DNA of 64,000 nt from a virus: the IMG/VR virus record IMGVR_UViG_3300045988_174823. One strand, given 5' to 3'. The position numbers and the translations under genes were made by a program. The notes under the pieces are model-generated. The model saw nothing but the letters and a program-made list of their open reading frames with translations, searched no databases and was not told where the DNA came from. Of the stretch, positions 1 to 64,000 are shown piece after piece (positions within the stretch are counted from its first letter, which is position 1; every line of letters begins with the position of its first letter).

Positions 1-1519
1 ACGGCGTATCGGTAGAGTGCAGGTTTACGGATAACCAAATCGTCAGCCATCGTTCAAGAGTATTTAACCAGTTATCAACCGCCGTGTCCAGTATTCCAAT
101 ACCATCCTCGCCGACGGCCTTAACGTAGGTATTTAACCGTGTCGATGAGTGCTCCGAGAAATAGGCGTCATCAATGTCTATAAAGTCAATGACGGCCGAA
201 CGTATCTTAGCTTCCGTAGCGCCAAGAACACGCCCTTTGCGCTGGATTGTGTTGGCGTTTTCAAGACCTCCATCGACGTTGAAAAGTATTTCAACCTCCG
301 GTAGCGTAACGCCTTTCTTGAAGATATTAGACGCCATAAGTACACCACCATCGGTACGCTCCAAAAACTCGTTTTTGACGCGTTCGCGCTCCTCGTTGTC
401 AGTATCGCCATGGATAAAAGTACACCCGGTGAGTTCGCTGATATGACGGCCGTGGTCCACGGATTGAAACATCACCAGCGTCTTAAACCCGCGGTCACGG
501 CACATCTCGATGACTTTAACGACGATAGCGTCACGAATCTGAGAGTTGAATATCAACGCCTTTTGATATGCCATGTAGGTAGCGGCGCTGATAGCGCGGG
601 CATCCTGTTCTAAGGCCAGCAAAAATACCTTGTACTCGGTCAATACACCACGTTCGCGTAACGTTTCTTCCTTGATACGATATACCACATCGCCACTCCA
701 GGCCTTAAGATGCAAGTTCTCCACGAACGCCTCTGCGCGATACGGCGTGGCCGAAAGGCTTAGCTGGTGTGTGAGGCGCTTGCAACTTTTGTATATCCTT
801 AGTTTAGGAGCCGAAGCATTATCATGAATCTCATCTACAATCAAGAACCGTAGGCTTTTCAAAAAGTTCTTGAGTTTGTTCTTCTTTCCAGTCTCAGTAC
901 AGCGTTTAGAGAGCGTCGATTGAATAGTTTGTATCATGCCGACGGTTACGCGCTTTTCGGTATCAACACGTCCCGCACGTATCTCACCAATCTCGATTCC
1001 GCCGTAAGGCTCAAAATAGCGTGTAAAATCATCTATAGCCTGCTGGAATAGGGTTTTACTATCAACCAAGAAAAGGACCTTATGCGATACAGCTTCAGTC
1101 TTCAAGAAGATACGTATGCACTCGCCAGCAATAAAGGTCTTTCCGCCACGCGTTGGAACGACAATGATACCTATGCGTCGTCGGAAAAACGCCTCAACAG
1201 CTCGTCGCTGGTGGATGTACTTTCCACTCAATCGTTCGTCGATTTTAACCGACCGCGGTAGCTTAAAATCGTAATCCGTCAATCGGTACTCGCGGCCAGC
1301 GGACGAAAGTTTTTTGATCAGCGTCGGCAGCATCCCGACCTTAAACGTAAACGCTCGGCGATCGAACATCTGTATTGTGTCTGAATACGCAAAAGGGCTC
1401 GGGTTACGATACGTAAGCGCCTTGGCCACTATACGCTTACCCAAGCTATCGCACCCGACAAATGAGTACTCAAAAAAGTTTACGCGAACTATTTCTATCC
1501 TGTAGGCTGCCATATGCAT
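1..1519 (-). CDS. Superfamily-2 DEAD/DEAH-box (ResIII-type) helicase; C-terminus runs off the window edge
   Basis: Manual minus-strand translation; absent from the ORF track because no stop lies inside the window. ATG at 1519/1513. Walker A 'VVPTRGGKTFIA', motif II 'LIVDEIHD', motif III 'SATP', motif VI 'QRKGRVLG'. Frame is open to position 1. Confidence 0.8.
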   Translation of the reverse strand, partial: MHMAAYRIEIVRVNFFEYSFVGCDSLGKRIVAKALTYRNPSPFAYSDTIQMFDRRAFTFKVGMLPTLIKKLSSAGREYRLTDYDFKLPRSVKIDERLSGKYIHQRRAVEAFFRRRIGIIVVPTRGGKTFIAGECIRIFLKTEAVSHKVLFLVDSKTLFQQAIDDFTRYFEPYGGIEIGEIRAGRVDTEKRVTVGMIQTIQSTLSKRCTETGKKNKLKNFLKSLRFLIVDEIHDNASAPKLRIYKSCKRLTHQLSLSATPYRAEAFVENLHLKAWSGDVVYRIKEETLRERGVLTEYKVFLLALEQDARAISAATYMAYQKALIFNSQIRDAIVVKVIEMCRDRGFKTLVMFQSVDHGRHISELTGCTFIHGDTDNEERERVKNEFLERTDGGVLMASNIFKKGVTLPEVEILFNVDGGLENANTIQRKGRVLGATEAKIRSAVIDFIDIDDAYFSEHSSTRLNTYVKAVGEDGIGILDTAVDNWLNTLERWLTIWLSVNLHSTDTP

Positions 1520-1829
1520 ATCCCCGCCGCTGTGAGCGGTTGCTGTACTGAATCTTTAACTTTGACGCTGTAAGGTCGCTCGGTACAGGTTTAACAACCA
1601 CCCAAATTCCATGTCGGGGAGAATGGCGTATATACCCTGCACCAGCCATGAGATTGAAATAGGCATTCATGGTGGTAACCGAACCGTACTTACGATAATT
1701 TTCTGCGCGTTCCTCCAATATGGCTCGTATGGCTTTCTGTGTCACCAAACTGCCATACGAGCATTTAGACATGTATTCACGGATAACGCTCCAAGCCGTG
1801 ACACTGGTCTTTGTTCTTCGAAATACCAT
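1470..1829 (-). CDS. hypothetical protein
   Basis: 119-aa ORF co-directional with and tightly packed against its neighbours. No recognisable motif. Confidence 0.5.
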   Translation of the reverse strand: MVFRRTKTSVTAWSVIREYMSKCSYGSLVTQKAIRAILEERAENYRKYGSVTTMNAYFNLMAGAGYIRHSPRHGIWVVVKPVPSDLTASKLKIQYSNRSQRRGYAYGSLQDRNSSRKLF

Positions 1830-1831
1830 GG

Positions 1832-2182
1832 CTAACTTTCTTTGTCAACGGCGTTGGCGTAATAAGATACCAAATACTCAAGAAACTCCAGGCGACGTTG
1901 TTTTTCGGTAATAATCCACCAAAAAAGGAACGCTTCTGAATTGGCGTCATCAGGACGTACAAACGCTGGGATAAGTTCAGACACCGTTGGCCTACTGCAT
2001 CCTCTATGACGAATCAACGCGAGCATCAATTTGTTGAATTCCTTGTCATCAGTTTCCTCATAGCCATTTTTGATTATCGTATTTATCAACAACGGACACA
2101 TACCGTTGTAGCTTTGAGGATTCTTTCGCCATTCATCACGCGCTTTCACGCATATCTTGAATCTCCATTCATTTACAGTCAT
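1832..2182 (-). CDS. hypothetical protein
   Basis: 116-aa ORF; its stop lies 2 nt upstream of the next start. No recognisable motif. Confidence 0.55.
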   Translation of the reverse strand: MTVNEWRFKICVKARDEWRKNPQSYNGMCPLLINTIIKNGYEETDDKEFNKLMLALIRHRGCSRPTVSELIPAFVRPDDANSEAFLFWWIITEKQRRLEFLEYLVSYYANAVDKES

Positions 2183-2479
2183 CTTTTCAACAATTTCGTT
2201 TCAAAATCACATGCCTTACGCACGCACATCACATTCTCTTGCTGGTGGGGGATATAGCGAAGGAGGTTTACCCCCTTTCCCCCTACTGCCAATGTGGCTT
2301 CTTGCTGTATGGGTCGCGTGTCGTTGAAGTGGTTTACCCCTGTTTATCCCGAACACCGTTGCACGCTTTGGTAACCACATAAACGTTGTAGGACATTAGG
2401 CGACGCAAAACGCTTCGATGGGGTACGTGTATAGGCACGTAAATAAAAACTCGCTGCCAATGAGAATTTCGGCCCTACA

Positions 2480-2507
2480 ACGCGAAAGACCCCGGCGTGA
2501 ACCGGGG
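2480..2507 (-). terminator. rho-independent-type terminator hairpin after the membrane HEXXH gene
   Basis: CCCCGG(2490-2495)/CCGGGG(2502-2507) stem with a 6-nt loop. On the minus strand it is followed by TCTTTCG. It lies about 25 nt after the stop at 2532. Confidence 0.5.
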
Positions 2508-2531
2508 CCTCTCTTTGCTGACCTGCTATCG

Positions 2532-2969
2532 TTACCGCTTAGGAGGGTATTTCTTATTCGAAATGTACTTAACCCACCCAAACCAATGATTCCAGAAGTG
2601 ACGTGAATAATCAGGGTCATCCTGGGTGTACTGGCATTCGGTTTCGAAACAGATGTTCTTATACGCCATGTTGTACGGCGGAAGCAGGATTTCAATCAAC
2701 CAGCATACCACATACACGGCATAATACGACACTACCCAAAGCAACCACCACCAAGGGTTGTAATCGTATATGAGCCACGTTGCAAGGAACAACGCAAAAG
2801 AGGTAATCATGATTTGAAGAACCTGGTGCCAGTGACGACGTTCATGACGATAAATAGCTTCCGGGATATTGCGCCCATGCGCCGTATCTTCACGAACGAA
2901 GATAATGAACCACAAGGTCATCATCCAGAACCCCTTAACAGGGATTAGCTTGTTGAAGATAATCCACAT
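2532..2969 (-). CDS. polytopic membrane protein with HEXXH (zincin-like) motif
   Basis: 145 aa with several Trp/Leu-rich hydrophobic helices. 'HERRH' matches HEXXH and is followed by 'WHQ'. Confidence 0.5.
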   Translation of the reverse strand: MWIIFNKLIPVKGFWMMTLWFIIFVREDTAHGRNIPEAIYRHERRHWHQVLQIMITSFALFLATWLIYDYNPWWWLLWVVSYYAVYVVCWLIEILLPPYNMAYKNICFETECQYTQDDPDYSRHFWNHWFGWVKYISNKKYPPKR

Positions 2970-2982
2970 ATCCTACCGTAGT

Positions 2983-3315
2983 TTATTTTCCTGCCGTGGT
3001 AGTGATGTTGCAGGCAGTGCCTTCGACCGTTCCGCTGCCGTTGGCCGTTCCCGTAAGGGTGATGGTCTTCAGCAGTTCCGTTTTTTGAGCGTAAGAGCCA
3101 AGATCGGTCTTTTTGGCGTAGTCACCCATGTTGGGCTTGCCTTGAACGTCGTCCCAGCTGACTTGACTTCCGCCACCGCCCGTCGAAGCGTCGGCCAGTT
3201 TCAGATCAACGATCTCAAGCAAATCGTTGACCGTCTCCACCGTAGCGTAGGGAGTGATCTGCAGGCTCTCGCGAATTTTGGCGATAAGGGCCTGAATTTT
3301 CTCGGTGTTTGCCAT
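2983..3315 (-). CDS. small tail-fibre-like protein
   Basis: 110 aa. 'SWDDVQGKP' matches the W-x-D-[IV]-x-G-K-P motif common in phage tail fibres. A Gly-rich linker is present and the gene sits at the distal end of the tail module. Confidence 0.5.
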   Translation of the reverse strand: MANTEKIQALIAKIRESLQITPYATVETVNDLLEIVDLKLADASTGGGGSQVSWDDVQGKPNMGDYAKKTDLGSYAQKTELLKTITLTGTANGSGTVEGTACNITTTAGK

Positions 3316-3352
3316 AATACTTTGTTGTTAATGTGTTAATGAAAGGTTTTTT

Positions 3353-3661
3353 CTAACTTTTTGGGAATCCAGCCTTGGTATTTTCATAAAGACCTACTGT
3401 CTGAGCTGTATCCCACGTAGCAATAACAAGATTATCGCTTAGCTGTATGACCTTCAACTGCCGTGAAACTTGTGCATCGGCAGAAACGTTTGGCGCATTG
3501 GTGGTGAAAGTTACAGTCTTCTGACGTTGAGACCCTGTGTAATTTGGATCTGATGTCACCTTGACAGAGGTTGTTCCTGGTAACTTAGCTGGATCAAACG
3601 ACACATAAAAATTGTCGCCGGATCCATCGCCCCAAGCAATTGTTGTTTTCTGAATAGCCAT
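3353..3661 (-). CDS. Ig-like / BACON-like domain protein
   Basis: 102 aa. 'VKVTSDPNYTGSQRQKTVTFTT...LKVIQ' resembles the C-terminal half of BACON/Ig-like domains. Confidence 0.45.
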   Translation of the reverse strand: MAIQKTTIAWGDGSGDNFYVSFDPAKLPGTTSVKVTSDPNYTGSQRQKTVTFTTNAPNVSADAQVSRQLKVIQLSDNLVIATWDTAQTVGLYENTKAGFPKS

Positions 3662-3678
3662 ACGCAGTTTTAATTATT

Positions 3679-3708
3679 CCCGGAGGCAGTAAATAACTAA
3701 CCTCCGGG
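3679..3708 (-). terminator. intergenic stem-loop (possible terminator)
   Basis: CCCGGAGG(3679-3686)/CCTCCGGG(3701-3708), an 8-bp GC stem, about 20 nt after the stop at 3728. The downstream sequence is A/T-rich but has no clean T-run. Confidence 0.45.
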
Positions 3709-3727
3709 ATGATACAGTTTGGTAACG

Positions 3728-4354
3728 TTACGATACAGTGAACGTAGTGTTGGTCGTTACACTGAGTGTTACGCCTGTACCGTCCTGAGGAACATTGACG
3801 TTTTTCTTGTCGATGTTAAGATAAGGATCACCCGATGCCTGCTTGAGCGTGATCGTGGCAGTTTTAGTGCCTTTCGTAGTGGCAGTGATTTGCTGAGTAC
3901 GCTCCGAAATAGTTGTGTTCTTAGATGCTGTAAGCGTCAAAACGAACGCAAATTTCTTCGTTGCGCCAGGATCGCTCGGGATAGCTACGCCGGAAGTAGC
4001 ACTGGCACCATTAGCCTGGTAGCCGATCGATGCGACATCGGCGGTAATAATGCTTCCCGCACCTTTCGAGAACGTAATGGTGGCGGCGTTGGACATACCG
4101 TCCAATACAACCGGACCGCCATCTTTGGGAACTGATGCCCCAGATCCGTCGTCAAACGACACAAATTCAGCAGCAGCCTGTAAGACGGCCGAGAATGACT
4201 TGTTGGGGCTTACTCCAGGAGCGGTAATTACAAAATTATCCGTTTGGTTTAAGCGGTTGCCGAGATTGGCAGTTTTAGCTTTGAGCGTCAGCTCGGTATC
4301 ACCTGAGCCCGAACCAGGAGAACAGATGACGTAGCTTTTTGTTACATTAGCCAT
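3728..4354 (-). CDS. surface protein with two BACON/Ig-like repeats
   Basis: Start moved to the ATG at 4354 ('MANVTK'), because the track ORF extension to 4507 overlaps the upstream gene. Two repeats each end in '...N.T..ER...IT.TT....TITLKQ'-type strands. Confidence 0.55.
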   Translation of the reverse strand: MANVTKSYVICSPGSGSGDTELTLKAKTANLGNRLNQTDNFVITAPGVSPNKSFSAVLQAAAEFVSFDDGSGASVPKDGGPVVLDGMSNAATITFSKGAGSIITADVASIGYQANGASATSGVAIPSDPGATKKFAFVLTLTASKNTTISERTQQITATTKGTKTATITLKQASGDPYLNIDKKNVNVPQDGTGVTLSVTTNTTFTVS

Positions 4355-4376
4355 AGTTTTTTTTTTGTATGTGGAA

Positions 4377-4658
4377 TTATTCCACGTTAAACGAAGTATT
4401 TGTGTGTACATTATTTTGTCCGTACCAATCATTTTCCTGTGTAAGCCAAACGAACTGCTTCTCGATCTCCAAATAAGGACGTTCGCGCTTAAATAACACC
4501 TCGCCATTTAAGACAATCCGCTGTATGGTCGGCTTATCAGCTTGATAAGGCCAGATTATTTTGCCATTAAATACAACACGACTGATTTCTTCAGACGCCA
4601 CTAACTGGCGACCGTTAAAGATCAAGTCTGTTATTTTTTTATTGGCCATTTTCGTCAA
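4377..4658 (-). CDS. hypothetical tail-associated protein
   Basis: 93 aa with an internal triplicated 'hFNG+.h' motif (IFNGRQL / VFNGKIIW / VLNGEVLF). The start could instead be the ATG at 4649. Confidence 0.5.
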   Translation of the reverse strand: MTKMANKKITDLIFNGRQLVASEEISRVVFNGKIIWPYQADKPTIQRIVLNGEVLFKRERPYLEIEKQFVWLTQENDWYGQNNVHTNTSFNVE

Positions 4659-4866
4659 GTTTTACCTCGATGTACAAAATATTGTCGTTTATCATAGGCG
4701 CTTCTGTCACTACTTCAACACCTCGTACCGATTCCGACCGAACGCTTTTTGCGTTAATTTCGTTTTGAAATTTTTGTTCACTTTCATCGAAAATCTGCTC
4801 CGACCTCGCCAATTTCCCATCGGCGGTTTTTGAGTGAAGTAATCCGTATATATTGATCTCAGCCAT
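4639..4866 (-). CDS. hypothetical protein
   Basis: 75-aa ORF packed within the tail module. Confidence 0.45.
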   Translation of the reverse strand: MAEINIYGLLHSKTADGKLARSEQIFDESEQKFQNEINAKSVRSESVRGVEVVTEAPMINDNILYIEVKLDENGQ

Positions 4867-4871
4867 ATTGG

Positions 4872-5957
4872 TTATTCGATTATACCGTTAAAACGACCTG
4901 CTGCCCACGGTCCTGCGCTGCGGTAGCACTTGTAATTGCCCTTTCCCTCAACCGTCACTATTATCGGAAGCGCCATCGGTACATCAAAACCACCCGACGT
5001 TACGCTGTTGATAGTCATATCATCAGGAACACAGAGCCACAGGTATTCGTTAGCACCAACATCCACCGTAACTTCTCCGGCGGGAGATGGCTTGATAGGT
5101 TGCTGATACATGCCAAGAACGTCTGCTGATTCAATACTTTCCTTCGGTGAAGCATCGAAATACATATGCCTGTAAGCGTTTACCGTAACCGTTACGGTCT
5201 TAACAATGCCCTTTATTACGGCCGTTATTTCATACTCCTGCGTAGTACTGATGTTATCAGTGACGCTCTTTACATCAGGATCAGTAACGAGAACAGCATC
5301 ACCCTTTCGGACTTCAATCGAATCAGGCGTTATGGGTTGATCGTTAAACTTAGTCTCCCAAGCCAACGTGACCTCCGTCTCAACGTTTTCTTCGAAAATA
5401 TCGGGAATTGCTTGAGAGGTTAAGTCAGTGTATTGCGTATATACCACGTTGGCTAATTCATCAACGCTATCTTGCGAAGCGGCGTTGATATTTTCACGTG
5501 CTTGTTGCTGTTCGTTGGTCTTGAGTTCCTGTGCGATGTCAAACCGCACGGCTCCGATCTCCACCTCGCCATCAGCCGAATACGCTGGGATCATTACCGT
5601 TTGAACCTGCCAGTAGTTGGTATTCCAAAACAGTACAACGAAACCCACGTGAGTCTCATCAGTCGTCACCGTTATGGGGTTTAACTGGGCATCGACGAAC
5701 TTTCTGTAGGTAACGGTTTGATTGACCCCAACCTGAGACAGGTATGCAACACGAGCCGAAGGCGGTTCAATAGGTTCCGTTTCAGCGTCAGCTATACCAA
5801 CAATAGACGTGCTCATTGTTGTTTCAAGCTGCTGAACATAATCCAACAACGCCAACTCGTAGTTTTGCTGGTTGGGGACTTCAACCTTAGTCCCCTGCGG
5901 CCGTTCGTCGAGGGTTTGAAGGATAAGTTTCCGGACTTCGTTATAAGACAGTGGCAT
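4872..5957 (-). CDS. tail fibre / baseplate-distal structural protein
   Basis: Start set at the ATG at 5957 ('MPLSYNEVRKL'), 4 nt after the TAG of the upstream gene. The track extension to 6095 overlaps that gene. The call rests on position. Confidence 0.5.
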   Translation of the reverse strand: MPLSYNEVRKLILQTLDERPQGTKVEVPNQQNYELALLDYVQQLETTMSTSIVGIADAETEPIEPPSARVAYLSQVGVNQTVTYRKFVDAQLNPITVTTDETHVGFVVLFWNTNYWQVQTVMIPAYSADGEVEIGAVRFDIAQELKTNEQQQARENINAASQDSVDELANVVYTQYTDLTSQAIPDIFEENVETEVTLAWETKFNDQPITPDSIEVRKGDAVLVTDPDVKSVTDNISTTQEYEITAVIKGIVKTVTVTVNAYRHMYFDASPKESIESADVLGMYQQPIKPSPAGEVTVDVGANEYLWLCVPDDMTINSVTSGGFDVPMALPIIVTVEGKGNYKCYRSAGPWAAGRFNGIIE

Positions 5958-5961
5958 ATGG

Positions 5962-6855
5962 CTATGAATAATCTTGTTCGTTGTACTCGTCGCTATATTC
6001 ACGAGTGTCAACAAGGTTATAATTGACAATGATCGAAATACGTTCCAGAGTTTCCTCTTTGACTTTTTCGTCGTACTCTTTGAACAGCTGTTCACAGGTC
6101 TTGTGAGCCGTTTCTTTGATAGTACGTTTTATCCACAGCCCAATACAATCATCAGGCTGCAGCGTTTCGGCCACCAGTAGCGTATTGTTGATGGCATTAC
6201 GAAACTCGCCATCAAACTCCAAACGTATTTTACCATCCTCCTCGGCCATGACACTAACAGGGAACGGATCGATAGCTTCGTAGTCCTTACGTTCAATGCG
6301 AAAGACCTTTTCGCTTACGTACACCACTTGCCAAACCGAACTGTCAGCGAACGCTGCCTTAACGGCGTTGAACGTTCCCTCGTAATCGGCCGTTTCAGGC
6401 GATTTGACGAGAATATTAAACGGATCCAGTACAAACTCCTCTCCGAGTGCTGCAGGCGATTGTATGGTCACTTGTACGCCAGCACGGCGGAAGTCAGCGT
6501 TGTAGAACGTAACGCCGATAGGTAGCTGATAGCGGCTGCGCAGCGATTCCATTTGCAGATTCTTCACTGCCACAGCAGCTACCTCAAACTGGCAGAGATC
6601 ATCGTCGGCTCCCACAATCTTGATTTCAACGTCGGCAGCAGGTTGCGTGTTCTTGTTGATAAGCGCGAACGCCATGCACTCCGTCGGGCGATTTTGCAAT
6701 GTGAGTAACGATACCTGATCGAACAACACGTTTAATGCCGAATTAGGAACCGGGGTTGAACTCACATAGCCACCCAGACTCATTCGGGGATCGTTTTGAG
6801 GCGCATCAGATGACGTCATCAATGAGTTCGGCGCGCCTGTAAGAAAGAGCATCAT
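5962..6855 (-). CDS. virion structural protein (baseplate/tail module)
   Basis: 297-aa ORF translationally coupled to its neighbours (4-nt overlap upstream). Confidence 0.55.
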   Translation of the reverse strand: MMLFLTGAPNSLMTSSDAPQNDPRMSLGGYVSSTPVPNSALNVLFDQVSLLTLQNRPTECMAFALINKNTQPAADVEIKIVGADDDLCQFEVAAVAVKNLQMESLRSRYQLPIGVTFYNADFRRAGVQVTIQSPAALGEEFVLDPFNILVKSPETADYEGTFNAVKAAFADSSVWQVVYVSEKVFRIERKDYEAIDPFPVSVMAEEDGKIRLEFDGEFRNAINNTLLVAETLQPDDCIGLWIKRTIKETAHKTCEQLFKEYDEKVKEETLERISIIVNYNLVDTREYSDEYNEQDYS

Positions 6856-8210
6856 AGATTAACGGTCAAAACAGAGTTCGTCAATATTTTAGACATTTCG
6901 TCGATGTGGTCCTTATATCCTGCCGACGGAAACATCTTGAAGGCACTTGCGTTGCGACCGTCAACATCACGATAGCGCAACGAGAGAGAGGTTTGACCGC
7001 TGTTTAGCGGAACGAAGATATTAGCCTGTACATCCGTTACCGAGAAGCGAGCCGTGGTACGAATGCCGCGCCACGTAGTCGCTCCAGAAGCCGTTAGTTG
7101 GTATTCGATGTCGGCCACCGTAGGTACGATAACGAAGTCGTCTCCCTCTCCAAGAGCGATATCACCGCTCCATGAAGCCAGTGTAAGGGTAGTATTGGCG
7201 TTATCAACGATTCTTACGCCCTTTCCGGTGGCGCGATTAAATAGCGTCCATCCGACAAATACCGACGACGGGATAGTCCCGCCTGTACTTGATACTGTAC
7301 CCAAGACGTTGTTGCTCCCCTCCAAGATACGGAACTGGAGATCCGACGCCCTAACTTCGAAGCCCGTAATGGTGTAGCCGTTCTCAACGGCAATACGCAG
7401 CATATTACCGTAACGCTCCACGTTGAGCACGCTGACAATATTGGAAGAGGCTGCAGATATTTCTTCCGTTGGCTCTACATTGAACGTGCACGAATTACGC
7501 ATATCGACAATAGACATTTCGCCGCTTTCCCAATTCAATTGGGCGATTATAAATTCTTCGCCTGCTTGTACTTCAGGAATCGTATCCGACTGCACCATCC
7601 GTACCTGGAACGAGTCATATTCGTATATGAGTTCATTGGCCGATGACGGCACAAAACCCGGCGTGAACGCGCCCACAACGCCATAGCGCAGGTTGCTTTC
7701 AGCCACGGCCGGAGCAGCAATAACGGCCGACGTGTCAGAAACTACATTGATAACCTCGTAATTGAGAACATTCTTGGTGGAGTCGATAAACTTGACAGCG
7801 TTCGGGAAATTATCGCCACCACGAAGAACCTTGGTAAATTCGGTCCCTACGCCCGTGAGTGTACCGTCAGTAGTAACGGAAACCGTCCCGGCCTCGTAGT
7901 TGGTGATGGCGCGCGAAAGGATGACCCACGTTTTAGTTTCGGATTGAATAGCCTGCAACGTTACGGCCTCACGGCTGATGATACGGTCGAATTCCTTAGT
8001 CCACGCCACGCCCGGCGCAATCGAGACAACGTTCGCTTCGCCAGTGGCCGTAATTTCAAAAGCATTGTTGTCGGAATCACGAGCGATTCCGAAATTTTTT
8101 ACCATGGACTTAAACACCGCCTTGTAGCCTTCGTCCACCATCAGGCGGCGAAAGTTTTCCAATTCGGCTACCTCCAAAAAGAGGTTCGGTGACAGTTTCA
8201 GTTTCGACAT
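6852..8210 (-). CDS. virion structural protein (baseplate/tail module)
   Basis: 452-aa ORF in synteny with the baseplate block. Confidence 0.55.
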   Translation of the reverse strand: MSKLKLSPNLFLEVAELENFRRLMVDEGYKAVFKSMVKNFGIARDSDNNAFEITATGEANVVSIAPGVAWTKEFDRIISREAVTLQAIQSETKTWVILSRAITNYEAGTVSVTTDGTLTGVGTEFTKVLRGGDNFPNAVKFIDSTKNVLNYEVINVVSDTSAVIAAPAVAESNLRYGVVGAFTPGFVPSSANELIYEYDSFQVRMVQSDTIPEVQAGEEFIIAQLNWESGEMSIVDMRNSCTFNVEPTEEISAASSNIVSVLNVERYGNMLRIAVENGYTITGFEVRASDLQFRILEGSNNVLGTVSSTGGTIPSSVFVGWTLFNRATGKGVRIVDNANTTLTLASWSGDIALGEGDDFVIVPTVADIEYQLTASGATTWRGIRTTARFSVTDVQANIFVPLNSGQTSLSLRYRDVDGRNASAFKMFPSAGYKDHIDEMSKILTNSVLTVNL

Positions 8211-8212
8211 AT

Positions 8213-10333
8213 CTATTCGACTTTAATGACGTTAGTGTTGGTCTTCAGGTCCACAAGGCTGCTATTGCCGTTTATGTCTATGATAATTGAATTTGGCGTC
8301 AAGACCAGATACGGCGTGAATTCAGACGGCGTAGTGGACGTATTAACAGGTGTCGTACCGTAAACGAATACGGGCTGGAATCCATACGGAATCAAGTACT
8401 TATTCACGATTTGTTCCAACTGGGCTTGGGACATCGTATTGTTGTTATTCTTCAAGAAGATGTAGAATAATCGTTGCGACTGAATGAAACCGTTGGAACG
8501 GGCATCGACACGGAGCGTTTCCTTCAGCGGAAGGATGTTACGACCATAAACCAGCGGGCGTATCTTATAGTCCCATATGTAGAGCGTGGCCATATCATCG
8601 CCACCGCCGAGTTGAATCTTTGGGAGAATGTACTCGACGGAATAGTTGTTGTAATACAGCTGGGTTCCTAAATGCGGAGCAATATTAAGGCCCGGCACAT
8701 TGACGGTTACAGGCTTCGTGCTGTAAGCATGGATAATGCCGCGGACATGATACCACGTATTGGCCTTTAGGGTGGAAAGAGGCAGTTCGTTAGCAAAATA
8801 ATCTGTCACCTGCATGGAATCCAAGCGAGCGAAACTTCCAGCGATTGCCGTCTTGAAGATGTTGAAACCCTCGATACCAAAATCCAATGTTCCTTTACCG
8901 TCACTCTTCATCCAGAACGAAACCTCGTATGAAAGATTGCAGTCAGCGCAATACACGCGATCATCTACTGGGGTAGCATCGCCGCGGCCAAGCCCGCCGC
9001 TGCCGGTAATCTTCAGACAAACCTTGTTTTTGTAAACTGGGGTTTTCTTTTCACGATCATAACCTACAATGTACTGGTCAGCGATCTCTTCAATAGCGAC
9101 GTTTCCCGTAGTTACAAAATCGTCTAATGACTCAAAGTCGGGTGATGTCTCACGAGTTTTGTTCAGTTGGTTAGAATTACCAACGCCACGATACATAGGT
9201 GAAGATTGTCCCAAGCACCACCCCATCTTCGAGGCAGGCAAGTTGTCGGTTAGCAACTCGTCGCTATCTGCAATACCAAACAGCCGCACAAATTCGCCGT
9301 TGTAGGGGCGGCCGTCACCCTTACGAGCAAATACCATCGACGTACCGCGTTTGCGGATTTCGTCGTAGTAGTGTGAGGCCAGATATTGGAGTTCTTCCAG
9401 TGTAACGCTCTTTTCATCGAAATACAACCCTATTTGGCGAACGTATTCGCGCAACAGGTCGAAGTCATTGTAAATGTTTTCAAACCGTTTGGCGAATGAC
9501 ACCATCATGGCGAAGAAACGCCCCACTGTAGAAAACAACGACACATAATCACGGTCTTCAATGTAATTACGATCAGCACCGCGCGTAACGTATTGCGCCA
9601 TTACACCGCGGTAGTACAACTTCTTGAACAGGTTGCGTTCGATGCGCTTAGTTTGCTCCGACGACGCCACGGAAGCGAATATCGACTCGTCGATGGTAGG
9701 GGCCGCAAACTGTATAGGTTCCACCGTGCCTGTAAACATAACAGACTTGAACTCGATAGGTGTATCACCGCCTTGGCGCATGTACTGTATCGAGACCATC
9801 ATCGTACCGTCGGCCGTGATAGGGTCCAGTGCTTGGAGAGCCTCATTGGTAAGTTCTGCCCACTCGGTCCAGAAAATACCGTCAGCCGATACCTGGAATA
9901 ACCGCACGACATCCGCAGGATCGCCACCTGTTAATTCGTCAACAAACTCCGTCAACGATACTCGGCCCGATATATCACACGTAATTGCCACCAACAGCTG
10001 GTCGCCCACGGCTTCCATTACGTTGCTAAGTTCGGGGTCTTCAGTACGGTCGTACACCAGGTCGGATCCGTCGCGGCGATACTTTGTTTCTTCGCCATCC
10101 GTAACCGTCAACAGCAACCGCCCATCGCTCGTAAGCGAAGCGTCGGCGGGCGGTTTGTCCAGGCTTATCATCAGGTCGCCTTGAACACCTTTCGTATTGT
10201 TGATGGTCTTAGGTCCCTGGAGAATCTCTGCCTCGTAGATTTCAGGCAGTTTACCTGCGGCCTCGGCCATAATCGTTACCTCGTTCGATGGCGAAATAAC
10301 GACTTTGCTACGTATGGAGGTGGTGAGATTCAT
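8213..10333 (-). CDS. large baseplate/tail-fibre-associated structural protein
   Basis: 706-aa ORF immediately downstream of the baseplate-J-like gene. Confidence 0.55.
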   Translation of the reverse strand: MNLTTSIRSKVVISPSNEVTIMAEAAGKLPEIYEAEILQGPKTINNTKGVQGDLMISLDKPPADASLTSDGRLLLTVTDGEETKYRRDGSDLVYDRTEDPELSNVMEAVGDQLLVAITCDISGRVSLTEFVDELTGGDPADVVRLFQVSADGIFWTEWAELTNEALQALDPITADGTMMVSIQYMRQGGDTPIEFKSVMFTGTVEPIQFAAPTIDESIFASVASSEQTKRIERNLFKKLYYRGVMAQYVTRGADRNYIEDRDYVSLFSTVGRFFAMMVSFAKRFENIYNDFDLLREYVRQIGLYFDEKSVTLEELQYLASHYYDEIRKRGTSMVFARKGDGRPYNGEFVRLFGIADSDELLTDNLPASKMGWCLGQSSPMYRGVGNSNQLNKTRETSPDFESLDDFVTTGNVAIEEIADQYIVGYDREKKTPVYKNKVCLKITGSGGLGRGDATPVDDRVYCADCNLSYEVSFWMKSDGKGTLDFGIEGFNIFKTAIAGSFARLDSMQVTDYFANELPLSTLKANTWYHVRGIIHAYSTKPVTVNVPGLNIAPHLGTQLYYNNYSVEYILPKIQLGGGDDMATLYIWDYKIRPLVYGRNILPLKETLRVDARSNGFIQSQRLFYIFLKNNNNTMSQAQLEQIVNKYLIPYGFQPVFVYGTTPVNTSTTPSEFTPYLVLTPNSIIIDINGNSSLVDLKTNTNVIKVE

Positions 10334-10334
10334 A

Positions 10335-11594
10335 TCAGATGGACATTAACACAGTTGCTTGATAGTTTGTGTTTTCGATGTTAGGGTAGAACACCTCGGA
10401 AAGAACGCCGTTGTTGTCGATAATCACGTTGCCGTCCAGGTCGCGCATCACGAAACTGCGTATGCGCGGTAACGTGTACTCGGGCACGTTGATGTCATAG
10501 CTGGGATTGAAATGCGTATCAGGAACGTAGCGCACACCCTCGACATTCTTAACGACATACAACATATCCTCCCATTCCACCTTGTCGCCCGGCTCCCAAA
10601 AGCGGTAGTCGAACAATTTGTTCATTTGAAGTTGAATCTGAGTGCGGACGTCGTCGGTATTGTAGGCCGGATCAATATCCACGCGAAAATCAACATTCAC
10701 AGCCAGCCAATTCACGTTACGCAGGTTGATAGCCGGGTAACGCGCTCCGGCGATAGAAACACGCAACAGATCCGTCAAACATAGATACTCTTCAGCACGG
10801 GAATACATTTCGTCGAATTCATCTTGGGTAAAGTTCTGCCCGTTGACCGAAACCACCGTGAGATTGATGCGACTTTCAGCAGCCGACCCGGTAGTCTGTG
10901 TTTCGCCGTATCCACCTTTCAATACACGCAGCACCCGCGGGTTGATTTTCATCAGCACCTGTTCCAACTGCGATAGCGTGTTCATCGCCAGTTGATTGAC
11001 GCTTTCTTTGATACGAATACGGAACGTTTCGTCATCTTCCTGATCGCGACCGCCCGTGGCCTGGTATTCATTGGTACAACTTTGATGACCTGACGGAGTA
11101 GGATTAACGCGGTTTAACGACAGCGGCGGAACGTTGGTATTAGCGCCAGACTTCGTACAGCGAACAGGGATATACGCCAATCGCGAGTTTACCACTACGC
11201 CATCCGTGTCATCAACACCACCGATAGTGACATCTTCCGTCGAAACGAACGTCAACCCCGTCGTTGAGGTGAACATCGTTCCTGCCTGGTAGAACGTTCC
11301 CGGGTCGCCAATCACACGAACGTAGGTAGTAGCGGGAGCCGCTTCAAAACGCGGCGCAACACCCCGTAACGCAGCCAACGCATCAAGATATTCTCCAGCA
11401 GCCGTATCCGGAAAGATGTGACCCTCGATAACCGCCTGATTAACCATAATCTTCTGACCGATCTTTGAATCGGCGTAGGCTATGGCATTCAAAACCGACT
11501 CGGCCGATACATCGGATATCTTGTCGGTTTTGTTCAGGAGTATTTCCAGCCATATCTGTTTTAACTCCTCGATGGACGTTATTTGCGTTATCAT
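10335..11594 (-). CDS. baseplate J-like (gpJ / T4 gp6-type) wedge protein
   Basis: The N-terminus '...DVSAESVLNAIAYADSKIG...AAGEYLDALAALRGVAPRFEAAPATTYVRVIGDPGTFYQAGTMFTSTTGLTFVSTEDVTIG' matches the Baseplate_J pattern. Confidence 0.75.
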   Translation of the reverse strand: MITQITSIEELKQIWLEILLNKTDKISDVSAESVLNAIAYADSKIGQKIMVNQAVIEGHIFPDTAAGEYLDALAALRGVAPRFEAAPATTYVRVIGDPGTFYQAGTMFTSTTGLTFVSTEDVTIGGVDDTDGVVVNSRLAYIPVRCTKSGANTNVPPLSLNRVNPTPSGHQSCTNEYQATGGRDQEDDETFRIRIKESVNQLAMNTLSQLEQVLMKINPRVLRVLKGGYGETQTTGSAAESRINLTVVSVNGQNFTQDEFDEMYSRAEEYLCLTDLLRVSIAGARYPAINLRNVNWLAVNVDFRVDIDPAYNTDDVRTQIQLQMNKLFDYRFWEPGDKVEWEDMLYVVKNVEGVRYVPDTHFNPSYDINVPEYTLPRIRSFVMRDLDGNVIIDNNGVLSEVFYPNIENTNYQATVLMSI

Positions 11595-12619
11595 AGTTTT
11601 ACTTTTTTGGTCACCTTATCGTTGTACTTTGTCTTAATTTCCAGTGTGCAAACTAACGAGTCTTGATTCTGTTCGATAGCTATCATATCGACCGACTCAA
11701 ACAGGTCGTCCTGAAGGAACGTATCCACCATCTGGCGACGAACCGTAGGTAAGGCCAGCTGGGCTGCGGTAACTCCGGCTGTCAGGTTAGGGTCAACCCC
11801 CAGCAGCGGATTGTCGGGAACCGTACCGCGGTTCATGCCCATGAGTATCATCACCTTTTGGTCGATGTTGTCCTTGTATTTAACGATTTTCAGGTCGCCT
11901 ATACGCCGGGCCGAGGTAACGGTCGTTTCGTCGCCAGAACGTCGGAAAACGGCTTTTGTTGCCACTTCCTCTTCTACCTCGATAGTAATCTTCCGGGCGA
12001 TGTCCTTACCATAGACCTGTTCGCCGACCGGAGGTTCGAGAATAGTCTTCACCGCCGCCGGGGTTATGTTATTCACCATGGCGGTTACGGGTTTCAACTC
12101 GTCGATTTCCCACTGGTCTTCTTCCAGGTCGTTATCCAGCATCAGTTGCTCCCATGAAACGCGGTCCATACCGTTGGACTGGATAGCCTCCGACAGGTCC
12201 TCCATCGTACGTTGTGCGCCAATAGTGGATTCCACCTGAATGACGGGCTTATAGTTACGGGCCGTAAGCGTAGTGCGGCGGAACTTAGGCAGCTTCGTAA
12301 CCTTTTCCACCTGGACGACCAGGTTATCTATCCACTCCATCAGTAGCCAGTAGCCGCAATTGTCGAAGCGATTATCGTAGTTCTTAAACTGGGCTTGAAG
12401 TTCGTGACAGTCGTTGAGCAGCTTCTGTAAACGACGTAAACGATCATGGTCAATACTTTCACTTAGACCAGAAAAGTATTGATTTATGGACGGATAATCG
12501 TTATCAAAGAAGTCCTGATAGCGTTCCAGAAAATCCGTCAGGCGATACTTCGTGACGTTGGAAAAGCGGATTATGTATTCAGGAATAAGCATGGCTAAAA
12601 CATATTCATGACGCCGCAA
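11591..12619 (-). CDS. baseplate-module protein, hypothetical
   Basis: 342-aa ORF with a 4-nt overlap onto the baseplate J gene. Confidence 0.5.
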   Translation of the reverse strand: MRRHEYVLAMLIPEYIIRFSNVTKYRLTDFLERYQDFFDNDYPSINQYFSGLSESIDHDRLRRLQKLLNDCHELQAQFKNYDNRFDNCGYWLLMEWIDNLVVQVEKVTKLPKFRRTTLTARNYKPVIQVESTIGAQRTMEDLSEAIQSNGMDRVSWEQLMLDNDLEEDQWEIDELKPVTAMVNNITPAAVKTILEPPVGEQVYGKDIARKITIEVEEEVATKAVFRRSGDETTVTSARRIGDLKIVKYKDNIDQKVMILMGMNRGTVPDNPLLGVDPNLTAGVTAAQLALPTVRRQMVDTFLQDDLFESVDMIAIEQNQDSLVCTLEIKTKYNDKVTKKVKL

Positions 12620-13383
12620 GTCAACAGGTCGCTAACCTGCCCCAGTACCCGCGTTACACTTCTACTCAACGATTGATTCGTAACCTGCCCCAGGAAGTCG
12701 TTTACCGATTTGATGGTAGTATAGGCCGCTACAGCGCGGAGTTCGATGGAGTAATTCCAAATCATGTTGTTATTCTCATCCATCGAATAGTTATCCTGTA
12801 CGACTTCCACGTAATATGCCGTATTGAAGGCGTGGTTGGTGAACACCAGCCGATAGGGCTTTCCGTTAGGGTCCAATTTCGTAGCCGCAGTGAGGATTTT
12901 CTGCATCATCTTAGTCAGGCCATATCCTGTTTTGGCTATCATTTTGCGGTTATCACCCACTCCGGCGGCTCCTGTAAACATGCCGATGTTGAAGAACGGA
13001 ATAGATGCCCCTTCCTCGGCTTGATCCTTAAATTGCTGCTGACCGAACGAAATGCGTAACTTACGACCGAACGTTCCACGCAACGAAATATCAACGGGGT
13101 TAAACGACGGATTAATCATCGATACTACCACGTTGTTGGTCTTGGTGATAGTAGTAAGCGAAGTCCGACTTTCGGTGATGTTACTGGGCATCACAGGCAG
13201 ATTCATAAAAGCCGCTGTTTCTCCGCTTGAACGAAGCAACTCCAACGTACACATGTAGTACTCATAGTCGTCGGGTGCAATGGCGTGTACCAACCCGCGC
13301 CCCATCGTAACGAGCGCATCGCTCGCCGCGGTGGTGAAGTCACCTTTGGCTTTATTCAGAACTGTTCCTGCTATGGTCGGCAT
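12595..13383 (-). CDS. baseplate-module protein, hypothetical
   Basis: 262-aa ORF; call rests on synteny. Confidence 0.5.
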   Translation of the reverse strand: MPTIAGTVLNKAKGDFTTAASDALVTMGRGLVHAIAPDDYEYYMCTLELLRSSGETAAFMNLPVMPSNITESRTSLTTITKTNNVVVSMINPSFNPVDISLRGTFGRKLRISFGQQQFKDQAEEGASIPFFNIGMFTGAAGVGDNRKMIAKTGYGLTKMMQKILTAATKLDPNGKPYRLVFTNHAFNTAYYVEVVQDNYSMDENNNMIWNYSIELRAVAAYTTIKSVNDFLGQVTNQSLSRSVTRVLGQVSDLLTCGVMNMF

Positions 13384-13411
13384 CGTCGTAAATTTACATC
13401 AATTATACTTG

Positions 13412-13858
13412 TCACAAGGGCAGCGCCGACAGCGCTTTGTCGGCCGAAGTCAGTAGTTGCGCCGCAGCGGTTACTGGATTAGGAAGTGGCAAATTGAATC
13501 CGCCAACGATTCGTATCACCTGTTGGACTGCAGCATTGCCAGTGGCTACGGTAGCTTTAGCAGTAGCCGCGCCCGACTTAGCGGAAGCGATAACGCCTGC
13601 TGAGGCTATGCCTGCCATGGGGTCAGCGCACACAGCTTGAACGGCCAGCGTGGTGCAGGCGTCAATAGCGTTTTGTGCAGAGGTTTCAGCTGCTGTGAGC
13701 CATGTTTCAGCCTCGTCTATCTTCTGTTGTATAGCATCGCCAACGGACGACTGCATTTCTTCAACGTAGGCTTCCGCCTGGTTCGCAGGTAATGTGTCGA
13801 TGTATTCCTTACAAGTGGCGCGAATGACCATTTCAGGATCGATTCCTAACTTTCCCAT
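13412..13858 (-). CDS. hypothetical Ala-rich protein
   Basis: 148-aa ORF; call rests on synteny. Confidence 0.45.
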   Translation of the reverse strand: MGKLGIDPEMVIRATCKEYIDTLPANQAEAYVEEMQSSVGDAIQQKIDEAETWLTAAETSAQNAIDACTTLAVQAVCADPMAGIASAGVIASAKSGAATAKATVATGNAAVQQVIRIVGGFNLPLPNPVTAAAQLLTSADKALSALPL

Positions 13859-13863
13859 GGGTA

Positions 13864-14703
13864 TTAATGTGATAATTTTTTATCCTCCATTTTCGGCATT
13901 TCGCTGGCCATCCAGCTGGAAAGGTTCGACCCCGACGAAGCAATCAACAGGTCCTTTTGTAGAGCCTTTACCAACGATTCTATTTGTGCGATATTTACCA
14001 CGCCGCGGTTTTCACCGCCGTTGAATGAAGCCTTATCGCCCTTTACGGTGAAGGTGGATTTACTGTTCTTGGTCTTATACGAAAGGGAATCGCCCTCTAA
14101 TGTAACCTCAACACCCTCTTCCGTATCAACGCCGTCGATAATATTGGCCACTATTTTTTGAGCGCTTGTAACTTGCACTGATTTGGTTCCTGAAACGCTA
14201 ACGTCGCCGTCGGAGTACAAATTAACCTTAGAATCGCCATTGGGCGATGTTACTTTGATGTTGAGTTCACCCGGCGTATTTGCTGTACCGGAGACCATGA
14301 TGTCTATTTCGCTATTGGCGGCATCCAATATAAACTCGACTATTGAATCGCCAATTTGCTTTCGAAAACGCCGTTGACCAATCTGTTGTTGGTCCAATTC
14401 GGTTAGGTTTAGATAATTAACAACCACAGGCCATTGTTGTAAATCATCTACTACCCATATTACTGGCGTGCCAAACGATTCAGTATCTACTGGAAATTCG
14501 ACCATTTGCAAAACCTCCGGAGCAATTGGCACATTCTGGTATATGGAACGTCCCGGACCGCCTTGAATAGTTACGGTACAGGTACGTAAACAGTTTTCTA
14601 TGTAGGTTTGACGATCTACATCTGTTAGCGGTAAAACAACGTATCCTACGCCAGCCGTGGCATACAACGGCCTCTTTTGTGGCGTTTGTGCATTAACCCT
14701 CAT
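13864..14703 (-). CDS. putative baseplate central spike/hub protein (gpV/gp5-like beta-helix)
   Basis: 279 aa. The C-terminal half has repetitive short beta-strand segments ('VSGTKSVQVTSAQKIV...VEVTLEGDSLSYKTKNSKSTFTVKGDKASF'). It lies next to the M23 hub protein. Confidence 0.4.
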   Translation of the reverse strand: MRVNAQTPQKRPLYATAGVGYVVLPLTDVDRQTYIENCLRTCTVTIQGGPGRSIYQNVPIAPEVLQMVEFPVDTESFGTPVIWVVDDLQQWPVVVNYLNLTELDQQQIGQRRFRKQIGDSIVEFILDAANSEIDIMVSGTANTPGELNIKVTSPNGDSKVNLYSDGDVSVSGTKSVQVTSAQKIVANIIDGVDTEEGVEVTLEGDSLSYKTKNSKSTFTVKGDKASFNGGENRGVVNIAQIESLVKALQKDLLIASSGSNLSSWMASEMPKMEDKKLSH

Positions 14704-16576
14704 TTAATTCCTCCTCCGTCATGTAAAGATTTGTTCGCGTTTCCAAGACCTGTTTCTTGCTCCAAAAGTAGTCCAGCACTTCCTTACGAATCTTAAAATC
14801 AGCGACAAAACGAAACAACTCGTTTGGATAGCCTTCCGAATTCTTGACGCCAATATTTTTCCAAGAATCCTGATCGCCAAAATCAACAATATCGAAGTAG
14901 CTATAAGGCAAATTCTTGTCGTATTCTCCATTACGCCAAGCGCTTTCGATATTGCGCACAAACATACCGTGTGAAACCTGAAGTGACGTTGTACGCTGAA
15001 TGGAATCGCCAACGCTTTTAAACGTGTTGGAGACCTGTTCAACGTAATATAATTCTCCTGTAGGAACGAAATACACCCACGAACCACGTTTTATACGACG
15101 ATCGCCGTAAAGCGTTATCGTTCCCTGTCGTGTAAAGGGTACGTAGATTGTGCTTTCGATAAGGTATTTAAGATCCAATAAACAGCGATAGTGAGAACGT
15201 ATCACGTTTTCTTTCGTAGTATCGGCAACTTCCTTATCTTGATTGTGAATGGCCGAACTGCCATCGGCTATTAGATTCACGTAATTGCTCTGAATATTAC
15301 AAACACGTGAACCAAACAACGCTGCCATCTCAGGGAAGAATACAGCAGGTATGCCGCCAATATCATCGTTGTTGTTAAACCCAACACTGGCTGCTAAGCG
15401 ATACCAAGAATACGCTGTGTTCACGCTCCACGTCAGCGACGTACTCAGTACCTTGTTTGGGTGTATCGACAAATAGCCGTTGTTGCTGTAAAGTGCATCG
15501 GCGTAGGCTTCCTTAACGGCTGCAGCATCGAATGGTGGCCGACGAGCAATGAAGTAATATTGATCGCCCCACGTATCGCCCATAAACTCCACAAATGGTT
15601 TTTGGCATACCTTATTGAACCAATTCAACAGCGAACCTGTCGAGTTGGTGATTGTAGTATCGAATACTTGACGAAAAGCGGCGTTGTCGTCAATGATTAT
15701 CTTCACTATTTGCCAAATACCCGGCAATAAATCACTGGTAGCGCGCGCGTTTTCAGGTGCCGAGACTTTTTCTATTTCAACAGGTTCCGTAGCGTTATTG
15801 GAGTAGGGTAATTTCTCGTCGCTTCCAGCCCTTAATTCCGCACGCCACAACCAATTTCTTCGCCATTCGTCATTTGTGGCAAAGTTATCATTCCCCTGCT
15901 CAGGACGATAGCCAAGTTTTTCAGATTGCGGCCAACTGTAGGGGGCCACCTGATCGTCGTAGGCAAACTGATATTTTTTATCCTGTTCAGATAATTTAAA
16001 ACTGCAACGACTCATGAACTGCGCAGGCATAAGCCATTCGCCACTGCCTGGCAAACCTATTTGGATGTGCAAGTGCGGACCTGTGGTATCACCCGTGTTT
16101 CCTGTTGTAGCGATAGCGGTTCCGGCTTTAATCCATTCCCCCTTCTTTGTATTACTGTAAACACTATCCAAGTGCATCAGCCAAACCTCTACGTAAGCGC
16201 CGTTGCGTATAGATTTTTCAGCTAATGCGTTGCGCAACGCTTTCTTGGCAATAGAAAAACCAAAGCCAATATCGCTGGAGGCTATGGCATTAATATCGGG
16301 CCATTGAGCAGGAAACAGTAGCCGTATATAAACGCCTCCAGACTTCTTTGGATTGGTATTTACTTCAGCTACAAGGCAATATTCCGGAGCCAGCAATACC
16401 GTCCCAATGGGCAATGCAAAATCCAAACCACGATGATAGCTCACTTTCAATTTATCGCCAATTTGTAACTTGCGATGCCCCTGTACGCACGAAACAACAA
16501 TAGGGCAATCGGGGGTTCCGTAGCCTTGTATCCAATCTTTCCTCCAAACAGGAAATACTGCCAAATCACTTGCCAT
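14693..16576 (-). CDS. tail/baseplate hub protein with N-terminal M23 (LytM-type) peptidase domain
   Basis: 'SYHRGLDFALPIGTVLLAP' matches HxxxD, and 'GNTGDTTGPHLHIQIG' matches HxH. These are the canonical M23 motifs. Confidence 0.75.
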   Translation of the reverse strand: MASDLAVFPVWRKDWIQGYGTPDCPIVVSCVQGHRKLQIGDKLKVSYHRGLDFALPIGTVLLAPEYCLVAEVNTNPKKSGGVYIRLLFPAQWPDINAIASSDIGFGFSIAKKALRNALAEKSIRNGAYVEVWLMHLDSVYSNTKKGEWIKAGTAIATTGNTGDTTGPHLHIQIGLPGSGEWLMPAQFMSRCSFKLSEQDKKYQFAYDDQVAPYSWPQSEKLGYRPEQGNDNFATNDEWRRNWLWRAELRAGSDEKLPYSNNATEPVEIEKVSAPENARATSDLLPGIWQIVKIIIDDNAAFRQVFDTTITNSTGSLLNWFNKVCQKPFVEFMGDTWGDQYYFIARRPPFDAAAVKEAYADALYSNNGYLSIHPNKVLSTSLTWSVNTAYSWYRLAASVGFNNNDDIGGIPAVFFPEMAALFGSRVCNIQSNYVNLIADGSSAIHNQDKEVADTTKENVIRSHYRCLLDLKYLIESTIYVPFTRQGTITLYGDRRIKRGSWVYFVPTGELYYVEQVSNTFKSVGDSIQRTTSLQVSHGMFVRNIESAWRNGEYDKNLPYSYFDIVDFGDQDSWKNIGVKNSEGYPNELFRFVADFKIRKEVLDYFWSKKQVLETRTNLYMTEEELNEG

Positions 16577-17855
16577 CGTTTACCAGCTTTTTTTCGGGTG
16601 ATTCAGGGTTGGTCTTGTAATCAGTTATGGTACTACGTGCGTCACCCCAATCCTTGAACACATCATTAGGGGCGATAGCAATATTCGCCAACCGCAAAAT
16701 AGTTTTTTTCAGCACACTTTCAACTGTCCAATACAGTTGTTGAAATGGCATAATATAACCGCTATTAGCACGAACCCGATCGACTGCGTTAGCTATGTTG
16801 AGCAAATCATTGTTACGATCGCCAAATCGAGTATTTTTCACGCCAGCGACGTTTGGGAACATTGTCTCGGCGTCGGCTTGCACGCTCACTGAATAGAAAT
16901 ACGAACCGTCATCTATTAATAGCTTCATTAGGTCGCGGCCTGAAACTTGTATGTTAATGACGTTACCAAACGCATCGGTGTTAGTGGTAACGGCATCGAC
17001 CAGCGCTATCATATCCCATACGCCACCAGCAATACGTACCTCACTGTCTTGATCAATGTCTTCCTCCATGGCCAGACGTTCAAAACGCAAGAACAGAATA
17101 TCGTTTGGAGAAATTAACCAATCAAAGTAGTTGAACTCATAGAAGTTCCCCTGACGGAAAGTGGCTTTGTAATAATCATCGGTGGCGGCTTCCAATTGGT
17201 TCATTATCTCTTGGCCGCCGTTGGAGGTTTTAACAAGCAACTTCGTAGGATCGGCTGGAACGAACGGTAACGATAGCGAGAAGTTGCCGCCTGTTTCAGT
17301 TACATTAGTGGTCATGTAACTGACGTAACGGGATATATCCACAAAGGCTTGAGGATTGTTGGTTTCAGAATGCAGAAATTCCTTGACCTTAAACCATCCA
17401 ACAACACGAACGTTTGGCGCCATTTTAACATAACTCTGCGTAACGGCGTTGGCTACATAACCTGAATTTTCAGTTATTTCCTTCAACCGTTCGTCGCTCC
17501 ATGCCTTGTAGTCAGTAACGTTACTGACCATGTTAGTGGCATATATGACATTGTCGGGAGTTACGTTTTGGTAATAAACGCGAATGACACAAAAACGGGG
17601 TAGTGTCATGGTATATTCCAGATCACCAGGCGTCATTGCGTTTGCAGCACCGCTCTTCCCCTTCGAAGCTGCATATTGTATTTTATCCATTAACGACATA
17701 GCATTGAAGATAGCAATGCGGTTGTCGTTAAAGAGCCGTTCTGGAGTGATACCTGTTATCTTGTAGAAGGCGCAAAACTCGGTTATCGTCTTGATTTGTT
17801 TTTGATCGTGGACGATATCAACATAGGTCTTTTTCGCGTTTGAAGCCATTACCAC
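16566..17855 (-). CDS. tail structural protein (distal tail / hub-associated)
   Basis: 429-aa ORF lying between the tape measure and the M23 hub protein. Confidence 0.5.
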   Translation of the reverse strand: MVMASNAKKTYVDIVHDQKQIKTITEFCAFYKITGITPERLFNDNRIAIFNAMSLMDKIQYAASKGKSGAANAMTPGDLEYTMTLPRFCVIRVYYQNVTPDNVIYATNMVSNVTDYKAWSDERLKEITENSGYVANAVTQSYVKMAPNVRVVGWFKVKEFLHSETNNPQAFVDISRYVSYMTTNVTETGGNFSLSLPFVPADPTKLLVKTSNGGQEIMNQLEAATDDYYKATFRQGNFYEFNYFDWLISPNDILFLRFERLAMEEDIDQDSEVRIAGGVWDMIALVDAVTTNTDAFGNVINIQVSGRDLMKLLIDDGSYFYSVSVQADAETMFPNVAGVKNTRFGDRNNDLLNIANAVDRVRANSGYIMPFQQLYWTVESVLKKTILRLANIAIAPNDVFKDWGDARSTITDYKTNPESPEKKLVNDGK

Positions 17856-19951
17856 TCGCCTTTATAAACGTCGTTACTATCGGTCATATAATCGCGCGAT
17901 ACCTTGGCTAATATTCCGGTGAAGAACTCTTTCATGGAATCTTCTATTTCACCAGCCAAGGTACGTAAACCAGCCATATCAGTTACGTTTTGTGCTTGTC
18001 GGCGAGCAGCCACGTCCGACAGCGTTGGTTTGCTGTCCGTCAATACCGAAGAAGGCGCTCGCTGTGCGGCAACCGAACGGCGATATTCAGCAGCAGTACG
18101 TCCTGAAGTCAATCCAGGAATAATCTGCTTTAGCTGTTCCAAAGGTATATTACCGAAGTTTTCTGTAATATACTGATTTATGAACGGATTGTTGAACAAC
18201 TGCTCCCATGTCGCCTCTTCAGGATTCAAGCCGCCTTGACGGGCTAATTGCTGGAGCACAGCACTATTTAGTTCGATCTCACTGAGGCCGAACGACTGTG
18301 GGCTTTTAGGAACCCATCGCAGTGTACTCAGCGACATCTTATCAAGCCCTAAACGCTTACCGATATCGGACGATTGCAAAGCCATCAGTGTGTAGGCTTG
18401 TTGTGCTCCTTGTCCGTTGGCTATGGCAGCGTCTATGGCCTGAACAGCATTGCCCAGTCGCGCATCTTGAACGGCATTACCCATTTGCGACGAATACGCC
18501 ACTTGCGTCGCGTTCGCTACAACGTAATCCGGCCGATTGTAACGGTTGTAGTAATATTCCAGTTGTTGCTGTTGCATTTCCAGGCGTTCACGAGCGCGGG
18601 CATAACCAAGTTCTCCGCCAATTCCCGTATCAACGCCACGATTTCTGAGTTGTTCCAGCTGCTCTATGAGTTTAATCATGGCGCTGGAAGAAGTTTCCGT
18701 GCCATAACGCTCATAACGCGCCGCCCGAATTAGAGCGCCCTGCTCTAAATTATAGGTTCCTTCGTTGGCGCGAGCATAGAATACGCGGTTCTGCGTATCA
18801 GCCAACACGCCGCTTGTAGCAATAACATCTACCGCTTTTTGGATAAATTCAGCGTCGCTTATGCCTAATTGCTTACGAGTAACGGGTTCGTCATAAAGTC
18901 CACGGGTTCGGGCATCTATGACCGCTCCGGCGGCGCTGTACATAGCTTCACTGCCTGTACGACCACCCCACAGGCCGCGATAGTTTGCCAATTCAACAGC
19001 TCCTTCAATACGATCCGACGTAGCTGTAACCACCCTTCCAACGGCTGTTACAACGGCGGCAACTATCGCTGCCGGTAAAGCACCAGCCATCACCGAAGTC
19101 AATAGTGCAGCGCCGCCTGCTAAAGTGCCAATAACATCACCGCCTACTGCCGATGAGGCTACGCCTGCACCGCCAATAGCTAATCTTGACACGCCGCCTC
19201 CAATAATGTCTGCGCCGGGCTGACGTTGATCAAACTCTTGCAATCGACGCCGCGCTGTCACGTATTCATCTTCAGTGGCGGCGCGTTCCATATCGTCAAC
19301 GAGTTCTTTTCGCTGAAGACGCAGCCGTCCTATGTAAGAATCTTCATCCCCAGAAGATTTTTCGCGCGACTCTTTTCGTAACTCCTCCGCAACGGTCCGC
19401 AATGCGTCCGTCATTTCGCGTTCTACAGCAGCACGCTCACTGGACTCTTCGGAGGCTAAACGCTCGTCAATTCCTCCGTATTGCTGTTCAATGGCTCGCA
19501 AGCGCGGATTGTACCACGCATTAAGGTCTTGCGCAATAGTTTTACCTGACGGCAACGGTTTACCGTCGGGGCTGAACAACGTACCATCAGGCGCAAAAGA
19601 ATAGCGGCCGACACGCGCTTCACGTTCGGCATCGAGTTTAGCCACTTCCTCCGCGTAACGGCTGCTGTTCACCTCACGCTCCAAGTCGAAGCGATTCCGG
19701 ATTTCAGCCTGTCGCTGAGTGACGATACTACGTCCAACGCTATCGAGATAGCTGTTGAAACCGCTTTGGCCAAACATCGGACCGCCGCCTTGTGATAATG
19801 CGCCGCGCAGTTCACTTACAAGGTCCGAAATAGACGCACTCAACCGCACATCACCGCCACTCGCAGTAGGCGATTCCGGAGGCGTAGCAGGCGTGCTCGT
19901 ACCTCCGGACCCTTTGCCGCTAATATTAACCGTTATGTCTCTTTCGGCCAT
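17849..19951 (-). CDS. tail tape measure protein
   Basis: 700 aa with coiled-coil-type Arg/Glu-rich segments. A central Gly/Ala-rich hydrophobic stretch is present ('GGVSRLAIGGAGVASSAVGG...AAIVAAVVTAVG'). The gene lies after the chaperone pair and before the baseplate. Confidence 0.7.
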   Translation of the reverse strand: MAERDITVNISGKGSGGTSTPATPPESPTASGGDVRLSASISDLVSELRGALSQGGGPMFGQSGFNSYLDSVGRSIVTQRQAEIRNRFDLEREVNSSRYAEEVAKLDAEREARVGRYSFAPDGTLFSPDGKPLPSGKTIAQDLNAWYNPRLRAIEQQYGGIDERLASEESSERAAVEREMTDALRTVAEELRKESREKSSGDEDSYIGRLRLQRKELVDDMERAATEDEYVTARRRLQEFDQRQPGADIIGGGVSRLAIGGAGVASSAVGGDVIGTLAGGAALLTSVMAGALPAAIVAAVVTAVGRVVTATSDRIEGAVELANYRGLWGGRTGSEAMYSAAGAVIDARTRGLYDEPVTRKQLGISDAEFIQKAVDVIATSGVLADTQNRVFYARANEGTYNLEQGALIRAARYERYGTETSSSAMIKLIEQLEQLRNRGVDTGIGGELGYARARERLEMQQQQLEYYYNRYNRPDYVVANATQVAYSSQMGNAVQDARLGNAVQAIDAAIANGQGAQQAYTLMALQSSDIGKRLGLDKMSLSTLRWVPKSPQSFGLSEIELNSAVLQQLARQGGLNPEEATWEQLFNNPFINQYITENFGNIPLEQLKQIIPGLTSGRTAAEYRRSVAAQRAPSSVLTDSKPTLSDVAARRQAQNVTDMAGLRTLAGEIEDSMKEFFTGILAKVSRDYMTDSNDVYKGEW

Positions 19952-19962
19952 TGTTATCTGCG

Positions 19963-20298
19963 TTAAAAGTCATCCAAATTGATACTGTCGTAGTCCTCGT
20001 CGATTTCTTCCTGGCTCAGCCGCAAAACCCGCGAATCGTAGTCATCACCCATGACCTCGCGTTCTTGTCTTTCACGCGCCATACGTTGCAGTAGTACTTC
20101 TTCGCGGTACTCGTGTAACTGGTCGAAGAAACTCATTGCCCGATGTTGCGGCGACCCGAAGGATACGCCGTGTTTTCTTCGCCACCAAAGGTCGAGTGGA
20201 AACCGCGTCAGCCACCGCTCGACGCTCCGATCCAACGTGTCGTTAAGCGTCGGCTCCGCCTTTGGTGTTGAGCGACGGCTGGTTGTTTCCTGCCTCAT
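19963..20298 (-). CDS. putative tail assembly chaperone (second ORF of the pair)
   Basis: 111-aa acidic ORF that overlaps the upstream ORF by 56 nt. The call rests on its position between the tube and tape-measure genes. Confidence 0.45.
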   Translation of the reverse strand: MRQETTSRRSTPKAEPTLNDTLDRSVERWLTRFPLDLWWRRKHGVSFGSPQHRAMSFFDQLHEYREEVLLQRMARERQEREVMGDDYDSRVLRLSQEEIDEDYDSINLDDF

Positions 20299-20656
20299 AC
20301 AATTTCGACATCATCGAGTTGTACCACGGAGCAATTTGCTGCTTGTACCACGCCGTGAGTTCCGACGCCAACGCCGAATCAACACTCATCATCGACTGGC
20401 TCTCAGGGATGTTCAGCATATTGCGAACGGCCTTGAGTTTGATTTCGATAAATGCCATGGCGTCGATAACATCCACGGCATAAATCATACTCTTCACGCC
20501 GCTGGCCAGCATAACGCCATAACGGCCGCCAGAGTACGCAGTTTTGAGGTTTTCAATGTCGATCATCTCGCCGACGTTCGGGAACTTGACGTTGAGTTTT
20601 GCACCCCGGAACTCTACCACTTTCACCTCGGCGAGTTGTTGCTTGTAATCTTCCAT
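20243..20656 (-). CDS. putative tail assembly chaperone
   Basis: Start set at the ATG at 20656 ('MEDYKQQ'), because the track extension to 20695 runs into the upstream terminator hairpin. The call rests on position after the tube gene. Confidence 0.5.
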   Translation of the reverse strand: MEDYKQQLAEVKVVEFRGAKLNVKFPNVGEMIDIENLKTAYSGGRYGVMLASGVKSMIYAVDVIDAMAFIEIKLKAVRNMLNIPESQSMMSVDSALASELTAWYKQQIAPWYNSMMSKLYEAGNNQPSLNTKGGADA

Positions 20657-20681
20657 TTTTAGGACTATTTTGTTTAACAAT

Positions 20682-20717
20682 AAAGAGAGCGCCACGGGTC
20701 TTTCGTAGCACTCTCTT
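20682..20717 (-). terminator. stem-loop after the tail tube gene
   Basis: Minus strand AGAGAGTGC...GCGCTCTCT followed by TTATTGTT, about 30 nt after the stop at 20747. Confidence 0.45.
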
Positions 20718-20746
20718 TATACTTGATGTTGGTGCACAACGCGGTT

Positions 20747-21247
20747 CTACTCGCTGATACCGTCAAAGAGGATAGGGTTAATATACTCAAACTCGGTATC
20801 ACGGCCAGAAATTTGCCCCTCCTGGATGTCGAAGCCCTCGCGCGTAGCGAATGCCCCCTTTACCAGAGCAAACGTTTCATACGTGGCCTTCACGAGTCCC
20901 GTTTCAGGGTCGATTTCCCCGTCTTTCACCTTGCGTTGAATAGCGAACTCCAACCCTTCCTCCTGAAGCAGAATGGCGTTGGCCCATTCCTCGATACTGG
21001 TAGTCTGGCGGAAAGTACCTTTCTTCGATACGTTGGCCAGACGATTGAAGTTAATGGAGTACGAACTGCAACTCAGCGATCCGCTCCACTCCACGGCCGG
21101 AACCTCACTGGGGGTAAGGCTGCCAAGGCCTACAACACGCCCACGGCGGATACTTTCCGTCACGCGAACGTTCTTCATCTTACCGACGGCGACGCTGTTG
21201 ATGCGGATGATGGCAAGCGGCGCAGTCATGACTCTTTTATTCGACAT
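20747..21247 (-). CDS. tail tube protein
   Basis: 166-aa ORF directly downstream of the sheath gene. Size and order are typical of contractile tails. Confidence 0.65.
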   Translation of the reverse strand: MSNKRVMTAPLAIIRINSVAVGKMKNVRVTESIRRGRVVGLGSLTPSEVPAVEWSGSLSCSSYSINFNRLANVSKKGTFRQTTSIEEWANAILLQEEGLEFAIQRKVKDGEIDPETGLVKATYETFALVKGAFATREGFDIQEGQISGRDTEFEYINPILFDGISE

Positions 21248-21266
21248 ATATCGCTCCTTTCTTTAA

Positions 21267-22952
21267 TTACGAGTTGAACACATAATCGAGCATGTTCCCG
21301 ATGAAGAACGTCTTGTTTACCGGAACGTTCGGGACGAAGTCATATGTGACCTTGTAATCACCGTTCTTGGTCGAAACGTTCACGTTCTTCCACGAGATAA
21401 TCAGGTTGTCGTCACCAACCTTAGCCACGAGCGACGTCAGTTTGGTTTCGGTGAAGTCCTTCACGGTATTAGGCGAAGCCTGTGCTGCCGTATTGCCAGT
21501 GAAGCGCGTCTGGCCGTCGAGAATCAGCTCCTTGTTGAGTTGAGCCTTGATGAGAGCAATCGACAACTCAAACGTTTGGCCGTCTTCGGCAATAGTCTGC
21601 TTGTTGTTTTGCAACGACGTAATACCTTGATTGACGCGATAATAACCCGAAACTTCGCGAACGTGCATAATACCTGCCTGAAGCGCCTTAACACGCTCGC
21701 TGAACGTAAGGTCGTAGGCGTAGGCGTCGTATCCCACGCGCTTGAATGTAACGGGCGTCTGGGCAGCCATACCAGCATTCAGACCCATGATAGCAGCGGC
21801 CAGGTAAATCGACGGCAAGTTCTTGGTTCCGTTACCGTCCTTACGGGCCACCGTCGGCGAACCGTGGACGATTATTACCTTTTCGTCGTTGTAGTGAACG
21901 GCCAGCGCCTGCGAAGTCTGCGTAACGGTATTGGTAGTGAGCAGATCGGTCTTACCCTCGCCGCCAGCCACGAACATAAACTCGTCAAACTTGGCGTCGT
22001 TCTTCAGGAACGTGAACAGTTTACCGTTCGAAGAAGCCTTGGTTCCGTTCACCACGCCGTAGTCCGTACACAGGAAGAACGTAACCTCCAGTTCGCGGAT
22101 AGCCTCCAACACGTCAGAGTAGTACTCGTTCTCACCCCTAGAACCCTGATAAGAGGTCGTGCCGCCAGCAAACGCCGTCGGTTCCATAGCCTCAATAGCC
22201 GTAGTACCTACAAACGCCGAACCCTTAGCAGGACGGAAATTAGCCATAACCATCGACGAAGTGATGAGCCAGTTGTAGAGTTCGTCGTAGGTGCCAATCT
22301 CACCCGACTGGGCTACCATCTCACCGTAAGCCTGTGCAAATGTATAAGTGCCATAAGGTTCGCCTGCAGCGTCCGTACCGCGATAGTTACCGCGATAAAT
22401 CGTAGCAATAAATTTCGACGTATCGTCAACACCTGCCTTAATGGCCAAAGCATAGCCGACCTTCAGGTTCTCCAGCGTTCCGTTCGACAATTCACTCATG
22501 TCACCCTCGGCGATACCATTACCAACAACGCCCTCATTCAAGCACGTAAGGACGATGCTGTTGTTACCACTGCCGATGGTAAGTTTCGCCGGAGTAGTAG
22601 CAGCAGCGCGGGTGTAGTACAGGCGCGGCGTACCCAGCGAACCGTCGATAGGCGTAAACAGTTTTTGCGCCAAATCGGTAATCATGCCGCCGCCCATGAA
22701 GTCTGAGAAGTCTTCGAAATTCTCAAAAGCGTAAATGGCCTTGCGCCCAGAAGCGTCAACGCCGGCAATACCTGCGCCACCAGCGAACTCGTACGTCGCG
22801 TCGTCTGCCTTCTCCTGAGAAAGACCCGTGTCGATAATCATGACGCGACCGAACGAGGCCACGTTGACTACCGAAGTAGGCTGATAGACAGTGATCGCGT
22901 ACGAACCCGGCTCAACGTAGGTTTTGCCATTCATCGTTACCACAGTACTCAT
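21267..22952 (-). CDS. contractile tail sheath protein
   Basis: 561 aa. The N-terminus 'GKTYVEPGSYAITVYQP' resembles the sheath start motif. The sheath-tube-chaperone-TMP order is present. Confidence 0.7.
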   Translation of the reverse strand: MSTVVTMNGKTYVEPGSYAITVYQPTSVVNVASFGRVMIIDTGLSQEKADDATYEFAGGAGIAGVDASGRKAIYAFENFEDFSDFMGGGMITDLAQKLFTPIDGSLGTPRLYYTRAAATTPAKLTIGSGNNSIVLTCLNEGVVGNGIAEGDMSELSNGTLENLKVGYALAIKAGVDDTSKFIATIYRGNYRGTDAAGEPYGTYTFAQAYGEMVAQSGEIGTYDELYNWLITSSMVMANFRPAKGSAFVGTTAIEAMEPTAFAGGTTSYQGSRGENEYYSDVLEAIRELEVTFFLCTDYGVVNGTKASSNGKLFTFLKNDAKFDEFMFVAGGEGKTDLLTTNTVTQTSQALAVHYNDEKVIIVHGSPTVARKDGNGTKNLPSIYLAAAIMGLNAGMAAQTPVTFKRVGYDAYAYDLTFSERVKALQAGIMHVREVSGYYRVNQGITSLQNNKQTIAEDGQTFELSIALIKAQLNKELILDGQTRFTGNTAAQASPNTVKDFTETKLTSLVAKVGDDNLIISWKNVNVSTKNGDYKVTYDFVPNVPVNKTFFIGNMLDYVFNS

Positions 22953-22980
22953 AATGTTATATGTTTAGAAAATTTGGTTT

Positions 22981-23685
22981 TTATTTGGTTTTACTGCCGT
23001 CTGGGGTTATCGCTTCGCCATTAAACGGATCGCAAATGTTATAATTGTAGCTGATGGCCTTTACGACTTGGGAGCGTAATCTTGTTGGAACCGTGACCTC
23101 GTATTTGAACGCCAGCGTGAGAGCCTTATGAAATACAGTTGGCGGAATAATATCTTGCTGGAGAATGATGTCGCCGCCTGATATCCGCGGAATACGTAAC
23201 CCGACCAAGTCAAGATTCGGGGCGTACATCAGCAACATGGCTTTGAGTACGTTGTAAGCTATCATGGCCTCAGAAGCATTATCCGACGTTATGAGAACTT
23301 GGTACTGCGCATCCATCCACTGTGTGTACATAAATTGGTTGGCTTCAGCGTTCCACTCCTGCCCCTCGCCCAGAGGGGCGTCAGCGGCTTGTTCACCGGG
23401 TAAAATAATATGGACGGCCAAGGCGGTCGTGACCTGGGCGTTGTATCCCAAATGGACCTCCAAATTCGCTGGGTTAGAGAATATTTTCACCGCCTGACGG
23501 AAATAGTTGTAGGCGTTCATGTGGATAGGTTGGCCGTCTTCGTTCTCGCCAAGCAGTTGGAAGAGGATGGTGTTTCGGACTTCTTGTGGTGTAGCCAACG
23601 CGATGTCATCGCGTATCATCTTTACAATGGCCGTCAACACACGGGCTATAATCACCTCAGGGAGTATCAGTGCATCTACTTTCAT
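22981..23685 (-). CDS. neck / tail-completion protein (hypothetical)
   Basis: 234-aa ORF between the head-completion genes and the sheath. Confidence 0.45.
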   Translation of the reverse strand: MKVDALILPEVIIARVLTAIVKMIRDDIALATPQEVRNTILFQLLGENEDGQPIHMNAYNYFRQAVKIFSNPANLEVHLGYNAQVTTALAVHIILPGEQAADAPLGEGQEWNAEANQFMYTQWMDAQYQVLITSDNASEAMIAYNVLKAMLLMYAPNLDLVGLRIPRISGGDIILQQDIIPPTVFHKALTLAFKYEVTVPTRLRSQVVKAISYNYNICDPFNGEAITPDGSKTK

Positions 23686-24485
23686 AAGTTCTCCAAAAAG
23701 TTTACCGATTCGTTGTGTACTATGGTTTCGACATCCGTTTGGTCAATGGCCTTGTCGGAGAACCGCCGTGCTGCCAGTCCCGGGAATATCCAGCTGAGCG
23801 GATCACTGTTCTTCGAAGCGCGCCGGAACGAAACATACATATTCTGAGTTGTACGCGCATAAACGCCCGTTTGCTTGGTAATCCCCTCGTAGATGGAGTG
23901 CTTACGCAAATAGGCCGCGTAGGCAGGCGAACGATCGGTTGCGGCTATGGCCCGGCGCTCGGTTGGGATATTATACGGCGTAGGAATCTGCGAGGCACGT
24001 AGCCGCTGCCCGGTTACAAACGTGCGGACCGCGTCGTAAACCTCTTGAGGCATTTCGTCAGAAAAGCCTGCTTGACCTACTGTGCCTGGCGTGCCATGAC
24101 GGAACGGAATGGTCAAATACCAATCGCCGCCAGGACGTAGTACCGTGCCGTCCTTACGCAATACAGGCACAGTGTGGCGGACTCGCGATGACCGCTGGAA
24201 ATACTCCTTCTGGTCGAAAGGGGTTGCTCCGGCCTCCAACATCACAGGTAATTCCCCTGTAAGGACAATCGACTTGGCGAAACGGCCGCGGTCGATAATG
24301 TTAAGATTTTGGAGGTACTCGGGGCGGGTGGAGTTCAGACCCTGCTTGGCCAACGCTTGCCAGTTGGCATACACAGCAGCCGTTACGGCTTGAACACAGA
24401 GTTCAGTTAGATCGTCTATCTGAGCCTGCGTGAGGCCAAACTGAGCGCCTAAACCGCTAACGTCTATGTTGATGGGCCGTGCCAT
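23682..24485 (-). CDS. neck / head-tail joining protein (hypothetical)
   Basis: 267-aa ORF with 4-nt overlaps to its neighbours. Confidence 0.45.
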   Translation of the reverse strand: MARPINIDVSGLGAQFGLTQAQIDDLTELCVQAVTAAVYANWQALAKQGLNSTRPEYLQNLNIIDRGRFAKSIVLTGELPVMLEAGATPFDQKEYFQRSSRVRHTVPVLRKDGTVLRPGGDWYLTIPFRHGTPGTVGQAGFSDEMPQEVYDAVRTFVTGQRLRASQIPTPYNIPTERRAIAATDRSPAYAAYLRKHSIYEGITKQTGVYARTTQNMYVSFRRASKNSDPLSWIFPGLAARRFSDKAIDQTDVETIVHNESVNFLENL

Positions 24486-25318
24486 TATTTCACGGTGTTA
24501 TCGTACGGAACATCACCGTAGCGCATGAGCGGGAACACATACTCGGCCTTGCGGCCAACCACCTTTACAGGCATCGCCGTCAACGCTTCACGACGCGTGG
24601 CACAAGGTTTTCCCTCACGCACTTGCATAAGTTCACGATCAACGTCGATTATATGATACACAGGATAGTGCTTGTAACGAATGGAAACAGTCAAATTACC
24701 GACTTTAGCGTTCGGGTCGTTACTTTCTACCATGCCAATTAAATCCTTGTTGAAAACGACCCTGTTCTTATCCAAACGGAACTCGGCTGTGGTAAGCGGC
24801 CGCAACGGTTCGCCGTCGGCCACGTGGAGGAAGATGTCCGTTACCTCCAGCGGTTCATACACCGGATAGGCGAACAGTTCGTTACGGTAGATAGTAGGCC
24901 GCAATATCTCAGAGAAATAACCCTCCAAATCCAGCAACACCACACGGTCCATGAATCCCATACGGTCCACGGCGCGAGCGGTGATAGCCGCCGTACCGAT
25001 GTTGAGTTCGCTCCACTCTTCGTACTTACGGCGGTTGCCCATGGTCTGGGCGATGAGACGCGTCTCGCGGCGATTGACGAAGAACCATCCACGCCCGTAG
25101 CAGTTTTGACACGTTGACGATGCCTGTCCACTGGTCTTGTCAACGCACGGACAGCGCATAGCGCGGTCGATGTAGGCGTCATACCCCTGATCGTAGATAA
25201 GGCGTTCGAAACGCCCGACATCCCATCCTACGGCCGGACGCCCCGGTTGCGCGGGGGTCAGGCTCACGGGTGGGGTATCGACGAGCGAGGCGCTCAATAT
25301 GGGTTGTTTCTTAGCCAT
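24485..25318 (-). CDS. virion neck-module protein with CxxCxGxG zinc-ribbon
   Basis: 'RCPCVDKTSGQASSTCQNCYGRGWF' has two Cys pairs, the second in DnaJ-like CxxCxGxG form. Confidence 0.45.
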   Translation of the reverse strand: MAKKQPILSASLVDTPPVSLTPAQPGRPAVGWDVGRFERLIYDQGYDAYIDRAMRCPCVDKTSGQASSTCQNCYGRGWFFVNRRETRLIAQTMGNRRKYEEWSELNIGTAAITARAVDRMGFMDRVVLLDLEGYFSEILRPTIYRNELFAYPVYEPLEVTDIFLHVADGEPLRPLTTAEFRLDKNRVVFNKDLIGMVESNDPNAKVGNLTVSIRYKHYPVYHIIDVDRELMQVREGKPCATRREALTAMPVKVVGRKAEYVFPLMRYGDVPYDNTVK

Positions 25319-26112
25319 TACAGGACTTCAAAAGCTATTCCGCGGTATTGGTTCTTCAAATTCGGCAACTGTTGGTTCAGTTCGTCGAGGTATTGTTTGA
25401 TGCGGCCGCCGAAAAGGCCGCCCTGCGCCGAACGTGTCAACGGCGTGTTTTGTGACACCCCGTCAAGCGAAATACTCACTGACGACATGCCCACGCCGTA
25501 CAGTACATCTCCTAAAACTGCCAGAACGTTTAACGACGCCAACTTTGATATAAAATCCAATAAGTCGGCAGGTATCTCGTCCCATCCGGTGACGTATTTC
25601 AGCCGCCAGTAGTTCGGAATGTACTTTTGACCAAACCACCCCAAGTTAGGAGCAATGCCGTTGTAAACGTACGAATTCTGCGTCATGATGGCGCCCTTTC
25701 CACTGCCCGAGTTAGGAATCAGCGAAATATTACGATACACGGCTACTGAAGCAATCTTCTTGATAGATAACCACTCCGAGGGGTAGCGAGTCTGCATTAC
25801 AGAGTTGATAAAACCGCACAACGAATGAATACAGACCACGGGGTACATCGCACGGACGAAACCCCAATTGTTCCACTCTTCGCGAATGTAGTCGCGACTC
25901 TCCTCAATAACCTGCTTCTTGAGTTTGATAGAAAGCAGGTGTTCAACGCGAGCCTGGGCTACCTTGATTTGGGTCTTGATGGAAGACTCCGAACCCCGCT
26001 GACCGTCGGGCGAGCACATCGGAATGCCGAAAAGATAGTTTTCAGTCAACTCCGAAGGACTTATCACGAGGCCCTCGTTCTTGTTATAGAGGATGTCTAA
26101 TTGAAGAGTCAT
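25318..26112 (-). CDS. head-tail connector/adaptor-module protein (hypothetical)
   Basis: 264-aa ORF; call rests on synteny. Confidence 0.45.
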   Translation of the reverse strand: MTLQLDILYNKNEGLVISPSELTENYLFGIPMCSPDGQRGSESSIKTQIKVAQARVEHLLSIKLKKQVIEESRDYIREEWNNWGFVRAMYPVVCIHSLCGFINSVMQTRYPSEWLSIKKIASVAVYRNISLIPNSGSGKGAIMTQNSYVYNGIAPNLGWFGQKYIPNYWRLKYVTGWDEIPADLLDFISKLASLNVLAVLGDVLYGVGMSSVSISLDGVSQNTPLTRSAQGGLFGGRIKQYLDELNQQLPNLKNQYRGIAFEVL

Positions 26113-26152
26113 TTTGGTCTGTTTTGCGAGTCGTAACGGTAAGACGAGGAAA

Positions 26153-26527
26153 CTACTCCTCGACGGCGACAGCGGCCTTGTATTTCTTTACCAGATAGGC
26201 TGCCATCAATTTGGCGTTCTTCTTGAACTTCTTGTATTCGTCCTCAGGGTACTCAGCCTCGGCGGCAGTCTCGAGCATCTCTTCGAGCGACATGGCGCGA
26301 ATCTGGTCGATGATGGCCTTGTCCTGGTCCTCGGCTGGTTCAGCGGCCGGAGCCTCCTCTTCCTTTGCAGCTTTACCAACGACCGCCCATTCAGGGAGCG
26401 TCAGCAGATGACGGGCGCAGGCTTCAGATACGTTGATTTCGCCATTGTGGTCGATTTGAATAGTACCGTCAACAGGAACGGTAAGACGCGAACCGTACAG
26501 GGACGCGTTACTGGTTTTCAGTTTCAT
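26153..26527 (-). CDS. hypothetical head-associated protein (acidic)
   Basis: 124-aa ORF immediately after the capsid gene terminator. Confidence 0.45.
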   Translation of the reverse strand: MKLKTSNASLYGSRLTVPVDGTIQIDHNGEINVSEACARHLLTLPEWAVVGKAAKEEEAPAAEPAEDQDKAIIDQIRAMSLEEMLETAAEAEYPEDEYKKFKKNAKLMAAYLVKKYKAAVAVEE

Positions 26528-26543
26528 GGTTTACGATTTAATG

Positions 26544-26575
26544 AAAAAACAGGAGCGGGGCTACCCCCACCCCTG
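26544..26575 (-). terminator. rho-independent terminator after the major capsid gene
   Basis: Minus strand CAGGGGTGGGG-gtag-CCCCGCTCCTG followed by TTTTTT (plus A-run 26544-26549), about 25 nt after the stop at 26600. Confidence 0.7.
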
Positions 26576-26599
26576 TTTCTCGGTTGAACGATTGTTGCG

Positions 26600-28087
26600 T
26601 TAGTTGGAAGCGCGACCGATGTTGATGATACGAACCATCTTCTTCGGTGCGTACAGGAACGGCGTACCGTACAGCAGCACCATGAAGCGGTATGCGGGCG
26701 ACAGAATCGCCAGGTCCATCTTCATCAGCGGAGCCAGCTGAGCGAACTCGATGACCTCGTTGTCGAACTGTACCAGGAACGCCTGGTCGCAGTCGGGCAG
26801 GAAGTAGTTGTTGTCACGGCACAGATCGCCGGCAGCGCCTGCATAGCCAAGTTTCAGCTCGGCCACCGAAATGTCGAAGATCGGGTAGAACTTGCTGTCC
26901 TTGGTACCGCCTTTCTTCGTGCGGTAAATGCGATAGCCCGTAGCCGGGTGCGCATTGTCCACGATCGAGAACTTGAGATCGACAGCCGATCCTACCGTAA
27001 CGACAACCGGGATCTCGTTAACCACCAGCGACGACTCACCGTGGCGGTTGATGGCAGCAACTGCGTAAACGTAGTCGCCAGCATCCTCCGAATTGAACTT
27101 CGAGGTCGTCACGCCGGGCATAACTGCAGTCGGAGTGTTGGTATCCCACGCGGGAGCAGCAGGCGACTTCGGATGCGTGGACTGAGCGCCAGCCATCTTG
27201 AACGGCGCCTTCTTGAAGAAGACATCGTAGTTGAGGCCGATGCGGCCGAACTGCGAGTCGAATGCCTGAACGCGCTGACCCATGATACCGGCGCTGGTCT
27301 GGGCGGTGTTAGGCTGGATGAACTTGTTGCCATAGAACGTCTTGACGAAGTCCGACAGAACGGCGGGGGGAGCGTACAGCTCGGTTCCGAGACCGTAGTT
27401 CTCGACGATCGAGTTGGCAGCGCTCTCGATGGGATCCTCGGTCAGGCCACGACCGCGAAGGTCGATCACGTTCTCGGAGTTGAGGTAAGCGTCCAGACCG
27501 CTCCATGCGTCCGACTGCAGCTGCTGAGCCAGCAGACCGTTGAACTCCTGCGGGATGATGTCCGAGTTGCCGTAGTACAGCGACTTGTTCAGCTTGCGGA
27601 GAATCCACAGCGTACCGTCCTTGATGGTACGCTCCATGATGTTGCCCACCATCGTGTTGACGAGGGTCATCTGGTGCGTAACGGACTTGGTAACGCCGAG
27701 ATACTTCACGAGCTGAGCCCGGCGGATGTAGATCGAGTCTTCCTCGTCGGGGAGTTCGCCCTCGTTGGTGAAGCCACCGCGGTCAGCACCATACGATGCC
27801 AGCTGGTTGTACTCCTCAACGGTGTTGTAGGCGGCCTTTTTCGGCAGGTTCTTCCAGAGAACGATGTCGCTCTCGCGGAACGTCAGGTGTTTCAGAGTAC
27901 GCTCCAGCGACTCCACCTTCAGCGGAGCACCCGAAGCATCGGTCAAGTTCGTCGTTTGACGACCCGTGATGTCGGTTGCTTCGAGGGCTTTGTTCAGCAT
28001 AGCGACCTCTTCCTGACTGGACGAGCCGTACTGGGCACCACGTGCTTGGATGCCATAGTCGGCAAGATTGATAGAAAGTCTGTCCAT
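26600..28087 (-). CDS. major capsid protein with an internal FN3/Ig-like insertion
   Basis: 495 aa, directly downstream of the protease-scaffold gene, with strong GC3 codon bias and a strong terminator. Residues about 305-405 ('GDYVYAVAAINRHGESS...GYRIYRTKKGG') look FN3-like. Confidence 0.7.
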   Translation of the reverse strand: MDRLSINLADYGIQARGAQYGSSSQEEVAMLNKALEATDITGRQTTNLTDASGAPLKVESLERTLKHLTFRESDIVLWKNLPKKAAYNTVEEYNQLASYGADRGGFTNEGELPDEEDSIYIRRAQLVKYLGVTKSVTHQMTLVNTMVGNIMERTIKDGTLWILRKLNKSLYYGNSDIIPQEFNGLLAQQLQSDAWSGLDAYLNSENVIDLRGRGLTEDPIESAANSIVENYGLGTELYAPPAVLSDFVKTFYGNKFIQPNTAQTSAGIMGQRVQAFDSQFGRIGLNYDVFFKKAPFKMAGAQSTHPKSPAAPAWDTNTPTAVMPGVTTSKFNSEDAGDYVYAVAAINRHGESSLVVNEIPVVVTVGSAVDLKFSIVDNAHPATGYRIYRTKKGGTKDSKFYPIFDISVAELKLGYAGAAGDLCRDNNYFLPDCDQAFLVQFDNEVIEFAQLAPLMKMDLAILSPAYRFMVLLYGTPFLYAPKKMVRIINIGRASN

Positions 28088-28126
28088 GATTCGGAATTGA
28101 TTATGTTATGGAAATTGTTTGGGTGT

Positions 28127-29668
28127 TTACTCTACTACCTCGTACCCGGTCTCAGCCTTGAGACGGGTAATGATGTTTTTGGGGAGACCGTCAGCAGGAC
28201 GCGCCTCAAACGCCAAAAGCGCATCGCCGTACTCTTTGTCGTAGCCTTTGGCGAACGATGCCTGGTCAAGCAGCGCAGCAACGGCACGGGGATTCTCGCG
28301 GAACGAGATACGAGTGGTGCTGCCACCCTTTTCGATGTCGCCCTTGTCGGCACCCTTAGCAAACGCACGGTCGATAACCGTAGCCGAGCGCAGCGATTTC
28401 GGACGCGGCACCTCGCTGCCGTAGCGTTCCAGTTTAGCGGCGAAGCCCTCAATAACCTCGGTCTGGCCTTTGACGACGTCCTCCAGTTCAGCAATACGCT
28501 TAGCGTCCTCAGAGCGTTTCTGGCGAAGATCGTTCACTAAGACGGCCGTAGCTTTGATGTACGACTTGAAGTCGTTACCAACACCCTGAATAGCTTTCAG
28601 GAGATCAGCGTTATCACCCTTTTTCATCTTGGCACCGTTCTTGTCGCACTGCTCAAAGCCTTCGTCGTCATCCTCGGTTTCTTCTTCAGATTCCTCCTTC
28701 TTGCCTGCCTTGGCATTACGCATGTTGGCGGCGTTGTGACGCGGCTCGTCATCATGGGTTTCGTCCTCCTCGCCCATTTGACCGTCGGCGTCATCACCTT
28801 TCTGCACGTCTTCGGCATCAAAAGCGTTGCCCTCGGGCGCAAGCCCCAAAGCGGCATATGCCTTCTCGATGTCCTCGGAAGTGATGGATTTGCGTTTGTT
28901 CATAACCGATATATTTTTAATTAGTGTGTACACTTCATGCGCGTTCGGTATTGTAATATTTGGAATATCACGGAAGATAGCTTCCATGACGGAAGATTTG
29001 GAAAACGTTTTTTTCGGCTGGCCATCGACTGACTCCGGCATTAACGCCGCACCGGATTCTGTGCTTACGGCCTTTTTCTCGGTTTTGCCACCGCGCTCTT
29101 CGGCATTATCCTCTTCTTCCTCCAAATCCACCTTTATTCCGTCAGCGTCAATCTCCCCCTTTATAATATTCACAAACGTATGTGGATTCTTAGGCATATG
29201 TGTTACTGCAACACCTGTTATTACAGCCTTAACGATCTTGTTGTAAAGGGGTGATTTCTTGTCGTTAGAACCGCGCTTCAGAACCTTTCCTTCGATGGAA
29301 TACCCAAGACGACGCGTTTTACTGTCTTCCTCAAGGGTTTTAGCAAGTTCATAAACTTCATTGGCCATAGGCGATGAAGCATACAAATCGCTTTCAATCC
29401 AAAGCCCCTCGGGGCGGAGTTCGACCTTTGACGGCTCGCCAATAATAGCAGCTGGAGAGTTCTTGGCTTGGTGATGCCAATTAACCATGCCTGAATTCTT
29501 CAGCGGCTCAACATCAAAACCAGAAGGATCCAGATACTCACCATCAGCGTCACGATCCATAGTTGAAGCGATACCGCCAATACGCATAACAGGTTCTCCT
29601 GCTTCGTTCGTAGCTTTTTCAATGCGTCCAATAGGACACCAAAAATTGAATCTATCGTCCTTAAACAT
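28127..29668 (-). CDS. prohead serine protease (HK97/S78-like) fused to an acidic scaffolding domain
   Basis: The N-terminus 'RIGGIASTMDRDADGEYLDPSGF...VNWHHQ...IIGEP...GLWIESDL...LGYSIEGKV' matches the S78 pattern. The C-terminal half is Glu/Asp/Lys-rich and coiled-coil-like. Confidence 0.7.
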   Translation of the reverse strand: MFKDDRFNFWCPIGRIEKATNEAGEPVMRIGGIASTMDRDADGEYLDPSGFDVEPLKNSGMVNWHHQAKNSPAAIIGEPSKVELRPEGLWIESDLYASSPMANEVYELAKTLEEDSKTRRLGYSIEGKVLKRGSNDKKSPLYNKIVKAVITGVAVTHMPKNPHTFVNIIKGEIDADGIKVDLEEEEDNAEERGGKTEKKAVSTESGAALMPESVDGQPKKTFSKSSVMEAIFRDIPNITIPNAHEVYTLIKNISVMNKRKSITSEDIEKAYAALGLAPEGNAFDAEDVQKGDDADGQMGEEDETHDDEPRHNAANMRNAKAGKKEESEEETEDDDEGFEQCDKNGAKMKKGDNADLLKAIQGVGNDFKSYIKATAVLVNDLRQKRSEDAKRIAELEDVVKGQTEVIEGFAAKLERYGSEVPRPKSLRSATVIDRAFAKGADKGDIEKGGSTTRISFRENPRAVAALLDQASFAKGYDKEYGDALLAFEARPADGLPKNIITRLKAETGYEVVE

Positions 29669-29700
29669 GTTTACGGCGTTATTGTTACCAACATTATACT

Positions 29701-29804
29701 TGTAATGATCACTATTGGAAACGACGGTAATGTCCTGGACTACCTCGAATATCCTTCCGTTATTTTATCGCCGATTCCGGGATACAGAGAGTTGGTGAGT
29801 GAAT
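29701..29804. repeat. inverted repeat IR-L of the fibre inversion switch
   Basis: Reverse complement of 30595-30698, matching at 103/104 positions. The single mismatch is at 29787. Confidence 0.95.
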
Positions 29805-30178
29805 TTCCATTCTTTATAAAAGAAATGGCAGCTAGCGGCGAAACCAATAAGATCTCTTTTGACAGGAAGATATCTCAAAAAGCCAAACTATACGTTACTG
29901 GTAAAGTACACGCTACCCAAAGTATATTTAGTGATATTATGCTAAACATACCACTTACCCCTGTGAATATGAGTGTTAGTAATGGAAAAGGAGCGTTAAT
30001 AGATATATCGAGTGCTTTTTTTGATTCAATTGGCGACAGCATTTCCGCACGTATTTTAGTAACAAGCGTTGATCTATCGCCGGATGGTATTAGTGCCTTT
30101 AATATTGTTTTACAGACTAAGAATATTTTGCCTAATGATATGTATTACTCAACATTGAATATATATTGTAATGAATAA
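29705..30178 (+). CDS. promoterless alternative C-terminal cassette of the fibre gene (silent in this orientation)
   Basis: The first 34 aa ('MITIGNDGNVLDYLEYPSVILSPIPGYRELVSE') are encoded by IR-L and duplicate an internal fibre segment. The remaining 124 aa are a diverged homologue of the fibre C-terminus. Confidence 0.8.
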   Translation: MITIGNDGNVLDYLEYPSVILSPIPGYRELVSEFPFFIKEMAASGETNKISFDRKISQKAKLYVTGKVHATQSIFSDIMLNIPLTPVNMSVSNGKGALIDISSAFFDSIGDSISARILVTSVDLSPDGISAFNIVLQTKNILPNDMYYSTLNIYCNE

Positions 30179-30179
30179 A

Positions 30180-30211
30180 TTAATCCCCCCTCATGACGAG
30201 GAGGGGATTAA
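30180..30211. terminator. bidirectional hairpin between the two convergent cassettes
   Basis: TTAATCCCCCCTC-atgac-GAGGAGGGGATTAA. It is flanked by A/T on both sides and centred within about 5 bp of the midpoint of the invertible segment. Confidence 0.6.
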
Positions 30212-31678
30212 TTAATAATTAGAGTACAGTTTCAAAAACATATAACTTGAAGAAGTTGAGTCTATATTTCTTCTTTGAACCAAGAGGTTTAATCCAACAG
30301 CGCCAGTTGTACCCACACGCGTCTTAAAACTTACTACCAAGAGCCTAATGGTTCCAACAGTTTTATAATCCGACGATGAAGATAAATGCACCGAACTTAC
30401 TTCTACTAAAACTCCCTGTCCAGTGTCAGGATCAATGTTAGGAACAGTAAGCGGTATATTATAAAACGCGTCTGAAGTAGGATCGCTAGTTTGCCGTATT
30501 GATCCACATAACATTATTTTCGCATTGCGGGGAATTTCTCTGTCGAAGTTTACAGTAACCAAGGCTCCAGTTGTAGTGCCTGTAATTAACGACCATTCAC
30601 TCACCAACTCTTTGTATCCCGGAATCGGCGATAAAATAACGGAAGGATATTCGAGGTAGTCCAGGACATTACCGTCGTTTCCAATAGTGATCATTACATA
30701 CGACGGGCCTTCGGTAATGAGTGTGCCATCATCCCTGACTGGATACATTGTTGCTGAGAAGATTCGGTCGCTGCCAGATTGTAAGCATTGCACAAATCCG
30801 CTCATAAACGCTACGGCAGGAACCTTAAAAAGGGGAAAATACGCCTCAATTAAGGCAGTTGGATTTGTAACAAGGATCGCCTTTATTTTGCCAACTGCTT
30901 TATCACCCCAATCAGCGCTGATAATTTGTTTACCTATTCGTTCACCTCCTTCAATGGCTATGACGTCTATTCCTGAACCGCCAGCACCAATTTGCGTCCA
31001 TTTAATAAGAGTCGTTATGGCGTTTCCTATATAAAAATTATTACTTCCTACGTCTTGTGCAAAATAGTTGATTTGTCCAGCGCTTACCTTTTGCAATATG
31101 CCGATCAAGGCTTCGCTCGTAGGTTTTTGATCGCCTCCAGCGCTGTAGAACGGAATTATTCCTCCAACGGGGAGTTTTTGTACTCGGGCGTTGTTAACAG
31201 TGGCTTTAAAGTCTGTAATATTCAACGGAGTCATATCGGCATCCATACGAAATGCCAAACCGTTATTTACAATCGTATCAATCCATTGCTGGTCGGTTAA
31301 TGCCGTAGGAGGATCTTGTGTAAAGCCGTTTCGGCTGTATATAATATTGTCAACAATATTAAAGACAATGCCATAACACGTAGATCCTGCCCAACATACA
31401 AAACCATTGTAGGCTGCACCGTTGGTAATAATTTTCACTGCGCCATTACCAACTATACGATACATGTTTTGAAACGCCTGGAGTATAGTGCTCGCCGACG
31501 TAATCGAGGTAGCGCCAGTAGTCCGATTGACAAAACCCGTAAGTTTGGCCTGCATGGCATTAAACAGATTGGCAATCTGCCGCGACGTAGCCTTTTCGGT
31601 AGCCGATACCTGAAATTCTTCGTTTCCAGTGAGAGTCGAACGCTTCGTCAGCTTCGACATGTCTATAAAAGTAGGCAT
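30212..31678 (-). CDS. fibre / receptor-binding-type virion protein with a switchable C-terminal domain
   Basis: 488 aa. IR-R lies at codons for 'VMITIGNDG...KELVSE'. The C-terminal 127 aa are encoded inside the invertible segment. Confidence 0.7.
   Translation of the reverse strand: MPTFIDMSKLTKRSTLTGNEEFQVSATEKATSRQIANLFNAMQAKLTGFVNRTTGATSITSASTILQAFQNMYRIVGNGAVKIITNGAAYNGFVCWAGSTCYGIVFNIVDNIIYSRNGFTQDPPTALTDQQWIDTIVNNGLAFRMDADMTPLNITDFKATVNNARVQKLPVGGIIPFYSAGGDQKPTSEALIGILQKVSAGQINYFAQDVGSNNFYIGNAITTLIKWTQIGAGGSGIDVIAIEGGERIGKQIISADWGDKAVGKIKAILVTNPTALIEAYFPLFKVPAVAFMSGFVQCLQSGSDRIFSATMYPVRDDGTLITEGPSYVMITIGNDGNVLDYLEYPSVILSPIPGYKELVSEWSLITGTTTGALVTVNFDREIPRNAKIMLCGSIRQTSDPTSDAFYNIPLTVPNIDPDTGQGVLVEVSSVHLSSSSDYKTVGTIRLLVVSFKTRVGTTGAVGLNLLVQRRNIDSTSSSYMFLKLYSNY
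30595..30698. repeat. inverted repeat IR-R of the fibre inversion switch
   Basis: Reverse complement of 29701-29804. Confidence 0.95.
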
Positions 31679-31699
31679 ATATTTTTTATTTAAAATTTA

Positions 31700-31707
31700 C
31701 AAACTTA
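31700..31707 (-). promoter_or_regulatory. candidate Bacteroidota -7 promoter box upstream of the fibre gene
   Basis: Minus strand TAAGTTTG matches TAnnTTTG exactly, 22-29 nt upstream of the ATG at 31678 in an AT-rich spacer. Confidence 0.3.
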
Positions 31708-31713
31708 TAATTG

Positions 31714-32238
31714 TCACGCCATAATTTCAACGTGCAACGCGGGTTCGTTAGCATCCACGGATACCTTGGCGCTGGCGTATTTGACGTCGCTCAGTGGCGT
31801 AATAATTTTACGACACTTTTCCTCATTGGCCAACGCATTAGTGAAGTCGCGCGGATTTTTCATCCGTGTAATCGACAGATCGATGATGTTGCATTGGCGG
31901 TACAACTCCTCCGTCGTGCAGTGAAGCGATACACGCTGACCCATAGCAGCCTGGTGTTCAATTTCAGCCACCATGAGTTTCTCAACTTCAGAGCGGGCCA
32001 ATTTCTTACAGTTATCGTCGAAAACCTTGGTAACGGCCGCGCCCGGAGCGCGATAACGAATACGCTTGCCAGCATAAAGGTTATCGGCCATAGCCTTGGC
32101 CTGGGCTTCAGGGGCACGCAACGTCGAAGTGATAACGACATCAGGGTTCTTAGTGGCATCAGCCACACGGCTGATAAGATCCTTTACAGTGTCGTTGATT
32201 GCGAACGCCGAAGAGTTAGCGTATGTAATATTTGCCAT
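31714..32238 (-). CDS. hypothetical protein; weak resemblance to LAS/M15-type cell-wall peptidases
   Basis: 'VVITSTLRAPEAQAKAM', 'SLH....IIDLS' and C-terminal 'EPALHVEI' loosely recall the M15 SxHxxGxAxD / ExxH layout. The spacing is atypical. Confidence 0.3.
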   Translation of the reverse strand: MANITYANSSAFAINDTVKDLISRVADATKNPDVVITSTLRAPEAQAKAMADNLYAGKRIRYRAPGAAVTKVFDDNCKKLARSEVEKLMVAEIEHQAAMGQRVSLHCTTEELYRQCNIIDLSITRMKNPRDFTNALANEEKCRKIITPLSDVKYASAKVSVDANEPALHVEIMA

Positions 32239-32632
32239 ACGGAATTGTTATTTTAAGTGATTCTGCACTAATTGAGTTCGTGTTCATCCAATCCAGTAAG
32301 TAATCCGATTTTTCGGAATTACTTAATTTTACAAAATCCTCAGGCGTGATAGCTCGGTCGAGTAAGTAATCACGAAAACCGCTTTCCATGATGGCGATGC
32401 GTTGTCCTTCGGTGGCTACCTTTTGGAACATAGGTGATAACTCGTCAAGAGTTAAGGTGTTCTGGATAGCCTTACGAAATTCCCGTGCATCCAATTCGTT
32501 TAACATCGGGAATTCGCCACGGAATGGTATGAGTTCCGACGGCCGTTTACGGTCGATGTATCGCGACGCTGCACCCCCTACAACCGAAGTCGTGAAGTTA
32601 CGCGGTACACCATATCTTCCTTTGTCTTTCAT
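32216..32632 (-). CDS. hypothetical protein
   Basis: 138-aa ORF, tightly packed. Confidence 0.45.
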   Translation of the reverse strand: MKDKGRYGVPRNFTTSVVGGAASRYIDRKRPSELIPFRGEFPMLNELDAREFRKAIQNTLTLDELSPMFQKVATEGQRIAIMESGFRDYLLDRAITPEDFVKLSNSEKSDYLLDWMNTNSISAESLKITIPYGKYYIR

Positions 32633-32635
32633 GGC

Positions 32636-35014
32636 TTATTTCCTTGTGATTATCTTCGAGCGGTTGAACACAATCATAAATGAGTTGCCGCAGTAATTAC
32701 CATTAGGCTGTATCATGGCGTCGTACCCTTGAAGCGCAGCATACACACCAAGGACTTCGTCGTATGAACGCGAAGATTGGTATATAGCCGCATAAATATC
32801 CTTATCGGGGTCACCGACGCTATTAGAGCTAACTTTGCGCGCTGCGGCACTCTTTTCCTGATAGACCTTGAACGCTTCAGCGCGCTCCTTTTGTAAGCGA
32901 TTCACCTCATCGTCAAGGTTCTTGACAGCTTCTTTCACGGCATCCTCGATTTTACCGTAGTGCTCGCGCATAATCCACCCCTTGAATTGGCGGACAGGAT
33001 AGTTGTACGGGCGCACGAAACCGTTCTTGCGCTTAATAGCATCGTTCTCGTAACGATAGCGCGAAAACACAAATCGCTCTGAAGTGTTAGGCATCTTGAT
33101 GACAAAATCGCCTGTTCCATTACCCTTTTCGGTAATGGTTCCGCCGTTAGCCGTTACCCAACCGCGGAGGTGATTATTCATAAAGTCGTCAAACTTCATA
33201 TATGACGGATTGCCGTCATCGTCAATAGCACCCCAATCGATCACTTGGTCGATTTGAAGCGGAATGTCGGTATATGCCGCGTCATCCCAATGCATAGAGG
33301 TTTTAACCCTTTTCTCGGTGTTGGAGGTGATATTGTGAAGTTCTGACGACAGCTGGTTATAAACGGCTTCGGCTTCTTGTTCTTCTTTCAGAGCCTTCTC
33401 AACTGCAGGAGATTTTCGGGCTGAAAGTTGTTGTATTTCCTTACGAGCATCTTCGACGGTGATGACTTTTGCCGAATCATCCAAAACAGCTTCAATAATA
33501 GCACCATCATCGCTTGCGTAACCGAGTGCGTTCTTATAAGAAGATGTTGATTTGTAGCCTGACGGCGTCTTATTGGCATTGGCTGAATCATTGACGTGAA
33601 AATAGATGCCTTCGCCGCAAACACCTTGTGTACCAAAAAAGCACGTGTCGTTGTACTTAAAATCGTCAGTGTAATACTCCGAATCTGTTCCGCGAGGCTG
33701 TACGCCACGGAACATATGATACTTTGATTTGGCCACTTTGGCCCAGAAAGTGTTATCATCTACAACGTCCGGACGTGCGTCGAAACCACGAGCAGCGCAA
33801 ATGTTAGATAACATTTGCCAACCTACTTGCCTATCGGTATTTGTTAATCGGTCCGTAGGGGTATTGCCATTGACACTCTTGTAAAGGGAATCCAGTTCAT
33901 CTTCCGAGAATTCGCGATACATATCCTCCTCGGACTTCAGGTTACGTGGTTTGACCTTACGATTAGCGCGCTGAATTTTAACTTGATAAATCCCTCGTAT
34001 TCGGTCCAAATCATTGAAACGTCCCTCAATGATAGCACGTATTTTAGATTTGGCGCCGAGTTTTCCAGCGTCAAAAAACGCTAAGATTTCGTCCTTACGG
34101 GCTTTCAAAGCGTCAATCTGGTCGATGAAGTCTTGCGACGTAAGATGGGCAACGATATTCGGATTGTGTTTTATCATACCATCCCAGTCGATCTTGTTGC
34201 CGAACGTCTTAGTCGAACCCTGTGCTCGGTAATTGAACAACCCGCCATTATCGACGCGGTAAACCTTGCCGGCAGCATCTACCAAACAATTGTCGTTTTG
34301 GTATATATCCCAATTGGCTAAAAAGGTGTCAACAACAAAACCCTTAGCCATAGCGGCATAATCCTTAGCCTGGGGTTCTGACACTCCGCGCATGTAGTTA
34401 GAGATAAGCGTCAAATCAGTTCCGTCGTCATACATTTCGTAATCCGGCGTGTCTAATCCAAACAAACTGTACACCTGTGCAACGTAGTATTCCGCGGCGA
34501 CGTGACCGCGGTTAGTGTTCTTTGAACTCTTAACGACAAACTCGCGACCCTTGGCGTCCTTCATCAGGACAGCTCCCGTGGAACCGCCTAATTTCTGTAC
34601 AAAGGTCAGCTGTGAAGGATCAGCCGGGAACATTTCGTTCACCTCCTTCTCCTGTTTAGCCAGTATAGCTTTGGAACGAAAAGCCCCTTTTCCAACAGGT
34701 ATTCCTTGCGGATTCTTGTAAACGCGCCAATCGTACGTCGTCTTTGCATTAGGCGTCAATGTCCAAATATACACCACGCCATCGACTACCTTTGTTTGGC
34801 CAGGCATGATAGCCTTTACAATGTCCGGGTCCTGTTTAACGCCGTGAAGGTGATCATACAACGACTTGGTTACATACAAGCTGTACTCGTAGTCATCGAC
34901 GAACTCGGAACGGGCCTTGTACGCTTCACAGGCTTTCTCCAATACGGCGTCAGAAACAGCACCCTCGGCATTACGGAGGGTGAAAATTTCCAACGCTTTT
35001 CTCAGTTCGTCCAT
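32636..35014 (-). CDS. large multidomain protein: PI3/4-kinase-like atypical kinase domain plus PARP-like ADP-ribosyltransferase-like domain
   Basis: 'GGSTGAVLMKDAKGREFVVK...FLANWDIYQNDNCLVDAAGKVYRVDNGG' resembles the kinase catalytic loop and the DxG/IDNG motif. 'MFRGV...GEGIYFHV...AIIEAVLD' resembles the ART core. Confidence 0.4.
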   Translation of the reverse strand: MDELRKALEIFTLRNAEGAVSDAVLEKACEAYKARSEFVDDYEYSLYVTKSLYDHLHGVKQDPDIVKAIMPGQTKVVDGVVYIWTLTPNAKTTYDWRVYKNPQGIPVGKGAFRSKAILAKQEKEVNEMFPADPSQLTFVQKLGGSTGAVLMKDAKGREFVVKSSKNTNRGHVAAEYYVAQVYSLFGLDTPDYEMYDDGTDLTLISNYMRGVSEPQAKDYAAMAKGFVVDTFLANWDIYQNDNCLVDAAGKVYRVDNGGLFNYRAQGSTKTFGNKIDWDGMIKHNPNIVAHLTSQDFIDQIDALKARKDEILAFFDAGKLGAKSKIRAIIEGRFNDLDRIRGIYQVKIQRANRKVKPRNLKSEEDMYREFSEDELDSLYKSVNGNTPTDRLTNTDRQVGWQMLSNICAARGFDARPDVVDDNTFWAKVAKSKYHMFRGVQPRGTDSEYYTDDFKYNDTCFFGTQGVCGEGIYFHVNDSANANKTPSGYKSTSSYKNALGYASDDGAIIEAVLDDSAKVITVEDARKEIQQLSARKSPAVEKALKEEQEAEAVYNQLSSELHNITSNTEKRVKTSMHWDDAAYTDIPLQIDQVIDWGAIDDDGNPSYMKFDDFMNNHLRGWVTANGGTITEKGNGTGDFVIKMPNTSERFVFSRYRYENDAIKRKNGFVRPYNYPVRQFKGWIMREHYGKIEDAVKEAVKNLDDEVNRLQKERAEAFKVYQEKSAAARKVSSNSVGDPDKDIYAAIYQSSRSYDEVLGVYAALQGYDAMIQPNGNYCGNSFMIVFNRSKIITRK

Positions 35015-35017
35015 AAA

Positions 35018-36769
35018 CTATCCAAACAAAAGGGTTTCTGCTTTTTCAATCGACATATCGTCAGCGGATAACGTACCGAGTTCCGCGTTATGGGCTTTCC
35101 ACGTGTCGGGAATCATATCCTCAGCGCCAAGCGTTTTGGCGCGACGTTTAATCCAGCGGCGAGCCCGTTCAGGATTCTTTGCGTTGCCGGCCAAGCGGAT
35201 GGCATTCTTCAGGTCGGACTTGTTACGAATCGGGAATGAACCATCGGGGAGGGCCTCCTTTTTATCAGCAAGACGCTCACGTTGCTTTTCGGTAAAATCG
35301 GCCTTTTCGAGCGATTCTGCGGAGTCGAGCAGCGCTTCGGCCTTGGCTATCTCATCGGAAGTTTCGACGGGCTGGATGGCCTCGTACACGAATCCTTTCG
35401 TCAGTGCACGTACTGCGGCCCGCTCCCACTCTTTTTGCTTATCACCGATGAGATTGGTCCACTCACCGCCTATCTTGGCCATCCTGTTAGAACGGTCAGT
35501 AGAACGCTTCTCCGATAAGATGGTTCCGAAAGTACGGGTGGTAAACTTAGCAGGGTCGATTTTGTTCTTATTCTTAACGATAAGATCGAACAATTCTTTG
35601 CGTTCCTTTTTATCCTCTTCAGGGTCGTCGAGGTGCGGTTGCTGGGGAATATCCATTTCCTCGTAACGATCCTTCAGAACTTCGATCGTTTCATCGACGG
35701 TAAGATATACCTCCGACGTCAGCGTAGCGCGCGAAATGATGACCTTAGTGTCCTCGTTCTTCGAAAGGTTCACGAGGTCCTTGTTGGTCATGATAATGAT
35801 ACGGCCCGTGAATACGAAATTCGACTTGACGTCTTCCGGGTCGCCGACCACACGCTTACCTGAAGCGGCGGTGGCTTTCTTCATGATGGAAGCCAAGTCG
35901 GCGCGAGTGATAACGGAGTCGGTATCATCGAACAGAAGAATCTTACCGTTGTGTGCTTTCAGTACACCCAGCAGCTGCTTCTTGGAGTTGATGTCGCCGA
36001 GCTCAACGTAGTCATAGTCGCCGTCGCCTGGAGAATCGGTTTCAGCGTCGAATGGACGTTTATTGAGCAGTTCGGCAATTTTCTTGAAACCGTACGATTT
36101 ACCGATACCTGCGCCGCCAGCCGAGATCATGAACCGATGTTCCTTGTTATCGAGGAACTCAAGATACTGACGGTTAAGATCATACATAACCTCAACAGGC
36201 GGTTCGTAATCGGGATCCTTTTTCTTCATCGCATAGACGAAGCGGTCGTAAGCGATACGGTCTTGACGGCTCTGAAGTTTATTAAACTTTTTCTGAATGC
36301 GCGGGTCTTCGGGGTTAAGAAACCAGTCCTCGACGATTTCACCATCGTCGTTTCCACCCTCGCCGTCGTTAATGTCCACTTGAGCTCCGGTACTGGTAGG
36401 CGCAACAGGATCCTGTTTGGCAGTCATCTTAAGCAACGTAGATAACGTTCCGCTGGTATCCACCTGCGACATATCGGCATTACGGGATTTCAGTTCGTTG
36501 TAAGCGATATGTCGCAGCTGCGCATTGCCCTTGGGGTTGTTGACAACTTTCAAAAGGTTATCATCGCTGGTCTTCTTGGCCCACGCTTCAAGACTCGTCG
36601 CAGGACCCGAATCGCCCGATTCTTTACCAGTATCGGCGCTGGGCTTGGGTTTAGCGTTCTTATCGACACGCCAGTTGAACTTTCCAGGCTTGTACTCCGT
36701 CCACACCCACGGCTGGGTGGGGTGATGGTCGCCGACGTTGTGCTTTGCTTTTTGAATAATATCTGACAT
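35018..36769 (-). CDS. P-loop (AAA-like) ATPase domain protein, putative virion-associated
   Basis: Walker A 'SAGGAGIGKSYG' and Walker B 'KILLFDDTD'. A C-terminal 'LPDGSFPIRNKSDLKNAIRLAG' motif is present. Confidence 0.55.
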   Translation of the reverse strand: MSDIIQKAKHNVGDHHPTQPWVWTEYKPGKFNWRVDKNAKPKPSADTGKESGDSGPATSLEAWAKKTSDDNLLKVVNNPKGNAQLRHIAYNELKSRNADMSQVDTSGTLSTLLKMTAKQDPVAPTSTGAQVDINDGEGGNDDGEIVEDWFLNPEDPRIQKKFNKLQSRQDRIAYDRFVYAMKKKDPDYEPPVEVMYDLNRQYLEFLDNKEHRFMISAGGAGIGKSYGFKKIAELLNKRPFDAETDSPGDGDYDYVELGDINSKKQLLGVLKAHNGKILLFDDTDSVITRADLASIMKKATAASGKRVVGDPEDVKSNFVFTGRIIIMTNKDLVNLSKNEDTKVIISRATLTSEVYLTVDETIEVLKDRYEEMDIPQQPHLDDPEEDKKERKELFDLIVKNKNKIDPAKFTTRTFGTILSEKRSTDRSNRMAKIGGEWTNLIGDKQKEWERAAVRALTKGFVYEAIQPVETSDEIAKAEALLDSAESLEKADFTEKQRERLADKKEALPDGSFPIRNKSDLKNAIRLAGNAKNPERARRWIKRRAKTLGAEDMIPDTWKAHNAELGTLSADDMSIEKAETLLFG

Positions 36770-36804
36770 ACGTTGTGCAGTTTTCCAAATAAATACTTGG
36801 AAAA

Positions 36805-37608
36805 TTACACTTCTACAGCGTCAAAGTCAATATCAAATTTCTTATATACAATGCGCAACTCGGGCACACCATTGATCGGCTTCTTCTTTTCATCAACACG
36901 AGCGTTAAGCGGCCAACGCTTCAAGATGATATCATGCGCACGTTGAACGCGCTCACGACGTTCGTACACATCCTGGAGACCGCCACCTTGTGTAGCTTCC
37001 TTGTTCATCTTACTCTGGAGCAAGAACCGTACGAATCGCGCATACACGATGCCGAGATACATACATTTTAACGAATAGTCGATATCACATTTCAACTCCA
37101 ACCGCTCATCAAAGTCCAACTCTAACGTGCGAAGACCCTTGAACACGATAAGGTGTGGAATACCGCCGTATTTGAAACGCGGACTAACGTCGATGCAATT
37201 CCAATCAAAAGCACTTTTGCCCATGGTGCCATATTCGAAGTCGGTTTTCATCACCTCTCGGTCGAATTCGTTGAAGAATTCAGCCAACTCTTCATGGGTT
37301 TTCAACGACAGTCCGCATTTGGCTTCACCGTCAATTGAGTAGAAGAAGTTGGCGATATCGTCATCCATCACCACAACGGGATACCCCTCGCGCAAGTAGG
37401 TATTCTTGCAGAAATTGACTACGTAGCTGTAGCCACGATTCGAGGCTGGAAGCACAATGAGGCGTTCGCGCTCATGCCCGGCTTCAACATATTTTTCAAC
37501 ATCCTCTTTTTCTACCACGATGTGGTAATCCACGCCGCCCTTTTTCAACAATCGAGTCGTGACGCATTTAGGGCGGTTTTTAGACACGACAAAGAATTGA
37601 CAGTTCAT
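36805..37608 (-). CDS. GT-A-like glycosyltransferase (paralogue of 55500-56315)
   Basis: Start placed at the ATG at 37608, 2 nt after the upstream TGA; the track ORF starts at 37638. DxD-like 'VVVMDDDI' is present. Blocks shared with the paralogue are 'KCDIDYSL...QGGGLQDVY...RWP' vs 'KEDFALAC...AAGGCSVY...TFP'. Confidence 0.45.
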   Translation of the reverse strand: MNCQFFVVSKNRPKCVTTRLLKKGGVDYHIVVEKEDVEKYVEAGHERERLIVLPASNRGYSYVVNFCKNTYLREGYPVVVMDDDIANFFYSIDGEAKCGLSLKTHEELAEFFNEFDREVMKTDFEYGTMGKSAFDWNCIDVSPRFKYGGIPHLIVFKGLRTLELDFDERLELKCDIDYSLKCMYLGIVYARFVRFLLQSKMNKEATQGGGLQDVYERRERVQRAHDIILKRWPLNARVDEKKKPINGVPELRIVYKKFDIDFDAVEV

Positions 37609-37610
37609 AC

Positions 37611-38291
37611 TCAAAATGGTAAGTCGCCCTCGTACCAAATTTCCTCAGGCGGGTTCTGTTCTATAAAACGTTGATAATTGTCCAGTGTACTTTCTAACGA
37701 TGGATAAAACCTCATGAACAACTCCCACTTAACGTCAAACATATCATCACACGATACGCGGCGTTTCATCAGTAGGCTTTCGCTATTATAGCACTGCACG
37801 CAGACCTGACGACGGCCTCGTAGTACGTACGAATAGGGAAAGTCGCGATAGTATTCCGCACCAGACGCTGTATTATACACCACATCATGGATAAACTGGT
37901 TGAACGGGTGTCCTGCGCCGAGAGGTGCCAGTAACGTATAACCGGGATTGCGGTGCATAAACTTCCGCAAATGATCGCGAAGCGCTTGTTCGGCGAAATT
38001 AAGGCCGTCATTCCCGAATTTGGCGCGTAAGTACGTATAGACGCTCTCATAATTACAGTCCTTGGAATGGGCCTGAAAATCGCTACAACGGACATTTTCT
38101 AACTCCAGGTCCAGACAATCCATGGCTATACCCAGAAAATTGTACAGAAGCCGCTGCTCTGAAACGCGCTTTGGGTCGCTATCTACAGTAAGCACCCGAA
38201 CGTCATATTCGGGTGCTACTAAAACGTGACAAGCACTCATCAGGAGATCACCCGCGTGTGGCTCGACACAGAGGTATTTTATTTTTCCCAT
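37611..38291 (-). CDS. PIG-L/LmbE-like putative deacetylase (divergent)
   Basis: 'YLCVEPHAGDLLMSACH...DVRVLTV' compares with the AHPDDE motif, and 'GAGHPFNQFIHDVV' with the HPDH motif. Confidence 0.4.
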   Translation of the reverse strand: MGKIKYLCVEPHAGDLLMSACHVLVAPEYDVRVLTVDSDPKRVSEQRLLYNFLGIAMDCLDLELENVRCSDFQAHSKDCNYESVYTYLRAKFGNDGLNFAEQALRDHLRKFMHRNPGYTLLAPLGAGHPFNQFIHDVVYNTASGAEYYRDFPYSYVLRGRRQVCVQCYNSESLLMKRRVSCDDMFDVKWELFMRFYPSLESTLDNYQRFIEQNPPEEIWYEGDLPF

Positions 38292-39238
38292 GGCCGTTTG
38301 TATATCTTCTCGACGCAGGGGCCGTCCTTCGATACGTCCTCAGCCATACGGCGAATTTCTGGCGTGATAGGCGGGAGCGTTTTCTTACCCATCTTATCAG
38401 GCAGGAAACCGACACGGACGCTGACATGTGTACACCCCTGACACGGACGGAACCGACGATCGTTGTTGTACAGCATCACGCGGGCAGCATGAAAGCGCGG
38501 ATGGTTCCAGAGGTCTTCGATAGGCATGTCGTGGATGTTGGCGATAGGGTACTCGCCGCGAAAGTCGTCGCAGCACAAGCACACCTGGCCGTTCCAACGC
38601 ACATCCAGTTCGCGGAACGGAAAAGTACATCGTTTGTTGTTGAACGAGTCGTCGAGCGGGAACGCTGCGCCACAGTGGTTAGCCAGACGACGCGTCATCT
38701 TGTTGGTATCGTCTTCGGCGATAGGCGGCAACAGACAGATACGGCGGCCCTGCTTGGGGTAGTAGTACGGAACGCCCGGTTCCAGCGTAACGACGTTGTA
38801 TTTCTCGATGTCGATTTTCTCGACGAAATTCCAGTCACCCTTAGCCGTATAGCAGTCCACCAGAATATCATTCATGCCGGCTTCAAAAAGACGGTCTAAA
38901 TATTCCGACGTATCCTTGGCGTGGTTCATACCGTACCCGTTGCTGTACATATGAAATACGGCTTTGGGCAGGTGTTTACGGAACGTAGCCACGATGTCGA
39001 TGAATGCGGGGTTGAGCGTCGGTTCGCCGTGCATAGCGAATACGAACTTACATTTCCACCCTACGCGGGCTACCTCTGAAGCGATACGCTCGGCGGTTTC
39101 AACGGTCATGAAATTCCACGGCTTAGTGCCTTTTTCGCGCATGCCGTGGAGACCGCAAAACGAACAACCCAGATTACACCCCTCCGTCGGTTCAATCTGC
39201 ATAGTGAACGGAGGGTCTTGTACGATTTTGTTTTTCAT
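38279..39238 (-). CDS. radical SAM enzyme with C-terminal SPASM/twitch-like Cys cluster
   Basis: 'EGCNLGCSFCG' matches CxxxCxxC. The C-terminus carries 'CTFPFRELDVRWNGQVCLCCDDF...CQGCTH'. Confidence 0.8.
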   Translation of the reverse strand: MKNKIVQDPPFTMQIEPTEGCNLGCSFCGLHGMREKGTKPWNFMTVETAERIASEVARVGWKCKFVFAMHGEPTLNPAFIDIVATFRKHLPKAVFHMYSNGYGMNHAKDTSEYLDRLFEAGMNDILVDCYTAKGDWNFVEKIDIEKYNVVTLEPGVPYYYPKQGRRICLLPPIAEDDTNKMTRRLANHCGAAFPLDDSFNNKRCTFPFRELDVRWNGQVCLCCDDFRGEYPIANIHDMPIEDLWNHPRFHAARVMLYNNDRRFRPCQGCTHVSVRVGFLPDKMGKKTLPPITPEIRRMAEDVSKDGPCVEKIYKRPWEK

Positions 39239-41268
39239 TATTTGGTAACTTTAATGTTAAGTTTCACGTTCTTTAACTTTGGGTTCTTAAACTGGCGTTT
39301 GATAGGCTTGATGAAAGCGCGGGTTGCAGGGTCCCAATCAAAGCCATCAGGAACGTGGTTGACTGTACACCGGCAATTGTGAACCACAATTCCATCGGCA
39401 ATGTAGCTTTCATCTTCGGCAACTGAAATATTGTACAATTTAGTGTACTTTTTAGATCTCGGAACTTGTTTAATGTATAAAACCTTCACACCACGCGAAA
39501 CTATTTGCCCCCGGTGATTTTTGAACAGCCGTTTCAGGCGGTTGTAAACCATATCGCCGTGGTTGTTTATCTCATCTTCAGTGAAGCGGAATGTCTCATA
39601 GCCGTAACACTCCAAAATGTCCTTATCGCGGTTGGAATCGTATTCCGGATCGTTGTGCCATTTTTCGCCGTCAGCCTCCAAAACAATCTTGAGATCGGGA
39701 ATCAGTAAATCGGGGAAATACCCCACAACATCGTTGCGGAACTTTCCGTTATTTTTCAAGAACACCCCTGTCTTAGCTTCAACTCCTAACGACTTACACA
39801 GATACTCCAACTTGCGCTCGATGAACGACCGTTTCTTACCATTGGTAGAATTAGTCTTCTTCAGCGCCTCAGCCATCCAAGGATACTCACCTTGATATTT
39901 ATCTTCGATAGCTTTTCTTGCTCTGGTGGTAAGTTTCTGACGATCGACAGCACTCATATTGGCATAACGAACAGCCATCTCTTCTTTGACTTTCTTACTC
40001 ATGTAAGAACGGAACTCTGTGTCTTGCCATTGCGAGACGCACTGTTCGCTCCGGTGACAAGCTATACACAGCCCCCTCTCCAAAAGAGTATCGCTGGCTG
40101 AAACGTATATTGGCATAAACGAACCGCATTTTTCACAACAAACACCTTCGATTGTTATCAAATCGCCTGTTTTCAATGAAGCAGCCTCTCGCCATTCACC
40201 GTTTGAAAGAATTGGATGATTTCCTGTTATACGACGCACCTTCCGTACCTTTTTACGCCCTAAAAGGTTTTTGACGGCATAATAGATGTCGTACAGGGGT
40301 TCATCCTTATGATCGTGAATAATCACTTCCGTAACAGGCCTAAACCTCCCTCGGTGAGTCAAAACCATATCCCCTTTCTTTAGAGAAGATATGTTTCTCC
40401 ATCCGTTGATGGTGTACACCTTTGTAGCCGGATTATTGAAACAATAGGGGTGCGTTGGGTCAATCGTAGGGAGCCATTCTGCCACCTTACGACCGATGTT
40501 GTTACCGTTAGCGATAAGGTCTGCCAAACGGAACAGTTTCGGTTTCGAGGTAGGGTCTTCGGGGTCTTCTAAGTACAACTCCCGGCACTTAGCGCACGCG
40601 CCTGGATAGACGTCGAAATACACTTTGGCGTCAGGACCGTGTTGCTTGAAAATACTTTCGGCACGGCCCACGTTGTAGGCTTCGTGTAGAAGGTAGTACG
40701 CAATACGCAGCCAATCGCGTCCCCAGTCTTGGGTAAGGTTTCCGAGTTCGCTGGCTATATACCGGGCTCCCTTACGGAGTTGAACAGCTTGAATGGCCTT
40801 GTCTTTTATTTGTTGACGTATTTCTGATTGTTGACGGAAATTCGATTTGAGTACAGCGTTGCGTGTTCCGGTGACGATACGATTACCAAGCGACGTGATG
40901 TCGGTATAGGCACGATTCTTGAGGTAGTTGAGCGCGTTTTCTTCCTGTTCGGTAAGCGGAACAAAGTTTCCCGATTTCAAGAACTGGAGAAACTGCTTGT
41001 AATTCATCTTCTTGGCGCGAGTGTCGCCAATTGCTTCGGCCAGTATTCCAAACAAAAAGGCGTGTTCGATGATGCCCTTTGAGTTCTTGTACTTATCGAC
41101 GTTGACCCCTGAAGCTACCAAGATATCAATTTCAGACTGCGTGAGGTAGTCCAATCCGACGTGCTTGGCAATAAAGAGATATTGCCAACGCCGGAGAATA
41201 CCGACCATGTCGTCTATTTGACGGTTGTTGAAAATCATAACTTTTCGACGTCTTTTCGGGGAATCCAT
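39238..41268 (-). CDS. Mu-F / SPP1-gp7-like head morphogenesis protein interrupted by an intein
   Basis: The exteins give '...YPGACAKCRELY...PTHPY|CRCTVNHVP', which reconstitutes the Mu-F family CxxC and HPxCRC motifs. Confidence 0.75.
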   Translation of the reverse strand: MDSPKRRRKVMIFNNRQIDDMVGILRRWQYLFIAKHVGLDYLTQSEIDILVASGVNVDKYKNSKGIIEHAFLFGILAEAIGDTRAKKMNYKQFLQFLKSGNFVPLTEQEENALNYLKNRAYTDITSLGNRIVTGTRNAVLKSNFRQQSEIRQQIKDKAIQAVQLRKGARYIASELGNLTQDWGRDWLRIAYYLLHEAYNVGRAESIFKQHGPDAKVYFDVYPGACAKCRELYLEDPEDPTSKPKLFRLADLIANGNNIGRKVAEWLPTIDPTHPYCFNNPATKVYTINGWRNISSLKKGDMVLTHRGRFRPVTEVIIHDHKDEPLYDIYYAVKNLLGRKKVRKVRRITGNHPILSNGEWREAASLKTGDLITIEGVCCEKCGSFMPIYVSASDTLLERGLCIACHRSEQCVSQWQDTEFRSYMSKKVKEEMAVRYANMSAVDRQKLTTRARKAIEDKYQGEYPWMAEALKKTNSTNGKKRSFIERKLEYLCKSLGVEAKTGVFLKNNGKFRNDVVGYFPDLLIPDLKIVLEADGEKWHNDPEYDSNRDKDILECYGYETFRFTEDEINNHGDMVYNRLKRLFKNHRGQIVSRGVKVLYIKQVPRSKKYTKLYNISVAEDESYIADGIVVHNCRCTVNHVPDGFDWDPATRAFIKPIKRQFKNPKLKNVKLNIKVTK
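39376..40443 (-). mobile_element. intein (356 aa) carrying a Zn-ribbon and a Vsr/DUF559-type PD-(D/E)xK nuclease domain
   Basis: It starts with 'CFNNPATKVYTINGW', has block B 'ITGNHPIL', and ends 'IADGIVVHN' followed by +1 Cys. The insert carries 'CCEKCG...CIACH' and 'YFPDLLIPDLKIVLEADGEKWHNDPEYDSNRDKDILECYGYETFRFTEDEI'. Confidence 0.8.
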
Positions 41269-41759
41269 TTCCCAGTGCCACGTGGTGCGCCGCTGTACGA
41301 AGGTTTACCTGTAAGTTGAATTAACTGTATTTCCGTGTCACCTTCCTTGATGTTTTTCACTGAATACACGCTGCGAACTCTTCCGGCGTAACGGACCTTA
41401 TCGCCAATTTTCACTTTTTCGTAGTGCTTGACGTATTTCTCCACCTTTTGATTTTCATAAAAATCGTTACGTGCAACGCCGTCGTCGCCAATTACAAGTG
41501 CTTCGGTGCCATCGCCAACCGTGAGCGTGTGAATATACGTATCGTCTTGACGACATTCAGAGTTTCGGCGTTGACTGGGATCGGGAAACTTTGCGCGTCC
41601 CGTGTAAAGTGCGCCGACGCGGCCTAACTTTCGGTTCTTAGACGTGTTGGCGTATCGTCCTGTTCTCGAACGCGCCTTTTCAATGAACCCCGCCACCACC
41701 TGCTCACGCATTGTATTGTGGTGTTCGTGTATTGCTTTTGTGATCGCGTCTATTTCCAT
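41235..41759 (-). CDS. hypothetical protein with N-terminal 'IEKAR..G.YA...NR.L.RVG' module
   Basis: 174-aa ORF. The module at aa 26-52 is shared with the 595-aa protein at 42437-44224. Confidence 0.5.
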   Translation of the reverse strand: MEIDAITKAIHEHHNTMREQVVAGFIEKARSRTGRYANTSKNRKLGRVGALYTGRAKFPDPSQRRNSECRQDDTYIHTLTVGDGTEALVIGDDGVARNDFYENQKVEKYVKHYEKVKIGDKVRYAGRVRSVYSVKNIKEGDTEIQLIQLTGKPSYSGAPRGTGKWIPRKDVEKL

Positions 41760-42265
41760 AATCTGACCCGTGAAATTTGACTGCGTTTGACAACCATGTG
41801 TAGGCCGTTGTTTAACTCGATTTCCGCACCTTCATCGCCGGACACCAGAACCTTCCCGAACCTGTAGTAGAAACCTGCCTCGGAGTTTCCAGTCTTTGCG
41901 ATAACGGTATTATTCTGGGATAGTTCGGCGAGGTCTTTAATCTTGATGGCGTCATCGTCAAACATCTTCTTCCAAAACCACTCAACATCGGGGCAAAGAC
42001 GGATCTCTTCGTCGGGCTGTAACGATACTGTGATCGATGTGCCGGAGGGGTGCATCTTCACTTCACACCTACCATCACTAATGCGTGATAGCGTGCCGAC
42101 GTTATACTTCATCTGCCCTCTTTCATCCCTCATACGAGTAACGACCCATACCGGGTATGGTGGTTCTTTCTCCAGCGCGCTATTGACGGCAATCACTGTG
42201 CCGATATTCCAAACCTGTTCAATCTTCCTTGGCGGTATGGCCCAAATTGCCTTTCTTTGTTTCAT
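41750..42265 (-). CDS. hypothetical protein
   Basis: 171-aa ORF, packed. Confidence 0.5.
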   Translation of the reverse strand: MKQRKAIWAIPPRKIEQVWNIGTVIAVNSALEKEPPYPVWVVTRMRDERGQMKYNVGTLSRISDGRCEVKMHPSGTSITVSLQPDEEIRLCPDVEWFWKKMFDDDAIKIKDLAELSQNNTVIAKTGNSEAGFYYRFGKVLVSGDEGAEIELNNGLHMVVKRSQISRVRLWK

Positions 42266-42437
42266 CCTCGTTTAGTTCTTTAATCGCCGCAGCCGTAGCG
42301 TCGGCGATGTACTTCAAGACATCACCGAGCGCCGCGGCATTATTGGCGTTCCATTCCCGGATAAACCGATTTTCGTACTGAGTAACGGTGGGGAATGGCG
42401 ACGGAAGAAAGTGGGTATGTTTGGCGTTGTAGGGCAT
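42219..42437 (-). CDS. hypothetical protein
   Basis: 72-aa ORF whose start codon overlaps the upstream stop codon (1-nt overlap at 42437). Confidence 0.4.
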   Translation of the reverse strand: MPYNAKHTHFLPSPFPTVTQYENRFIREWNANNAAALGDVLKYIADATAAAIKELNEDETKKGNLGHTAKED

Positions 42438-44224
42438 TACTCTTCGGTGTTACCGCCGTAAATCTCCAGGAACTTGTCAACGAATTCCTTGTTGGTGCGT
42501 TTCATTACCTCCAATTGCGCGTCAACCTTCTTGCGGTATTCTTCCGGGTCATACACCCCGCGAAGCGAATCGCGTGCAGCCTGACGCTCGTCAGCGATTT
42601 TCTTCAACTCGGGATGACTGAGGAGTTCTTGACCAACACCCTGATCACGCGACTGCGGATCGGTAAGCGAATTGAGACTCAAAGCAGCACGCTGGGCCTC
42701 CTTGTCGCCAGATGCGATCCTTGCCTTCAGAGCGCGGGCAATACCTTCAGGGTTCTTGGCGATCATCTTGGCGTACTCAGCCGGATCAGCTCCCCTGTCG
42801 GTTTTCTTGATGAATTTGTCCGCGGCAGCGTTGTCCTTCTCGGGCGAAGACTTTGCGGCTTTGTCGGTCTTGGCTTTTGCGCCCTTCTCGGCACTCTTCA
42901 CTTCAGCCTTCGCCTTCTCGCCTTGCTTAGTGGCGCTTTCCTCCTCGCCGCCAATCAGCGCGTCGAGTTCCTTCTGGCCGTCCTTCGATACCTTCACGCC
43001 AGCCATCTCGAACATATTGGCGATGGTGTCGGCAATTTCGTCGTCCGTAGCGTCGGACTGAGCGCCGCTGACATCAGCCGGGTTTGCTTTCATGGCTGCG
43101 GCCAGTTCCTTGATAGCTGCAGCGTCACCCTTCTGCTTTACGAAGGACTTGAAGCCTTTGGTGTCGAAGTCGGTATCGTTTTCGGCCATATCGTCGAAAC
43201 TCTGAACGAGGCTTTCAGCGCTGCTGACCTTACCATCGCCGTTGGAATCAGCACGCATCTTGTCGAGCGTGGCTTGGCCTTTCTTCGAAAGATCGATTCC
43301 GGCCTCTTCGAAGATATTGGCAATCTCGTCGGCGATTTCATCATCACCCAGATCACTCTGTCCAGCCTCACTGGGCGTCTTACGGATAGCGTCGGCCAGT
43401 TCCTTCACAGCCTTTCCACCCTTTTCCTTGACGAAAGATTTGAACGACTTGGCGTCAAAATCAGCGTTACCTTCAGCCATTTCGTTGAAACTGTCAATGA
43501 GCGATGCGGCATCAGCCTTTCCGCCCTTTGCTTTAGCGTCGGGGTCGCCGAATTTAGACGCAGCGCCCTCAACATCGCTGATTTCCTTCACCGTCGTAGA
43601 TTCAAAGTTGTCCACGTCGGCGTAAGGATATTTATCTACGCGGTAGCCGTCGCTGGTCTTGGTAACTACCAGATCGAAACCGTCTTCGTCGCCGCCTACT
43701 TGCTTGATAAAAGCATGAGAAGCGTCCTCTACCCCGGCGTATTGCTCCAGATCACGATCGTCCATTTGACGGAAGCCCATGCCCTCAAACGTCGAGGTAG
43801 ATTTGGCATCGCCGTCAGCCAGCCCATTGCGCAGCGACGTATCGCCTTTCTTATTCTTGGCGCGAACGTTTATGCCACGACGCTCCAACTCAGCCGTGGC
43901 TACCTTACGCATCTCAGCGTCGGCCGACGGGTCGTTGGCTACTTTCACGAGGGCCTCTTCTGAAGCCTGACGTGCATGGTTCTGGAGGCTGACGTTCCCC
44001 TCGGGTACACCCTCGCCGCCTTCTTGACCTGCCTCGGGCTTTTCCTGAGCGGCATGACCATATTCCTGTCCCACGCGCTGCAGACGACGGTTTTGAGCGT
44101 TATCAGCATAAACACCGTGACGCGCTTTTTCGATCGGCGTTTCCTCAACGCACTCTTCTATGTTGGTAAATCCTTTCAAAATCTGTTGACGACGCGCTTC
44201 GCCATAGTTGATAATTTCTTTCAT
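42437..44224 (-). CDS. acidic repeat-containing protein, putative virion internal/ejected protein
   Basis: 595 aa. It has an N-terminal 'IEKARHGVYADNAQNRRLQRVGQEYG' module and two tandem repeats of about 90 aa. The composition is Lys/Glu/Asp/Ala-rich. Confidence 0.5.
   Translation of the reverse strand: MKEIINYGEARRQQILKGFTNIEECVEETPIEKARHGVYADNAQNRRLQRVGQEYGHAAQEKPEAGQEGGEGVPEGNVSLQNHARQASEEALVKVANDPSADAEMRKVATAELERRGINVRAKNKKGDTSLRNGLADGDAKSTSTFEGMGFRQMDDRDLEQYAGVEDASHAFIKQVGGDEDGFDLVVTKTSDGYRVDKYPYADVDNFESTTVKEISDVEGAASKFGDPDAKAKGGKADAASLIDSFNEMAEGNADFDAKSFKSFVKEKGGKAVKELADAIRKTPSEAGQSDLGDDEIADEIANIFEEAGIDLSKKGQATLDKMRADSNGDGKVSSAESLVQSFDDMAENDTDFDTKGFKSFVKQKGDAAAIKELAAAMKANPADVSGAQSDATDDEIADTIANMFEMAGVKVSKDGQKELDALIGGEEESATKQGEKAKAEVKSAEKGAKAKTDKAAKSSPEKDNAAADKFIKKTDRGADPAEYAKMIAKNPEGIARALKARIASGDKEAQRAALSLNSLTDPQSRDQGVGQELLSHPELKKIADERQAARDSLRGVYDPEEYRKKVDAQLEVMKRTNKEFVDKFLEIYGGNTEE
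42956..43516 (-). repeat. diverged tandem duplication (2 x ~270-290 nt) inside the CDS
   Basis: aa 237-323 vs 334-423: 'SL[IV][DQ]SF[ND][ED]MAE...DFD.K.FKSFVK.KG...KELA.A......SD..DDEIAD.IAN.FE.AG...SK.GQ..LD'. Confidence 0.8.
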
Positions 44225-44257
44225 GACTTTATAGGTTCATAAGTTTCATTTCCAATA

Positions 44258-44265
44258 CAAAGGTA
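44258..44265 (-). promoter_or_regulatory. candidate Bacteroidota -7 promoter box
   Basis: Minus strand TACCTTTG matches TAnnTTTG, 34-41 nt upstream of the ATG at 44224 in a 72-nt intergenic gap. Confidence 0.3.
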
Positions 44266-44296
44266 GTTAAATTTCTCCAAACTGCCAAGAGCGTTG

Positions 44297-44854
44297 TTAA
44301 AATTTTATGCCAAAATCTAACGTGTAGCCCCATTGGTCATCAATTCTTATAGCTGACGCACCAACCAAAAACCGTTGGCGGAAGTCGGCCCCAGCGGAAA
44401 ACTTTTGCGTACCAAAATCCAAAGAAGTACCTATCTGGGCATAACCCTGTATGAAGGGGATCTGTTTATCAATAATCGTGCGTTCTACCTCATGAACGCG
44501 AATAAGCGGCTTGACGTGTGACACAACCTCTGTAATGGCGTTGCGCTGGACAGTGGCGTCAACGCGGAACTCGCCGATACTGTCGTTAGAAAAATCAAGG
44601 CGGTATTCCTTGCGTGCCAGATAGTCGGCCAGCAAAGCTGCGGTATCTATTTCGCCCGGTAAGTATATCGTAGTATCGCGGACGATGATCTGCGGAACAG
44701 GAATCTTAACCGTATCGCGATATTCGACCGTGTCATACTTTGTCAGCCACTTTTCAACGACTTTAGGGGGTTCAGGGGTATAACTACTCCGCCCCAGAAA
44801 GAACGCGAAAATTAAGGCCGCTACAACGATAATTATAGATGCCGCCGTCTTCAT
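44297..44854 (-). CDS. signal/anchor-bearing protein with OMP-type C-terminal beta-signal (Lom-like OMP or outer spanin analogue)
   Basis: The N-terminus 'MKTAASIIIVVAALIFAFFLG' is hydrophobic. The C-terminus 'YTLDFGIKF' has alternating hydrophobic residues ending in Phe. Confidence 0.4.
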   Translation of the reverse strand: MKTAASIIIVVAALIFAFFLGRSSYTPEPPKVVEKWLTKYDTVEYRDTVKIPVPQIIVRDTTIYLPGEIDTAALLADYLARKEYRLDFSNDSIGEFRVDATVQRNAITEVVSHVKPLIRVHEVERTIIDKQIPFIQGYAQIGTSLDFGTQKFSAGADFRQRFLVGASAIRIDDQWGYTLDFGIKF

Positions 44855-45351
44855 GACCTTTTGCCACTTTTAATCATTTCTTCATAAGCCATTATTGATG
44901 CCTCCAGTTCGTTGATTCGCTCTTTGTAAACCTCAGCTGCCTGGCTGGCTTCACGCTCCTGAGCGCGGAACTCTTCCATTAGGCGGTTATATTTATCGCG
45001 GTCTGCCTGGCGTTGCGCCTCGTATTCCTCGCGAATCTTGTTGAGCTCATTACGAAAGTTCGTCGTCATTTCGTTAGATAACTTACGTTCGTTTTGAACT
45101 TCCTGATACAGGTTATCATAGCGCTCCTTCCACCACGATTCTTTCTTATCAAGTTCCGCCATCAGGGTATCATAGCGCCCTTTCCAGAATTCCTCCCCTT
45201 TCAGGTCAGCGTCAGCCTGGCTATAACGTACCTCTTGAGCATATTTCTTACGATCCAACATACGCGCCACAATGGCGTAGCCAATACCGCCCGCCCCGAA
45301 TAGAAGCGAAATTACAGGGAAGATGGTGGTCATGAAATTTCCGTCAGCCAT
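44851..45351 (-). CDS. N-terminal TM + long coiled-coil protein (inner-spanin/holin-like)
   Basis: One TM helix 'TTIFPVISLLFGAGGIGYAIVA' is followed by about 120 aa of heptad-like Glu/Lys/Arg-rich sequence. It overlaps both neighbours by 4 and 8 nt. Confidence 0.45.
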   Translation of the reverse strand: MADGNFMTTIFPVISLLFGAGGIGYAIVARMLDRKKYAQEVRYSQADADLKGEEFWKGRYDTLMAELDKKESWWKERYDNLYQEVQNERKLSNEMTTNFRNELNKIREEYEAQRQADRDKYNRLMEEFRAQEREASQAAEVYKERINELEASIMAYEEMIKSGKRS

Positions 45352-45913
45352 TGCGTTTCATTCTTTCGTTAATACGTATGCGCGCGGCCTTGGCAGCCAA
45401 GGAATACGCATGGGAATCGTAATTAGAGCGAAGACACCTCAAGATTTCGTCGGCAAACACTTTTATAATATCCGGTTGAGCGCTTTTGTAAGCGTCCATG
45501 TCTCCTTCGTTTGTAAGTGTAGCGGGATAAATGATGAGTTTCACCTCAGCACTTACATGATTGAAGAAACGATACCATTGAGAGTCGTATGAATCAACAA
45601 ATGAGAACGACCGCCAACGTATTTGAGGTGTTAAAAGGTCATAGTGATTTGACAAGTTGTAGGCGAAGTCGCGTGTCAATATCGGACAAGCCCGGTTTAG
45701 TGTTAGACTGCAACCGTCCTTACGATCGGCGAAGAAGTCAATCGCCAAGGCTATGCCGTATGTGCGGTGCGGCCGAAAATAATTCCAAACATCATAAGCG
45801 TTACCAACGACAACTTCGATATGTCGCCGTCGCAGTTCCTCAGCCAGTGCCTGAACGAAACGGCGTGCTTCAGCGTTGAAACGCTTCGATGTTAAATAGA
45901 CCACCTTACGCAT
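45344..45913 (-). CDS. Amidase_3-like fold protein, catalytic residues not evident (possible endolysin or binding module)
   Basis: Start set at the ATG at 45913, 2 nt after the upstream TAA; the track extension to 46051 overlaps that gene. The layout '...ALAIDFFAD...KLIIYPATLTNEGDMDAYKS...IIKVFADEILRCL' recalls MurNAc-LAA, but 'GHGG' and 'SIHxN' are missing. Confidence 0.3.
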   Translation of the reverse strand: MRKVVYLTSKRFNAEARRFVQALAEELRRRHIEVVVGNAYDVWNYFRPHRTYGIALAIDFFADRKDGCSLTLNRACPILTRDFAYNLSNHYDLLTPQIRWRSFSFVDSYDSQWYRFFNHVSAEVKLIIYPATLTNEGDMDAYKSAQPDIIKVFADEILRCLRSNYDSHAYSLAAKAARIRINERMKRNG

Positions 45914-45914
45914 G

Positions 45915-47540
45915 TTATATGATGTATGTAACTTCAGAAATGAAGCATTCGAAGTTGAGCGTTTCTTCCGATACATATTCGCTTGCCCACGCCACAAGAT
46001 GGTAATACCCCTTAGACATCTGATAGTCCCTCGTTCCAGTACCATCAACAATCTTAAGATTTTGGGTAGTACTCGGATTGGAATGTATGATTACTTCAAT
46101 CGCTCCGCCAACGCTCTCACGCGTGTACATTTTCAAAGCCGAAGGGGAATTAAGCATACCAAGCCGCAAAGTCCAATTTTGCGAACCAACGGCCGCATCA
46201 ATATTGAAGAAATAGCGTCCCCCCAACTCCAGGTTGTAATTATTTCCACCAGCGAGAATCGTAAATCCTGTGGCGCCACCAACAATTCCATTAGCCAGAT
46301 GTCGTTTCAATATACTACGATCGTATATAGAATCCGTAGCGACTAATTGCCGCAACTTACTACCTTCGTCGTCACCTGTAAGGATATTGGTCAATACACT
46401 CCAAATTGTTTCCAGACCTGTATAAACGCTGCCTGCGGTGTTGAAAGCGGTATTGTAAGGAATTCGCGGAAAATCGGTTGACTTACCACCTACCTTGATA
46501 TTGTTAGAATCGCCGTATTCGGAAAAGTCTATGTCCAAAATAGCGCGGTGAAGTAACGCTATGGCCTGTTCAACAGGATCGCCTGCTGCAGGCATAGGAC
46601 TTTCAGCAGCGGCAGCGGCATATCCTGACGACAGGCTCATTCCAGTAGCCAGTTTCAAACGGTTATACCAACCCTGAATTTTATTCAGGGCTGCCATTAG
46701 GTCGTCTTCCGTGGTAAGATCTTGTGGATTGGCGATAGTGGCCGTAACGGGTGCGACATTGGTCAGCTTGGCCGAAAATATTATCGTTTGAGAACCATTC
46801 TGCCAATCGGTGACGATTTTCTCAACCTGTTCGAATATCTTATTCATCGCGGCGTAATCGACCACGTACTGCTTGTATCCGACCACTTGGGTATCGTTAG
46901 CTTGCTCAGAAACGATAACGCCGCTCATCGCCGCACTGAAGTCAAAGAACAGACCATTTACGAACCCTAACGAATTCTTGGATGACGTCGAGAGCAACGA
47001 CTTCACACTACGTTTAACCAGCATGGGGTTATCACTAACAACCCGCATGCCATACAACACGTCGGTCAACGCCGGGTTGTCTGTTAACTGCTGAAAATCG
47101 AAATTGAGCTGTGACGTCCTTTGGTCGAAAGTCGCCACAACGTTGTCGAAGAAATAGTTTGTCGAAGCAACGTATTGCGTGGTTGTGCCTTGGCCTGCAA
47201 GATCTTCGACGATGATGTTGTTCTGTTTATCAACGTATTGAATACGTGTTTGACCTACCACCCACACCATAGTATTCCATGACGGATCGGAATCGCGTTT
47301 CAAGACGTTGTAGAACGCCGCGATAGGTAAACCGCCGGGAAGATTAGCTTTGTTGATAAGGTCGTTAAAATCGTTTATCTGAGACACGATTGCCTGCGAC
47401 ATCGGAACCCACTGCCCGAGCGAGGCATCGTAACTTTTGTGGAGTTTGTCGGTAGTGTCGTACCAAATAATCGCCGAATTCGACGGCGGCGTCGTGCCAA
47501 TAGAAATACCTGATACAGTTCCGACGTCAATAGTTGCCAT
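45915..47540 (-). CDS. fibre-like virion surface protein
   Basis: 541 aa. The N-terminus 'GTTPPSNSAIIWYDTTDKLHKSYDASLGQWVPM' resembles fibre N-terminal motifs. Confidence 0.45.
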   Translation of the reverse strand: MATIDVGTVSGISIGTTPPSNSAIIWYDTTDKLHKSYDASLGQWVPMSQAIVSQINDFNDLINKANLPGGLPIAAFYNVLKRDSDPSWNTMVWVVGQTRIQYVDKQNNIIVEDLAGQGTTTQYVASTNYFFDNVVATFDQRTSQLNFDFQQLTDNPALTDVLYGMRVVSDNPMLVKRSVKSLLSTSSKNSLGFVNGLFFDFSAAMSGVIVSEQANDTQVVGYKQYVVDYAAMNKIFEQVEKIVTDWQNGSQTIIFSAKLTNVAPVTATIANPQDLTTEDDLMAALNKIQGWYNRLKLATGMSLSSGYAAAAAESPMPAAGDPVEQAIALLHRAILDIDFSEYGDSNNIKVGGKSTDFPRIPYNTAFNTAGSVYTGLETIWSVLTNILTGDDEGSKLRQLVATDSIYDRSILKRHLANGIVGGATGFTILAGGNNYNLELGGRYFFNIDAAVGSQNWTLRLGMLNSPSALKMYTRESVGGAIEVIIHSNPSTTQNLKIVDGTGTRDYQMSKGYYHLVAWASEYVSEETLNFECFISEVTYII

Positions 47541-47551
47541 TTTGAACTTTG

Positions 47552-47836
47552 TTAGCGTGAATATACGTAGGTCTTACGGTCAGCCCACACGAAATTATAA
47601 CTCATATCCCCCTGAGGATACTCGGTAATGGTAATACCATCAGCAGTGGTTTCCCGCTCGATGCGCCATCCTGCCTGCTGTTGACCTGTGCCAATAGGCG
47701 CATAACCGCGGTAGATAACGTCGCCCCCTGAGGCGTCAACAATCGGTTTCGGCATAGCATCGCTCAGCAATTGGACAATGGGCGCGGTGTTTTTCTCGTT
47801 ACTCGTCATGGTGTATTGCTTTTTGTAAGTATTCAT
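47552..47836 (-). CDS. hypothetical small virion-module protein
   Basis: 94-aa ORF overlapping the portal gene 3' end by 38 nt. Confidence 0.45.
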   Translation of the reverse strand: MNTYKKQYTMTSNEKNTAPIVQLLSDAMPKPIVDASGGDVIYRGYAPIGTGQQQAGWRIERETTADGITITEYPQGDMSYNFVWADRKTYVYSR

Positions 47837-49574
47837 CGAATGCAGCTACGAGAGGATTGGACTCGCGTGCCTTCATAGTTTCTTCTTGATCACCCTCAGC
47901 GTAAAGGTCAAACGGATTTCCTGGCTGAGCGGTATCGTCTTCTTCCTCTTCGTCGCCAGCCACGGGTTGATCAGCAGGGCCTCCAGCTTCCATCCCCATA
48001 CCAGCAGCCTCTTCAAACGGATTGCCTCCGCCCATACCGCCCATTGCGGCCTGTTGCTGTTGTTGCTGCTTGGCGCTGATGGCTTGCTGTATAACAGAGT
48101 TTTCGATAGTATCGCCACCCTTTTCTTCGCCGATAGCCGGGAGGTCCCACTTCTCGCGAATTTCGTCCACGGTCTGGAAAGCCTGGAGACGTTTGATGTC
48201 CATATCCAGTTCCTCAGAGATGGTCATTCCGTTGAGGCCCATGAATACGAACTCGAAGTCGGGGTTGATTTGCTCGACGATGAACTTGTTAACCTTACGT
48301 TGGATGAATTTCAGCATCGGGTAAAGACCCTTGTCCTTCGACTGCTCCATGCGCTGCTTTTGGCCGTCGCCGAACGTTAGGCCACTGCCATTGGAACGCG
48401 AAATATCCCAGCCAATTTCCGTAGGGTCAATGCAGAATACTGCACAGGCGATTTTGATCAGATATTCCATCCACGAGTTATACTCCATATCGCGGTTGTT
48501 CTTCTGAAGGTCAACCCAGTCGATATCTCCCTCAACGACAGGCGTCTTCCATGACTGCATAACACCCGATATCATGGCCTGCCATTGCTGCTTGAACTGC
48601 TGAAGCGAGGCTTCGTTCACGTTACCTTTGATACGCAGAAGACCTTTCGGAGCCGAACCCTGTGAGAAGAAGCGGCGGTTGTACTCGTCGCCCCAAAGCA
48701 TCGATGTCACAACGTTGATTAACTCTTCCAACTCAGAGTTTCCGTAACCGTTAGCGTAAATCGACGTGGTCGGATTGCGAATTCCAAAGCACAACTCCCA
48801 TGGGTAGAACTGCGCTACCTTGGCCGTCTGGTACACCTGGACGTAGGCCGGATAATAGCCATCAACCTTAGGTCCCCAGTTCTGGCGATCGTCCATCATC
48901 GCTCCTTCAAAGTAGGGGTTGTTGTACTCGCCATCGAAATACGATTCCGCCAGGCGGAATGTAGCGGCATCAACGGCCTGGAAGCGGACCAGTTTGCCGC
49001 GGCGGTTGCGAATGCACTCAAACGTCATCTGATCGAACGTTAGCGAGTCGTCCACAATCTTACGTATAAATTCGTCAAACTCGTCGCCGTCCCACATAGC
49101 GGTATCGCCACAGTTGAGGATGAAGTCGGTGATGGAAGACGCAATTTTGCGGTCCTGCGTGTCCATCTTCTGCTCTTGGCCGAACTTAGGCTTGCGTCGA
49201 ATAACAAATCCCGTTGAATAGCGGTCGGCCTGCGGTTCGGCGAAGTCAGCTATCTGGTTTTTACGGGTCTTGATAATCGAATTAATAATGGGGGTGCGAC
49301 TCATCCGGCGTAACGTTTCGTACGAAAGCGAAAACGGCTTATCCTTATATCCTAAAAACGAGTTGAACTCCAAAGGATCGATCAGATATGCCTTCGGGGC
49401 AACGTTAGCAGGCTTGTGTTGCTGGTTTAATATTTCAGCAGCTTTGAGTATATCAGACGGGCTCTCGCTGCGCATCGCACGCTCTAACAACAGCGATTTG
49501 CGTATCGTCAAAGCCTGCATGGCGCGTTCCACCGATTCCAATCTTTCTTTCACACCGGACATAATTGTTTTCAC
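47799..49574 (-). CDS. portal protein
   Basis: 591 aa. It carries the segment 'TLRRMSRTPIINSIIKTRKNQIADF...', an acidic Gln/Glu-rich C-terminus, and lies in the head module. Confidence 0.65.
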   Translation of the reverse strand: MKTIMSGVKERLESVERAMQALTIRKSLLLERAMRSESPSDILKAAEILNQQHKPANVAPKAYLIDPLEFNSFLGYKDKPFSLSYETLRRMSRTPIINSIIKTRKNQIADFAEPQADRYSTGFVIRRKPKFGQEQKMDTQDRKIASSITDFILNCGDTAMWDGDEFDEFIRKIVDDSLTFDQMTFECIRNRRGKLVRFQAVDAATFRLAESYFDGEYNNPYFEGAMMDDRQNWGPKVDGYYPAYVQVYQTAKVAQFYPWELCFGIRNPTTSIYANGYGNSELEELINVVTSMLWGDEYNRRFFSQGSAPKGLLRIKGNVNEASLQQFKQQWQAMISGVMQSWKTPVVEGDIDWVDLQKNNRDMEYNSWMEYLIKIACAVFCIDPTEIGWDISRSNGSGLTFGDGQKQRMEQSKDKGLYPMLKFIQRKVNKFIVEQINPDFEFVFMGLNGMTISEELDMDIKRLQAFQTVDEIREKWDLPAIGEEKGGDTIENSVIQQAISAKQQQQQQAAMGGMGGGNPFEEAAGMGMEAGGPADQPVAGDEEEEDDTAQPGNPFDLYAEGDQEETMKARESNPLVAAFDEYLQKAIHHDE

Positions 49575-49599
49575 GAGATTTGTTTACCTATAATTGGTA

Positions 49600-49923
49600 T
49601 CAACACAACAGTTTCAAAATGTCGTTCCGCGCTGTTTTACGAATTATCAATGCCTGATGAAGAAGGTCGCCCCATACCGCTATCTGGTAACCATTCCACG
49701 TGTAATAATCCGTTTGATCGTCGTACGAGCCATTCCATTCACCGTCGTGGCGTATGTCAGCGACGAGGCGTTTAAAACGCGCTGTTTCTTCGGTGGTAAG
49801 GGGTGATATGAAAGTGCCGACGACTACTAATCGTGCGGCACTTGTGGAAAGATCATCGGCCAAAATCTGAAAGTCGATGCCCATAAAATCGCCCGTTTCC
49901 AACGGCGTGTGAAAGGTTATCAT
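49600..49923 (-). CDS. hypothetical protein
   Basis: 107-aa ORF with a 4-nt overlap upstream. Confidence 0.45.
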   Translation of the reverse strand: MITFHTPLETGDFMGIDFQILADDLSTSAARLVVVGTFISPLTTEETARFKRLVADIRHDGEWNGSYDDQTDYYTWNGYQIAVWGDLLHQALIIRKTARNDILKLLC

Positions 49924-50930
49924 TTGCCTATCAATTTACAAGCTCTTGGTTCAAATGTAGAGCGTTGTTTACCTTCACCAATCTTCATTTTCCAGTACTT
50001 TTGATACTCACACAGCCACATTTCCACCTGGTGAAGTGATATCTCGCCCGACGGCGTGACGTAATACCCCGATTCAAGTTTGTGCCAGTGTAGGTACGGA
50101 AAATCGCCAAACGAAGATAACGCTGCCTGTGCCTCATCACGCAGGCGATATATACCGTCAATTTGACGCTTCAACGATGGGAACACCAACCGCAGCCCTA
50201 TGGACGCACCAGGCCCCACATTGGTATAGTCATCCTGGGTAAAGTGCATGAAACGGCGATAGGTATAGCGCGGTATGTAGGTGAAGTCTTGGTAGAATTC
50301 GTGAGCGATAAATGTCGCCGACGAAGGTAACTCCTGAAGGAACTTGATAATCTGCCCAGGATCGGTAGCCGTCAACACCGTCCGCATCAGTTTACCTAAC
50401 TTACGATGAAGCGTAGGCACAACCAAATGCGTGTAGCAGTAGTCGCGCGGTTTTCCAGGTGTGGCCATCGAATTGATGAGGTAGGCCGTGGTGTAGGGGT
50501 TGTTGCCTGTGGCACGGTACGACGTTATCATTTCCGCAAAGCGGTCCTCGTCGTATTGGTTATAATCCGGAATGCCCGCTCCCCAACCGTACTTTTCACG
50601 AGCATATTCAAACGTTTCAGGGTTGTTAAAATACCGGAACACCATCATCTTCCAAACCAGATTCGTCAGCGTTAATTCGTCATCCAGCAAGATATTACGT
50701 ATCTGCCACTGCGAATTACGATCCAGTTCACGATACACATTGGTGAATTTGTAATCGCGTAATATAGGATCATCAGTCCACGGACGCGGTTTCTGATCCA
50801 GGAACCGTCGCTTCCATATCATTTGGCGCTCAAACATCGTGCGGAAGAACTCGTGATAGTGTTCCTCGCTGACGTCAAGTGCGGCGTCAGGTAATTTATC
50901 AGCCCAAGGGTAATGATCAAATTTCGCCAT
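49920..50930 (-). CDS. putative DNA base (thymidine) hypermodification protein, aGPT-Pplase / 5-hmdU-DNA-kinase helical-domain family
   Basis: 'ERQMIWKRRFLDQKPRPWTDDPILRDYKFTNVYRELDRNSQW' matches my memory of the family's signature. That signature was recalled, not searched. No P-loop is present. Confidence 0.45.
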   Translation of the reverse strand: MAKFDHYPWADKLPDAALDVSEEHYHEFFRTMFERQMIWKRRFLDQKPRPWTDDPILRDYKFTNVYRELDRNSQWQIRNILLDDELTLTNLVWKMMVFRYFNNPETFEYAREKYGWGAGIPDYNQYDEDRFAEMITSYRATGNNPYTTAYLINSMATPGKPRDYCYTHLVVPTLHRKLGKLMRTVLTATDPGQIIKFLQELPSSATFIAHEFYQDFTYIPRYTYRRFMHFTQDDYTNVGPGASIGLRLVFPSLKRQIDGIYRLRDEAQAALSSFGDFPYLHWHKLESGYYVTPSGEISLHQVEMWLCEYQKYWKMKIGEGKQRSTFEPRACKLIGK

Positions 50931-51282
50931 TTTGTTTACGATAAGTTCTAATCAACAATTCACGCCGTGCCTCCGTGCTTTTTCCTACCAAATGCCGCAA
51001 CGCGGCGTCCGTAATCTTCATCAACGGACGCTTAGGGGCATTTACAAGTCGCGTTTCAGGCACGCCGAGGTTTACTCTTATGCGTTTACCTCGAATCGGT
51101 TTAAGGGACTCTGCAGCGATTAATGGACAGTAGTCGTTACCGTGAAACGAACGTATCACAAAAGTCGTCCGACCCCATACCTCGGGGTCTGCTACGATAT
51201 CGCCTATTTTGAAATATCTCCATGCGTTCATACAGTTAAAAACTTTGGCCCCGAAACGCTTACGAATCGGAGCCGTTGTCAT
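50917..51282 (-). CDS. hypothetical protein
   Basis: 121-aa ORF. Confidence 0.45.
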   Translation of the reverse strand: MTTAPIRKRFGAKVFNCMNAWRYFKIGDIVADPEVWGRTTFVIRSFHGNDYCPLIAAESLKPIRGKRIRVNLGVPETRLVNAPKRPLMKITDAALRHLVGKSTEARRELLIRTYRKQNGEI

Positions 51283-51315
51283 AACTACCTACAAAATAGA
51301 AACAGAAAAAAGAAA

Positions 51316-51993
51316 CTAAAACCCGAATATCGTCAGCTGACGAGGCGACAGCTGATAGCGTTCGTTGTCGGAAAGATTGGTCTCGAGAATTTCACACGTC
51401 TTGATGTCGGTAGCCACGTTGGCGTATTCACGCACCTTTTCGTTATACTCCTCGCGGCAACGACACATTTCAGGAGTAATCGGGTTCTCCTTTTCCTCGT
51501 CAACAAGCGTACCAGCCAATTGAGGACCGGGATTGCAATCGCGGTCCTCCCAGCTGAAGATACGGAACGGCAGTTCCATCTTGATTTCGCCCGTCCACCA
51601 CGTAGGCGCACTTTCGGTAGGTACGCCACCACACTCCTCAAGTTTACTCTCGATTTCAGCCGAGAGGACTTGCAATTTAGCGTTCAGCGACGGAAGAATC
51701 TCGGCCTTGATTTTGGCCTTGATTTCTTTGCCCAGTTTACTGAACTTGATGTTGGAATCGTAACCGCTGATGGCGTTCATGATATCCGACTTTTCGATTT
51801 CAGCCTGAAGAGCTTCCTTGGCGTCGTTGAAACAAGACTTCTCGATGGCATTGGCCATTTTCTCGAAGACGTTATCCCCCTTTTCCACCTTATCGCTTTC
51901 GGTTTCGTCGCCTACAGGGACAAATCCCTTCAGCATGTGTTCCTGGCGCTCAGCGCGAGCGCTAAGGATAGTTTCACGAATGTTTTCCATCAC
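51316..51993 (-). CDS. hypothetical acidic protein
   Basis: 225-aa ORF. Confidence 0.5.
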   Translation of the reverse strand: MMENIRETILSARAERQEHMLKGFVPVGDETESDKVEKGDNVFEKMANAIEKSCFNDAKEALQAEIEKSDIMNAISGYDSNIKFSKLGKEIKAKIKAEILPSLNAKLQVLSAEIESKLEECGGVPTESAPTWWTGEIKMELPFRIFSWEDRDCNPGPQLAGTLVDEEKENPITPEMCRCREEYNEKVREYANVATDIKTCEILETNLSDNERYQLSPRQLTIFGF

Positions 51994-52174
51994 CGTTGCC
52001 CTGTTTAACAGCCTTGGCGGCCACGTACTTGCCCCACGCCCAATGAGCCACCACTCCCGCTACAAACGAGAATATAGCCACCAGCGTGTGAATAATCTTT
52101 GCCTCATGGGCGTAAATCACCGCAGCAATCGTCAAGACCACTGCAATAATCAGAATCCACATCCACTTTTTCAT
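51974..52174 (-). CDS. small two-TM membrane protein (holin-like topology)
   Basis: 66 aa with TM helices 'WMWILIIAVVLTIAAVIYA' and 'TLVAIFSFVAGVVAHWAW' and a charged C-terminus. Confidence 0.45.
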   Translation of the reverse strand: MKKWMWILIIAVVLTIAAVIYAHEAKIIHTLVAIFSFVAGVVAHWAWGKYVAAKAVKQGNGDGKHS

Positions 52175-52193
52175 AGCGTCTTATCTTGGTTAG

Positions 52194-53186
52194 TTACTTT
52201 ATTAACATTCCGTAGAAGTCTTCAAGCGTGTACGCCTTTTTATAGTTGTATGAATCCTTCGTGTTGGCTACTTCCTCAGCCATCGTCACCAATAATTCTT
52301 CCTGACGCGGCCCATACACCGACGGTGACAACCACGTCAACTGGACGTTGAACAAAATCTGCCCTATTTCTTCGGTGCTCAACGGCACTCCAAGAAATTT
52401 CTCGAACTTGGATTGAATCCACAACGCCATCTTCGTAGAACTATACCCCTGGAATGTAGTCGGCGACGGAAGACGCCCATTCAGTTCTCCTTTCAACGAC
52501 TCTATAAAACGGTTAAATGCCTTATCGCCAAATCCACGACGCACCTTGGGGATATTATCCGACTTATCACCCATCAACACCTTATAGAGCAGAACCTCCA
52601 ACGCTTCAGTCGTGAGTACCTGGATGTCGGCATCCAAGTGTTCATTCCAAAACCCCTCTTTCCCTGGAAAGACGTAGAATTTCATGAACTTGGAGTTGTA
52701 GTTGAAGACCGAAACCGTTGGCGTTATCAACTGCCGAATATCGCTATCGGCCGTGAGTATTACGGTTTCTTCATCGGGGAGTTCATCCAGCGCGAAAGCC
52801 CACAACATCATCAGATCGTCACCTTCAGCGCCTGGCACACGTGTGACAATTAACCCGCGTTTACGCAGCAGCGCTTCAAACTCACCAAGAACCTCTACAA
52901 ATGCGTCGCTCCACGGTTCCTTCACACGCGTGAGGGCGTATTTGTAGTCTTCGTACACCTCACGTCGCCACGAATGAGAGTCGATGACTACCACCACGCG
53001 GTTTACGTCATCGCCAAATCGCCGCACCGCAGCGCACAGGTTCATCACGCATTTACGTATCAGAACCTGGCGCTTTTCGCGGTCGTCCAAGACCTCACAG
53101 AGATCTTCGTTGCGGTAGTACGTCGAAAATATCGAGAACGACAGATGGTACAGGAAATTCCCGTCAAATACGAGGTTTATTTTCAT
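52194..53186 (-). CDS. 5'-3' exonuclease / flap endonuclease (FEN, T4 RNase H-like)
   Basis: 'LVFDGNFLYH', 'VVIDSHSWRREVYEDYKYALTR', 'GAEGDDLM', 'LTADSDIRQL' and 'MGDKSDNIPKVRRGFGDKAF' match the PIN-like and H3TH motifs. Confidence 0.8.
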   Translation of the reverse strand: MKINLVFDGNFLYHLSFSIFSTYYRNEDLCEVLDDREKRQVLIRKCVMNLCAAVRRFGDDVNRVVVVIDSHSWRREVYEDYKYALTRVKEPWSDAFVEVLGEFEALLRKRGLIVTRVPGAEGDDLMMLWAFALDELPDEETVILTADSDIRQLITPTVSVFNYNSKFMKFYVFPGKEGFWNEHLDADIQVLTTEALEVLLYKVLMGDKSDNIPKVRRGFGDKAFNRFIESLKGELNGRLPSPTTFQGYSSTKMALWIQSKFEKFLGVPLSTEEIGQILFNVQLTWLSPSVYGPRQEELLVTMAEEVANTKDSYNYKKAYTLEDFYGMLIK

Positions 53187-54040
53187 TGCGCTATCTGGTT
53201 AGGGTTGGTATTCGAAGCAGCGATACCGCCGCGGGTTATATTAACCTTGCGACCATCCTCAAAACCCATCGACATAGCGTGGCTACTGCCAATATGCCCT
53301 GGGCGGGTGGAGCGTAAATTCTTGTAATTCTCAGCCACGTAGTCGTTCAATTTCTGGTCCGTACGCAGCACCAGCGCGTTCACTTGTACCTGAGCCTGGA
53401 GTTCGCGATCACGCTCTTCTTTAAGACGATTCTGAACGCCTTTAGCTGCCCCGGCCAGATACGACCTCAAGAACGTACCGCGGTGCATCCGCTTTTCGCC
53501 CGTAAATACCCGCATCAGCGCCTGCGAATCGTCATTGCAGTACTCCTCGTAACGTTTCAGTGCCAAACGGTACAACTGGCTCGCCAACACGTCAAACAGC
53601 CATTTTACGACCTCGATATTATGCGGCTCGCCAATAACGACATACTTTTGACGCATTTCACGCACCTCCTTGCCGTTACGGTTTACGCGACACTCACGAC
53701 GTTTACTAACTATCGCGTAGCAGAAATTGTACTTACAAATTCCGTACAGCAGGAATTGATCCCAGAATCCGCCACACTTACGGGACCAGCTGTCGCCGAG
53801 TTTTTCTTCAACGACGTTAGTCGCCTGCTCGTTATCGGCTACCGCGTCCAAGTCGGCCATCGAAAGATTGTACTGGGTGAGGAGATTCTGAATTTTAGCA
53901 GCGGCGTTGGCAGCTTCAGCCTCGGAATTGATGGCCTTTGCTCCTTCGTAGAGCCGCTGCAGTTTCTTCAGTTTCGAGAGAATTGAGTTGATGTCCTGTG
54001 TAGTTTCCATAACCAATTTTGTTTTACGATTCCTTTCCAA
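53183..54040 (-). CDS. DUF2786-type protein
   Basis: The N-terminus 'ILSKLKKLQRLYEGAKAINSEAEAANAAAKIQNLLTQYNL' matches the DUF2786 helix-hairpin pattern. Confidence 0.55.
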   Translation of the reverse strand: MERNRKTKLVMETTQDINSILSKLKKLQRLYEGAKAINSEAEAANAAAKIQNLLTQYNLSMADLDAVADNEQATNVVEEKLGDSWSRKCGGFWDQFLLYGICKYNFCYAIVSKRRECRVNRNGKEVREMRQKYVVIGEPHNIEVVKWLFDVLASQLYRLALKRYEEYCNDDSQALMRVFTGEKRMHRGTFLRSYLAGAAKGVQNRLKEERDRELQAQVQVNALVLRTDQKLNDYVAENYKNLRSTRPGHIGSSHAMSMGFEDGRKVNITRGGIAASNTNPNQIAQ

Positions 54041-54092
54041 GAGCGAAGGTACGGCGAAAAATCGGATTCTCCAAGAGAATTTGAAAAAATTT

Positions 54093-54383
54093 TCAACAAT
54101 CCATCACCAAATTACCTTTCAACTCCAATTCGTACAACCGTTCGGCATCAGGTTTGGCATAGCAGAATATCAGCTTACCACCACCTGCACACGCCAACGC
54201 TTGGCGATACACCTCCTTTATACGCGCGAATTCCTCACTGCGATAAAAATCATAATCGCTAACACACAACTCCCACCACCGCTCTTGATGAGACGCCCAG
54301 GCTATGACACCTGGGCGTTCGGCTTCGATACGCTTTACAGCGGCTAATAGTAACAAGGTATATTTCTGGCGATCGGCTTTCAT
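54093..54383 (-). CDS. hypothetical protein
   Basis: 96-aa ORF with a 4-nt overlap upstream. Confidence 0.45.
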   Translation of the reverse strand: MKADRQKYTLLLLAAVKRIEAERPGVIAWASHQERWWELCVSDYDFYRSEEFARIKEVYRQALACAGGGKLIFCYAKPDAERLYELELKGNLVMDC

Positions 54384-54976
54384 AATGTAGCATCTTCCTC
54401 GCCGAGAGAGCGTGCCAACTCCACCAACAAACGGACGTGCACGTGTTCGTCGGCAACGATCTTATTAATGAGTTGGATAGCCAACGCGGAAGTTACAGTC
54501 GGCGTAGGGTTGTTGGCTTGAATACGCTGACTGAGTTTTTCATACGCAGAAATTGTGTCTTCTTCGGCGACGATATTAATCTGAACAGCTTCGGCTGCGC
54601 TTTTAGTCGTAATGTCCACTTTGGCTGCCGAAAATGCAGGTTGTGATACGTTACCCCCGATGTGGTTAATGAAGTCGCCTAATCGGTCGTAGTGCTTCAT
54701 CTCAGTAAGGGCGATGCCGAGGAACGTTTCGCCAATTTCGTCGAAGAGCATCCGCTGCTGCGTGTACTGGAGAATGGCCGTGAGTTCCGACGTGGGAGCC
54801 GTACCGACGTATGCCTTGTAGAACCACTCAGCCGGAACGCCGTCATCGGGTCTGGCCTTGGAAATATCAGGATAATCAACCGCGTTATTGGCGTAACGCA
54901 TCGACTCTACTAACGCGTCAGCCATCGCTTCGACGTTATCCTGTTTGGCGGGGTTATGTAAGAGAATCGTTTTCAT
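54380..54976 (-). CDS. ferritin-like (Mn-catalase/CotJC-type) di-metal four-helix-bundle protein
   Basis: 'SELTAILQYTQQ', 'ALTEMKHYDRL', 'EEDTISAYEKL' and 'ADEHVHVRLL' give a paired E...ExxH layout. Confidence 0.5.
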   Translation of the reverse strand: MKTILLHNPAKQDNVEAMADALVESMRYANNAVDYPDISKARPDDGVPAEWFYKAYVGTAPTSELTAILQYTQQRMLFDEIGETFLGIALTEMKHYDRLGDFINHIGGNVSQPAFSAAKVDITTKSAAEAVQINIVAEEDTISAYEKLSQRIQANNPTPTVTSALAIQLINKIVADEHVHVRLLVELARSLGEEDATL

Positions 54977-54978
54977 GG

Positions 54979-55503
54979 CTATTTAATCGTTGAACCGAAC
55001 CCTCCGGCGTCGCGCATCGAAGGCGTCAACGTGTCGGTTTCCTCCACTTCAATATACGGCGCAGGGACGATGACCAACTGGGCTACAACGTCTCCTGCCT
55101 TAAATTCCTTGGTGCTCAGATTCACGTTTTGAGGCTTCATCCCCGCAACCTCACCGAAGACGTTGGAAAGTAATCCACAAACGCTCTTGAAGAACCTGTG
55201 AACCAGCGTAGGCAAATGCCACGTCTTCTTGTAACGAGCACGTATCGTGCCGCGGTAGCCAGGGTCGATAACCCCTGGAGCATTACACATCACCAGGTCC
55301 ATTTTTGAACAACGCGAATTCGGGACCAGCAACCCGCAATACCCCCTGGGAATTTCGACGGCGATGCCGGTATCGTATTCGATGTAATCTTCAGTTTCCT
55401 TTACGGTTACAGCCACGAGGTCCAGGCCGTTATCCTCACCACCAGGATGAGCATACGTCGGCAGTACGGCTTCAGGGTGTACTTTCTTGAATTTTACGGT
55501 CAT
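54979..55503 (-). CDS. dut: trimeric dUTPase with ~30-aa insertion between motifs III and IV
   Basis: Motifs I 'DNGLDL', II 'PNSRCS', III 'GVIDPGYRG', IV 'GDVVAQLV' and V 'RDAGGFGST'. Confidence 0.85.
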   Translation of the reverse strand: MTVKFKKVHPEAVLPTYAHPGGEDNGLDLVAVTVKETEDYIEYDTGIAVEIPRGYCGLLVPNSRCSKMDLVMCNAPGVIDPGYRGTIRARYKKTWHLPTLVHRFFKSVCGLLSNVFGEVAGMKPQNVNLSTKEFKAGDVVAQLVIVPAPYIEVEETDTLTPSMRDAGGFGSTIK

Positions 55504-56315
55504 TTCTTGTATCCTTTTAAGTGTAATTTGACTTCTATCATTTCACGATCCTTCATCTCGCCACCCCAGTTGGTACACTTCTTGGTGCGGAGTGTGATGT
55601 ATTCAGGGAACGTTTCCCTTAAACGTTGTGACTCGGCGTTGGAGTTCTCGATAGTTCGGTACACAGAACAACCGCCAGCAGCGTTGGCTCCTGTCATTTT
55701 ATCGAACGAATACTGATACGAAACCACGTTATCCAACCCAGCACGACGCAGGCCACAAGCCAAGGCAAAATCCTCTTTTATAGGCCAATCACTGAACCTA
55801 ACAGGCTGGCTCAGATATTGCTCAATATTCAGCCCCCAAATGGAGAAGAACCGCCCATTAATTTGTACGTCGTGCGTCTTATCGCGGTTGAATGGCCTAT
55901 ACGAAAGAGCCGCCACGGCGTAGGTGTCCAACTGCTCCGCTACCCAGTCAAACATCATCGAATAGATGCATTCCTGGGCCTCGACGGTGAAATTGTCGTT
56001 GTTTACCACTACAGGGGTCTTGGCATCGTCTAAACGCAGTGAGAAAGACACGTTATCGTCTAAGAAAAAGACTCCGCCAAATCCCCTATCAGCGGCCTCT
56101 ACAACAATGTAGTCTCGTATGTCGCCTACACCGCGACATACCGTACTGTATTCCTCGATGGCGGCAACCTTACCGCCCCAGTTGCGTTGGTGAGCGGCCA
56201 ATTCGCCAGGGTGACAGAATACCGTTACGCGGCGACGGGCCTCAGGCGTTAGGCGCTGGAGGGTTTTCTGGCGGTCAATACGACCACGGGTGAATAGTGC
56301 TATCAGAGTTTTCAT
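55500..56315 (-). CDS. GT-A-like glycosyltransferase (paralogue of 36805-37608)
   Basis: DxD-like 'VFFLDDNV'. C-terminal blocks are shared with the other copy. Confidence 0.45.
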   Translation of the reverse strand: MKTLIALFTRGRIDRQKTLQRLTPEARRRVTVFCHPGELAAHQRNWGGKVAAIEEYSTVCRGVGDIRDYIVVEAADRGFGGVFFLDDNVSFSLRLDDAKTPVVVNNDNFTVEAQECIYSMMFDWVAEQLDTYAVAALSYRPFNRDKTHDVQINGRFFSIWGLNIEQYLSQPVRFSDWPIKEDFALACGLRRAGLDNVVSYQYSFDKMTGANAAGGCSVYRTIENSNAESQRLRETFPEYITLRTKKCTNWGGEMKDREMIEVKLHLKGYKK

Positions 56316-56334
56316 ATCACTTAAAACGATGGCG

Positions 56335-59052
56335 CTAACCTAACATATCGAATTTAAATCCGGTAGTCATACGCGACGCCGCCAAGTCGGCCAGCCAAAA
56401 CGACGACGAAATATCATCGTGACTACCGACACTCTCCAGCCCTTTTTCGGTAAAGGCAACGGAACCGAGGTCTTGGAAGATGAGGTCCTTGACCTGCTGA
56501 GAATAAACGTTACCTATCGGGATGTGGATTTTGCCGCGCTCGAACAACGTCGAAAGGTGCGGCCATCCGGTCTTCAGGTCGTACTTATCAATTCCCGTAG
56601 TGTGACCAATAACGGGCATACCCTCGGTGTCGGCTGTCTCGACGAATATCTGTTGGAATGTGTTATTCTCCATCACGATAAGGTCAGGCCGGAAGCGGGA
56701 GTTGATACGGCGCAGAACGTTCATCTGCTCGAAAAACTTGGCACCTTTTTCACGGTAGAGGTGCAACAGCCAGCGCTCGTCGGTCAATTCGTCAATACCC
56801 CATACGCTAAATACGGCGTAGTCGGCGCCGACGTTGGCTGAAATAGCGAAGTCGCACCCGACAACCACTTTAGAGAACTTAATGGGGAATTCTTCGCGCG
56901 AATCAACCAACGTGTAATTTTCCATCCGCAGTAGCGAACGCGTGAGGATTTCCATCGGGAAGATTGACGACTCGTTGGTAATCGGGCGACAAAGGTTCTC
57001 ACGCGAGAAGATGATTGAACCCTGGGTCTCCTTTTTATCCATCAGGTCCTTAAACGACCAACGCTGGGGCCAAAGGATTCGTCCGTCGGGGAAGATGGCT
57101 GGATACTCGATAACGAACCAACCGTTCTTGGTCTTCAGGTCGCCGTAAAGGTCTTCGGCGTGGAACGGCGTACCGACGACGATAATCTGGCCACCAGGTA
57201 CGAGCATATTCATGATTACGGAGTGGAAATAGTCGGTGGACTTATTTCGTTGGAGACTGGAGTAAATGACGTTGTCCTTCAAGCCGTCATCTACGATAAT
57301 CCAATACGGGTGAGCACCACGCACCGACGATCCAAAACCTTTTCCCGTCAAACGTGCTCCGTTACGGCACACGATATTGGTAGCCGACCAGTTGTTGGCT
57401 GTCGATTGGGGAAACAGCCGTTCCTTCAATATCTCGTTTTCCTCAATAGTGCCTTTCAGAATCTCCAAAAGGTCCACACTCTGTTGTAACGAGAACGAGA
57501 ACAAGAATCCGCGATTTGATGAAGCTGCCGCAGGTCGTTTCGAGTAGCGGGTGGTTGACGGCTTCTTGTAACGGTATAGCTGCCACGCGGCGTAGGCGTT
57601 GGAGAAATAGAACGAGTTGTGCGTAACCGTACCGTCACCCAGCACGAAGCGGTGGTCGCCGTCGGTGGTGATAGATATGTAGTCACCTTCACCCGCGGGC
57701 GTGATCTTCAACGACGATACCACCGTAGGGTGTACGCCGTCGATAGTGCCCCAGTCCTTGTGTGACGTCTTGGCGGCCCAGTCGGTTTGGACCTTTTTAC
57801 GAGCGATCTTTACTGGGATGCGGTCCAGTTCACCAGAAATAGTCACGCACCACGACGAATAGTCGCGGCCTAACGCTTTACAATACCGCGTTCCACCACC
57901 CATTCGGGTACAGAAGCCAAGGCTGTCGGCCAAGTTCTTCACGTCACACACCAACTGGTAGTTCGTATTACCGAAGTGATAGCCGCCCTGCCAATAGTTA
58001 CCGTCGGAATCGATCAACCCAGCCAACACCTGAAGACGAACTTCTTCGCTGTTGACGAGGTACTGCTCCGGAATGTGCTTATTGTAGAGCAGGTTGTAAC
58101 CCTTGAGCATCCTTTCCAGCGGGTTACGCTTACCGCGGCCACGAACGTCAATTCCAAGTGTCACTACCATACCATTTTGGCCATAGTGAAGCCCCAAGCG
58201 CTCGGCGTAAGAGTGTAAGTACTCACACACTTCAGGGTCGGCGGTGGTGATCTTCTGGTTGTTGGAGTTGCCGTCGCCTAACCAGTACCCAAGAAAATAT
58301 GGTTCCAACCCCACGGGCCGCGTGGGGTACTGCACTGCCACCTTGAAACCGCGGTAACGTTCCTTCACCCAGTTCGGGGTCTTGCTTAAAAGCGTCGGAA
58401 TATCAATATCCACTATCCGCTTCGACGCTGTAGCGATGGAACCGTTGCGGTCCTTCTCGATCAGCGTACAAATGTGGCGTGAGTTGACGGTGTGGCTATC
58501 ACCGCGCGACTGGTCGATACGGTACATCATCGAATCGTGGCCACGGCGCGTAGCAACCACGCGGCGGGGCTTAGAGTCGATGCCCATCAACAAGTCGCCA
58601 ACCACAACGTCTTCGACCTTTTTGATAGTTCCGTCGTACATTCGGACGGGGGTTCCGACGGCTTCGCACTTTCCGTGGTCACGCGCTGCGTTGATACACA
58701 ATTTCTTGTGGTTATGGACTAATTCACCCCATTCCAGGTGGTGCCACGACAGCTGGAAGTCAGGGATAACAGAGGTGATGAAATACGTCAAGTTGGCGCA
58801 TCGTAGGGTATCTTCTACGACGGCCGAAACGTTTTCTTCGTAGCGGGGTTTGAAGTCAATCGACGCGTCACCCGTGTACATAATACGATATGTGTCCTCC
58901 AACAGAGCGTCGAATATCGTATCAACGTCGTGTATATCGCCACTCATCATCTCATTCAACCCACGCTCGTCCATACCCTCGATTATTTCATCAACGAGGT
59001 CTAAACAAGCCAAACGGTGCGTAACCGAGGGTGCTGTAATCTGAGGTATCAT
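56335..59052 (-). CDS. terL: terminase large subunit interrupted by an intein in the Walker A loop
   Basis: The exteins give 'AARDHGK|S' (P-loop), Walker B 'YWIIVDDGL', coupling 'VVGTPF', and nuclease 'VVGCDFAIS'. Confidence 0.85.
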   Translation of the reverse strand: MIPQITAPSVTHRLACLDLVDEIIEGMDERGLNEMMSGDIHDVDTIFDALLEDTYRIMYTGDASIDFKPRYEENVSAVVEDTLRCANLTYFITSVIPDFQLSWHHLEWGELVHNHKKLCINAARDHGKCEAVGTPVRMYDGTIKKVEDVVVGDLLMGIDSKPRRVVATRRGHDSMMYRIDQSRGDSHTVNSRHICTLIEKDRNGSIATASKRIVDIDIPTLLSKTPNWVKERYRGFKVAVQYPTRPVGLEPYFLGYWLGDGNSNNQKITTADPEVCEYLHSYAERLGLHYGQNGMVVTLGIDVRGRGKRNPLERMLKGYNLLYNKHIPEQYLVNSEEVRLQVLAGLIDSDGNYWQGGYHFGNTNYQLVCDVKNLADSLGFCTRMGGGTRYCKALGRDYSSWCVTISGELDRIPVKIARKKVQTDWAAKTSHKDWGTIDGVHPTVVSSLKITPAGEGDYISITTDGDHRFVLGDGTVTHNSFYFSNAYAAWQLYRYKKPSTTRYSKRPAAASSNRGFLFSFSLQQSVDLLEILKGTIEENEILKERLFPQSTANNWSATNIVCRNGARLTGKGFGSSVRGAHPYWIIVDDGLKDNVIYSSLQRNKSTDYFHSVIMNMLVPGGQIIVVGTPFHAEDLYGDLKTKNGWFVIEYPAIFPDGRILWPQRWSFKDLMDKKETQGSIIFSRENLCRPITNESSIFPMEILTRSLLRMENYTLVDSREEFPIKFSKVVVGCDFAISANVGADYAVFSVWGIDELTDERWLLHLYREKGAKFFEQMNVLRRINSRFRPDLIVMENNTFQQIFVETADTEGMPVIGHTTGIDKYDLKTGWPHLSTLFERGKIHIPIGNVYSQQVKDLIFQDLGSVAFTEKGLESVGSHDDISSSFWLADLAASRMTTGFKFDMLG
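57616..58668 (-). mobile_element. intein (351 aa) with LAGLIDADG homing endonuclease
   Basis: It starts 'CEAVGTPVRMYDG' and ends 'GDGTVTHN' followed by +1 Ser. The two LAGLIDADG motifs are 'LGYWLGDGNS' and 'LAGLIDSDGN'. Confidence 0.85.
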
Positions 59053-59125
59053 AGCTTCGGTATTAATAGCAACACCCAGCAGGGGTCTCGATTCCCTCTG
59101 GGTGTTACCGGGCCTACAACAAAAC

Positions 59126-59602
59126 TCACTTCTTCAAATTTAACACCTTGGCGATGTAACGTTCCATTCCCAGGGTCTCGCGCTGATACACCTCTTCAGG
59201 GTATTCTTTCAAGAGTACGGAGTTGTAACTCTCAATAGCTGCCTCAAGCAACGTAGTCAGCTGTATAATCTTGGCCTTATGAACCGCTGCACGGTCGTCG
59301 GCGTTAAAAGTGAAGCAGAATTTTGTTTTGTTGGCGTCCATTATATCGACGTAACCGAACGTCTGAAGTGTTTCCAAAAGATCCAACGCCTTACGGTGTG
59401 ACAGCGTCGTCTTCTTTACAACCTCTGTACGGGTGAAAGTGCGTTGAGATCTCATCTCTTGCTCCAAAGCGTCTTTGCACAAAATACGAAGCAATTCGAG
59501 TGCTTTGGAAAAGGCCAATTGGCGGTTTTCGTCCTTTTCGGTGTACTGTTTTGCCGCTTCTACCTCCTCGGGTGTTTGAGCGACACGTGTGTTATCTGCC
59601 AT
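59126..59602 (-). CDS. hypothetical protein (positional candidate for small terminase / DNA-binding subunit)
   Basis: 158-aa ORF directly upstream of terL. No motif supports the call. Confidence 0.35.
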   Translation of the reverse strand: MADNTRVAQTPEEVEAAKQYTEKDENRQLAFSKALELLRILCKDALEQEMRSQRTFTRTEVVKKTTLSHRKALDLLETLQTFGYVDIMDANKTKFCFTFNADDRAAVHKAKIIQLTTLLEAAIESYNSVLLKEYPEEVYQRETLGMERYIAKVLNLKK

Positions 59603-60028
59603 TTTGTTTTACAGTTTCTCGTTTTATAGTTGGAAACAACTCGCCGCGGAAACGCACCATAGTCTGTGCCAAATACGCGTACACGTCTTCAGGTCGGGCG
59701 TAGAGATCGTGCAGCGGCAACCTCGCCATGTATTTCAGTTCGTCGTCCTCCGACAGGCGATACACCACGTGAAACGCATACCGCCCGTCTTCAGGGTCGC
59801 GCATAACACCAACGACCTTGACCTCGATGATTTCGATAACCCCTTCGTTGGCCGACAGTATATAGCGCGAATCGCCAACGTTAGGCAGCAGATTGCCCTT
59901 GAGGCGCGTGGCCTTTCCGTTCTGGTTGACGTCCCGCGGGGGGTTACGCGTTTTTGCTTTCCGGCGCCGCTCTTCAGGCGGTTGTAGGCTTGATTGGCGT
60001 CGAATACCTTTTCAGCCAACGAGTCCAA
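59592..60028 (-). pseudogene. gene split by a -1 frame change at a C6 run (frameshifted, phase-variable or programmed slip)
   Basis: The ATG-60028 frame is protein-like only up to 'KQKRVTP', at the C6 tract (plus G6 59938-59943). The -1 frame is then open and protein-like through to 59592 ('PRDVNQNGKATRLKGNLLPNVGDSRYILSANEGVIEIIEVKVVGVMRDPEDG...'). Confidence 0.45.
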
Positions 60029-60073
60029 ATCAGGCGTAATTTGACCGACAGGCTGGTAGCGGTAACGAATCGC

Positions 60074-60280
60074 CTACTTATCGCCCAAACGTTCTACCAG
60101 CCCGTTGGCGGTCAGTACCTCGAAAAGCGGCGGCGTGATTTTGGGACTCAGGCCGTTCTTAGCCAGTATAGCGCCAAACGACGCTCCGGGTTCCAATACA
60201 CTCACCCACTTATTCGCGGAACGCTCCAAGACTTCGGTGATTGACGCCTTAACGCGTTGAATAAATTGTTGCTTGTTCAT
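60074..60280 (-). CDS. small winged-helix-like protein ending at a TAG that is in frame with the next ORF
   Basis: 68 aa. '...LFEVLTANGLVERLGDK*' is in the same frame as 'AIRYRYQPVG...MDSLAEKV'. Confidence 0.45.
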   Translation of the reverse strand: MNKQQFIQRVKASITEVLERSANKWVSVLEPGASFGAILAKNGLSPKITPPLFEVLTANGLVERLGDK

Positions 60281-60330
60281 TTTCGTTGTACAGTTTTTGT
60301 TGTTAGACGCACTGTATAACGTTGGCTATT

Positions 60331-60999
60331 TTATTTGGCGCACTTGAACTCGAAGAACTCGTTCCCGCGACGGCGAGATCTTTTCTCGGTGGCGGATGAC
60401 ATATCACCTGTAGCGCGTAACCGTCGTACACAGTAGCGAAAATACTCGGCCGTGGCTTCCACGTCGTTCATCGCGCCGTGGGCATCGGTAAGTACAATTC
60501 CTGCACGATCACACGTAGCGCCAAGAGTCATTTTCTCATCACCCGTCAGCCCGTACATCATCTTGGAAAGATACATCGTATCCAGCGTCTGATCCTGGAT
60601 GTAGTTGAACAGGCTCTGCTTTTTACCGTGTACGGAATAGTAGAACGCTGCTTCCAACATCCCTACATCGAACATCACGTTGTGACCCACGGCTACCAAC
60701 CGCCGTTGGTCCTTACCCTTGACGTCAGCAAAATTCTGGACACAAAACCGCATAAACGCGTCAATAAACGCATTCAGTTCCATACCGCGGTTCACCTCCG
60801 CCATATTTACCATCGTCTTTGCGATGGATTCCTTCGTTATTTGGAGATCGTTGTAGGGCTTCACGTAAGTCTCCCAGCGATCTATCTCTTTCAGGGTGTT
60901 AAAGTCTAACACAACGGCTGCAAATGACGTTATGGGATTTTTTGCGGGATCTAAGCCTCCCGTTTCGGTATCCATTACAAGGTACGGCGAACGTTTCAT
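60331..60999 (-). CDS. DnaQ-like DEDDh 3'-5' exonuclease
   Basis: ExoI 'VMDTETGGL', ExoII 'VGHNVMFDVGML', ExoIII 'HGAMNDVEATAEY'. Confidence 0.8.
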   Translation of the reverse strand: MKRSPYLVMDTETGGLDPAKNPITSFAAVVLDFNTLKEIDRWETYVKPYNDLQITKESIAKTMVNMAEVNRGMELNAFIDAFMRFCVQNFADVKGKDQRRLVAVGHNVMFDVGMLEAAFYYSVHGKKQSLFNYIQDQTLDTMYLSKMMYGLTGDEKMTLGATCDRAGIVLTDAHGAMNDVEATAEYFRYCVRRLRATGDMSSATEKRSRRRGNEFFEFKCAK

Positions 61000-61028
61000 A
61001 TCATTTCATTTTTCGTAAGTAACGCTGT

Positions 61029-61067
61029 AAAAAAACCGCCTCGCTGTATCACTACTGTGGGGCGGTT
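61029..61067 (-). terminator. stem-loop plus T7 run closing the tRNA/ncRNA unit
   Basis: Minus strand AACCGCC, 20-nt loop, GGCGGTT, then TTTTTTT. The loop is long, so strength is uncertain. Confidence 0.4.
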
Positions 61068-61288
61068 GGGGATGGATTAAACCTTTGATTGATGGAAGTA
61101 TGTTAAATACTTTATGGTCGGGGCGATATTTCACGCCCCGTGTTCGTCGGTTGTCGTTCCTATTGGTGCTCCCCTGTGCCGGCCGGGCGAACTGCCACAA
61201 CGATGACGAACGAAATTTCTTAAAAAGCCCCTCACCCATGGACTTTCGGGCCGCGTCTGCCGCACGCGGTTTTAATTGGGGCTTCTTG

Positions 61289-61359
61289 TTGACCCGGAAG
61301 GATTCGAACCTCCAACACCGGAACCAAAATCCGATGTGTTACCATTACACCACAGGTCA
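61289..61359 (-). tRNA. tRNA-Gln (anticodon UUG), no encoded CCA
   Basis: Hand-folded cloverleaf of 71 nt. Acceptor TGACCTG/CGGGTCA, D arm GTGT-AATGGTA-ACAC, anticodon arm TCGGA-TTTTGGT-TCCGG, variable TGTT, T arm GGAGG-TTCGAAT-CCTTC, discriminator A. Confidence 0.85.
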
Positions 61360-61742
61360 GTTAAGGGGCGCGACGCATCGCTTATACTCTTCCCCCCTTG
61401 TAGAGTCTGTCTCCTCCGCTCCGGCGCTCGCTATGGAGGAAGTCTGCGTTGCTGCCTTGGAGACAATTTTGTTACTGGTGTCAGGACTTATACGTTCCGA
61501 GACCTGACTTAACCCCACCAGCCTTGAGGTATTGGTGCCAGCCGACTGGGCGTCGGGACGGACACTGTGTAGAGTAATTCGTGGCCACTCTTTGACTCAA
61601 CAGCACCCTTTTCTGGCCAAAAGTAGAGGAAATACCGCGGTTGGAAAAGAAACTACACTCGTTGAAAACCTAACTCTTCATTGCTTGGCGTTAAGCGGCG
61701 TTTCCTCGTTTCAGATACTATAACGTTGAAGCGAAAGTAACT
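61360..61742 (-). ncRNA. candidate structured non-coding RNA of unknown class, co-oriented with and abutting tRNA-Gln
   Basis: About 380 nt with no minus-strand ORF. Nested helices on the minus strand: GAGGAAA/TTTCCTC, TGGCCA/TGGCCA, CCGAC/GTCGG, CTGGTG..GTCAGG/CCTGAC-CACCAG, TGTCTCC/GGAGACA enclosing TCCTCC/GGAGGA, and AAGGGG/CCCCTT enclosing GCGA/TCGC. Confidence 0.35.
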
Positions 61743-61776
61743 AAAAATCCGCCAGGGGCAACCACATCCCTGGCGG
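61743..61776 (-). terminator. rho-independent terminator after the HU-like gene
   Basis: CCGCCAGGG/CCCTGGCGG, a 9-bp stem with a 10-nt loop, followed on the minus strand by ATTTTT. It lies 35 nt after the stop at 61811. Confidence 0.75.
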
Positions 61777-61810
61777 ACGTACGAAAGCGAACTGTGCTAC
61801 CAGTTACGGG

Positions 61811-62098
61811 CTATTTCTTAGCCTTTTTGCCGTAGGCGCGGAAACTGTACGCCGGACGGAACTGGATAGTCTTGTAGGGGTCAGTGGGGGCCGTAACACC
61901 CGTCTGCGGGTTACGTGCCATACGCGACGGTTGGTCCTTGGGGACGAACTTTCCCACCTTACCGATAGGGATGATTTCGTCCTTGTCGCGAACCTCCTCG
62001 GTGAGAATCTCTTCCAAAGCACGGACGAAAGCAATCGCCTGGGCCTTGGTAGTGCCGGCCTTGGCGGCCAAAGCACCGTAAAAATCTTGCACTTTCAT
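61811..62098 (-). CDS. HU/IHF-family DNA-binding protein
   Basis: Start set at the ATG at 62098 ('MKVQDFYGALAAKAG'), because the track extension overlaps the upstream gene. 'IPIGKVGKFVPKDQPSRMARNPQTGVTAPTDPYKTIQFRP' matches the HU beta-arm signature (R-N-P-x-T-G). Confidence 0.8.
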   Translation of the reverse strand: MKVQDFYGALAAKAGTTKAQAIAFVRALEEILTEEVRDKDEIIPIGKVGKFVPKDQPSRMARNPQTGVTAPTDPYKTIQFRPAYSFRAYGKKAKK

Positions 62099-62136
62099 TG
62101 TACGATAATTTTGATTGTTGATAAATATGGGGTTTG

Positions 62137-62616
62137 TTAAACCTTTGTCGAAGCGATGGTAATTCCTAATTCTACCAGCTGTGAACGTAACGAATTCCAA
62201 GCAGCGTCGCGGGCTTCGGGGTTTATCCACCATTCGGAGAAATTATCACCTTCCGCAGCCATAGTGTCGTGGTTAAGGACGATGCCGTATTCGAAGCGTT
62301 GTTGTGAGTCGTTATATCGATCTACGCGGACTATCGACCGGATGGCGTACCACGGGACCACGACATCGCCCAACTCAATAAACACGCCATTCAAGCGTTT
62401 TTTATTCGTCGCTTCGTCAGCGTGACCCAGGAAGTCGGTTAACGACATATCGTAATCTGGACCATCGTCGGCGTTGCGTTCGGCGTCATACGGCCGTGCC
62501 TTTACCGTCGCGGGCTTATCACCAAATAGCGGCAGGCCATTGGCGCCGCGAGGTATCTTATGAGCCTTTTCAGGCGGCTGTTTTTCGTCAATTTTCGACG
62601 TGCGGACCTTTACCAT
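62137..62616 (-). CDS. hypothetical protein
   Basis: 159-aa ORF. Confidence 0.5.
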   Translation of the reverse strand: MVKVRTSKIDEKQPPEKAHKIPRGANGLPLFGDKPATVKARPYDAERNADDGPDYDMSLTDFLGHADEATNKKRLNGVFIELGDVVVPWYAIRSIVRVDRYNDSQQRFEYGIVLNHDTMAAEGDNFSEWWINPEARDAAWNSLRSQLVELGITIASTKV

Positions 62617-63526
62617 CTTGTTTCATCATTCTGACGTATCCGGCCTTCACCAACTTACGCATGGCGTTACGGGGGTTGAGGGCCTGTAAGTAAACGCAAT
62701 CGGGGTTGTATTGAACCTTAACAGCACGACGCGCAGTCGGTTTCCCGGTGGCGACATCTAACTCCAGTGTTGTTGTGGTGTCAATCTCCCTACATTCTCC
62801 GGTCTTATAGTTGAACTCGAATGATCTCATTCCCGGAAGCAGCGTGGATGAACCCAAATAGCGTTGTTCCTGCTTTTGGCGTTCTAACTGCTCGGTACGT
62901 GTAGGTTCGGCATCCTGCTGATCGAAACGTCCGGTGTGGAAGAATTCACTCATCTTGAAAATGTTTAATCCTCGTTCTATGCCTGCCAACATTTCGCTGG
63001 TAAAGGCGTGAATAATATCAAGTCGGGTGTTACAGCGCCAATACGGAACCGCTCCTCCTACGTCAGGCCCGGTGAGGCGATACTGCATAAGCGAAAATTC
63101 CAACGCGTAATCAGCCTCCGGGGAGTTGTAATTACCCGGCAGCCGTACTTGAACCTGAAGCAGGTGGGCATATTGGCCACAGAATATCTCATCACGACGC
63201 TGAGCGGGTTCCAAACGAATACGATAGGCGTCCATCGTAAGTTGGAATTCGCGAATGTAGGTAAAATTGACGAGATTCACCGTTTTCGTCAAAACGTGAT
63301 GCGTGTTGTCTTCCCAATTGGCGTGAATTACTTCGGCGTGATTTGGCAGGTGGAGTATTACCGCAGCCCAAATTTCTTGAGGGATGATGGACGATTTGCG
63401 TTCAGGACGCTGGCGAAATGCCTCAGGCCATGTAGCTTCGAATTCGTCCGCGACCGCCTCTTGCACCAAGGCGGTGATTTCTTCGGCGTAGAGCCAATTG
63501 ATTATCCAACGAATCAGGCGTTTCAT
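62588..63526 (-). CDS. hypothetical protein
   Basis: 312-aa ORF. Confidence 0.5.
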   Translation of the reverse strand: MKRLIRWIINWLYAEEITALVQEAVADEFEATWPEAFRQRPERKSSIIPQEIWAAVILHLPNHAEVIHANWEDNTHHVLTKTVNLVNFTYIREFQLTMDAYRIRLEPAQRRDEIFCGQYAHLLQVQVRLPGNYNSPEADYALEFSLMQYRLTGPDVGGAVPYWRCNTRLDIIHAFTSEMLAGIERGLNIFKMSEFFHTGRFDQQDAEPTRTEQLERQKQEQRYLGSSTLLPGMRSFEFNYKTGECREIDTTTTLELDVATGKPTARRAVKVQYNPDCVYLQALNPRNAMRKLVKAGYVRMMKQDGKGPHVEN

Positions 63527-63539
63527 CGTGTTAAGGATT

Positions 63540-63803
63540 TTACCACTGGACCATCATCCGGAAATAGGCGAAATATTTCCTTGTGCGGTTCAGGCCCACA
63601 GTTTCGGTTTTGTAAACTTCATCTATCGTTACTTCGTAACCTTGTTTCTTCAAACGCTGAGCAACGTATTTCAACCTGTTGCCGTTGGCGTCTTCGTTGA
63701 AGAATTCGCGTTTCCCCCTGGCGATAGCGCGTTGGATTCCAAACTCTACGTCAGCCAATGCCAATTCGTAAATCCAATTCCCCAGCCAAAAGATCTTCGG
63801 CAA
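63540..63803 (-). CDS. hypothetical protein
   Basis: 87-aa ORF. Confidence 0.4.
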   Translation of the reverse strand: MPKIFWLGNWIYELALADVEFGIQRAIARGKREFFNEDANGNRLKYVAQRLKKQGYEVTIDEVYKTETVGLNRTRKYFAYFRMMVQW

Positions 63804-63954
63804 TTTCGTAATTCAGGTGGCGCTGGGCCAAGGTGGTAAGTTTACGAGCCTGGGCGGCGGTGAGTATGGGACGGAATTGCTTGTTATCGAGTTGTACGCT
63901 GGGTGTTTGCTGTTGGCGTTCCATTTCGTGATTTTTGAGGTTTTCAACACTCAT
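63751..63954 (-). CDS. hypothetical protein
   Basis: 67-aa ORF that overlaps the next ORF by 53 nt. Confidence 0.35.
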   Translation of the reverse strand: MSVENLKNHEMERQQQTPSVQLDNKQFRPILTAAQARKLTTLAQRHLNYEIAEDLLAGELDLRIGIG

Positions 63955-64000
63955 AACGTTGGCGATGTCTTACGCTGGTGTGTACGCGTGTGTACGCTGG

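What the first reader, a model, noticed from the sequence alone, without database searches (positions are those of the whole stretch)
39376..40443. Intein in the HPxCRC motif of a Mu-F-like head protein carries a Vsr/DUF559-type nuclease instead of LAGLIDADG or HNH
Removing 'CFNNP...IVVHN' joins 'PTHPY' to 'CRCTV', which restores the conserved Mu-F/SPP1-gp7 motif. Splicing blocks are present: N-terminal Cys, 'TGNHP', and terminal HN followed by +1 Cys. The insert between the Hint halves has a Cys4 ribbon ('CCEKCG...CIACH'). It also has a clear PD-(D/E)xK Vsr/DUF559 signature: 'FPDLLIPDLKIVLEADGEKWH......NRDKDILECYGYETFRFTEDEI'. To my knowledge, intein homing nucleases are overwhelmingly LAGLIDADG or HNH. 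A Vsr-fold homing module, and a Mu-F insertion site, would therefore both be unusual.
Basis: partly seen in the sequence, partly recalled or inferred. Interest (0 to 1): 0.7.

Follow-up and report, generated by a model that had tools for sequence, protein, structure and literature searches.

The report
Mobile intein with Vsr-type nuclease
A phage head-assembly gene is interrupted by a self-splicing protein insert (an intein) that carries, in the same reading frame, a homing nuclease of the Vsr/DUF559 type; the insert is real and seems to have moved recently, but it belongs to a large family already present in public sequence databases, so it is a poorly described variant and not a new kind of element.

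Summary
Window 39376-40443 (minus strand) encodes a 356-aa class-1 intein inside a 676-aa ORF (39238-41268). It has Cys1, TGNH, a terminal HN and a +1 Cys. Removing it rejoins HPY|CRC.

Between the Hint halves lie a Cys4 ribbon, a helical region and a nuclease that passes Pfam's DUF559 cut-off. A profile and a predicted structure match the I-Bth0305I catalytic domain of the EDxHD/Vsr-like homing-endonuclease family.

The extein misses Pfam's Phage_Mu_F model, but profile-profile comparison, fold and motif make it a distant Mu-F relative.

Mobility is supported by three results:
- A related phage contig lacks exactly these 1068 bp.
- A second contig carries the intein at 99.7% nucleotide identity next to extein DNA at 90.6%.
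- Four relatives carry copies with the nuclease deleted.

The novelty claims are overstated. Vsr-like homing nucleases have been linked to split inteins since 2009. A Mu-F intein was reported in 2004. A search of 1.84 billion proteins found at least 87 clusters with this nuclease in-frame inside inteins, about 80% of them in the same Mu-F motif. What I could not find in print is the in-frame arrangement and its specialisation on Mu-F. Interest is moderate.

The parts
39238..41268 (-). Precursor ORF (676 aa plus TAA stop): Mu-F-like head protein interrupted by the intein
   Evidence: One uninterrupted ORF. The portal gene lies upstream on the same strand at 47799-49574.
40444..41268 (-). N-extein (aa 1-275), ending ...PTHPY; contains the CxxC (C225, C228) of the Mu-F-like domain
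   Evidence: 84.7% nucleotide identity to L001 5918-6710. hhalign to Mu-F domains covers extein residues 160-281. Invariant residues are listed.
39376..40443 (-). Intein, 356 aa (CFNNP...IVVHN), 1068 bp
   Evidence: Exactly absent from the intein-less allele L001.
40147..40443 (-). N-terminal Hint half (intein aa 1-99), with Cys1 (40441-40443) and block B TGNH (40216-40227)
   Evidence: PT-HINT, Hint_2 and Vint hits. C1, T73 and H76 are invariant in 20 relatives. Foldseek matches the gp41-1 and DnaB inteins.
40039..40146 (-). Cys4 zinc-ribbon-like element (intein aa 100-135; C103, C106, C126, C129)
   Evidence: C103, C106 and C129 are invariant. The element is retained even in copies that have lost the nuclease.
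39829..40038 (-). Helical region between ribbon and nuclease (intein aa 136-205), presumed to bind DNA
   Evidence: The model shows helices 127-183; residues 185-203 have low confidence. Free-standing homologues have the same arrangement. The DNA-binding role is inferred.
39508..39828 (-). Nuclease core of the DUF559 / Vsr / EDxHD type (intein aa 206-312); active-site stretch D245...E256-x-D258...H263...R272-D273 at 39625-39711
   Evidence: PF04480 scores 34.8-37.1 bits against a cut-off of 20.6. Profile hits: 3hrl E=2e-11, 3r3p E=2e-6. Foldseek: 3r3p, probability 1.0, TM-score (target-normalised) 0.67-0.70. D245, E256, D258 and R272 are invariant, H263 is kept in 19 of 20, and position 273 is D or Q.
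39376..39507 (-). C-terminal Hint half (intein aa 313-356), with block F ...AEDESY and the terminal H355-N356 (39376-39381)
   Evidence: The Intein_splicing model matches to its last position. D344, H355 and N356 are invariant.
39241..39375 (-). C-extein (45 aa), starting with the +1 Cys (39373-39375) of the CRC motif
   Evidence: C276, R277 and C278 are invariant in 108 homologues.

Best explanation
This is a class-1 intein that is very probably able to splice. It carries, in its own reading frame, a homing endonuclease of the Vsr/DUF559/EDxHD branch of the restriction-endonuclease-like fold. It sits between Tyr275 and Cys276 of the invariant HPxCRC motif of a divergent Mu-F/SPP1-gp7-like head protein, in an uncultured phage of roughly 100 kb. 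That phage is distantly related to Chryseobacterium phage MA9V-3 and the Bacteroides DAC16-type phages.

Likely mechanism:
1. The 676-aa precursor is translated. The Hint halves fold around the nuclease module. Cys1, the block B Thr/His, the terminal His-Asn and the +1 Cys carry out standard protein splicing. This step is inferred from conserved residues.
2. Splicing releases a 320-aa head protein whose CxxC...HPxCRC cysteine cluster is restored, together with a free 356-aa intein.
3. In a cell co-infected by a relative without the intein, the intein's ribbon and helical region bind the conserved DNA around ...CACCCCTA(T/C)|TGCCG(G/C)TGT.... The nuclease core (D245, E256, D258, H263) cuts it. 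This step is inferred.
4. Recombinational repair from the intein-bearing genome copies the intein in. This is supported by the population data.
5. Once there are no empty sites left, the nuclease decays by internal deletion. Relatives show this directly.
For: **Anatomy.** Coordinates and splicing residues are confirmed. Pfam gives DUF559 above its cut-off plus Hint-family models. The intein model has pLDDT 82.9 and pTM 0.70. Its Hint part matches the gp41-1, DnaB and RecA inteins, and its insert matches the I-Bth0305I catalytic domain 3r3p (probability 1.0, TM-score 0.67-0.70). The intein-family profile hits 3hrl (a DUF559 structure, E=2e-11), 3r3p (E=2e-6), PvuRts1I (E=3e-5) and Vsr 1cw0 (E=0.014).

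**Selection on the nuclease.** D245, E256, D258, G259, W262 and R272 are invariant, and H263 is kept in 19 of 20 inteins that are only 28-46% identical to this one.

**Mobility.**
- L001, a related phage contig with the same gene order, lacks exactly the 1068 bp. Its flanks are 84-85% identical at the nucleotide level.
- In L002, from another sample, the intein differs at 2 of 780 nt. The adjoining C-extein differs at 13 of 138 nt and the next gene at 13 of 306 nt. The step falls at the junction (Fisher p=3.7e-10).
- Of the 120 closest extein homologues listed (of 287 hits), only P0123 has an insert at this site.
- P0005, P0123, P0006 and P0007 carry the same intein with four different internal deletions that remove the nuclease but keep both Hint halves.

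**Host protein.** hhalign of the extein family against spliced Mu-F domains from proteins that pass PF04233 gives probability 95.6%, E=1.2e-8. Foldseek hits are dominated by 'phage head morphogenesis', 'minor capsid' and 'MuF-like' proteins. Proteins that pass PF04233 carry related inteins at the same motif.
Against: - No experiment: neither splicing nor DNA cleavage has been observed.
- Intein_splicing scores 32-35 bits for this copy, just under Pfam's 35.8 cut-off.
- The nuclease matches solved structures only through a profile or a predicted fold. The single sequence gives E=0.17.
- Model residues 185-203 are low-confidence.
- L002 is a 1.2-kb contig that covers only the 3' three-quarters of the intein and one flank, so the identity step is seen on one side only.
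- The phage appears to hypermodify its DNA (5-hmdU kinase and TET-associated glycosyltransferase genes), so the true substrate may be modified DNA.
- A near-identical intein in diverged flanks could also arise by ordinary recombination without nuclease action.
Confidence: 0.8

Rival explanations
1. The intein splices, but its nuclease is a relic that no longer cuts. The element is now inherited vertically, and the presence/absence pattern reflects precise losses rather than gains.
For: Nuclease decay is frequent in this lineage: P0005, P0123, P0006 and P0007 all carry deletions. The intein is rare among close extein relatives, which repeated loss could also produce.
Against: The window copy keeps every invariant nuclease residue and an uninterrupted frame. 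In L002 the intein is 99.7% identical while the neighbouring DNA is 90.6-95.8% identical, which vertical descent does not predict. Precise loss of 1068 bp without a template is itself unlikely.
Confidence: 0.12
2. The intein has been kept mainly as a conditional switch. Splicing restores the Cys cluster of the Mu-F-like protein, so head maturation would depend on conditions that govern splicing, such as redox state or zinc. The nuclease would be secondary.
For: The insertion splits an invariant CxxC...HPxCRC cluster, and the +1 nucleophile is one of its cysteines. A regulatory role was suggested for the Mu-F intein of Methylococcus capsulatus (PMC517821). Mini-intein copies persist after the nuclease is lost.
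Against: Most close relatives function without any intein. Insertion at conserved functional motifs is the general rule for selfish inteins, because homing nucleases target conserved DNA. There is no evidence here for conditional splicing.
Confidence: 0.06
3. The insert is a non-splicing domain insertion: a Hint-like module plus a nuclease that stays in the mature head protein, perhaps as a cargo nuclease injected with the DNA.
For: Mu-F-family proteins often carry extra effector domains. Long Mu-F proteins of 1000-2977 aa appear among the hits.
Against: All residues needed for splicing are present and invariant (C1, TxxH, D344, HN, +1 Cys). The insert interrupts an invariant motif rather than being appended. 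Deleted copies keep both Hint halves and the exact junctions.
Confidence: 0.02

Closest known systems
EDxHD / Vsr-like homing endonucleases (prototype I-Bth0305I, PDB 3R3P; Dassa et al. 2009, PMC2677866; Taylor et al. 2011, PMC3239194)
   Same: The nuclease has the same fold and the same set of conserved acidic and His residues. Both are two-part enzymes, with an N-terminal DNA-binding region followed by a C-terminal Vsr-like catalytic domain. Both are found in phages and are associated with intervening sequences, including inteins.
   Different: Known members are separate genes. They lie in group I introns, stand free between the two halves of split inteins, or, in the 2025 actinophage survey, lie on the antisense strand of contiguous inteins. 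Here the nuclease is translated in-frame as an internal domain of a contiguous intein. Its best Pfam match is DUF559 rather than Vsr, and it has a Cys4 ribbon at its N-terminus.
Classical bifunctional inteins such as PI-SceI (LAGLIDADG) and the in-frame HNH inteins
   Same: The overall design is the same: a nuclease domain inserted between the two Hint halves, class-1 splicing residues, insertion at a conserved motif of the host protein, and a cycle of invasion, nuclease decay and loss.
   Different: The nuclease belongs to an unrelated fold, restriction-endonuclease-like/Vsr rather than LAGLIDADG or beta-beta-alpha-Me.
Mu-F / minor capsid protein inteins: the Methylococcus capsulatus Mu-like prophage protein F intein (PMC517821) and the actinophage minor capsid inteins (bioRxiv 10.1101/2025.01.02.630785)
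   Same: The host protein family is the same (phage head morphogenesis / SPP1 gp7 / Mu F).
   Different: The M. capsulatus intein has no recognisable endonuclease. The actinophage minor capsid inteins are reported to carry only non-canonical nuclease arrangements, for example an antisense LAGLIDADG. I did not test whether their insertion sites coincide with HPx|CRC.
gp41-1 and related naturally split inteins of 'fractured genes'
   Same: gp41-1 is the closest solved structure to this Hint domain (6qaz, E=4e-5). It comes from the same set of environmental phage loci in which Vsr-like nucleases were first found.
   Different: Those inteins are split, and the nuclease is a separate ORF with its own control elements. 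This one is contiguous and fused. It looks like the 'endonuclease integrated into an intein' state that the 2009 paper's model discusses.

Membership tests
Intein (class 1) | Hint fold formed by N- and C-terminal halves | tested here: met
   PT-HINT, Hint_2, Vint and Intein_splicing all match (32-35 bits, just under the 35.8 cut-off; homologue P0131 scores 40.4). Foldseek matches the gp41-1, DnaB and RecA inteins with probability 1.0.
Intein (class 1) | Cys/Ser at position 1, block B TxxH, C-terminal His-Asn, and Cys/Ser/Thr at +1 | tested here: met
   C1, T73-G-N-H76, H355-N356 and the +1 Cys are present, and all are invariant in 20 relatives.
Intein (class 1) | Removing it restores a contiguous, conserved host protein; intein-less alleles exist | tested here: met
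   HPY|CRC is restored. 108 intein-less homologues have this motif intact. L001 lacks exactly the 1068 bp.
Intein (class 1) | Protein splicing demonstrated | not testable with these tools
   Needs expression of the precursor followed by SDS-PAGE and mass spectrometry.
Pfam DUF559 (PF04480) | Score at or above the gathering cut-off of 20.6 bits | tested here: met
   34.8 bits for the whole protein, 35.9 for the intein and 37.1 for the insert alone.
EDxHD / Vsr-like homing endonucleases | Vsr-like catalytic fold homologous to I-Bth0305I | tested here: met
   The A3 profile matches 3r3p at E=2.2e-6 over profile positions 199-301. Foldseek gives 3r3p probability 1.0 and TM-score 0.67-0.70. Vsr 1cw0 matches at E=0.014.
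EDxHD / Vsr-like homing endonucleases | Conserved catalytic Asp, Glu, Asp and His residues | tested here: met
   D245, E256 and D258 are invariant and H263 is kept in 19 of 20. Residue-by-residue equivalence to I-Bth0305I rests on profile and fold alignment, not on a superposition that I inspected.
EDxHD / Vsr-like homing endonucleases | Site-specific cleavage of the allele that lacks the element | not testable with these tools
   There is only indirect population evidence for mobility.
Phage Mu F / SPP1 gp7 head morphogenesis family (PF04233) | Pfam model match at or above 29.6 bits | tested here: not met
   The spliced extein has no PF04233 hit even at E<=10. None of the extein homologues that lack an insert has a precomputed PF04233 hit; a few longer ones have only PF18823.
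Phage Mu F / SPP1 gp7 head morphogenesis family (PF04233) | Profile-level homology across the domain, including CxxC and HPxCRC | tested here: met
   hhalign of A2 against A4 (spliced Mu-F domains of PF04233-positive proteins) gives probability 95.6%, E=1.2e-8 over 97 columns, extein residues 160-281. The family HMM against spliced P0009 gives a weak 9.4 bits over the same span.
Phage Mu F / SPP1 gp7 head morphogenesis family (PF04233) | Similar fold, and a position in the head module near the portal gene | tested here: inconclusive
   Foldseek against BFVD is dominated by head morphogenesis, minor capsid and MuF-like proteins, but at E=5e-3 to 0.3 (probability up to 1.0, TM-score about 0.5 for the C-terminal domain). 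The portal gene lies 6.5 kb upstream on the same strand.

The most novel reading that the evidence does not exclude
This element may represent a large lineage of contiguous inteins that has not been described in print. In this lineage an EDxHD/DUF559 homing nuclease, with a Cys4 ribbon, is fused in-frame, and the lineage has specialised on phage Mu-F head proteins.

It occupies two insertion points only two codons apart in the same HPxCRC motif, using either cysteine as the +1 nucleophile, plus several other Mu-F sites. That would make Mu-F a major intein hotspot outside DNA-metabolism genes.

The lineage would be the 'integrated' end-state of the pathway proposed in 2009 for how free-standing nucleases enter inteins. 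It would also offer contiguous natural relatives of the gp41-1 split intein and a new set of compact site-specific nucleases.
Probability: 0.5. Interest if true: 0.55.

Novelty: new variant of a known kind. Interest (0 to 1): 0.45.

Why it matters
- **Intein architecture.** Reviews list LAGLIDADG and HNH as the nucleases found in-frame in inteins. Vsr-like enzymes are described only as separate genes, either next to split inteins or on the antisense strand. This locus and its more than 80 relatives show that the Vsr/DUF559 fold has also been fused in-frame, and on a large scale.
- **Intein hosts.** The preferred host is a virion assembly protein rather than a DNA-metabolism enzyme. That bears on how nucleases and inteins come together and on which genes inteins can colonise.
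- **Practical use.** The family offers candidate site-specific nucleases with a defined, conserved target. It also offers contiguous relatives of a widely used fast split intein (gp41-1).
- **Annotation.** A 676-aa 'hypothetical protein' with a DUF559 hit should be read as a Mu-F-like head protein plus an intein.

Tried and rejected
- **Megablast of the gene against 50,697 phage records:** no match, so no close cultured relative exists.
- **Pfam on the spliced extein:** no Phage_Mu_F hit. PHROGs gave only 'head maturation protease' at E=2e-4, probably because that family includes protease-MuF fusion proteins. The Mu-F assignment therefore rests on hhalign and fold evidence.
- **Single-sequence search of the nuclease against PDB sequences:** nothing significant (best E=0.17). 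A profile was needed.
- **Exact look-up of the 676-aa precursor in the assembly index:** not on record.
- **Second copy in the window:** no other copy of the nuclease or of the N-terminal Hint region in any of the six frames.
- **Literature searches** for intein+MuF and intein+DUF559: nothing relevant. 'Intein + head morphogenesis' found the 2004 Methylococcus report.
- **Group I intron carrying a nuclease gene:** rejected. The insert is in-frame, has Hint halves, and its ends fall exactly at codon boundaries.
- **Nuclease encoded on the opposite strand:** rejected. Antisense ORFs across the intein are only 67-92 aa, and the DUF559 match is on the sense frame.
- **Assembly chimera:** rejected. 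The same junctions occur in an independent sample (L002) and across dozens of protein clusters.
Full report
**1. The observation**

The region lies on the minus strand inside one uninterrupted ORF, 39238..41268, encoding 676 aa. The stretch 'CFNNP...IVVHN' is residues 276-631, which is window 39376-40443, exactly as reported. Removing it joins ...DPTHPY to CRCTVNH....

Pfam on the whole protein gives these matches:
- DUF559 (PF04480): E=1.6e-8, 34.8 bits against a cut-off of 20.6, at residues 513-578.
- Intein_splicing: 32.3 bits against a cut-off of 35.8.
- PT-HINT, Hint_2 and Vint: weaker matches.

The isolated insert between the Hint halves scores 37.1 bits on DUF559. The splicing residues are Cys1, T73-G-N-H76, D344, H355-N356 and the +1 Cys. 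The Cys4 element is C103, C106, C126 and C129. All of these are present.

**2. The host protein**

Sequence models do not place the spliced 320-aa extein in a named family. It does not hit Pfam's Phage_Mu_F (PF04233), even at E<=10. PHROGs gives only a weak 'head maturation protease' hit.

The extein has 287 homologues in the 5.8-billion-protein collection. Nearly all are about 310 aa, lack an insert and come from contigs of roughly 95-105 kb. In 108 of them the residues C225, C228, P271, H273, C276, R277 and C278 are invariant.

Three tests link this family to Mu-F:
- **Profile-profile.** hhalign of the family against spliced Mu-F domains from proteins that do pass PF04233 gives probability 95.6%, E=1.2e-8 over extein residues 160-281. 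The alignment includes the IARTE-like helix, the CxxC and the HPxCRC.
- **Fold.** The AlphaFold model (pLDDT 79.7) finds mainly 'phage head morphogenesis domain', 'minor capsid protein' and 'MuF-like' proteins in BFVD, at modest E-values.
- **Shared intein site.** Proteins that pass PF04233 carry related inteins at the same motif.

The portal gene lies upstream on the same strand. The extein is therefore a distant Mu-F/SPP1-gp7 relative that falls below Pfam's threshold.

The phage has no close cultured relative. Its portal and Mu-F-like proteins are 36-41% identical to those of Chryseobacterium phage MA9V-3. They are 25-37% identical to those of the Bacteroides DAC16-type phages, and 30-42% identical to those of the SP-10-like and related large Bacillus and Lysinibacillus phages.

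**3. The insert**

An alignment of 20 related inteins, 28-46% identical to this one, keeps the following invariant:
- the splicing residues;
- three ribbon cysteines;
- the nuclease residues D245, E256, D258, G259, W262 and R272.

H263 is kept in 19 of 20.

A profile of this alignment hits these solved structures:
- the DUF559 structure 3hrl, E=2e-11;
- the catalytic domain of the homing endonuclease I-Bth0305I (3r3p), E=2e-6;
- PvuRts1I, E=3e-5;
- Vsr (1cw0), E=0.014;
- the RecA and gp41-1 inteins.

The intein model has pLDDT 82.9 and pTM 0.70. Its Hint part matches gp41-1, DnaB and other inteins. Its insert matches 3r3p with probability 1.0 and TM-score 0.67-0.70.

The nuclease therefore belongs to the Vsr/DUF559/EDxHD branch. 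It is neither LAGLIDADG nor HNH.

**4. Evidence that it is, or very recently was, mobile**

- **Clean presence/absence.** Contig L001 comes from a different sample. It has the same gene order, with the radical SAM gene next, and its Mu-F-like protein is 92% identical. At the DNA level, window 41238-40445 aligns to L001 5918-6710, and window 39375-36003 aligns to L001 6712-10081. Both flanks are about 84% identical. Exactly the 1068 bp of the intein are missing, and the HPYCRC codons are contiguous.
- **A step in divergence at the junction.** Contig L002 comes from a third sample and carries the intein. It differs from the window at 2 of 780 intein positions. It differs at 13 of 138 positions in the adjoining C-extein and at 13 of 306 in the next gene. 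The first flank mismatch lies six bases past the junction (Fisher p=3.7e-10). Selection cannot hold synonymous sites at 99.7% identity, so the intein has moved between diverged genomes recently.
- **Sporadic distribution.** Among the 120 closest extein homologues, only P0123 has an insert at this site.
- **Nuclease decay.** P0005, P0123, P0006 and P0007 carry the same intein with four different internal deletions. Each deletion removes part or all of the nuclease but keeps the ribbon start, both Hint halves and the junctions.

Together these results fit the textbook homing cycle of invasion, nuclease decay and loss.

The intein is also lower in G+C (43.6%) than the N-extein (48.6%) and the window as a whole (49.2%).

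**5. How common it is**

A profile of the nuclease module alone was searched against 1.84 billion cluster representatives. It found 2193 proteins at E<=1e-3 and 113 at E<=1e-10.

The top 150 break down as follows:
- 87 have a TxxH within 90 residues upstream and an H-N-(C/S/T) about 42 residues downstream. In these the nuclease sits in-frame inside an intein.
- 18 more are fragments with the C-terminal junction only.
- 38 have neither intein flank. The longer ones (about 180-320 aa) are complete free-standing proteins with the same ribbon, helical and nuclease layout; the shorter ones are fragments.

The 84 complete inteins divide by insertion site:
- 58 are inserted as Hxx|intein|C-x-C. This is the site seen here.
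- 12 are inserted two residues later, as HxxCx|intein|C.
- 14 are inserted elsewhere.

Pfam confirms PF04233 + DUF559 + Intein_splicing in many of these, including portal-MuF fusion proteins. It also shows further insertion sites within or next to the Mu-F domain, and one different host, a phage metallopeptidase.

The window element is thus one member of a large intein lineage that targets Mu-F.

**6. What is already known**

- Vsr-like nucleases were proposed as a homing-endonuclease family in 2009. They were found as free-standing genes between split-intein halves, in group I introns, and alone (PMC2677866).
- I-Bth0305I was characterised in 2011 and the family was named EDxHD (PMC3239194). 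Reviews count it among six homing-endonuclease families (PMC3384342).
- A 2025 survey of actinophage inteins reports antisense Vsr-like nucleases in contiguous inteins, and inteins in minor capsid proteins (IPR006528). It states that Vsr-like nucleases had otherwise been reported only with split inteins.
- An intein in protein F of a Mu-like prophage of Methylococcus capsulatus, lacking a nuclease, was noted in 2004 (PMC517821).
- I found no paper describing an in-frame DUF559/Vsr-type nuclease domain in a contiguous intein, or a Mu-F-specialised lineage of such inteins. The searchable library is incomplete, so this is absence of evidence only.

**7. Verdict**

The nuclease class is a known homing-endonuclease family already linked to inteins. 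Mu-F is a known intein host. Sequence databases hold many such elements.

What remains new relative to the literature I could search is the in-frame architecture, its scale, its concentration on the HPxCRC motif at two staggered sites, and, for this locus, clear population evidence of recent movement.

I rate it a new variant of a known kind, of moderate interest. Splicing and cleavage are inferred from conserved residues and population patterns; neither has been demonstrated.

Noticed in passing
window 49920-50930 (-), 36805-37638 (-), 38279-39238 (-): Genes for DNA hypermodification sit among the head genes: a 5-hmdU DNA kinase (PF18723, E=4.5e-52), a TET-associated glycosyltransferase (PF20691), and a radical SAM/SPASM protein directly downstream of the Mu-F-like gene. 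The phage DNA is probably modified, so any homing nuclease here would have to cut modified DNA.
   Followed up: partly
proteins P0161 (1442 aa) and P0141 (1160 aa): These are portal-MuF fusion proteins. P0161 carries two inteins of different types: a LAGLIDADG intein in the portal part and a DUF559 intein in the Mu-F part.
   Followed up: partly
related inteins (for example P0139, P0141, P0148, P0160, P0170): A second insertion point lies two codons downstream in the same HPxCRC motif (HxxCx|intein|C). It uses the second cysteine as the +1 residue: 12 clusters against 58 at the site seen here. Further sites lie in or near the Mu-F CxxC (P0204, P0272) and upstream of the domain (P0188, P0225).
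   Followed up: partly
window 42437-44224 (-): A 595-aa acidic protein with no family hit contains an internal duplication of roughly 90 aa (...SFNEMAEGNADFDAKSFKSFVKEKGG... / ...SFDDMAENDTDFDTKGFKSFVKQKGD...). It may be a scaffold or an internal head protein. The 522-aa ORF on the opposite strand (42395-43963) is probably spurious.
   Followed up: no
intein model m17fbada0b8ee (window 39376-40443): The closest solved structure to the Hint domain is the gp41-1 split intein (6qaz). It comes from the same environmental 'fractured gene' loci in which Vsr-like homing nucleases were discovered (PMC2677866).
   Followed up: no
BFVD entries A0A8S5V185 and A0A8S5MMT0: Two UniProt viral proteins from human-virome 'Siphoviridae sp.' contigs are 30-31% identical to this extein. 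They are named only 'Hint domain-containing protein' and 'Intein splicing domain', so intein-bearing members of this head-protein family are already in UniProt without being recognised as such.
   Followed up: no
window 61288-61359 (-): A single tRNA-Gln (anticodon TTG).
   Followed up: no
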